Part shown: piece by piece, positions 1 through 44,588 of the stretch | Numbering within the stretch: position 1 is the stretch's first letter | Layout of the letters: each line of letters begins with the position of its first letter | Source of the DNA: Atractiella rhizophila | Taxonomy: Eukaryota | Direction of reading: 5' to 3' | Length of the DNA stretch: 44,588 nucleotides | Assembly: GCA_021432655.1 (NCBI GenBank) | Contig: MU271560.1 | Span: 1 to 44,588 of the forward strand | Notes under the pieces: generated by a model | Databases searched by the model: none | The model's input: the letters and a program-made list of their open reading frames with translations, nothing else | Told to the model about the DNA's origin: nothing | Made by a program: the position numbers and the translations under genes

Positions 1-402
1 GGTAAAGAAGGGGAAAATTGACTATCTCGTGCGGTGGGGCATTGATATGCTGTCTATGCCCAGTAAGTTTCTCCTTTCGAATTTCTAAATAGTAAACTGA
101 TATCTATCCTGCTAGTTACATCGGTTGACGTCGAACGTGTCTTCTCCATTGCCGGTAATACAATAACTCCTCGTCGAAACCGACTATCTCCTGAAAGTTC
201 TCGTGCTGCTGTTGTCCTCAGAGCATGGAGTCGGTTCGAAGATGGAGAGTTCCTCGCTAAGACAGAGTTTGAAGCATTCTTGAAGGAGGGGTGGGAGCGG
301 GTTGGTAAAGCTGGACGGAAGAGGACTCGTCAGGTGGAAACAGACGAGGATATGGAGGGTGATAGGCCTTTGAAGGTGTTTATGATTGATGATGATGAGT
401 AG
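1..402 (+). CDS. 3' end of a hAT-family transposase (C-terminal dimerisation domain), cut by the window edge; intron 63-115
   Basis: Splicing GTAAGT(63)..CTAG(115) gives DMLSMPITSVDVERVFSIAGNTITPRRNRLSPESSRAAVVLRAW, matching the hAT dimerisation signature (S..VER.FS..G......R.RL); stop TAG at 400-402. Confidence 0.85.
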
Positions 403-1085
403 GAGGAGTAGGCAAGTCTTTTACAATTGTGTTGAATGGACATGTCAATGTTTTCTCTCTTGATTCTGCTTTCAACTCTTCTTTCTTTCTGTACTAGTCC
501 TTTCAGTTCTTTTTCTTTTCATCAAGATTGATTATATTGCAATAATAATCTGAATAGACTGTAGGTATTTGAGCAAAGTAAATCAACTTGGAAAAGATGG
601 TACTCACAGGTACTCTTCTGTACTCTTCTGACAAAGGAGTACCTGTTAAGCACTGGAGAGTACTCGTCCCGAAAGACTCGTGCAGAAGGAGAGTGACAAA
701 TGTATTAGCGCTGCGAAGTACGAGATAACAATGAGTATATGTTGCATTTAGTATGTAAGGAAACTACATTACCTGCGAAGTGTGAGATAACAATGAGTAT
801 AAGTCTCGCACTTGCAGGTTTACAAGCTTTGATAACAGAGAGATCCCTGTGGCAAAAGATTGGCCACAGTTCCAGAAAGTGCTCGAAGGAAACTAAACAC
901 ACAAGTGCGCAAGTGGCGAAAGGAGGCGGCACACGATTCTGTCAGAGAGTACTTGCGAATAGCAATCGCGAATGAAGAGTACCCACCACCTACGATTTTA
1001 ACGAGTCTACAATCGACCAAAATCTTGGTATGTACTCGCAAGTTCGGGTACCTGAACTCGCGAGTAGCATTCGTCTTACACTCTA
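1..1085 (+). mobile_element. Right arm of a hAT DNA transposon
   Basis: Transposase tail followed by many GAGTAC/GTACTC motifs (~600-1070) and a 29-bp direct repeat (711-739/773-801). Candidate terminus TCTTACACTCTA ends at 1085 (reverse complement TAGAGTG..., resembling the TAGGGATG end of the element at 35033). The left end is outside the window, so TIR and TSD cannot be confirmed. Confidence 0.6.
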
Positions 1086-4000
1086 TTAAGAGCCCATTCT
1101 CAGTTTCGCTTCAGAGACTCACTCATTTCATGGTCATCAATCCGTATCTCCATTTTCCAGGTACTTTCTGTACCATTAGTCTTCGCCAGAGATGAATGCA
1201 ACAGAGGAAATTTACATCTGGAGGAAGGAATCGAGCAAGCTTTATTATCTGGCAGATTTTACGGTCCTACACGGGTCTAGTTCTCCTTGACGAGGTGATA
1301 GTAATCCGTACGTTAAGCACTCGATCCACACTTGCAGGCTAGCTCAAACCGGTCCTCTTTGTCCTCTTAGTTTTCCCCACAGGTTTGTGAGTTACTCAAA
1401 GCACCCCTACTGACACATGATCTCTCAGCGTCATATCAAAGGGTATTGGACATGAATGGTGTAGAGTACTTTCCTTCATCGAGTGATGGACTCGTGTGGC
1501 TTCGAGGTCAGTACTGATTTCCTCTTCCAGAATGTTCATGAAGAAAGTATTACTAACATTTTACACATCTCCAACATGTGTTGCTTGTTGTGGGACACTA
1601 CGTGATGTGATATCTGTGATTCCAGCAATTTCGAGCCCCCAAATTTTCATTATGAAATCTTTCGGTCCCATAACTGTTTCCGTTGCGTTGCTTTCTTCCT
1701 CAGCCTTTTGTGCACTTGTGCCTACAGAAGTTTGGTGCCATCACAAGTGCTATTGTCCATTCTACTTTCATCACAATATCCTCTGGCTATAATACCCCTG
1801 AAACTTCACTTGTCCTCAGTTATCCAATACTTTGGTACATTTCTCCGCGGTCCGCTTAAGGCGTGGAGTCATGTGGTCACTTTTGGCAAACTTAGTCGTC
1901 ATCGGCACTAGCAATGGCAGGAACGTTTTGGTCGTCTTTGACAATGTTGATCGTTATTAAAAGGAACAAGTTCAGTGTCATTTGATTAACTAAACTGAAG
2001 TCGAAACCTTTGCCAGTTGGTTCTGTTTCGTGCTTTCTGAACAGGCTGCCATTACAATTACACAATCGAGGTTTCACATGGATGAATAAAATGAGGAAAC
2101 GCAGCGACGCCAAAGCTACAACTAAGAAAGAAATGAAGTGACGGTGCCACGGCAACCATTCAGAAGGTTAAGACTGGGAAAGTCGTAATTCTGAGAATTG
2201 ATGGATTATCGCTGCTGGATAAACTAGGTTGCGCCTTACTTCCCTTATCAGCTCATTCTAAAGGAGTGAAGAACAAACCCTGGCTCCCAATATCAAACTT
2301 AACCCCGACTACCCTCTCCGCATCCCGCCTTGCAACGTGCGCAACATCATGGACAGTGGAACTGTAGAAAGATTTCAATCGTGTTCGGATCGCGGAGGAG
2401 GAGAAACATACATTTAAGTGCCATTATGGGTACCCCCCGATCGAGTTGTCGCAGGACGATGACATCCTTAATCTCGCTTGGCTTGGTTGATGAGACCAAG
2501 GGTGTTGCAACAATTGTCATTCAGCCACTAAAGGGTCAGGGCTTCAACACTTACATGCTGGACACATATGTTAGGACAATATTTGATATCAGAACAAACG
2601 AGACGAGGAAACGCGCTGGGAATGACTGCAGGAATCTACTGGTCACCTTGGCTCTCATTAGCGCATTCCTCCACACAGAATGACCACACACTTGGTTTAA
2701 TGATTGAAATGTAAACCGGCTACATATGTTTCTCAGCATTCACTGCAAAGTCCAGTCGCGTAATGCCCAAATGAGAGATGCATTGCAGCCAGGAGACCGA
2801 TGGTCCAAAAGAGGTGTGCTTCGAGCTCTCGTCATTCTTGATGCAGAGATTCGACACGCATACAGGATTTGACACATGCGGGTGCACATAGGACCAGTCA
2901 CTAGCCTGACAAAGTGTTATAGGAAGCGTAGAATGATGGAGGAGAGTTAAGACAAACAAGACTATGATCAAGTGATTAGGCGTTCTGAAGGTGGCGTGTC
3001 GGTTCAAGAAAACAGTCTCAAGGGAACCAAATGTGAAACCAGTTACTCCACGGAGCGTAACGTCACGAAGAAATCGTTCAAACCAACAAGCTTGATCATG
3101 CTTCTCCCCAGTCAAATTTAGTTGGTTAAGGAGTTAGTCGAAGAAGGGGGAAAGAACGGACCAGTCCGTGACATCCAGGAGTAGGAGAGCAGGGAGTTCA
3201 CAAACAATTAGCTTGTTAGCCACAAAATCAGTTGCAGGACTGACCATCCCGTCACATAATATGAGCGAGTAAGGTAGTGAGAGGACCGAACTGCTTCTGG
3301 TTTGGTTGGCAGCTTTTATGCCTTCTGACCATTTGGATTGAAGTCGTGCTTGTTGTTCATGCAGAAGCAAAAATTCGCCCGGTCTTTGAAAGATTTTGAA
3401 GCATAATGGTTAGGTAGGATCATGATGAATCAAAGTAAGCGGATTGAACAAAGAAGGGATCCGTATAAACTTCCAAGAGCGCGGATACCGTCCTCTCTGC
3501 CATTGTGATGCTGTTGTTGTATGGCGAACAATAATTTGAGGACCTCTTCTTCATGCATAGGGAATGCGCCTATACGCACCCACCGGAGGACGGAAAGATC
3601 TTCTCGCCTTTAGGCTCAGAGCCCCAGTTTCCTGTCTTACTTCGAGAACACCCATAAGGGTTCGTCCGCGAATAGCACGGCTCCATCCGTGCATAACCTA
3701 GAGTCAGCCATTGGTTGCGATTGATCACTCAGCTATCAATGGATGGGTGTTGGAGGAGTTGTACGCGAGCAACCTATCCGTTATCCTCCGGCACCTTTAT
3801 CGCCTGGCCCAACCTTAACCCAACTTACCTCTCACCCGCCAAACCTCCAAGCACGCCAATCCAGTTCTGGTATCGCTCCGACTGGAAGTGCGTTCGAAGG
3901 TGTGAGTCGAGGTCTATATGAAATTCGAACGCATTGTGTCTTTTGCCATCACTCTGGGCACTCAAGTGTCCAAACTGCTCCGTGGTTATGTTTGATTTCT

Positions 4001-4109
4001 AGGCAGAAGTAGACGTCAAACCCGACCGCTCCCAAGGGACAGGTTCATCCGGCTGCCGCCACGATCCAAGCCCCTCACCTCCACTTCAGTTTCCGACCAT
4101 CCCATCACT

Positions 4110-4622
4110 GTCAATGCGGTCACAACAGGAGGAGGAGCACCGTCCGCCGCCCCTCTAAAGCAGAAACGGGAACGGGTCCTCGTCTCCACCTCTTCCCTGA
4201 CACTGCATCAAGACTTCACACGTCTCCTCTCCGATCCAGAAATCGCACACAGCCTCGACAGCAATGCGGCCACAATGGACAACAGTCTGTTGTCGCTCGA
4301 GATAGAGAAGGCCATCTTGAACTTGACCTCCACGCCGGTGTGTTTGGATCCGGATCCTACCTTAGCGATGGCGGCGAATTGGGCGTTGGGAAGGCCGAAG
4401 TGGAAGGAAGAGGCAAGGGCGGAGGGAGAGCAGACAGGGGGAAGGGCGAAGGCAAAGAAGAGGAGGAGGATGGAGGAGGCGGAGCGAAGGGCGGAGAAGA
4501 GGCGGGGAGGGGAGGATGGGGAGGAGGAGGAGGAGACGAAAAAAAAAAAAAAAAAAAAAAATGGGGAGGAGGAGGAGGAGTCAGCTAGGCCAGCTCTCTG
4601 GGACCGGATCCGCATGCTATGA
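4110..4622 (+). pseudogene. Possible fragment of an Spt20-family (SAGA subunit) domain followed by a low-complexity E/K tail
   Basis: In-frame RERVLV..LEIEKAILNLTSTPVCLDPDPTLAMAANWAL resembles, from memory, the E..IL..T..PLCLDP.P motif of fungal Spt20; no upstream half of the domain recognised. Confidence 0.4.
4539..4561 (+). repeat. A23 homopolymer within a GA-rich tract
   Basis: Seen directly. Confidence 0.95.
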
Positions 4623-4806
4623 AGAGGGTTAAAACGGAAGTGCTTGATGGAGGAGATCTTGAGGAGATTCCAGATCCTCCTGTCCTTCTCAACACACCCG
4701 TAACTTGATCATTACCATTTCTCGGCCAATTTGTGCTCTTGAAGGAGCCGGATTTACTTTTGGCCAGGGTGTCAATGACGAGTTCAGATCTAATGTCACT
4801 GCTCCA

Positions 4807-4902
4807 GCAAACTGGTCGCCCCGAGGGTTTTGCAAAAGTGGCCAGAGGCCACAAGGAGAAAAAAGTTTTGCGCTCTAATTTTGGGAAGATTTCACAAGAA
4901 GC
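4807..4902 (+). repeat. Dispersed ~100-bp repeat, copy 1 (partner at 7956-8053)
   Basis: GCAAACTGGTCGCCCCG..AAGTGGCC.GAGGCC..GTTTTGCGCT..AATTTTG shared by both loci. Confidence 0.8.
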
Positions 4903-5924
4903 TACAGTGTTTGCTAGAAGGAACGTCGTGAAGAGCTTTCTGTGAGAAATTCCTCCTAATTAGGGGCATAGTGCTCACTCAAGGCATTCTGGTGCTGAAA
5001 AGGACAAAGGCTGGCAGGACATTGTGACCTTGTTGATGATCAGTGAAGGAATCTCAGTGACTGTTTGAAGAGAACAGCACTAATATGTGTCAGAGAGAGT
5101 GAAGGTGTGTTTGCTTTGTTGCACGTAATTTCGGGATTGAAAGAGTCTAGAAAGAAGAACAGGAGGTGGAAGTAAGCAACCTCGTTGTCCGATTACTCCT
5201 CATCCCTATCGGCCTTCTCTGCTCTCTCACTCCCACCATTTGCATCACATGGACAGCTTAACATGAAGGAGAGCAGCGGAATGGGCTCAAAGGGAATGAC
5301 ATGAGGTACATTCTCTATTCACCTGCACAGAGATGTCAATGGCTAAACATGGCAACATGCAGTAGCAAAAGTTCATGCCTCCCGTCTCTCTCCATCCGCC
5401 CATCACTCTTTCCTCCCCATGCCCTTCATCCATCCGATGCCTCCCTTCCACTTGTAGACTTCCGGTTCCTCAAGCATTACATCCTTCTCAGCCTATTGCC
5501 CGCTCCTCTCCTCTCTTTGATCGCCACCCTCTCATCTCCCTCCAATGGACTGCAGAGCTGATGGTTTCACAGTTCAGCAGTGATGTTTAAGGGTGATGCT
5601 CGCCGCAATATGTGTTTCTTTTCTTACTTTACCATCCTCCAATCATATGAGGCGGCCAACCATTGACTAGTAGATGTAGCTTGGCAGACTCATGAAACTC
5701 GAAATCCCAAAGCATGTGATTGAAATCTGCCAGTTCTTTTCACCTTTCGCAACCGCTATAGACCAGTATAGTCTTTTGGAGATTGATTGTGGTCTGAACA
5801 GTTGCCTTACATACTCAAGTCGTGAACAGCATGTTTTTGTGCCTTCATCATCCGTGCAACCTCATTCGAAACATCATTAGATAGATCAAGGTCAACTTTG
5901 ACCCTTTTAGCGAGCTTTTGATGA

Positions 5925-7069
5925 TCACAAAGAGAGGGAAGCAACGAAGATGACTGCTCGATGGCTGGAAGGTATTCGATTAGGTGTAGCCGCGATGTTT
6001 GTGATGTTGGATTGATTGTATAGAGAACTTATTAAGCATGGTTGTTGGATTATTGGCTGCAAATTGATATTGATGTTTGCAAATGTGAGCATTTTTCTGT
6101 TGTCGTTGTTTTCTCGCCTTTTCTCTCTTTCGTTGAGTTTCGTTTGACAATGAAGCAGGTCCGACCAACTCATGCGCCGGGCTGACAGTGCATCCATCAT
6201 CGCATAGCCTCTCAATCCCCCCTTCGAAGGCCAGCCCACTCCACAATCGAGTCTAATACTCTCTCCCCCTCCTAACCTTAATGTCAACTGCAACCACCGC
6301 GTCACCGGCCACACACACGTACGTGCTCTCCAAGCAATCTCACTACTCTGCCCCCAAATTCGCTTCGTCTCTTCGACAGCTATTGCCGTAGGATTGTCGC
6401 GACTCAGTGAAACGTACTGGGTGTAATCCATGTTGACGGGAGGGAAGAAGGGTGGTGCAGCGGCAGTCGCCCTTGCCGCTTCCCAGACCGTATAAGCGGA
6501 GGCAGGTATAAACGGCGAGGATCCGGCAGCATGAATATCGTATGTACGCATCTCTGTGGAAACGGTGACATTGGACTCGTAGGTAGAAACCACGAATGTC
6601 CTATATCTATCCTGCAAGGAAGCATCTTTCATCGGAAGAGACTTCTCAGAGTCTTGGGAAGAATCGGTACGTCGCTGGATGATAGCGGCAAAAGTTTCTT
6701 CGAGTTTTTTGCCGAGTAAGCGTACTCGTCGCTGGAGCTTGAGGCGTTATTCAAAAACACGTTCTCCATGATCTCTTCGTACGCCGCAATGCATTGTCGA
6801 ACCGTCATTCCCAGCCTGCCGAGCATAAGCGCGATCCATCCACCGGTGGAAGTCCCACAAATTAGATCAAAAATATCGCAGGGACGAAGATCTTCGTCTT
6901 CTGGCACTTTGAGCAGGTGCCTAGCTTGAAGCATAATCTGCTCAAGCATGTATGCATCGACAATGGCGGCATCCGCTCCTTTTCCGCTCCAAAGGACCCG
7001 CAATCCCAACGGATTCGCCTTCTTGATATTTTCGGGGACTTTAAAAACCTTGACCGGATTTCGCGACAT
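5925..7069 (-). pseudogene. Patatin-like phospholipase paralogue without NTPase/TPR; 39-bp internal inversion, 1-nt frameshift, unrelated C-terminal tail
   Basis: KVFKVPENIKKAN, RPCDIFDLICGTSTGGWIALMLGRLGM, RTFVVSTYES and WEAARATAAAP align with the 19301-20638 ORF. Frameshift falls in the T6 run at 6705-6710; homology ends near 6330. Confidence 0.85.
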
Positions 7070-7955
7070 GTAGGTAAAGTGAGAAATGGTTTGCGGTGCG
7101 GTTGTTGAAGTACAAGGCTGGAGGTGACTGAAGGAACAAGAAAAGTTCCAGAAGTCAAATGGTTTCTAAGACCAATTTCATCAGCGCTTCTGCGTGTTAT
7201 ATAGACGCAATCTAAATAAATCAAGGTTGGCGTGGTAGCTTTGTCAACAGCAAGGAGACAAAGGCTTACGATCGTCAATTGGCATTCACGTTCGGGAGCT
7301 CGTCATAAGCTATTTTTGCCGCTTCCTCATATGCAGCTTCACGGAGAGCACGGCTACCCCTGTATCCTTCACCCAAGATACTTGTGAAGGCTATTTGGAA
7401 TCTCTGCTCTGCCACGTACGTCCACTATGGCAGATGGAACTTGTGAATGTAGATCTTAATCGTCTCATGAAGTAGTCCAAGGACAACCACACAACCCGTC
7501 TGTCTTACTTCTACACGCAACCTTTTCTGCACAATATTAAAGGAAGTACTGACCTTTCGAAAGGTAATTGAAACTCACTTTCCGCGCTCTCCAACCTATA
7601 AAAAAGGCCACAATCGCACGATATTCGAAATGACTTTTCCTAACAATGATTTCTTCAAGAAGCGTTCAATTCTCCACTCTGGAGCAGGCCGTTCACAATC
7701 AGAGGTTCGTGGTCAAGGACTGAAAAGGCAGCTCTGATTTTGGCTGTGTTTGGTTTATCTTTGACTTTCGTCTCTTCAGTTGCCCCGTTGCTTGTGGTAT
7801 CTCCATTGTTCTCTACTCTTTCGTACTTCCCTCTTGTTCCCTCGATCAAATAAATTGCCTTTATTCAAATCTTAATCTTGACGGCTCCTCCTCAGGCCCC
7901 TGTCAAAGTGGTTTCCTGGTTTTCCCGTGCTTTCCTCAATTCTGCAGCAAACTTG

Positions 7956-8053
7956 GCAAACTGGTCGCCCCGTGGGGTTTGCGCAAGTGGCCGGAGGCCG
8001 CCAGCGAAAAATGGTTTTGCGCTTCAATTTTGAGAAAATTTGCAGCCAAAAAG
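7956..8053 (+). repeat. Dispersed ~100-bp repeat, copy 2, followed by the hairpin AAAACTGG-TCCA-CCAGTTTT (8060-8079)
   Basis: Similarity to 4807-4902 seen directly. Confidence 0.8.
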
Positions 8054-8195
8054 CGGGCCAAAACTGGTCCACCAGTTTTATCGCCGACCAACGTTAACCA
8101 ACTCCGACCCCTGGGGCGATGGGTCTGCTCCGTAACCTGTCTATTCCACACAACTACAAGCCTCATCACAATTTCGTTTCATCTACTATCCATCG

Positions 8196-10438
8196 ATGGC
8201 CACAACTCTTCCACCTCACTCTGTCGGTATCCGTGCTTCTACCCCTCCCGCCAGCACCTCTGATAATCTTTCTCTAACAAAACCGACCCCGAAGCGACTA
8301 GCCAGCGGCTCTAACCATCACGGTCAAATCATTCCTGCTACAGAGAACGAAGGTGCCTACGACTTCGTCTGCGGCAATATGAAAGGAAAATACGTCACTG
8401 TATCTGCTGAAGACTTTCTCAAAATGCTGCCAGAGTATGGAGAACTTCCAGACTCGCCGCCAACACCTGATGTGTCAGGGCTCGAACCAACCCATTACGA
8501 CGAGTTCGTAAGTGCATTGTTCTTTCTAAAATCTTTTCAAAAAAAACAACCCAAAAAAAGGAAAAGAAACCCTTCCGCAAACAAACCGGGCAGCTCGTCA
8601 ACACTAGCGACAGCATCGACAGAGATTTTATCCCAGTGCTTGGGGTAGGCGGTGTCAAACCTGACCTGGTCCTCTATAGTTTTCACGGGGCGACCACTAC
8701 GATCATGAAGAGCGCCGAGTCGTTCGGCGAGTTTAAGAAGGCCCGCAAGGATGAACCTTCCCGCGATGAGAAAGGAGGCAAGGTGGTCGAGGGCGACTCA
8801 CAAACTTCAAAATTAACTCGCGGTCAAATCACCATTTACAGTAGCGTCATTCTTTCTTCCCAACAAAGAACCAGAGTTTTCTCGTTCTATGTTCGGGAAC
8901 ACCTCGCTCGTCTCCTCTGCCATTCTCGTGCAGGTTTCCTTGTGACCCCTTCGTTCAACTACGTGACGACACCCTACCTCCGCGAATTCTTCTGGCGCTA
9001 TACGCACGCATCCAATGCTGAAAGAGGGCATGACGAGACGATGCAGAAACTCCTTGAGGACGATGATCATTCCGAAGCGGCTAAAGCGAAACTTAACGTT
9101 ACAGCTAGCGAGCCACTCTTGAAGGTGGAGGTGGATAACAAGGTGTTCTACCTTTCCGAACCCTTCCTCTTTCGTCACAACCAACCCATCGGCCGAGGAA
9201 CAAGATGCTTCAAAGCTTACGATCCCCAACAGAAATACCTTGTCCTCCTCAAGGACACGTGGCGAAACACACAATATCGTCGGGAAGGTGAAGTCTATGC
9301 CGAATTGCACGAATCCAAAGTCCCAAATATCCTCCAGGTTATTGCCGAAGGTGATGTAAGGGGCAACCTCCAACACATCAAGCTATCGACAGACAAGGAA
9401 GACGAAAGTGAGATGGTACACTACCGAATTGTTCTGGCTAAAGTCAGACGGCCACTCGACAAATTTACATCCAGTTACGAGCTCGTGAAAGGATTTTCGG
9501 ATGCTTTTGAAGCTGCGCGGATGTGTCTTCACTTAAATGAATCTGATTTGCGAGCGTTGGCCGCTCACAGCTCACTTCGCTGCCTGGAGCAGACTCAAAA
9601 TGTTGCACCGTGATATATCTTTTGGGAACATCCTTCTTGGCCCAATTGAAGAAAGCCCGAATGGGTTTTTTTGGGAATTCGCAAAGAAGGAAATCAACCC
9701 TGACAATTCCCGGGAGCGAACGGTCCGTGCTTTTTTAATAATCTTGTGCAGTGGTGAATGGTGGAACAGGGCACTTACGAGTTCATGTCTCGTCGACTCT
9801 TGGAAGATATCGGCTCAACCCAGTGCATTCGCCACGAGCCCAAAGACGATATTGAGTCCTTCGTTTACGTTTTGGCCTGGACCGTACTTTCGCACGCTCA
9901 AAGCGAGTTGCCGGATGAAACGTGCCTCGATTTACTCCGTCCGTTCGATAGAATGCAGAACAACGCCAGGACAACAGCCACAGGTCGAAAGGCGATTATT
10001 ACAGGTGGTGTCGACGACCTCAAACTCTCTTCCAACCAGCTTCGGGATGTACTCGGGAAAATCTTCCGAAGCCTTTCTGACCGTTTGGTCCCTCGTGCGG
10101 ATATAGTGGAAAGAATTTTGGATGATCTCCAATCGGAGGGAGAGACAGACGAGTCGACAGAGGAGAGGACGGAGCGGACAATAGAGGAGAGGACGGAGGA
10201 GATGAGGCAGAAGATGAGGAAGAGGGCTAATAAGAAGGCGGACAGGAGGATTAAACGAATGACTACTCACAAGTTTATGTCGCAAGTGTTATTGGACGCT
10301 CTGAAGGATGAAGAGGGAATATGGAAAAGTCAAAAGGACAACGCTGTTTCTAGGGATCATGGTTCAAGTAACAAGAGGAAAGGATTAGCCATGGTTGCAG
10401 ATGGGCACAAGAGGTTCAGGAGTTCCAGTGCTCGCTAG
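8196..10438 (+). CDS. Fungal-type protein kinase (FunK1 / Pkinase_fungal family), multi-exon, probably damaged
   Basis: Ordered motifs KPDL..Y, EFK, RGQI..Y, GRGTRCF, LKDTWR, EG, HRDIS.GNILL, RT-intron-GTYEFMS, H..KDDIESF.YVL. Introns start near 8508 and lie at 9513-9570 (non-canonical donor) and 9723-9769. Confidence 0.85.
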
Positions 10439-10989
10439 TTCATATTGTAATCTCGTCCAGACAGAACAGCAGAACCAATGTGTTCAGCCTTCCGCAAACC
10501 GTGTGATCACACAGTGGACAGAAGCATAACCAACAGGAGTTTTAAACTGGGCTCCTGCAAACTCTTCCCTTGTCCGCACAACTCGGCTCAGCTGGTCAGC
10601 GACCATTGATTGTCACCATGCTTGCGACTCGAACCTCCATAGCTCTGCCTATGATCATTGTCTCAACAACATCTTCGAGAATTCTCCTTCCAAACTGGCA
10701 CGGACAAGCTATCGACATGAGGCATTTTGTTTGAAATTGCGCCGTGACACTTTCTTGTTGTGTCGACCAAAAGCATTTTGACCGAAAATTCACTGTCTGT
10801 GCCACTTTTTCCTATACTGTTATTCCATCTAGGTATATTTCTTTCACAGTCAATCTGCTGTCCAACCCTCTTCATGCAATACTGATGTGAAAAATCATGC
10901 AAAGTGTGTCCTAAATCTATAGACATACCATATCTCTATAGTCAGCAGGAGCTCCACCCATTGGCCTAATGGTCAAATATATTGTTGGA

Positions 10990-13900
10990 GGTATCCAGTG
11001 TGGTACGATCACCGCACACGGGTGTACGTACGAACGGTCAATGACCTGCTCTCCCTAGGTGCTTACCACCAGGGATGAGCAGGTAAAGGCCAACAGGGAA
11101 AGTTTATAGCCATTTAGGAGCAATGACGGAAGGTTACAGGGTAGGGGCCCAAATGGTATATGGATGAGTGAGCTAAATGCCGTATATCTTATAGACCGGC
11201 GCACAACTGACGGTCTATGTAGTTCCGTGGTTGACGGAGGCTCTTGCCATAGGGAGGGTAAAGGCGGACGAGGGCAAGTCAGAAGCCACTGTATAGCAAA
11301 CAGTTGAACAGGAAGCCTAGCGTTCCACACGACTGTTGTCTTACAGGACTTTTGGCATAAAGCGTTATGTAGAGAACTACATCAGCTAGACTAGGTAGCA
11401 AATATGCGGCTAAGAGCGCTAGGACCCATTAGGCGTAGGGTTCCATGAGAGGGTGAAGCGGTACACATTGAGAGAACTTCTGGCGGTGGTAAAAGAAGTA
11501 GTTCGACAGAGCGTTTAGGCAGCTGCAGCTACGTTGCTCAGGTAGTAGGTGCACATTCTCATGATAATGGTCAGGGGATACTAGGACAGATTGCATGTAA
11601 GGCACTAGTCGGACACTAAAGTGCTTAGGAAGGAGGAAGTAGTAGCACGACATAAGAAGCAAGGTTGAGAAGGGGCGGACAGCGTTGGGCATCTCTGAGA
11701 AGAAATGAGCCATTTGGGTCAGTCCTACAAGCCCTAGTTGTTCCGGGCCACCGACGACCTGTATATAGAGAAGGAGATTAAGAGGTACATTCTTACGTAA
11801 AGGTTGCAGCTTGACAGGGTCCCAGGTAGGCAAATACCGCCGTTCGCGTTCCTGTTGAGACTACCACCTGTACGCATGGCAGCCTCGCATCCAAAGGCAT
11901 TTTAGAGCTGGGAGGTGGACGAATAAAGGTTCCCGTTGATCAGCGCGGAATATAAAGTCTTTAAGCGGGGGGTTGAAGGAGAAGAACGAATTGTGGGTGA
12001 AGTCACCTTATCCTTGCTGAGACAGGCCAAAGCCGACATCGCCTGGGTTTTTGGGGATAGGGACACTAAACAGGGGTGAGGGGAGGCGTACGAGGTCAGG
12101 TGGGCAGGGAAAGAAGCGGGTAGTAACGGAAGCTTTTGCATCCACATAGCAGTAAGGGCAGGGTTAAAGGCAGGTGGCGCTTACGGGGTGGAGGTTGCAA
12201 GGGCAGGCAAACACGGAGTAGTTTTTAGCGACTACGGACCTGGTCTAAAAGTTGCTGGCAGGAACGGAGGGCGTGAAAGAAGCTGAGGACAAGAGACTAG
12301 GGTCCGGAGTCCTGTTGTATACGTGAACCATTCAGGACATATGGGCTCAAGTAGAAGAATATTAGAGCAGCGTCCCAGAAGATCTACTAGCCGCTTGTAG
12401 ACCAGATCCACACCAACGTACAGGGTATAGGGGGCGGCATAGCAGCACAAGGAGTGCATAAGACAGGGGGTGTCCACGATGGAGTCAGACCAGAAGGCCT
12501 TCCGGGGTATGGCACGCGCTTTAGTACCTGTGGGGTTAAGGAGGGGGTCTTAAGAAGATAGGGTCGGAGATTTCGGCGAGATCGGAGGAGCGCAGAGTAA
12601 GGGAAGGAAAGAGCTATCTTCTGGGGAAGCTTGGTAAGCTGTAGTCGGCTAAGTTTATGATGGGAGAAGAGGCGTAGGGTGTTAGAGGTAGGACGGCGCA
12701 GAAGTGTTATAGGGTCGTACATAGGAAGGGAAGGGGATCCAACTTCGAAGCTAAGAACTGCGAGGAAACCCTACCATCGTTGAGGGTTACAGGGTTTTCG
12801 TTGTTCCACTAGGTACCTGCCATTAAAAGGCATATTACGGAGCATACCCGAGGACCGTAGGCACTCACGGAATACACCATGGGAGTTCATATCTATTTGA
12901 CTACAACGGTATCGCAGGGGGTCTTTGACTGTCCTTTTGGCGAGACATCATTATTGCGAGACCAGTACAAGTCGTTACAGTTGGTGCCTACGAGGTAGTA
13001 CGGGTATACCAACACAAATATCCGTTAGCAACAGAGTACGACTTAAGGAAGACAGGAACATTTCCAGCGGTCTCAGTAAGGGTACATGAGACGACGGGAT
13101 AGCCAAGCATAGAAGAATTAAATTGAGGTACAAGGGCAAGTTTAGCCGACTAGGTAAGGAAATCGTGCTACCCACGCCTGTGGAAGCTTGCTTCGCCTTA
13201 GGTGGTATACCTTGCACACGAGAGGAGGTCTTACGGGTACGGTATTGCAAGGGGTAAGGAGTAGGGTTGAGCTCGTCCAGGGGTATACAGTGAGTTTTAA
13301 GAAAGTGGGTCTTGCGAGAGGCTGTAGACGACGAAGCCGGACAAACAGAAGCATCAGCTGAATCTGTAGCGTGTGCAGTTCGTGAAACCTTAGGGAAGTA
13401 AACTAAAGCTAAGGCAATTGCAGTGTAAAGGTTCAAAGGGGAAAACGTTGTATAGGAAATAAAAAGGTTTTTGAGTCTACAGGGTCAGCAAGTACGTCCC
13501 ATACGTTAAGTTGACTAAAGCGTTAGCTCCTGCATCTGCTTTTCGTCTGTACTCGCAGCTTGCAACACACTCTACCCTACATTGAACGGAAATGCCGCTG
13601 CAAGAAAAGGGGTTATTGGCGTTTAGGATAGCTAGAGGGTAGCAGCTAGGGTATCATATAGCAAAGCGCCAGCAAGCACTTAGCGTAGGGTAACGCGTAT
13701 TCGACGTACCGTCTCTATTCTAACTAGGGGTTAACACCATCTATCTCCTGTAGAAGCTTCTGCTGTTACTTGGACCAAGGTAGGCACAAGAGGTACTGAC
13801 GTACCTAAAGAGGTTGTTAGAAGCACCATGGGCTTGATAGTTTCTGAGGAGCGTCCTGCTGGCCAAGGAGATAAAGAGCTTGTAACACTTCATTCAACTT

Positions 13901-15923
13901 CCTCCTTTGGTACACTATACACCGTGGGCACAGTACATAGTAGAAGTTACAACAGTCGCGTCAAGCGCCACCTTCTTACAGGAGTACGGTTAGCTAATGA
14001 GCCTTGAAGCTTAGGTCTTACCCAGGTAGTAGAGAACGGAAGGGTCGTTTACGAGGCAAGGTATGTGTGGTGTGGGGTAGGTAAGGGCTTCCGTAGAGGG
14101 TCAAGACATGGGGTTCTCGCGGAGGGTACTGCAGAGACAGTATAAGAAGTATAAGATAAGGAAGTCTACTTATAGACGTAAGAACCAACTTCCGACCTAC
14201 AAGCCCTCCCTCTCCTAACAGAAACGGTATTGGTCCCTGTATCTAGCCCTTCCACCTATTACGTCGTCCTAACAGCCCTTCCACAGCAGGGGCGACAAGT
14301 TTACGGAGGACATGTATCCGTCCTTGGGTTCGTTCCAGCAATCCAGGCTTGTGCTGACTAGGTAGAGGTCAAGGTAGTCGAGAGGGCAGCAGCTACACGT
14401 GCAATTGTCGAGGGTGTTACAAGAAACAAGGCAGTAGCAGGCGGCAGCATAAGTTAGCTCTCTGTCGGTCCGGTGACTGCAAGGTGACTCACTATGGGCA
14501 TATTATAGAGGGATGAAGACGGCGAGAACGAGAGTAAGCCCACAACTGTAGGCGGGGGAAGTCAGATGTACAAAGAGGTGCTACGGGGAGGACTTTTGTC
14601 TGTACTGTAGAGGGTAAGTTGTAGTCGAAAGGCGGTCGACATTTAGGTGGTAAGGTTCGAGAAGGTCCTTAGAGAACGTTAACTAGTTGTGCACAACCTA
14701 AAGGAGGTAAGGAGTCTCCATCACGTATATAGTAGGAGAGCCTGCTATCCCCTTGCAAAGCCATACCAGAATCACACCCGTATTCGACAACACTGAAGCC
14801 TGCCTTATGTGCAACTCCACCGCAGTAACAGCAACTTGGAGAGGAACAGCCGCACGGACCTTACTTCAATACGCAGGACAATCGTCATCCACATGCACTC
14901 GAGACCTGCCTTATACGCGACCTCCCAAACACTCAGCCTATTAGCTCCATACAGGGCAACCATCCTCCAACAGGGTAGAGCTAGGAGAAATTCAGGTACA
15001 GGGTGACGAACTATGTCTTTAGGTCCTAAAGCAGATTGTACCTGAGTTTGAAGAATAGGGAATTGCAGCCTGACCACATTAGGGAGCGGGTAAAGCCTAG
15101 TAAGAGATGGAAGAGGTAGTTGGGGCAGGTACCGCCCTAACTAACTCGGAAGTCCTCCAGTTCCTTCTTGATTAAACCCTGAAACAGAAGCCTAGATCGT
15201 AGTGATTATCGAGCAAAGAACCAAGCGGTGAATAAGGTGGTAAGGAAGACCAGAAGAGGGCGTTGAACGGAGTATAACTGCTTTAACTCCTCCAGCTTAT
15301 AAAGGCTAACGAAGACATCTCGGGGCATAACGCAGAAGTCCTGTAACTAGGAGAGTGCTGTACAGGGTTCAAAGCGGTAGCTTAGGGTTAGTGAGAGGCA
15401 GTGTTCTCGGAAGTCCTATCATAACCGTCGGCGTAGTAAACTCTAGGTAAAGACTATCCACCAGTAGAATCTCCATTTGCTCCAACGTAAGAGGAAGTTT
15501 GGCGGCTAGCGCTTTCATCCTTCAAGACCAAATCCGCATGGAGGTGAGGGAAGGAGTTCTTGTTGGAGGGGTTTTTGGTGAGGGATGGCGGTTCGCTTAT
15601 TTGAGAAGTATGGTTCTAAAGGTCAAGGGACGGAGGTCGAAAGATGGCGAGGTTTCTGAGTAGTTCAAAACGCGGTAACAGCGCCAGCGGCGGAAGAGAA
15701 AGAGCACCAGGTTCTACTCTAGGTCCCAGAGTGACCTACGCAAACTAAGCCAAAGGACGAGTCCTTTTCCCCAACCTCGGCCGCTACCCCCGTCTCTATA
15801 ATTGAACAGTTGCAAGTAAGTTGTCGCAAAAGCTTTTTTTAAAAGGGGTTGGACGAGAGCGAAGGTACACCTAGACGAGTAGGGACCACCATTCGTGGAG
15901 CGTACTGATAATAGGCTCTGAGG
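10990..15923. mobile_element. TpA-rich degenerate block, probable hypermutated repeat or element of unknown class
   Basis: Visibly more TAG/CTA/GTA and frequent stops than the flanks; only short ORFs; no RT, integrase or transposase motif recognised; boundaries approximate. Confidence 0.4.
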
Positions 15924-15948
15924 NNNNNNNNNNNNNNNNNNNNNNNNN
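15924..15948. other. Assembly gap (25 N)
   Basis: Seen directly; abuts the TPR tandem array. Confidence 0.99.
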
Positions 15949-17695
15949 CAATGCTCCGAAACACAGCGGGCTTGACCCTGTCGAGATCCCACTTCCATGT
16001 AGAGCACCTTTGCCTCTTCGAAAGCCTTCAGAGCATCCTCATTCCGCCCACATTGAAAATCAATATCCCCAATGCTCCCGAACACAGTTGGCTTGACCCT
16101 GTCGAGATCCCCACTTCCATGAAGAGCACCTTTGCCTCTTCGAAAGCCTTCAGAGCATCCTCATTCCGCCCACATTGAAAATCAATATCCCCAATGCTCC
16201 GAACACAGTCGGCTTGACCCTGTCGAGATCCCACTTCCATGAAGAGCACCTTTGCCTCTTCGAAAGCCTTCAGAGCATCCTCATTCCGCCCACATCGAAA
16301 AATGAATATCCCCAATGCCGTGAACACAGATGGCTTGACCCTGTCGATATCCCACTTCCATGTAGAGCACCTTTGCCTCTTCGAAAAGCCTTCAGAGCAT
16401 CCTCATTTCCGCCCCACATTTGAAAATGAATATCCCCAATGCCCACAAACACAGTCAGCTTGACCCTGTCGAGATCCCACTTCCATGTAGAGCACCTTTG
16501 CCTCTTTCGAAAGCCTTCAGAGCATCCTCATTCCGCCCACATTGAAAATGAAATATCCCCAATGCTGCGAACACAGTTGGCTTGACCCTGTCGAGATCCC
16601 ACTTCCATGAAGAGCACCTTTGCCTCTTCGAAAGCCTTCAGAGCATCCTCATTCCGCCCACATTGAAAATCAATATCCCCAATGCTCCGAACACAGTCGG
16701 CTTGACCCCGTCGAGATCCCACTTCCATGAAGAGCACCTTTGCCTCTTCGAAAGCCTTCAGAGCATCCTCATTCCGCCCACATCGAAAATCGATCTCCCC
16801 AATGTTCCGGACGCAGTTGGCTTGACCCAGCCGAACTCCCACTTCTATGTAGAGCTTCTTCGCCTCCTGGTACGCCTTCAGAGCATCATCGTTCCGCCCA
16901 CATAGAAAATCGATCTCCCCAATGTTCCGGACGCAGTTGGCTTGACCCAGTCGAGATCCCACTTCTATGTAGAGCTCCTTCGCCTCCTCGTACGCCTTCA
17001 GAGCGTCATCGTTCCGCCCACATCGAAAATCAATCTCCCCAATGCTGTGAAACACAGTCGGCTTGACCCAGTCGAGATCCCACTTCTATGTAGAGCTCCT
17101 TCGCCTCCTCGTACGCCTTCAGAGCATCATCGTTCCGCCCACTTAGAAAATCGATGCCCCCAATGTTGCAGACGCAGATGGCTTGACCCAGTCGAGATCC
17201 CACTTCTATGTAGAGCTCCTTCGCCTCCTCGTACGCCTTCAGAGCGTCATCGTTCCGCCCACATCGAAAATCGATGTCCCCCATGCTCCGGACGCAGCGG
17301 GCTTGACCCTGTCGATCTCCCACTTCTATGTAGAGCTCCTTCGCCTCCTCGTACGCCTTCAGAGCATCATCGTTCCGCCCACATCGAAAATCAATCTCCC
17401 CGATGCTCTGGACGCAGTTGGCTTGACCCAGTCGAGATCCCACTTCTATGTAGAGCTCCTTCGCCTCCTCGTACGCCTTCAGAGCGTCATCGTTCCGCCC
17501 ACATCGAAAATCAATCTCCCCGATGCTCCGGACGCAGTCGGCTTGACCCAGTCGAGATCCCACTTCTATGTAGAGCTCCTTCGCCTCCTCGTACGCCTTC
17601 AGAGCGTCATCGTTCCGCCCACATTGAAAATCGATGTCCCCCATGCTCCGGACGCAGCGGGCTTGACCCTGTCGATCTCCCACTTCCATGTAGAG
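15949..17695 (-). repeat. Tandem array of about 14-15 near-identical 120-bp TPR-encoding units
   Basis: Unit GxRxGQAxCVxxIGxIDFxCGRNxDALKAxEEAKxLxxEV repeats with a 120-nt period up to the gap. Confidence 0.97.
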
Positions 17696-20638
17696 CTTTT
17701 TCGCCTCCTTGAATTTCATCCATGCATTCTGGTTCTCACCTAACCCTAAATAGCAAAGACCAAGAGACTGCGTTAGTGAACGCTTTAGTCTTAGCCATTT
17801 GGACTGCTCGCCTAACCCGAAATAGCAATAACCAAGAGACTGCGTCAGCAAACGCTTTAGTCCTAGCCATTTGGACTGTCTGTAACCCGGTGAAAGCGGC
17901 ATTCCTAGCCCCATGTCCACGACATCTATGGCCTGTTGGAACAGTGAAGGCGAGAGCCGATGTTTCAGGTATAGAAACTCCGATATATTCACCAAATGCT
18001 GCAGGATCGGTAAAGGATTTGAAAGGCATATCATGCTCGATAGCAGGACATGTTCAAGATTTGGGTATTGTTCACGGAACTGAAACAGTGCGTGTTGATC
18101 ATTATGGATCTCAAAATGTTGAATATTTGTCTCCGCTTTCTGCATAAGATGGTTCCCGAGAGGCAGGAGCGACCAAGCTATAGTCATTGAAAATGGTGAT
18201 TTGGACCGAGTGACAAGTGTGTTGATGTATTCACGAATAGGAGCGAGCATACGGAGATTGCCTGAAAGGTCATTGGCGAGCCCAATCTTCGAAATCACAC
18301 GGATGACTTTGTAGATATCCTCAGACTCTTCCAAGCTAGATATGAGTGTTGACAAATCACGGTGGGATAGACCGTCAGGAGCCCACGACAGCAGAGCAAG
18401 TGCAAAGAACCCGCGCTTTGCCTCCTTCTGGAGAGCTGGAGAATCGAGGGAGAACGATATAGAGGTATTGAGGGTGATTGCCTCTTCGCTATCTTCATCC
18501 CATAAAACAGCAACACTCGTCTTTTTCTCCTTCCACTTGTTTGCCAATTGTTCGAGTGTCATGGTTGAATCCTCGCTGGCACGTAGAGCGAATAGCTTGA
18601 TGGATAGAGCATGGAAATCCAATTGTCGAACCAAGTGTCTGACCAGCTGTTGTGAGAACTCATTTTCTCTCTGATATGAGTTTTCAAAGAGTTCTAGCCC
18701 ACTGTCTTCCGACAGACCACCAACGAAGACCCTGACAAACTTCCCCTTCACGCCTAAAGATTCTGCTTGAGCTCCCCGATGGGCCACGACAAGTACTGAA
18801 CCCTCTGAGTTCTTCGAAAGAAGTGTTCGAAAGAAGAGATGTTTTTTGTCATCGTCGGCATGAAGCGGAGTTTCAAAGTTATCCAAAACGAGGAGGCATT
18901 TTCGACTTCCGAAGTAATCTCCCACAACTTCTGGCGATGTTTTGTTGGACTTAGGCAGTGCGAAGATATCGTTGCAGATGTGGTCCGAAAGTTTGGCAAA
19001 GGTGTCGAAGTTGTCACAGCGAACCCAGAAGCGGAGATCTTCTCCAGTGCCCCGTGCCAGATCTGTGAAGGACTGCTTGATCTCTTCGCAGTGCACGGTG
19101 TCGAGTGCAACGGTGGATTTCCCGTTTCCAGCTCCACCCACAATCGCAACGTGGCGTCCTTCCAGTATAGCTTTTCTAGCGTGTTGGATCTCATCTTCGC
19201 GGCCAAAGCAAGAGCCTGGAGGTGGTAATGGTAAGCGCCGACGAACTGCCATCCGTTCACCGAATGCTACAAAGACCTCAATGTGGTATTTGCATAAGCG
19301 TTAAGAGAACATACCCTGCACGAGGCATTGAGCAGCATTGCGTGCTTCGTGACCCATAACTTCCATATAGGCTTTCGTCCGACCCACGACGTCCTTTGTT
19401 CGCTCCCACTCCTCCCACTTGACGCCTCCCATCGTGTGGACTGAAAAGCGGTGATAGCGATGCCCTAGACCGCGATCCTGCATCTTCATCTTCAACTGAT
19501 CTGCTACCTGGGAACAATCTTCGACGATTGCCTTCACAGCAAGTTCAAGCTCGCGTTTGGTAGGACCCCAATTAACAGCCGGAGCGATCCCCGACCCCAG
19601 AGAGACAAGACAGGCGACTTCGCTTCCATGTCCCCATATGCGCTTTGCCTCGTCAATCGCTATTGCCGCTGGGTTATTGTTCCCTATGGTGACATATTCC
19701 GTATTGTCAATGACGATAGGACGAAAGAAGTGATGGGCAGAGGAAGTCGCTCTTGCTGCTTCCAACACCGTACATCGTGCAGCAGAATGAACTGCATTGG
19801 GCCCGTCGTACGTGCGCATCTCTGTTGAAACAACTGCACTTGATTCGTACGTTGACACGACAAAAGTTCTACATCTATCCCCAATAGCCGCGTCCTTCAT
19901 AGGGAGTCGAGAGGACGACAGGGACGATGGAGCGTGTCTTGTGATGATCTTCTGGAGGACGGTTTCGAGCGTCTTTGCAGAGTATGCGTAGCCTTCATTC
20001 GAAAGTGGAGCTCCTTGGGAAAACACGTCCTGCACGATCTCTTCGTACGCGCTGATGGATTGTCTAACAGTCATGCCCAACCTTCCGAGCATGAGAGCGA
20101 TCCATCCTCCCGTGGAAGTGCCGCAGATGAGATCGAAAACATCGCACGGTCGGACTTCTTCTCCTTCGGGAACGTCGAGGAGGTTTCCAACGTGGAGCAT
20201 GACGACTTCCAGCATGTAAAGGGTGGAGAAGGTACAAATCCCTCCGTTATCGATGGCAAGGATTCTGACACCTTGATCGTTCGCCTTCTTGACATTCTCC
20301 GGGACTTTGAAGATTTTAACGGTTTGGACTGGGGAGGAGACGCACGATGGAAAAGCTGATGGAGTGGGAGCCCTAGAGATAACAGGCGTTGCAGTACTCG
20401 ATAAGGAGCGGAATAGGGGCCGAAAAACTTTCTCTCTGACGCTGAGGAATGGACTGGGTCGAGAATTCAGCCGCATCACTGAGAGGTTTCGACCTCCGAT
20501 GCCTTCATTAGGACCAGGATCTCCTCGCGAATCCGCGCTGAATGCGTAGTCGTCGTCAGACAAATTCCGAACGTCTTCATGGTTGCTAGGATTTGAGGAA
20601 GAAGGCTTAGGCGTCTTTCCGAAGGCTGAGGCGTCCAT
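15949..20638 (-). CDS. Fungal NLR-like protein: patatin-like domain + STAND (NB-ARC-like) NTPase + TPR repeats; 3' end lost in the gap
   Basis: Exon 1 (20638-19315): IDNGGI, GTSTGG, EAARATS, CLVSLGSG. Intron 19314-19267 joins it in frame to CFGREDE, Walker A GGAGNGKS, Walker B LLVLDNFE, LSIKL, RMLAPIREY and then 40-aa TPR units. Frameshifts below ~17050 sit mostly in homopolymers next to the gap and may be sequence errors. Confidence 0.93.
17740..17880 (-). repeat. 72-bp tandem duplication just before the TPR array
   Basis: QSKWLGLKRLLTQSLGYCYFGLGE followed by QSKWLRLKRSLTQSLGLCYLGLGE. Confidence 0.9.
19267..19314 (-). other. 48-nt GT-AG intron between the patatin and NTPase exons, containing an in-frame TAA
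   Basis: Minus strand CAGG/GTATGT...TTTGTAG/CATTC; splicing gives ..LVQAFGERMAVRR..; an intron of the same length and position exists at 31450-31497. Confidence 0.9.
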
Positions 20639-21696
20639 CGCTTAGAGCACGAGATGAAATCGATGACGATTGACCCAGAACTCCTTGTTGAACGTGAGAC
20701 CAAACTGAGGAAATGCGTGTCAAATCTCAACTAGGGCTACCAGGAGGGAGAGCGGCCAAGGAATACTTGAAACTGGCTGTGAAGAAGAGAAGAAGAAACA
20801 AGGAATACGGAATACAGTACAGCTGCATTTCAATCCAAAGATCCGTACGTACGAATGCATGAAGGAAAATCCAGACGAACTTGAACGTGAGGATGTGAGG
20901 ATAATAAGGGGAGGGAAGCTTGGGGCAACTTGATCATTTGTCAACTTGCATGACGGAGGAACGAATGCGAGGAAAATGAAGGATGGCACAATGAACCATC
21001 CAGCACTGAACCCTTGTCTAACAGAGCGGAAAGGGTCCTAAGAAGAAGTGGGGTTGTGGATAAGTGGAAGTTAAGCTTCCGCTTGAGCCAATGGAGATAT
21101 GAAGGCTGCACAATATCGAATTGACGAGCGAGAACATGATATTCATCCCACCAACTCATCCCTCATCTCAAGGTCCACGGCCGCTAAATTTAAAGACTCA
21201 CAGGACTCCTGAGACTCTTTCTCCGATCGTGCAGGACACTTCAAGTTGGCACTAAACACACAAAACTCAGGAACAGTCCGATATCTTGCTCTCTTTGACA
21301 GTGTCAGAGAGATGCAGTGAGTGTTCGCCGATGCAAACAAGGCTGGGTTCCCAATGATTCATTAAGGTTCTCAAGGCTCTAATTCACATCCCGAAGATGC
21401 ATCGACGCTCTCAGGCTTCCCAGTGCTACGTATTGAAGTATCAAAAGTAATATACGGTTGACATGCTTACATTTGGCACCCAATAGCTAAAAATCGTAAA
21501 GTGAAATGTGCGAACTTTGAAGAGACACAAAAACAGAATATACCCCAACGACTAATAAATCAAACTGATCAAAATGATACTGCAGTACCGACTAACTTTG
21601 AAGCTGTAGAATGAAACAGGAGACTGCAATAACTTCGAGCGGGCAAGGCAGCAGTCTATTCACAGAGAAAGCAACGGATGCAAAATACTGAGGCTG

Positions 21697-24651
21697 TCAG
21701 TATCTCGACATATAGTGAGGAAAAGGCTCCGATTTGTAGTGTGGACGTGCAGATGCCGCATCATCGTATATGATATTAGTGTGCTCGTATGGTGACTGCA
21801 CCTGCACAGAAGGAGAAATATCGTGGTCTGAAGTATGACGCGCGAACTGCTCCTGATTGGGGTTCAGTGGGATAAAGTGTGATGGGTTGGCTGGGAAGTT
21901 ATGTGGAGACTGAATCGCGTAGGTGAGTTGCTGTTGAGGGTGATAATCAGAAAGTGGCACCGGAGCAGCAGAAGAGGGGACTGTCAGCGGTATTTGTGTT
22001 CCTTCCACTCCGACAGGATCATGTTGTTGGAAAGGTTCTGATTCAAGTATGTATTCGAACGTTTGGACGGACCCTCCAGTCGCTTGGGTATTTTTGATAT
22101 CTTCGGTTAAGAGTTCCCGGAAGTCCTTAGTGGAGTCCGAGTAGTGAGTTCGTAGGTAAGACGGTTGAGGGTGATGGTACAGATGGGCTGTAGGAGGAAG
22201 ATGACATGATGCAGTGACAGCGGCAGCTCGTTGGAGTTCTCTGGCCTTAGAGCCACCTTGGTCACAGTCGGAAAGAAGAGTCTCAAGACGGCCACGGACT
22301 GATTTTATGACCTAACAAGTCTTTAATCCAGCTGTAAGTGAAGGGGAAAGAGCGATCGCAAACCTCCACAAAAGATGTATAACTATTGGAGTTTGATCTG
22401 CTCGATGTACCCGGATCCTCTGACACTGACGATTACTTTTAAATCTCCCAACAGAGATAAACTCACCACTACTCTTGACCTGTACACTGTCTAGCAACAT
22501 TTTGATCGCTGTTGCCGCTTGCGTAACCAAATGATTGAGATTCTGCCCAGGAATTCGATCCGGTACGAAAATGTCCTCTGCAAGAAGAAGCGTCCTCCTT
22601 TTCTCTTCGAGTATTGGCGGCGGGACACCGTTTTCAATTGATTCGAACATGTCGGCCAAAAGAACGACGGTTGCAGCGAAGGCATGATGATACACGTGCC
22701 TGTTTTGTGACGCAATCAACAAAAACACTAAGTTGAAGGACGAAGCTCACGGGACGTGTGAAAATGTTTCTGATGTGTACACTGAGTTAAGAGAAAGATT
22801 GACGCAAGTGAACGCCCACCTCGCAGCTCAGAAACTGAACGGACTACAATGCTTGCCGAACTGATGCACTGGTCCTTGGAGTATCCATGTTGCCGTAGCG
22901 AACTCTTGAAGAAAGGACAAAAAGGTCGATGGAGCTTCATCACTAGATAGTGTATCTATTTACCCATTCCTGTCAGTCTGTATTCACAGTCAGACACCAA
23001 AAGTAAAGCAAGAACCATGTGTTGAGATCCGTCTGTAATATCTGTCATGGTCGCCTTCAATAAACAGGTATTGAAGAACGTACGTTTCTGCCAATGAAGA
23101 AGAGGAGACTGATTTGATGTTTGTAAATTTGTGAGCTCCCACGGGAGATGGCTTAATATATCCTGATATTGCTGTGTGACCATATTAAGATCAACTACCC
23201 CAATCAGCAAGACAAGGAAGGAAGAGGGTGTGCCTTACCTCATCGAGGGAAAGAATGATCTCGTATCCTGGTCCCTTGCTTGATGCACAAAGGACATTTT
23301 CGTGTGTCCTTTGCATCATTCTCGCCACCGCCAGCATCAGGCGCTCGTAACTCACTTCGGTGAGAACTTCAAGGGGTTGTCGAGTAACTGGCGACGACAT
23401 GAGGGAGAGAGAGTTGTCATTCACATTCATTGGAGGCTCAGAGTCGACTAGGCACGGGTTTATGAGGTAAGCTCGATCGGCAGTCGTCGCTGACATCCAG
23501 TCCAGCTTTTTATCTCTCAGCACAAAGGGTGATGCTGAAGCAAAATAACCACTGACGAAGCACACAATCCCGAAGATTCGAAGTGCCGTTTGCCGTTTCA
23601 GCGAGTTCCTTCCCCACGGAAGAGCAGGATCGTCTGGTGGCATTCTCTACTCGGAACATCAAGCTGGATGGAGGAACTGTGAGAGAACGAACGCACATTC
23701 TCGTTCTGGCCTAACCTGTGTAGTTTTAACAGCTGAGAAATACGGATGGCAGTTCCCAAGAGGGATAGAGCAAAGGTGGCCGTATAAGTGGGTATGCCGG
23801 TAGTTTGCAAATTCCGGCAAAAGAGAATGATGGTTCTGCAGAAGTGTCTAGTAGTCTCACTTAAGCCACATGGACACTCACTGGATAGTTCGTATTCGTG
23901 GTTGTTCGAGGTACTTTCCAAGCACCAGACAGCGCTGACTAGCAGCAAGCCATCGCTTGGCCTTCTCTTGAACCTCTTCGCGTGAAAGTTCGGAGAAGCC
24001 CTCCAGACCACGTGATTTTACCAGTCCTGCTTCTATTCCGTTCGATAGGATCTGGAAAAAAAGGGCTAGCCATAGTAGATCGACACTGATCTGAGGAAAA
24101 GATTCGCCGGGTGGTGAAAGAAGGGCAAAGTGTCGAGAATAAAAACAGTTGACTTCGGAAATGAACGTTGGGAAGTGGATGCAACGGTGGGTCCAATCGG
24201 GCTATGTGGACACTTTTTGTCAAAAATACACTTCGTTTCAGGAGTGCAAGAGACATTACATGATTGTCAAACTCCGTAGGTCATCAACGTAAACTGATGT
24301 TGCTCTTGATAGGACAAGACATACCTTAGCAAGGATCCAATCCCTCTCATCTACTCCAGGGACAAGATTTATCATGCCCACAACTTCTTCTCCCTCAGCC
24401 CACTCAAGTGGTTCTGCTCTAGCATGCCAGATACCAGTGGCCCATTCAGTTCTCTCCTCTGAAGTTTGGGGTTGATTGGTATTATGAGGAAAATGTGCAA
24501 TTGAGGGAGACTGGAATGCTGGAAGTTGGAAACCCATGAAGGTCATTTCCGGTGCATCCGCAGCTTTTTCCTCCGTTTGGGGTTCAATGTCCATGAAGAA
24601 GACGAAAACGTGAAGAATCCTTCCTTGCTGACAGGGCATCGGCATCAGCAT
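21697..24651 (-). CDS. Fungal-specific transcription factor domain protein (Fungal_trans / Zn2Cys6-associated region), multi-exon; no zinc cluster seen
   Basis: Exonic motifs LGTAIRISQLLKLHRLG, MPPDDPALP..NSLKRQ..LRIF, LDW, PPMNVND, MKLHRPF, HAFAATVVLLADMF and a P/Q/S-rich tail, separated by short introns. Confidence 0.8.
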
Positions 24652-24830
24652 ACACGTAAATTAAAAGCCGGGACAAACACTTTGTAAATTTAACCCACTA
24701 ATTCCCATCAAGGAGTTATGGCTTGCAATTCCAACGATGTAGCATAGTTCCTATGCCTTATATGAGAGCGTGTAGGAGTGAACGTGCCGGTTCCGAGGGC
24801 CCAACGTCCGAGACGCGTTCACATTTATAG

Positions 24831-25108
24831 GGATACGCGGGATCAAAGTCATTCTTGCGGCTACGCTGGATCAAGCGGGCAGTTTCATATGACCCTGGCT
24901 CAAACGTCAGTTTCATAATACGCTGGATCAAAATGAAGATACGCTGGATCAAAATGAAGATACGCTGGATCAAAATGTAGATACGCTGGATCAAAATGTA
25001 GATACGCTGGATCAAAAGCATGTACGCTGGATCAAAAGCGTGTACGCTGGATCAAAAGCGTGTACGCTGGATCAAAATCATTCTGATGAAGGTGCGCTGG
25101 ATCAAACA
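24831..25108 (+). repeat. Array 1 of the (TA)CGCTGGATCAAA motif, about 12 copies, core period 20-21 bp
   Basis: Counted by eye. Confidence 0.95.
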
Positions 25109-26044
25109 CCCTTGCTGACGGATGGCTGCATCAACGGCGTCAAAACTCCTACGTATCCAATTCCACTGTCAACTGCTCAACACAAGTCAAAATTCTGCAA
25201 AACCTGGTTCTCACCTCCCTCTCGGGATGTTAAGCTGTGGACCCTTTTTCTTTTTTGTTTGACCCCGTTTTTAGGAGGTTACATGTTCTCAGAACTGAAG
25301 CGCCAAACCATTTTGAGCAAGACGCCCTCACCTTCACACCAGTTGGGCCGCAAATCTTCGCAACGGGAGCGGGACATCCCTATGAACAGCTCTCAGCAAA
25401 ACTCTGTCCCCAGTTTGGCGTGCAAATCTCCCAAAAACTGCGGCGCCAAAAGCCTTTTGAGCTCTCTTGCCCCGTCGTCGTGGAAACTTGAATTGGAACG
25501 TATGAGTAAAATGTAGGTCGGGTACATCGCGGATGCTAGAAAATCGTGTCCTGCTGGCGTGCACAGCGAAAGTTCAAAATGGGGTAGGTAAATGAGAACC
25601 TTGCCATCCCCAAACACTCTGTAAGACCTGTCGGATCCGGCAAGGTGAAGAAACAAAATATGCATCCCCAAAAACCATGTTGGGACAACTCGGAGGGAGA
25701 AAGCACGTGGTCAGGGGAGAAATTTATCGACAGGCGGACGGAGCAGCCTCAGCCTTTCAAATTCCTTATTTGGCTAAAAGATTCAGATTGGCGAGTGGCC
25801 GTGGTCCCACAGCTCTAGAATACTTTGCAAACACAATGCTGGAACTCAATCAAACAGAAGCATTTTTTTGTATATTCAATTTACCGTTCGAACTGCCTGT
25901 AATCCAGTCATCCATCGCAGTTTCACCCGAATTTGGTGGCTTCGCATTTATTGAGGTATCATGACGCTACGAAACGCAACATTCGCCAATTCCAACCGTC
26001 GTCTCCCTCAACGAGAGGACTTCGAACAAAGAGACATCTTAGGC

Positions 26045-26365
26045 TTCGCTAACTTGGGAGCGACAATAAAACGTACCCTCTTGGTTCTGAGCTTCTATTT
26101 CCCCCATAATTTCTGCCGCCCCCACCCTCACCAAGTTGCCTTTAAAACCAGGCGACATCATCAGCCTTTGATAACTTGGCAGCGCGACAGAAACGTACCT
26201 TCTTGGTGTTGAGCCCCTATTTCTCGAGCTTCTATTTCTCTCATAACTTCTCCCGCCTCCGCCCTCACCAAGCCACCTTTAAGACCAGGTGACATCATTA
26301 GTCTGCTAACTTGGAGCCAAAATTGAAATGTACCATCTTGCTTCGGATTTTCTATTTCTCGCAAA
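26045..26365. repeat. Degenerate ~120-136-bp tandem repeat (about 2.5-3 units)
   Basis: TAACTTGG..AAA.GTACC.TCTTG..TTCTATTTC recurs at ~26050, ~26172 and ~26307; CCCTCACCAAG..CCTTTAA.ACCAGG.GACATCAT occurs twice. Confidence 0.8.
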
Positions 26366-26691
26366 ATGTCTGCTGTCCTCTTCACAATATCTCTAGCAGG
26401 TAGCATCTCCGTGGTCGACGGGTTGAGCAAACCAGTTTTCAGACTATCCCAGGTAAATAGTAGGATTCTCCCAGTCGGGGAGACCGGGTAGACATAGACT
26501 CCTTCAGGAGCTATGGAGATGCTCAGTTTTTCTAATCAAGCGCTCATTAATAGATGAACGTGCGTCTGGTCAACACATACCTTGCATTCTATCCATGTCA
26601 GTCAGACTTCGAGCTCAAAGTGGAACTGTAAGGAGGACTGCCACATCCCAGCTTTCCTTTGAACCACTCTTATATCTCCCAGCAAAGGCCG

Positions 26692-26866
26692 TTTGATCCA
26701 GCGTATTCACGAAACTGACAGTGAACTTCAATTTGATCCAGCGTATTTGTGAAAACCCACGGTTTGATCCAGCGTACTTGTGAAAACCCACCGTTTTGAT
26801 CCAGCGTAAGTGAAAACCCACGGTTTGATCCAGCGTTGCGTGAAACCACCATTTTGATCCAGCGTA
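26692..26866 (-). repeat. Array 2 of the CGCTGGATCAAA motif (reverse orientation), 6 copies, ~30-bp period
   Basis: TTTGATCCAGCGT repeated on the + strand. Confidence 0.95.
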
Positions 26867-27725
26867 TTCGCGAAACGGACTGCCGCGTTTGAGTCAGCAT
26901 GAAACTGACCGTTTAATCTAGAATGGGAATTCTTCTCGAACGGTCCTCTTTCCGTGTTGGGGAAGTCTGATCCTTGTGGTTGTTTACCGTTGGTGTTGTG
27001 GTCTGGTTGGTCTCCAGATCGTGTAGAAGCCCAATGTGGAGCCAACATATTCACATTCTCGCCTTCCGAATCCAACTACCAACTACAGTATTCTTCTCCT
27101 CACCACCGAACTGTATCACCAGATCAGCGGACGTGATCACCACCTCGAGAATCGCCTGATGCAGATGAAGATGAATTTTTTGTTGTCAATGATGCCCATG
27201 GTGCTCTGACAAGTAAGTAGGCTTGCGTGCGAGCAGTGCTAGACGAGAAGGAGGAAACAAATATAGGATAAGTTTACTCCTCCTGTTGTCTCCACATCAA
27301 TCCCAGAGTTACTTAAACCGAAACATCAAAGGGTGTGCCAGCTCAAGCAAGGAGTTTAGACAGGATAAATCACAACCAGAACCTGGAGAAGCCACAATCT
27401 GTACCAGCGGCGCTATTGAGTCGGATGCACAAACGACTCGGAGGATCTGGGAGAAGCGAGCAAATATTCGGCCATAATTGAAACTTGAACAGCTTTAACT
27501 TACAGCAACTCGGAAAGCTGCATCATTGTTTGTTGAACCGAGCGAGATAGGAATCTGCGTTAAAATACGAATTCTGGATCATATTCTAGTGAACATTCCT
27601 CCGATTATCAGCACGTAGAAGGCAATGATAGACAGCCAAGTCAACGAAGAACAGAAGAACAATTTCACTTTGTAGCTGTGAAGTTTGCCACAAAGACACT
27701 TTGGTATCCCTCGTGTTTCAAACCT

Positions 27726-28136
27726 TCATCCCCATACCTCAGTCCAAGCTCTTCTGGTAAAGGAGACAGACGGCATACCACGCCTATCCAACACCTCTTG
27801 CACCGCAGCAACGTGTTCACTGGGTATCACCTTATAAGGCACTTTACTTTGATCGTATCCCAGCTCGGCAAATGACTTGTTTGTGAAACCCTGATAGGGC
27901 GACTTTCCGCAGGCAATCACATAGAGGAACATGTCGGATGGTGTGTTTGGAGGGCAGGGTAGGCGAATAAGGCGAACATTAGCTCCACGCGACACATCAC
28001 TGCGGGCTCGTTTCAAGAACCAAAGAGGGTGCCTTCTGCATCCCTCACGAGGAACATAGGGCTCTTCTTCCTCCAGGATGTTCCCCCACGTTAAGAGCGT
28101 TTGGTGGGTAATAATGAGGCCGCCGTAAACTGGCAT
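27726..28136 (-). CDS. Hypothetical protein or final exon (136 aa)
   Basis: Uninterrupted ORF with protein-like composition, preceded by a possible acceptor (CTGATAG); divergent from the nuclease-like gene; no family recognised. Confidence 0.4.
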   Translation of the reverse strand: MPVYGGLIITHQTLLTWGNILEEEEPYVPREGCRRHPLWFLKRARSDVSRGANVRLIRLPCPPNTPSDMFLYVIACGKSPYQGFTNKSFAELGYDQSKVPYKVIPSEHVAAVQEVLDRRGMPSVSFTRRAWTEVWG

Positions 28137-28333
28137 CTATCAGGGAGGTCAATTACATCCACGCACGGGGGAGACCTGCCTTCACTGCGATACTACTGTT
28201 CTACTTCCTGTGAGATCCAGCCGACACAAGATTGTTGTGAGAGCGCACCCTAACCCTACAATATCCCACCAGTGTTTGTGAAGAGCAAATGTTTTAGAAC
28301 ATCTTCAACGCTAGTAATCAGACCAAGTTCAGC

Positions 28334-29126
28334 ATGACAGCCCAGGAAGCCATTCCTGCATTACATTCTCGGTGCAACCCCATTCTCCCACTAAAACTCA
28401 GCAATTTGTGGACCGATTTGATGAATTCTCGCTTGCGATTCGAAGATGACATATATGGTCCACTCAATGCCATCCTCAACATCGTCTTTCCACCATCCCA
28501 TGACTTCATCGTGCATCCTCAGAAATCTCTCAGGAGGGTCTATCTAGGGACCGAGGACGACCATGCTAACCTGGCTGAAACATCCATGGAAGCAAATACC
28601 TCACTTCAATCAAACGACTCCTCGTCTTCCAGGGTTTCTTATGATACATATTCAAGGGCAGTTGTGCAGCCTTCTCATTCAGGCGAGTTATTTCTCGCTA
28701 TTAGGTAGAGTGCTGAAAGTTGGATTTACCCAACCTTGTGCCGGTGGTGTAGGGCCGGAGCGAAGGCTGTTCCCCGATTTTGTTGTTACAAAAACTGTCG
28801 ACGGAACTATTGGAGGCAGCTTCACAGTTGCAATCATCGAAGTGAAGCGATATGGCTCAGAAGGCGGAGAAGACGAAGTCCAAGATGCTGACGCACAACT
28901 TAGGGAATACATGATGATTGCCCAAGAGCACGTAAATCTGCATCGAGAGCGCGAATACGGGCGAGAGATAGAAGGGGTTTTGTTGTTTCGGGGAGATTTT
29001 TTGAAATTCTCGATGTCGGACTTTTCCCCAACTGCCCGAATCATTGAGCATGTCGACTATTTTGATGCATCTGATCCAGGAGGGTTGATTTCACATTTGG
29101 TAGGTATAGCGCGGAGTTGGGCTTAG
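28334..29126 (+). CDS. PD-(D/E)xK restriction-endonuclease-fold protein; predicted GC-AG intron 28683-28752
   Basis: E..IYGPLNAIL..VFP....F.V.PQ, then FPDFVV, IIEVKR and AQLREYM (PD..ExK..QxxxY pattern); the intron AG/GCGAGT..GTAG restores one reading frame. Confidence 0.7.
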
Positions 29127-30763
29127 GCTTACAAGATCAGGTTCTACTTAAAGCTCTGTGATTCTCAATCAGATTGAATGATACCTAACGTTTGCAAGTT
29201 GTAACTGGATTCGGGCACAGACAATAAATCCTAACGCCCAATCAGAGCACCTTCAGACGGTGCGGTGAATCATTTATTGATCATGATCCAGGCATTTTGT
29301 CAGTTATCCTCACTCCAAACGAACAAGGCACAATCTCAATTTCAAATGAAACGCTCTAAAGAAACAAGAATCTCCACGAATCTTCACGCCGTCGTCTACT
29401 TCGCAAACTCCCCTCCCAAACATGCCATCATAAAAATCTACGACTCGGCCACCAATGGAGGCGGGCATTAGGAATGGTGCAATTCACTGCCTATCGTATT
29501 CTCTGTGCTATCCCATCCTAGGAGTCCCCTTCTCCTGCCACCTGTAGTCGAGATCTAAGGCTATAGAGCGACCACTTCGACTTTCGGGATGATCCTTTAA
29601 CAACAAGGCAGTTCTACGCCTCCTTCTGACGCGTCCCTGCTTTCTGATTCGTCCTCCTGGTTGCTATCGCCTAGAAAGCTTGTGCGGACGTGTTTTCCAG
29701 CGTTTAAGATGGACGTCAATGTCCCCGAGCGAAATGCCACGACTTTCAGGCTTGTAAAACAAACAGATGAACACAGTGAGAGTAGTCGCACCTGCAAGCA
29801 CAACGTCGGCTGTCACAATGTTACCGTCACGGTATCACAAAACATAAACCTGTTTGATCAACTGATGATTATTACCTGTGATGATCATGCATGGCCATCA
29901 CCTGATCAACACTGCTGCTCACTGATTGCGCGCGATCATTTATGATTGGAATGACGGTCATGTTACGATCAATGCATGTACAACGTATGAGTAAAATGTG
30001 ACGTACTATTGAAGTCCCCTCAAAACGGAGCAGCAGGTCTGCCTCCGCAAAACCGTTGAGGTGAACAAATTAAGCATCTTTTCCATCCAGTTGAAAATAA
30101 CAACTTCGAACGATTTGGTCAATGTAAACAATAATCTTTACCAATGTTGGTCGTTTTGAAGAACGGCATACTGGTAAGCTCATGACGCTTCTTCCAGTCG
30201 TATCATTGAAAACCTGCGAACTGAAGGCTTTCCTCAACCTTGAATAATGTCACTCAGAGGCGCCTCTGTTACACGTTCCACCAGACTATGATCAGCCCGC
30301 TCAAATGCCTACTTTTGCCTACTTTTGTTGCCTGTGCTTGTGCGCGCTGTGCTCAGTTGACTGCTGATGAGTCGAACCAGCCTGTTCAATAAGATGAGGA
30401 TATTCTCCAAGCATGTGCAGCTTGGGAAAGGCATTGGATATGTTTAGATGCTCATGAAGTTGCTGCAGTGCGGTAAGTAATCTGCATCAAAGAGAACGAT
30501 GCACGACAGATGGTGATCGATGCGTTCGTAAGAGAGGAAACGAATTCACTTTACCAACGCCTCAATCAGTCAATAGTTAGTCTAAATGATCTCTGCGGTA
30601 CGGAGTCATTACTGTTGCAATCCATTAGTGCGTTCCAGAAGTTCGTAAAAAGGATTAAATGCACTCTATCGATGATTTAGCGCAGTCACACTACAGCACA
30701 GTCAGTCATGGATGCTTTGAATACCCTCTTCTCTTCTCACCTACAGTATCACCTTCATCGGTG

Positions 30764-32749
30764 TCATTTCTCTTGCATGATGCAATGTACATCAGCTATT
30801 AATCTGCAGCAGTCTCCTTCACCTCCTAGGTCACCCATTGCACTGCCTTCTAGAGCACCTTTGCCTCTTCGAACGCCTTCAGAGCATCCTCATTCCACCC
30901 CCATTGAAACTTGATCACCCCGATGTTGCGGACGCAGTTGGCTTACCCTGTCGAGATCCCACTTCGATGTAGAGCACCTTTGCCTCTTCGAACGCCTTCA
31001 GAGCATCCTCATTCCACCCCCATTGAAACTCGATCTTCGCGATGTTGAAGACCCAATTGGCTTGATCCAGTCGAGCTCCCACTTCTGTGAAGAGCACCTT
31101 TGCCTCTTCGAATGCCTTCATAGCATCCTCATTCTGCCCACATTGAAAATCGATGTTCCCGGTGTTGAAGATGCAATTGGCTTGACCCAGTCGATCAAAT
31201 ATGGTCCAAGCCTGGAAAAGTTGTCAAAGTTGTCACAGAAGCGGAAATCTTCTCGAGTACCTGCTAGGGCCAGAGTGCAGGATGTCGAGTGCAACGGTGG
31301 ATTTTCCATTTCCAGCTCCACCGACAATCGCGACGTGGCGGCCGATAAGGATAGGTTCTCTGGCACGTTGAATCTCAGCCTCTCGCCCAAGGAAGGTGCT
31401 GGGGGCGGTAACGGAAACCTCCGACGGACTGCAATCCGTTCACTGCACACTATCGGAACATCAACATGGTATCGAAACAAGAGGTGATAGATCATACCTT
31501 GTACGAAGTGGTCAACAGCATTACGAGCTTCATGACCAATCACGTCCATATACGCCTTCGAACGGTCGACCACGACCTGGGTTCGATCCCACACCTACTT
31601 TATGCTTCCCATACCGATGTCCCATACGTTGTTCTTGCATCATCATTATCACCTGATTCGCCACACAGGGAGCCATCCTCGATGAAAACCTTCACAGCCC
31701 TCTCAATCTGAGGTATCGTATGACCCAATGGGACAGCCTGAGCGAGCCCTGACCCAAAGATACAAGACAGGCTACTTGGCTTCTTTATCCCCAAATCCTC
31801 TTTGACTCTTCAATCGCTAATGCTGCTGGGTTATTTTCCCATGGCGAATGACGATAGGACGGAAGACGTCAGGATCAAAGGAAGGTGCTCTTGCTGCCTT
31901 CCGCACCACACATTGAGCAGCAAAGCGAGGTGAATGGCGGACGTCGTACGCGCGCACCTCCGTCAAAATTACGGCGTCTGACTCGTATCTTAAGCCGAAG
32001 AAAGTTCTGCATCGATCTGCGACATAGTCATCCTTCATAGGAAGATGGGACGATTGTTCTGATGAAGGAGCGAACCGTGACATGATGTCCAAGAGGACGG
32101 CATCGAGACTCTCTGCGGAGTACGCGCCGCCTTCTTTCGACATTAGAGCATCTACGGAGAAAACCTGCCGTACGATCTGCTCATATGCGCGTATGCATTC
32201 TCGAACAGTCATTCCCAATCGTCCGAGCATGAGGCAATCCACCCTCCCGTGGAAGTGCCGCAGATGACATCGAAAGCATCGCACGGCCGGACGTCTCCCT
32301 CTGGAACTTGAAGGAGGTCTCCAACTTGGAGCATTACGACTTCGAGCATATAAAGGGTGGAGACAGTACAGATGCCCCGTTGCTGATGGCGAGGATTCGA
32401 ACTCCTTGTTCGGTTGTCTTCTTGACATTCTCCGGGACTTTGAAGATCTGGGAGTTTGAACATGGGCGGAGACCACGAATGCGATAGCTATTGGGGTGGG
32501 AACGTCTAAGGAAATGGGCTAACGGCGGGACGTGAGACGGCGAGATATTGCTGAGCTACCGCTTTGACCAGAAATGGGCTGGGTCGAATGCAACTGCAGG
32601 ACCGAGGCGGTGTGAACTGCGTCAGGTTCCACTGATGTAATTTCCTGCGATTTGGCGCCGAAGTGGTTATCGTCATCAGACAAGTTTCCAGGGCCTTCAT
32701 GATCGTGATCGTTGGTATGCGATGAAGAAGGAGTGAGTGGGGTATCCAT
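30764..32749 (-). pseudogene. Decayed paralogue of the patatin-STAND-TPR gene
   Basis: NLSDDD, FKVPENVKK, RPCDAFDVICGTSTGGW, MLGRLGMTVR, conserved intron, AVRRRFPLPPP, GAGNGKS and about 3 TPR units; several frameshifts and a large internal deletion near 31200. Confidence 0.92.
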
Positions 32750-35032
32750 CGCGTTGAAAAGGGATGATAGATGACGCCGATGATAACTAGACGAGAGCTG
32801 ATACTGATTTGTTGAACGCGGGAAGAGTCTAAGAAATAATATCTGCGGTGGACGCCATTAGCAAGCAGGAGAACCAGTCAGAAGGCACCTAAATGGTGCG
32901 AATTGATAGCGGAGAGAGAAGAAGACGAGAGGAATACGGTGGAGGAGATATCTGAACCATAAATCATCCGCAAGTACGCATGCATAGAAGCAGGCGGAGC
33001 TCGAGAGCATGGGGGAAACTCAGGACAAGAGTTTGTCAGACGCAAGAGCAAAAGGTAGGAAAATCAAGCATGGACAGATCTTCCAGTGCTGAGCGAAGAA
33101 CTTGTAAGGTCTCATGAAGTAATCATGAAGATGTGGAAAGCGTAGTTTGCAATTTGAAAAGGACTAACGGAGAAACAGACTGCAACCAACACACCATCTC
33201 CGACGTCCTTAAGATCATCTATCTTTCTCTTCTTACAATTCAGTTAATGTCAAACGATCCTCAATCCTCCTGCGGCTGCACAATTTCAATTGGAAACCAA
33301 AGGAAAACACTCTACTTCGCCAGGTCTCCATTCTCTCGTTCCTGACTACACGCCGTCGATTCACTCTCCGCAACACTTTTTGTTCCCTATTCGATCAGTG
33401 GGTGTAAACCTATCCCTGAATCTATCCCATTTTTCACTTAAACGCCTCCAATTGAAAAGCCCACGCCAGTGCCAATGTATCTTTACATCACCGTTAACTC
33501 AGATATGCACGAAACCCTTGGAGGTTATGTGTCCGATCGGAGCTTCGCAGGGATATTATTCACTCTTTCAGGGTGCACACTGGATCTTTACAACCTGTTT
33601 TCCGACCGACTTCCCTTGAATGGAAAACTTGCAATCATTTAATTTTGAGGTTACACAGTTGCCTAACATTTCCGACATTCAAGCATGAGACAGGTGGCAA
33701 ATATCCAAAAATTTCATAGTAAATTATTCGAATTTAATCCCCTCATGGACTCTCCAATTGACTACTTAGAAACCACATTCGCAAGCTCCTAAGGTGATGG
33801 CACCGATATTCCTCTAGAAATACACATAGAAGCTGCCTGTAATCCACTCCCTAGACACATAGGTGCAGCTAGGTAAACTCAAGATTGCAAATTGTGCCTC
33901 ATCATCTCAAGTCTTCGATGGCAAGGTTCAAATCGATTCTACTTCCGCACCGTTTTCTGTACAAATCCAAGGAAAAGACTGACTGTTCAAGGAGACAGCA
34001 TGAACGGTCTGCCCTACTCTCCATCAGAACCGTAACCACTCCGTACGCCACGATTTTGAAATAACAAACTTTTTGACTGGAGCGTCGGCGCAGAGCCGCG
34101 GAAACTGCCAACATCAAAAGTTGTCGACCAGTTGCCAGATCGACCCAGTTTGCGTTACCTAGGCTTATTCCCCATTATTCGGCTCCGAGCCGTCCGCTGC
34201 CCGGAGAGATGGATTGCAGCATGCGAGGAGAGCAATACTGAAGCAGCAAGACTGGCAGCAAATTTATGGGTTCAAATCCCATTCCTTGTAAGAAAATGCA
34301 ACATTTATCTTCATTTTAACCACTGCTCCTCAAACGGCGAACATCTGTTCTTGTCTAAGGACGCGAACTTCAGGTCACTCCAGGTGGCATCTACTAGTAC
34401 GAACCGGTGCCGAGGATTTCATGCCCAGAAACACCAGACTTCAATCGAAGATGACAAAGCGAAAAGTGCTGATGGCGAAAGCACGGCATACAATAACGAT
34501 GACACTCACTGGGAGAATATGGGTACATCGACAACAGCGTAACTTCTCGGTCCACACTCCAAGCTTACAGCGCCGTATCCTAAGTGGTCTAATGACCATA
34601 CAAGTTCCTCGCTTCTTTCCTTCCTCGTCGAGACTTCGATTGGCAGCTTGATTGTGTCCAAGAATGCAGAGCCGTAAAAAATCAGGAGGTACATGAGATA
34701 TAAAGCACCTTGCCATCCCCAAACACTCTGTAAGACCTGTCGGATCCAGCAAGGTGAAGAAACAAAAATATGCAAAACCCAGGTTGGGACCACTCGGAGG
34801 AGAAATCACGTGGTGAGGGGAGAAATATATTGACAAGTGGACGGAGCCGCCTCAGTGTGACTCTTGCCCTGCAACTTCCTTATTTGGCTAAAAGATTCAG
34901 ATTCAGATTGGCGAGTGGTCCCGCAGCTCAAGAATACTTTGCAAACACAATGCCGGAACTCAATCACAAAAGAAGCATTTTTTTGTAATTCAATTTACCA
35001 TTCGTACTGTCTGAAATCCAATCATCCATCAT

Positions 35033-36210
35033 TAGGGATGCACAACGTGGCGTGGCGTGGCGTGTGTAGGGGGCGACGTGATCACGTCAAGTGAATGCGG
35101 GCGGGTACGGGGAGACGTGTTCCATTCGCTGAGTCGCACGTCAAAGGTGGCGGTAACGGGCTTGTAGCCGGCAAACGCCTCACGTCTTGTAATAACATGC
35201 AATGTTGACATTACTAGGCTAGATAATGTAAAATAAAGCACATTGAGTGAAGCTGAGAAGTCAAGATGCGAATGTATGTATAAAGAACTTTTCAACCTGC
35301 TCAACTTGAAGTTCCTTTCGCAACGGCAGCCAGGCTTGCCTTTAGTTTCTTTGCCTTTCGATCTCTCTCCAATCATAGCTGAGCCTTAAGAACCACGAGA
35401 GACTGAATAGTGTTGGGCTTGAGGCATGTGCGGCAGATCCCTATCGTATCTCGTGCTCCGCTGAAGATGCATTCCACAGCTACCGAACAGCCTAAAAATG
35501 AATAATCAGCCTCAGAATTGAATAAGAAGACGAATGAAGGAAACCCAAACCAGGAATGGACAGAATATCCCTTGCCATTTGAGACCACTCCTTCAAATCC
35601 GTTTTCTACCCGTGCGATAGATTTCCAGAGGATCCTCCATCCAGACCAGTGGAGGGAGACTAAACCAGATATTTGGTTGCAAGTCCTCATCTTCTTGAAA
35701 CTCCTTCATACGCTGATTAGCCTTCTGCGTAAGTTTTGCTGAATACGAGAGTGTTGCTACCGTTTTGTACTGTCAAGCTGCGATGGAACAAGAGTTGTCG
35801 GAGGAAGATGGTTTGGTTTGCTGCCTTCTATCGACATTTTGGGATCAACACTTGAATGGAGCACTGGAGCGACTGAGGCGAGACTAGTCAGAAGAAGATT
35901 CTGGTCTTAGATTGGACAGGCACCAAGTGCACAAAGGAACCTCTGACTTCTTGTTCTTGATGAGCCAGCCTACCTGGCCTGGTTGATTAAAAGATCCTAC
36001 ATAAATTGCACAGCTATAGAAATCTGGAGCCACGTTAGGAGACGTGTTGGCGTACGAAGACGGGAACACTCCTTCATGTCTGCCGCACGTCTTCCCGTCC
36101 CGTCAAAAATGGGTGCGGTTCGAGACGTGTTTACTGAGCTCCACGCACGCCAAAAAAGACGGGAACGAAGTACGGGTTCCGGACCCGTCACGCCCCGTTG
36201 TGCATCCCTA
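35033..36210 (-). mobile_element. Internally deleted (non-autonomous) hAT transposon, 1178 bp
   Basis: 15-bp TIR TAGGGATGCACAACG / CGTTGTGCATCCCTA; 8-bp duplication CATCCATC (35023-35030 and 36211-36218); empty site at 25909-25916; dimerisation-domain remnant WSQMARDILSIP-intron-SVAVECIFSGARDTIGICRTCLKPNTI at ~35373-35590. Confidence 0.92.
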
Positions 36211-36669
36211 CATCCATCGCAGTTTCACCCGAATTTGGTGACTTCGCATTTATTGAGGTATCATGACGCTACGAAACGCAACATTCGCCAATTCCAACCG
36301 TCGTCTCCCTCAACGAGAGGACTTCGAACAAAGAGACATCTTAGGCTTCGCTAACTTGGGACGACAATAAAACGTACCCTCTTGGCTCTGAGCTTCTATT
36401 TTCCAGTTTTCAGACGATCCCAGGTAAATAGTAGGATTCTCCCAGTCGGGGAGACCGGGTAGACATAGACTCCTTCAGGAGCCAGGAGCCATGGAGATGC
36501 TCAGTTTTTCTAATCAAGAGCTCATTAACAGATGGACGTGCGTCTGGTCAGCACGTACCTTGCATTCTATCCATGTCGAGCAGACTTCGAGCTCAAAGTG
36601 GAACTGTAAGGAGGACTGCCACATCCCAGCTTTCCTTTGAACCACTCTTATATCTCCCAGCGAAGGCCG

Positions 36670-36845
36670 TTTGATCCAGCGTATTCACGAAACTGACAGT
36701 GAACTTACATTTGATCCAGCGTATTTGTGAAAACCCACCGTTTGATCCAACGCACCCATGAAACCGATGCCTTTTGATCCAGCGTATGCGTGAAACCCTC
36801 TATTTGATCCAGCGTTGCGTGAAACCACCATTTTGATCCAGCGTA
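36670..36845 (-). repeat. Array 3 of the CGCTGGATCAAA motif (duplicate of array 2), 6 copies
   Basis: Seen directly. Confidence 0.95.
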
Positions 36846-38129
36846 TTCGCGAAACGGACTGCCGCGTTTGAGTCAGCATGAAACTGACCGTTTAATCTAG
36901 CATGTGTCTCGAACGGTCCTCTTTCCGTGTTGGGGAAGTCTGATCCTTGTGGTTGTTTACTGTTGGTGATGTGGTCTGGTTGGTGTCCAGATCGTGCAGA
37001 AGCCCAATGTGGAGCCAACACATTCACATTCTCGCCTTCCGAAATCCTACAGTGTTCTTCTCCTCACCACCGAACTGTATCACCAGATCAGCGGATGTGA
37101 TCAGGACCTCGAGAATCGCCTGATGCAGATGAAGATGAATTTGTTGTTGAGTCGAGTGTGATGGAAGAGATAATGACCCTTCCTTCTTCCTGCGTCCTAG
37201 TGTCAGTTGAAGGCGTCGGGTTTTCGCGTTGAGAAAATTACGAAGGATTGGCGAGAGTCCAAGCAAGAGGTGCCATTCTTTCAACTTATTTCCCTCTAGC
37301 TCTAATGTCATGCCGGGCCTGCACCTGCTCGATCAAAGGTGGTTGTCTGGAGAAACTCTGGAATTCAGCAGCTTATCTGTCTGACAGACGGCTGATCTAA
37401 CTCACACGCTACTGACAGGATACTCACGGTTCGATGACCTGGCTCATATGTTTCTCAGTTTCAGGTACATAATCTCTTCAACCGTTCCACAATGTCAACA
37501 GCATAATCCTCCATTTTTGGCCATTTCCATGGGTCAAGCTGCCTTCATTGTCGCTGCTACACCAGTGTAATTTCGTTGCTAGAGGGACGAAGCCGCCATT
37601 GCTCAAAGATCACGAAATTGAAGTTGCATCGACTCAAGCATAACCAGTTTATGCCCTTCTATGTGCCTTTCTAATGCTATCCAGCACCCTTTGCAATCTA
37701 GCGTCTCCTGTCTGGCTACAATCAAATAGGCGTCGACGCTAGAACGCGGGATATCACAGAAGATTACAAATATTGGATGAAGGTGTCTCTCTTAAATCAA
37801 GCGAGTACATCACTCACAGAAGCTCTGTTCTCTGTTCACCCTAAGCACATTGGCTCTTTTACCTATTGCATTGCTGCCTGTAATGCTGTACCCTTTCTCA
37901 GGAACGACAGAACTCACATGGGGTTACCCTGCACCTTCCTTTTGTGCCGGTAATCCCCCAACCCCGTCTTTACCTAAGCTGCACCACTAAGCAAGGAAGC
38001 TCTGCCATCATCTTGAAAGTCTTGGTGGATGAGAGTCCTTCCCTCGCTTTGGTGTGATGTTTGGCTACGTTGGCGGTCGTAATTCGCCAGCAGGTTCGGC
38101 AGAAGCGCGAATGTTCTGCGGAGATACTA

Positions 38130-38300
38130 AAAGCTGGGTTCGCGTTCGTATACTTCCAGAAGAACTCTTGGAGGTAGGGATACTTCGAATAATCAGAAAA
38201 TCGCGTGACTTGAAACCAGGCTCGTGAATGGCGGATCAATCGCGCCACGCACAGAAAAGGAGAAGACTCTATTGACGAAACCGAATACCTCAGCGGAAGG
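38130..38300 (-). pseudogene. Fragment of a second FunK1-type kinase
   Basis: VARLIRHSRAWFQVTRFSDYSKYPYLQEFFWKYTNANPA aligns with LARLLCHSRAGFLVTPSFNYVTTPYLREFFWRYTHASNA of the 8196-10438 gene. Confidence 0.75.
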
Positions 38301-38919
38301 AGACTGCTGGAGTGTGGGGTCATGATTCGTTCACTTTCGTGGAGTGAATTTGTGAGGTTGAAGGGATGAGGCAAGTCTTTGTGAAAGGACTTCGAGGTAC
38401 TGGCCAGGTCGTTAGCTGCGTACTATATGCTGAGGCGGCGGAAGACCTTGGCTAGCGCAACATGCCAGGATACCCCGTCATTGAAGCAATTCTGTAAATG
38501 CTCTTCTGGTTGGTGAAGATCAAGCTTCCCCAACAGTTTATAAGTAAACAGAAATAGGACGTCTCGACGATGAGGCATCATTCGTCTGAGCTAGATCAAA
38601 CGGTCATTTATGGATACGTGGCATCAAGGGCACTTCTTGTGGCCACGCTGGTTGGGTTTTGATTGTGATTGTCTAATCAATTACATCAAAGAAGCAAGAC
38701 TTAACTTCTGGTCACCGAAACGCATTCGCATTGCCAGAAATAGCGTTGGGACACGTGCGGTGGTTAAACCCCGTAGCAGCATTTGTGTTCAATCATGCGC
38801 GTTGATCCAAAGTTGCTGTCAGTTCTGCGAAACTCAAGGTCAACGTCTTGGCCCATCCGTTTGATGCCTTGGGCAGGCTGCCTCTAGAATGGCACTCCGA
38901 TTAGACTACTCCGGATGCT

Positions 38920-40472
38920 AGAAAAATTGTCCTTACGTTCAGCCTAATTTCATAGGGGATACCCACTGGCCATATTTCTTCGGAAGATGTCTGATTAGGT
39001 CGGCCTCCAACAATTAGGATAACAATGCTGTATAGGTTCAAGAAATCATTTAGACAGACCATGGAACTTTGATGTTCGACACTTACCCGTATACGTAAAC
39101 GTTCGGGGTAATCAGGAGAACTATGTCCCAACAATCAACACACGGAGAAATAGCGAATGAAGGACATACCGGCGATGTGAAATGTGGTTTCTGGAAAAGA
39201 GAGCAAGAGAACGAGTTCAAGAAGACAAAGGGAAGCGGTGACAACGTTGGTCACGATGGCAAAGTAAATTATCTGGTGCAGTGCGAGCGTCACGCAAGTT
39301 TCCCGCAAGTAGAAAAGACGAACTCGAAAGACGGTGGTGTTGTTGGTCTGGCGGGTCTGTCAATGCAAATCAGAGAGAAGAGGAGACTTACAGATAAATT
39401 GCAGTCACCTCTCGCCAAGCAGTGCTTCCTGAGAGCGAGAACAAAGAAAAAACACAGAATACAGTCGAGTGAAGCCGATAGAGCGAGTTCGACCGAAGCG
39501 CCTTCAATAGGCTCATTACATCATCCATTGGAACAATTATCACTCACTCGGAATCATAGATGGAATCCACTTGTCGCCTTTCCGCAAACTAGTTGATGCC
39601 TTTACCAGAAGAAATAAAGTAAAAGACTGACTTGGCATCGTGATGGAAATATAGCCAGCTGCACGCTTTGCGGTCAAAATTTGGGAAATGTGGCAGAGGG
39701 GAAAGAGGGAAAGAGAACAACGCACTGATAAGTGCCGCCACATAGTGTAAGATCGAGAGAAGGACCGCAGTTATAAGAGCGGCACTCCAAAACGTAATAT
39801 GCTTCGAACCACCTCCCTTCCTGATGGAATGGATTCGACGGGCATAGAGGAGGTGAGAGCTGACAGCGATAAGGGGTCCCGTAACTTGCCTGTACTCATG
39901 ATATCGACGTTGGCGCTTCGATGAGCGAAAGACAAACAGGACTATGATTGAGCGATCTGGCCGACTGAGATAGGCATCGCCCCTTTATAATTCTCAGAAG
40001 ACAGAATGAACAAAAAACCGTACAGGAAACCCAAACTGCCGCACGAGATGGTGTCACGAAGGAACCTTGCGAACCAAACAATCTTTGCAATACTGTATCA
40101 CGATATCATGGCTCTGATTTTCCGGGCCGAATACTACGAACGAGTCACTGATGTCGAGAATGAACAGGATGTACAGCTCGATGGCGATGACGATGTTCTG
40201 TTTCGTGTGCTTTTAGTTCCACCGTACTCATGCTGGAGAGTGAAACGCACTCGTGGAGTTGTGGAGATGATGCGGAAGCAACGGTAAAACTATGTTGTAC
40301 GCAATGAATGTAGGCCGTTAAGAAGAATACACAGCAAACAACAACAACATACCTGAAGGACTCCTATCCCCCAAAGAACAAATGTGACAATCATAGATAC
40401 AATGGTGGGAATTAGAATCTTTCCACAAAAGTTGTCTTCCAAGGAGTCAGGCGGCTGAGTTTCCATTTCCAT
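38920..40472 (-). CDS. Multi-exon integral membrane protein, DUF6534-like, possibly a pseudogene
   Basis: Hydrophobic exons ILIPTIVSMIVTFVLWGIGVLQ/GTATGT, IELYILFILDISDSF, ELALSASLDCILCFFFVLALRK and IIYFAIV follow the layout I recall for this basidiomycete family; exon boundaries and 3' end uncertain. Confidence 0.5.
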
Positions 40473-40565
40473 CCTGGACTCCTCATCGATGTCTGGAATG
40501 GGAGGGCAGCTTACCTTTCCTTCTGCCCTGCTTTATGCTTGAAGCCTTGATATATTGTTGATATT

Positions 40566-40737
40566 TTGGATAAAGCCTACGCTGGATCAAACCTACACTG
40601 GATCAATTTTCCGCTGGATCAAACGTCCGCTGGATCAAACGTACGCTGCCTCAATTTTACGCTGGATCAAATGTTACGCTGGATCAAACATCCCACGGAA
40701 CGCTGGATCAAACATCCCACGGAACGCTGGATCAAAC
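40566..40737 (+). repeat. Array 4 of the CGCTGGATCAAA motif, about 10 copies, 16-24-bp period
   Basis: Seen directly. Confidence 0.95.
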
Positions 40738-41391
40738 GGTCAATCCTGATATCTCCCGCCATCTCCCCGCGGGGTCGGAGCGACTCAATTCTGGCAGTTA
40801 GTCTCACGTCCGCTATCGGGCGTGGCTCGTAGATCTATCCCGACAAGCACATAATCAGCAGCTTATAAACATCAGCGCTATCACCTCGTCTGATGTTCGA
40901 TGTTGAATCTCTGCTCTCCAGCTTGTTTATGTCATCGGCTTGCTGTCCTTCATGACCATCACGGCCGTAGTAGCTTCGTAAATCGACCGGTCTCGAGTAT
41001 GGTAGATTAGCACAGTTCCTCTTTCAGGGTTCCACCAGTTGGAATCGACGGTGGAACATCGCTTCCTTTTCGATGTATTTTCGAAAGCGTCACGTCCATC
41101 GCATTCAGCTGGCCTCAAGAGTCGTACACCCCATTTCACGAATCGGCATGGTTGTGGGTTGAGTAGGAAAGAAACAGTTTGAAAGCCTACCTGGTATTTC
41201 TACCCTCCACTGCGAACGCAGAAGTTACATCGAAAGAGAACCAGGTCCAATATAAACGAGTCAATTCCCTTGTTTGCCGTCGCTTCCTACTGAAAGCACT
41301 GTAATGGTCATTCGCATATCTACTACTGCAACGCTGCGCGGGAGGTGTATCCTGGTTTCACGGCGATTCCGTGGTTAATGCAAGTACGGCG

Positions 41392-41490
41392 TTTGATCCA
41401 GCGCATCCGCATCAAAAATGACTTTTGACCCAGCGTATCCGATCCAACGTATCATGAACTGACTGCTTGATCTAGCGCAGCCACAAGAAT
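41392..41490 (-). repeat. Array 5 of the CGCTGGATCAAA motif (reverse orientation, degenerate), about 4 copies
   Basis: TTTGATCCAGCG, TTTGACCCAGCGT, GATCCAACGT, TTGATCTAGCG. Confidence 0.85.
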
Positions 41491-43198
41491 CTCCGTGTCC
41501 ATAGATTGCGTCATCTCCAACATCTAGTTTCTCAATGTCGAATTACAGAGACTTGAATGCAGTTACATCAAATGTAAGGAGACCTTTACTGCAATGTTGT
41601 GCTAGATGTTGCATTTGCGATTAAAGAGCTTTCTTCGGCTTCGAAGGAGACTCATTGCGAAGACAAAATGCACTCTGCAGCTCCCTGCTCCGTTCATCAG
41701 CACATTCTCTTCAACACATGAAGCCGAATCGACTCGAATGAGTGCATTGATCTTCTCAATTGGGTAAGAGTTGATCGACAGCGTCAAAGGGAGCCATATT
41801 TATCGGATCCATGGTCAAGTTGAAGTTAGATTTTAAGAGCAACGACTGTTGAAGGATTCCATGATCATGTCAGTGGAAGGATGGCGGAGAGTAAGTGGAG
41901 GAAGGCCAGTAGGGGTGTCGTAGTCGTGCAGCTGGCTGTCAAAGTGGCATAGAAAGCTTTAACCAGATTGAGTTTCATTGTGAAAGACAGTGGGTTCTTG
42001 GGAAGCAACCCCTTGTGAATTTTCCACTGGCTTTTGATTGGTGCTGACACTTGGATCACAGCTAGACAGACATTTCAGTTGGAACCAGTTGTGAGCAATT
42101 TAATGTGTACGCCTTTCACTCTTATGCCGTCCTTCCATCGCATCTACCTTCCTGATCAGCTCGACTTGGGGGGTCACACACATTTCACGTTATCCGTAAA
42201 CTGGCCATTAGGCTTCCCCGCAGTCCTGGTTAAGGTTCACTCTAGTCTCTTGGTTCCTCGCTTCGCGGAAAGTCGCATTGACCCCTGGATTTCGCGCTTT
42301 GAAACCAAACGTAATCTCAGATCTTGTTTCGCACCTCCTTCTGCGGAGCTAAAGACCCACTTAGATAATGCATAACAATGAGTACTGCAAAAGCCTCGAA
42401 AAGCTGAATTAGGCTCAGACAGGCTTTTATGAGCATGGGAGCGTGAAAGCCTGATCCAATAGGTTTGATGTTTGATCTGATCCTCAAAGCGTTATTTGCT
42501 TAGTCTGGGCCGCTGTCAATGCGGAAAAGTCCCAAATTCTTGGAATTGTCCGAAACACGGAGGTAGAAGTGGATGAAGACACCACACATAGTTTCAATCA
42601 TCGTTGCTTCCTGGACTGTGTGTATGCTCCGGAACCCAATATTAAGGTTTATTATTGCCTTCATCCATAAAAGTCCCTTCCTCTGCATCACTTCCTCGCT
42701 TCGTCTCTTTCCATATCTGATCATGCAGACAACAAGTGAAGGGAATGACATTTCAAGGGAACGGAAAGCTGATGGGTATGTTTGCCCCTGTAATGAAAAC
42801 AATTCACTCACGCTTGTCTGGAGAAGTGCTGCCTGTGTTGTGCGTCATTAACTGGGTCAGTGCTGAGAATTGATAGTCCAACAACCACAGGAGTGCCGAA
42901 GGACAAAGTATCGGTGTGATAGAGTGTGTACAGTTCTGCAGCTGTGGCGAAGAGGTATGACTGACGCGGTTTACAGCTGACACCCTGTGGTCGCTGTGTT
43001 CTGTAAGCAAACCCTTTTCGACGTGTCCTCAGCCTGAACCAAGTGCAGAAAAGGGCAAGAGAGCTTGTGCCGTCCCAAGCCCCGTACTGTCAGGGGAAGC
43101 CAAAACAGGTTAGATAAAGCAGATTACTGGGAAATGATTGTTTGCGTTCCACATGACTTACTGAGCTCTATTGACGCTATTTTCAGTTAGGTAAATAC

Positions 43199-43750
43199 AT
43201 GCCTAATTTGTCTTTGCCGTTCCTTATCGCCTTGGAAGAATCGAGACGGGATGGAACAGCACGCCAGCGTTGTCAGAATTGTTGGACTTCGAGATGTCCG
43301 AGGTGGAGAAAGGATGAGGATGGAACTGTCTTTTGTAATGCCTGTGGTATGTCGTTGTTCTTGATTAAGCAAGCTTACGGGAGAGTTCTAGCACTCTACT
43401 TCGAGGTGACCTCATGGCTTTCTTGCTGATTGTAATTGACGCGATGGACAGCGACATGGCTCACACCGTATCGTGCAGCCTCCGAAACACCGCGAACGGA
43501 ATACAATCAACTCTCTTTCGCGATCTAAAGCATCCGATGTACGTTCTTCAGTTTTGTCAAGGCGCGCAAGGTAATTCTACTTTTGTCTAGCGCCAGTTGT
43601 GGTGTACTCCATCCATACAACTTCGCGATACCCGCCGAATCTCATCAACCCGTCCCCCTTCCGTTGCTGTGGATGATCATCGTAGCGTCGAAGGATACAA
43701 GCAGTCAAATCGTTCCGGCCCTAGCCAAGAAACCGTACGTGATTCTTAAA
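43199..43750 (+). CDS. GATA-type zinc-finger protein (C-x2-C-x17-C-x2-C), multi-exon; ends uncertain
   Basis: CQNC-WTSRCPRWRKDEDGTVF-CNAC; splicing 43347-43391 and 43406-43451 continues as ALYFERHGSHR, the expected post-finger motif. Confidence 0.85.
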
Positions 43751-44588
43751 CGGTGTTGATCTGGCGAACCGTTTTGAAAGTAATTTACTACAGGATAAAC
43801 AAATAACCGTCTCCTCCCTCGAGCAATCCGCCTCATTGGCTGTGTGTTTCCATCTCTACGCCAAATGACAAGCGAGGTAATACTGCCATGTCTCTAGAAC
43901 CAACCGCCACAGCCTTTGTGCCGACAACCTTACGTTGTTCAACAAATCTCTTCAACTCATTCCTCCTCGGTTCACACTAATGATAAAGGGTGTGAGGGAG
44001 AGGCTAGGGCCGTCCGGGGCCAAGAAATTGTAGGTATCCGTTGAGGATATGGAGCCTGAATCGTATTAAGAGAAGTTTTAGATCAGCGATGATATGCTTG
44101 ATTCTTGCTCACGATCCGTCGCTCACCTGATGTGAGTGGATCACTGGGTGTCTGTTTCTGAATTGAGCATAAACTGCAGGGATGAGAAAGGCATGCTCGA
44201 AGACGCATCGAGACCTGCCCATGCACAGAGTTCTGGTAAGTCCGTGCACTCCTGGCACTCTGAATAAGATGGCTGATCAGGTATGCAGAGTTATACATCA
44301 TGGAGGATAAAATCAAGAAGTTGGAACGAGAAAATTTAAGCTTGAAGACGGCGAATGAGATGCTGTCGAGACCTGTCAAGGAACATGTCGCGGATCACGG
44401 CAAGTCAAGTGGGCGCGATGGACCATGTGGGGATCGTGAGCGGATGTCGTTTAGTGCCTTGTTTACACCCTTTGGATTCGACCCTACTGCGGCAATGGAT
44501 CTACCACGACGACTCGTTGCTCCAATGTCGGCCGTAGGCGACTCTCACCACCCAGTCGTCCCTGCTTCTGTATCCGCCAGTTCGGATT

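Follow-up and report, generated by a model that had tools for sequence, protein, structure and literature searches.

A one-off micro-inversion across the glycine-rich loop of a decaying patatin gene copy in Atractiella rhizophila

Inversion-only template-switch events of the '1-3-2-4' type, which involve no repeats, make up 45% of the high-confidence human–chimp events described by Loytynoja and Goldman (2017; PMC5453318), and the events presented in the part of that work used here are mostly non-coding. Definite microinversions between human and chimp were also collected by Potapova, Kondrashov and Mirkin (2022; PMC8755829), where, in the portion of the study drawn on here, 59 of 59 measure 17–33 nt, with inverted repeats of 3–75 nt. 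The spacer inversions reported from S. cerevisiae concern spacers of 2–5 bp between arms of more than 9 bp, and change at most five residues, according to the sections of that study considered here (Abraham and Hazkani-Covo 2021; PMC8604942). As to the gene family concerned in the present work, fungal NLRs of the PLP-1 type are characterized, in the relevant part of the source, by the combination of a patatin-like phospholipase, a nucleotide-binding domain and TPR (PMC10197012).

Here we analyse a stretch of 44,588 nt from Atractiella rhizophila (GenBank assembly GCA_021432655.1, contig MU271560.1, positions 1 to 44,588 of the forward strand; "the window"), in which one patatin gene copy (copy A) carries a short segment in opposite orientation to its neighbours. 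As in the '1-3-2-4' events, a short reverse complement stands in place, no repeat was made, and flanks and length are unchanged; the published events are, as far as that source goes, human–chimp ones and mostly non-coding, whereas the segment in copy A rewrites 13 codons in a fungus. Its fit to that class would be one of end product, from which alone the mechanism can be inferred. With the other human–chimp collection, as far as that account goes, the segment shares a precise reverse complement of tens of bases found by way of a close relative, but at 35–39 nt and with only a 2-nt TG/CA match it does not fit that class. Like the yeast spacer inversions, it lies in fungal coding sequence and replaces adjacent amino acids with the frame unchanged; unlike those described in the cited sections, it inverts about 39 bp, changes 12 of 13 residues and has no arms. 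The resemblance to the PLP-1 type, as that type is defined in the part of the source used here, lies in the domain order of an intact paralogue in the window (copy B: patatin, NACHT/STAND, TPR), with copy A belonging to the same family by descent; copy A differs in retaining only the damaged patatin part, and the A. rhizophila family as a whole in lacking the canonical DGG aspartate.

The inverted segment

The features on which the comparison turns are the following.

6953..6991, minus strand: inverted segment, 39 nt at most; 35 nt (6955–6989) if the TG/CA ends belong to the flank
6629..7069, minus strand: copy A first frame, a 146-aa ORF from the ATG at 7069 to a premature stop; N-terminal half of the patatin domain
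17030..20638, minus strand: copy B, intact paralogue with patatin, NACHT and TPR; loop at 20219–20257

The N-terminal glycine-rich oxyanion-hole motif of patatins is of the G-G-x-R/K type, and in the A. rhizophila patatin family the glycine-rich loop motif is DNGGIR. On the coding strand of copy A this loop is absent: the minus strand from 6991 to 6953 translates as WSGKGADAAIVDA, and the motif is found on the opposite strand, where the same 39 nt translate as CIDNGGIRSFSAP. The corresponding loop of copy B reads AIDNGGICTFSTL at 20219–20257, so that the coordinates given for it in the initial annotation (20222–20260) were 3 nt off. The replaced stretch of the patatin domain comprises strand-end, glycine-rich loop and helix-start residues; the initial annotation was therefore right that the loop is covered, but not that the segment corresponds exactly to it, as residues on either side also lie inside.

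At the nucleotide level, the reverse complement of 6953–6991 matches the copy B loop at 24 of 39 positions, compared to 15 of 39 for the segment as it stands (register 20219–20257). As a control, reverse-complement identity across 126 windows of 39 nt from the collinear flank averaged 9.3 positions and never exceeded 16. On both sides of the segment, copy A runs collinear with copy B, with an identity of about 75% (123/164 on the left, 37/54 on the right). Once flipped, the segment differs from copy B by synonymous changes at six codons and non-synonymous changes at five, with the remaining two of the 13 codons identical, which argues that it evolved as coding DNA in what is now the opposite orientation.

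Protein comparisons point the same way. A search with the copy A ORF returned 43 matches, the ten best of which are all named Atractiella rhizophila, and the closest of them, P0002, lies on another contig. P0002 reads LRVL-CIDNGGIRSFSAP-YMLE, i.e. it agrees with the opposite-strand translation of copy A at 13 of 13 residues, and the flipped reading agrees with P0003 and P0004 at 12/13 and 11/13 residues, respectively, while the peptide as it stands never exceeds 4/13 against any of the three. With the segment set aside, copy A shares 82 of 87 positions with P0002 (24/26 plus 58/61). The reported 85% identity between the two is thus almost wholly due to the inversion, and the inversion must be younger than a recent duplication. 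The match to the Pfam Patatin profile begins at profile position 20 in copy A, at position 2 in copy B and at position 1 in P0002–P0004. Scored against a local HMM built from 40 homologues with P0001–P0004 left out, the copy A ORF obtained 123.1 bits as it stands and 153.9 bits after the 39 nt had been reverse-complemented in a script, a gain of 30.8 bits. These results bear out the proposal of the initial annotation that the loop motif of copy A is present backwards.

The segment is thus the reverse complement of the ancestral one, between collinear and unchanged flanks and with unchanged length, the ancestral orientation being taken from paralogue proteins and short contig ends rather than from an orthologue. 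The window contains no second copy of the 39-mer in either orientation, and an exact scan of metagenome contigs for it gave 0 matches.

A search of the A. rhizophila paralogues for the same inversion, a check suggested from the outset, found none among 17 paralogue proteins, of which 16 carry the forward loop and one (P0054) is without the region. In P0054 (731 aa), a 14-residue peptide stands in place of about 40 residues, the glycine-rich loop among them. This peptide looks like the sequence that follows, read out of frame, and may reflect a deletion and frame change in the gene model rather than an inversion; this would be another way of losing the same loop, in the paralogue or in its gene model. 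Comparison of copies A, B and C with each other gave no further micro-inversion (485, 468 and 273 windows of 30 nt), a weak negative given that the scan was confined to ungapped alignment columns and missed the known inversion between A and B.

Decay of copy A and its family in the window

Copy A is broken in several ways besides the inversion.

6700..6710, minus strand: -1 frameshift site in a run of A, relative to copy B and close paralogues
6333..6710, minus strand: copy A second frame, rest of the patatin domain; tblastn match to residues 222–342 of copy B

Two ORFs of copy A match Pfam Patatin (PF01734; threshold 27.7 bits), the one at 6629–7069 with 33.3 bits over profile positions 20–80 and the one at 5925–6632 with 27.8 bits over positions 124–177. 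The alignment of A and B places a 1-nt deletion in the copy A run of A near 6704–6706, and the resulting -1 frameshift explains why the ORF ends prematurely at 6629. With copy B as the query, tblastn recovers copy A only for residues 107–342, in two pieces whose frames differ and whose overlap lies at 6662–6710; similarity to B stops at 6333, and the same search finds no NACHT or TPR similarity downstream of that point. Stops close the frame upstream of the ATG at 7069, whether or not splicing is taken into account. The ORF of copy A retains the nucleophile elbow G-x-S-x-G as GTSTG, which copy B and all close paralogues also have, and at the D-G-G/A catalytic-aspartate site copy A reads YVSLS.

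Five public runs contain part of 6000–7500, and four of them (X1, X2, X4 and X5) were compared with the window as Logan contigs at a minimum likeness of 90. The X1 contig at 6495–6740 matches the window with 0 gaps, and three X2 contigs from paralogues have one extra base behind 6704.

Given this degree of damage, the inversion may or may not have come first. It is possible, although in our view unlikely, that it was the first inactivating hit in a working gene and that frameshift and truncation followed later. Loss of the glycine-rich loop alone is expected to abolish patatin catalysis, and the perfect agreement of the segment with P0002 points to a young event. Against this, P0002–P0004 are themselves short or partial models of 202–227 aa that lack NACHT and TPR and diverge soon after AYEEI, so that the sub-lineage was perhaps fragmentary before the inversion occurred. 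The initial annotation held that the inversion had disabled the copy; the copy is indeed broken, but this cannot be credited to the inversion alone in a gene that is frameshifted near 6704–6706, loses its similarity to the intact paralogue at 6333 and has no NACHT or TPR. In an otherwise broken copy A, the biological consequence of the inversion is probably nil.

Two of the runs, whose kind was guessed to be RNA, bear on transcription at the locus.

7166..7553, minus strand: intron of 388 nt, GT..AG, upstream of the copy A ORF; absent from the X5 contig

The X5 contig (151 nt) matches 7034–7167 exactly and continues with 17 letters identical to window positions 7556–7572, and the skipped 388 nt are bounded by GTCAGT...TTAG on the minus strand. 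It seems to represent a spliced sense transcript of the copy A locus, at the 5' end of that copy. The X5 contig ends short of the inversion, and transcription of the inverted stretch itself is plausible. An X1 contig stops matching at the same base as the X5 contig, and X1 leaves 7173–7325 uncovered, with only a 4-mismatch contig at 7333–7496, an interval inside the intron delineated by X5. This hole hints that X1 may be RNA of the same strain, but holes in cover prove nothing, and the hint is given no weight here. Separately, an X4 contig at 6059–6354 (plus strand) joins 6084 to 6189, skipping 104 nt with GT..AG on the plus strand, which points to a spliced transcript that either runs antisense to copy A in its 3' part or is situated immediately downstream of that part.

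The window as a whole is a cluster of one intact and two decayed NLR copies, all three on the same strand.

19267–19314, minus strand: putative copy B intron of 48 nt, GTATGT...TAG, proposed from the sequence only
30853..32734, minus strand: copy C, heavily degraded patatin/NACHT/TPR with several stops and frame changes

Copy B comprises a patatin ORF at 19301–20638 (Pfam Patatin, 52.7 bits) and a NACHT/TPR ORF at 17030–19252, which the 48-nt intron would join in frame into one protein of about 1,180 aa. Copy B would then combine patatin, nucleotide-binding and TPR parts in one protein, as PLP-1-type NLRs do, provided that this intron is spliced; copy A does not combine them. TPR repeats go on past the stop of the 740-aa ORF of copy B, at 15960–17055 on the minus strand and up to a 25-N gap at 15924–15948; copy B may extend further at its 3' end, or the sequence may be wrongly joined there. 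In copy C, remnants of NACHT (31275–31418) and TPR (30853–31196) are recognizable.

A Pfam scan of 17 window ORFs, out of 20 ORFs of at least 150 aa, identified Patatin, the NACHT/STAND and TPR-type families of copy B, Pkinase_fungal and one weak, sub-threshold DUF1690, and no recombinase family, in a scan of ORFs that could miss spliced genes. The Pkinase_fungal kinase, at 8196–10438 on the plus strand, occupies two or more overlapping ORFs that differ in frame (8636–9613 and 9758–10438), reflecting either introns or another decayed gene.

Two further observations concern the family at large. Positions 6714–7019 are highly repeated in the X2 genome, with a summed depth of about 3,300–3,780 at a likeness of at least 90%, compared to about 105–176 for single-copy pieces, which suggests a few dozen recent copies. 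In addition, copy B (19700–19760) has YVTIG where the solved CBASS phospholipase has YVDGG. The D is missing at the DGG site in 11 of 11 A. rhizophila-family sequences caught by the pattern, and DGG or DGR is present in 6 of 6 others; the family members in this comparison are P0006, P0010, P0045–P0051 and P0054, and the other matches come from other fungi or metagenomes. An invariant D lies 6–7 residues upstream of the missing aspartate (VIDK/VIDN). In the patatin-NLRs of A. rhizophila, either the catalytic dyad may have shifted, or the domain may be no conventional lipase.

Breakpoints, mechanism and alternative readings

We consider it highly probable that a single in-place micro-inversion of 35–39 bp hit copy A, a decaying member of a large, recently duplicated patatin-NLR family. 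The inversion would have put 13 codons on the opposite strand, so that translation now yields WSGKGADAAIVDA in place of the oxyanion-hole loop CIDNGGIRSFSAP. The segment ends in TG...CA, as first noted in the initial annotation, and this leaves each breakpoint ambiguous by 2 nt, between 6953/6991 (39 nt) and 6955/6989 (35 nt). With arm ends allowed within -5 to +5 nt of the breakpoints, the longest perfect flanking inverted match is the 2-nt TG/CA itself, and no repeat pair bracketing the segment was found. Inverted repeats of at least 3 nt at or near the breakpoints, which mark the inverted-repeat-mediated class, are accordingly absent, and an inverted-repeat hairpin mechanism was rejected on the grounds that the inverted match at the flanks measures only 2 nt.

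It is true, as the initial annotation remarked, that the inversion keeps the frame and creates no stop, but this is unremarkable, since an in-place inversion never alters length and 62–64% of simulated 39-nt inversions made no new stop (806/1290 in the patatin ORF of copy B, 1391/2175 in its NACHT-TPR ORF). Hence, we discarded the combination of being in frame and free of stops as a sign of selection.

Two routes could have produced the inversion. One is a switch-and-return replication error in which the complementary strand was copied ('1-3-2-4' in the four-point template-switch model), and the other is re-ligation, in flipped orientation, of a doubly cut fragment; either would have been helped only by the 2-nt inverted microhomology TG/CA. 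The end product is the same for both, and they are not separable here. In either case, the inversion would be a mutation scar without a regulatory role. The suggestion of a one-off template-switch or repair event made in the initial annotation is supported, as the inversion is real, unique among the paralogues examined and accompanied by only 2 nt of inverted microhomology.

A variant of this scheme, which we regard as very unlikely, is that the patch was copied not from copy A's own strand but from an oppositely oriented paralogue elsewhere, through an inter-locus template switch or an aberrant conversion tract. Near-identical 39-mer templates would be available in such a highly repeated family (summed X2 depth of about 3,780 at 6765–6815, compared to about 105–176 for single-copy pieces), and the end products of the two origins would look alike. 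However, P0002 is the closest paralogue for the segment (13/13) as well as for the flanks (82/87), so that no foreign donor is needed, and none of the three copies in the window is oriented opposite to the others.

The inverted state itself is represented in public reads. An X1 contig at 6861–6982 (depth 19.3) spans the left junction, 6952/6953, in inverted orientation and without a mismatch over its 122 nt, with 92 letters outside the segment and 30 inside, the latter incompatible with the forward orientation. By the rule used for bridges, i.e. 31 letters on each side, this contig is one letter short; it ends inside the segment because 31-mers wholly inside it are shared, as reverse complements, with forward-orientation paralogues. 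It belongs to a mismatch-free X1 chain (6367–6524, 6495–6740, 6711–6890, 6861–6982) in which neighbours overlap by 30 nt. No contig over the right junction, 6991/6992, is found among the 20 of 143 pieces listed. X1 excludes an assembler error, but it may come from the same strain, or even the same project, as the assembly and does not count as an independent isolate.

An artefact of assembly or sequencing, in which the true locus is forward and the assembler crossed a shared 39-nt repeat node backwards, is therefore extremely unlikely. The 39-mer is common to many forward-orientation paralogues, the graph is tangled at this position, with an X2 opposite-strand joint from 6953 to 6992 and loose ends at 6953 in both X1 and X2, and the window contains a scaffold gap, the 25 N at 15924–15948. 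Yet assemblers cannot invent junction k-mers, and the words of the left junction are present in the separate contig build of X1, at a depth of 19.3 and with 0 mismatches over 122 nt. We consider this reading largely refuted already.

The same contigs bear on whether the orientation varies. The X2 joint from 6953 to 6992, on opposite strands, occurs in two contigs, and the TG/CA ambiguity shows in two letters of the joint that suit either side. Among the 14 of 33 loose ends listed, those at 6953 belong to at least three X1 and at least four X2 contigs. Where the flanks of the forward-orientation X1 contigs are readable, about 6 positions in 30 deviate from the window, and the summed depth of the X2 joint contigs is 912 compared to about 105–176 for single-copy pieces; this identifies both of these sets of contigs as paralogues, not alleles. 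Among the 20 of 143 pieces listed, none joins window-identical flanks to the other orientation, and none displays the orientation of X2 at this locus. X2 is a second, somewhat diverged isolate: it differs from the window in every covering contig at several positions (e.g. 6424, 6860 and 7357), and contains 0.66 of the sampled words, a share from which we estimate a divergence of about 1%.

We attach scarcely any probability to the idea that the orientation of the 39 nt differs between isolates, with for example the X1 strain inverted and X2 forward, and that the copy A fragment modulates its intact relatives. Bacterial and phage invertible switches of the Hin/Gin/Fim type need inverted-repeat sites and a dedicated recombinase, and both orientations occur in the population. 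The copy A segment resembles them in standing opposite in orientation to its neighbours, and differs from them in lacking inverted-repeat sites, with no recombinase among the 17 scanned window ORFs.

We give the least probability of all to an inversion that would turn a cell-death effector domain on and off, whether programmed or polymorphic, so that the locus would occur in both orientations within or between isolates. In favour of this reading, two X2 contigs (loose end at 6954) pass into the forward orientation from a left flank whose likeness to the window is at least 90%, and patatin-NLRs such as PLP-1 trigger regulated cell death (PMC10197012). Against it, the flanking inverted repeat is at most 2 nt, the scanned ORFs include no recombinase family, a frameshifted copy A without NACHT and TPR would not become a working protein by being flipped back, the forward X1 contigs with readable flanks belong to other paralogues (about 6/30 differences), and the X2 joint contigs are multi-copy (912 compared to about 105–176). 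The on/off switch envisaged in the initial annotation thus finds no support in flanking inverted repeats, in recombinase families among the 17 scanned ORFs or, among the contigs listed, in one that joins window-identical flanks to the other orientation.

Significance for fungal NLR families

If isolates did differ in orientation, short inversions without repeats would recurrently give rise to presence/absence variation affecting effector domains in rapidly expanding fungal NLR families, and a transcribed copy A would, if the modulating role proposed above were true, supply a patatin fragment of 146 aa, altered in its loop, as a modulator of the intact relatives. What the evidence describes is a genuine one-off micro-inversion in a decaying paralogue. 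As such, it provides a clean, well-bounded case of an in-place, repeat-free micro-inversion that rewrites 13 codons, and it illustrates that a catalytic motif can vanish from a protein and yet stay intact on the other strand. Aligners and annotators register such inversions only as an unexplained divergent patch or a missing motif. Mutations of this class have been documented mainly in primates and yeast, and the case adds one in a fungal coding sequence. Overall, the inversion in copy A reveals no new regulatory mechanism; it represents a known kind of mutation in a new example, within an expanded fungal NLR family.
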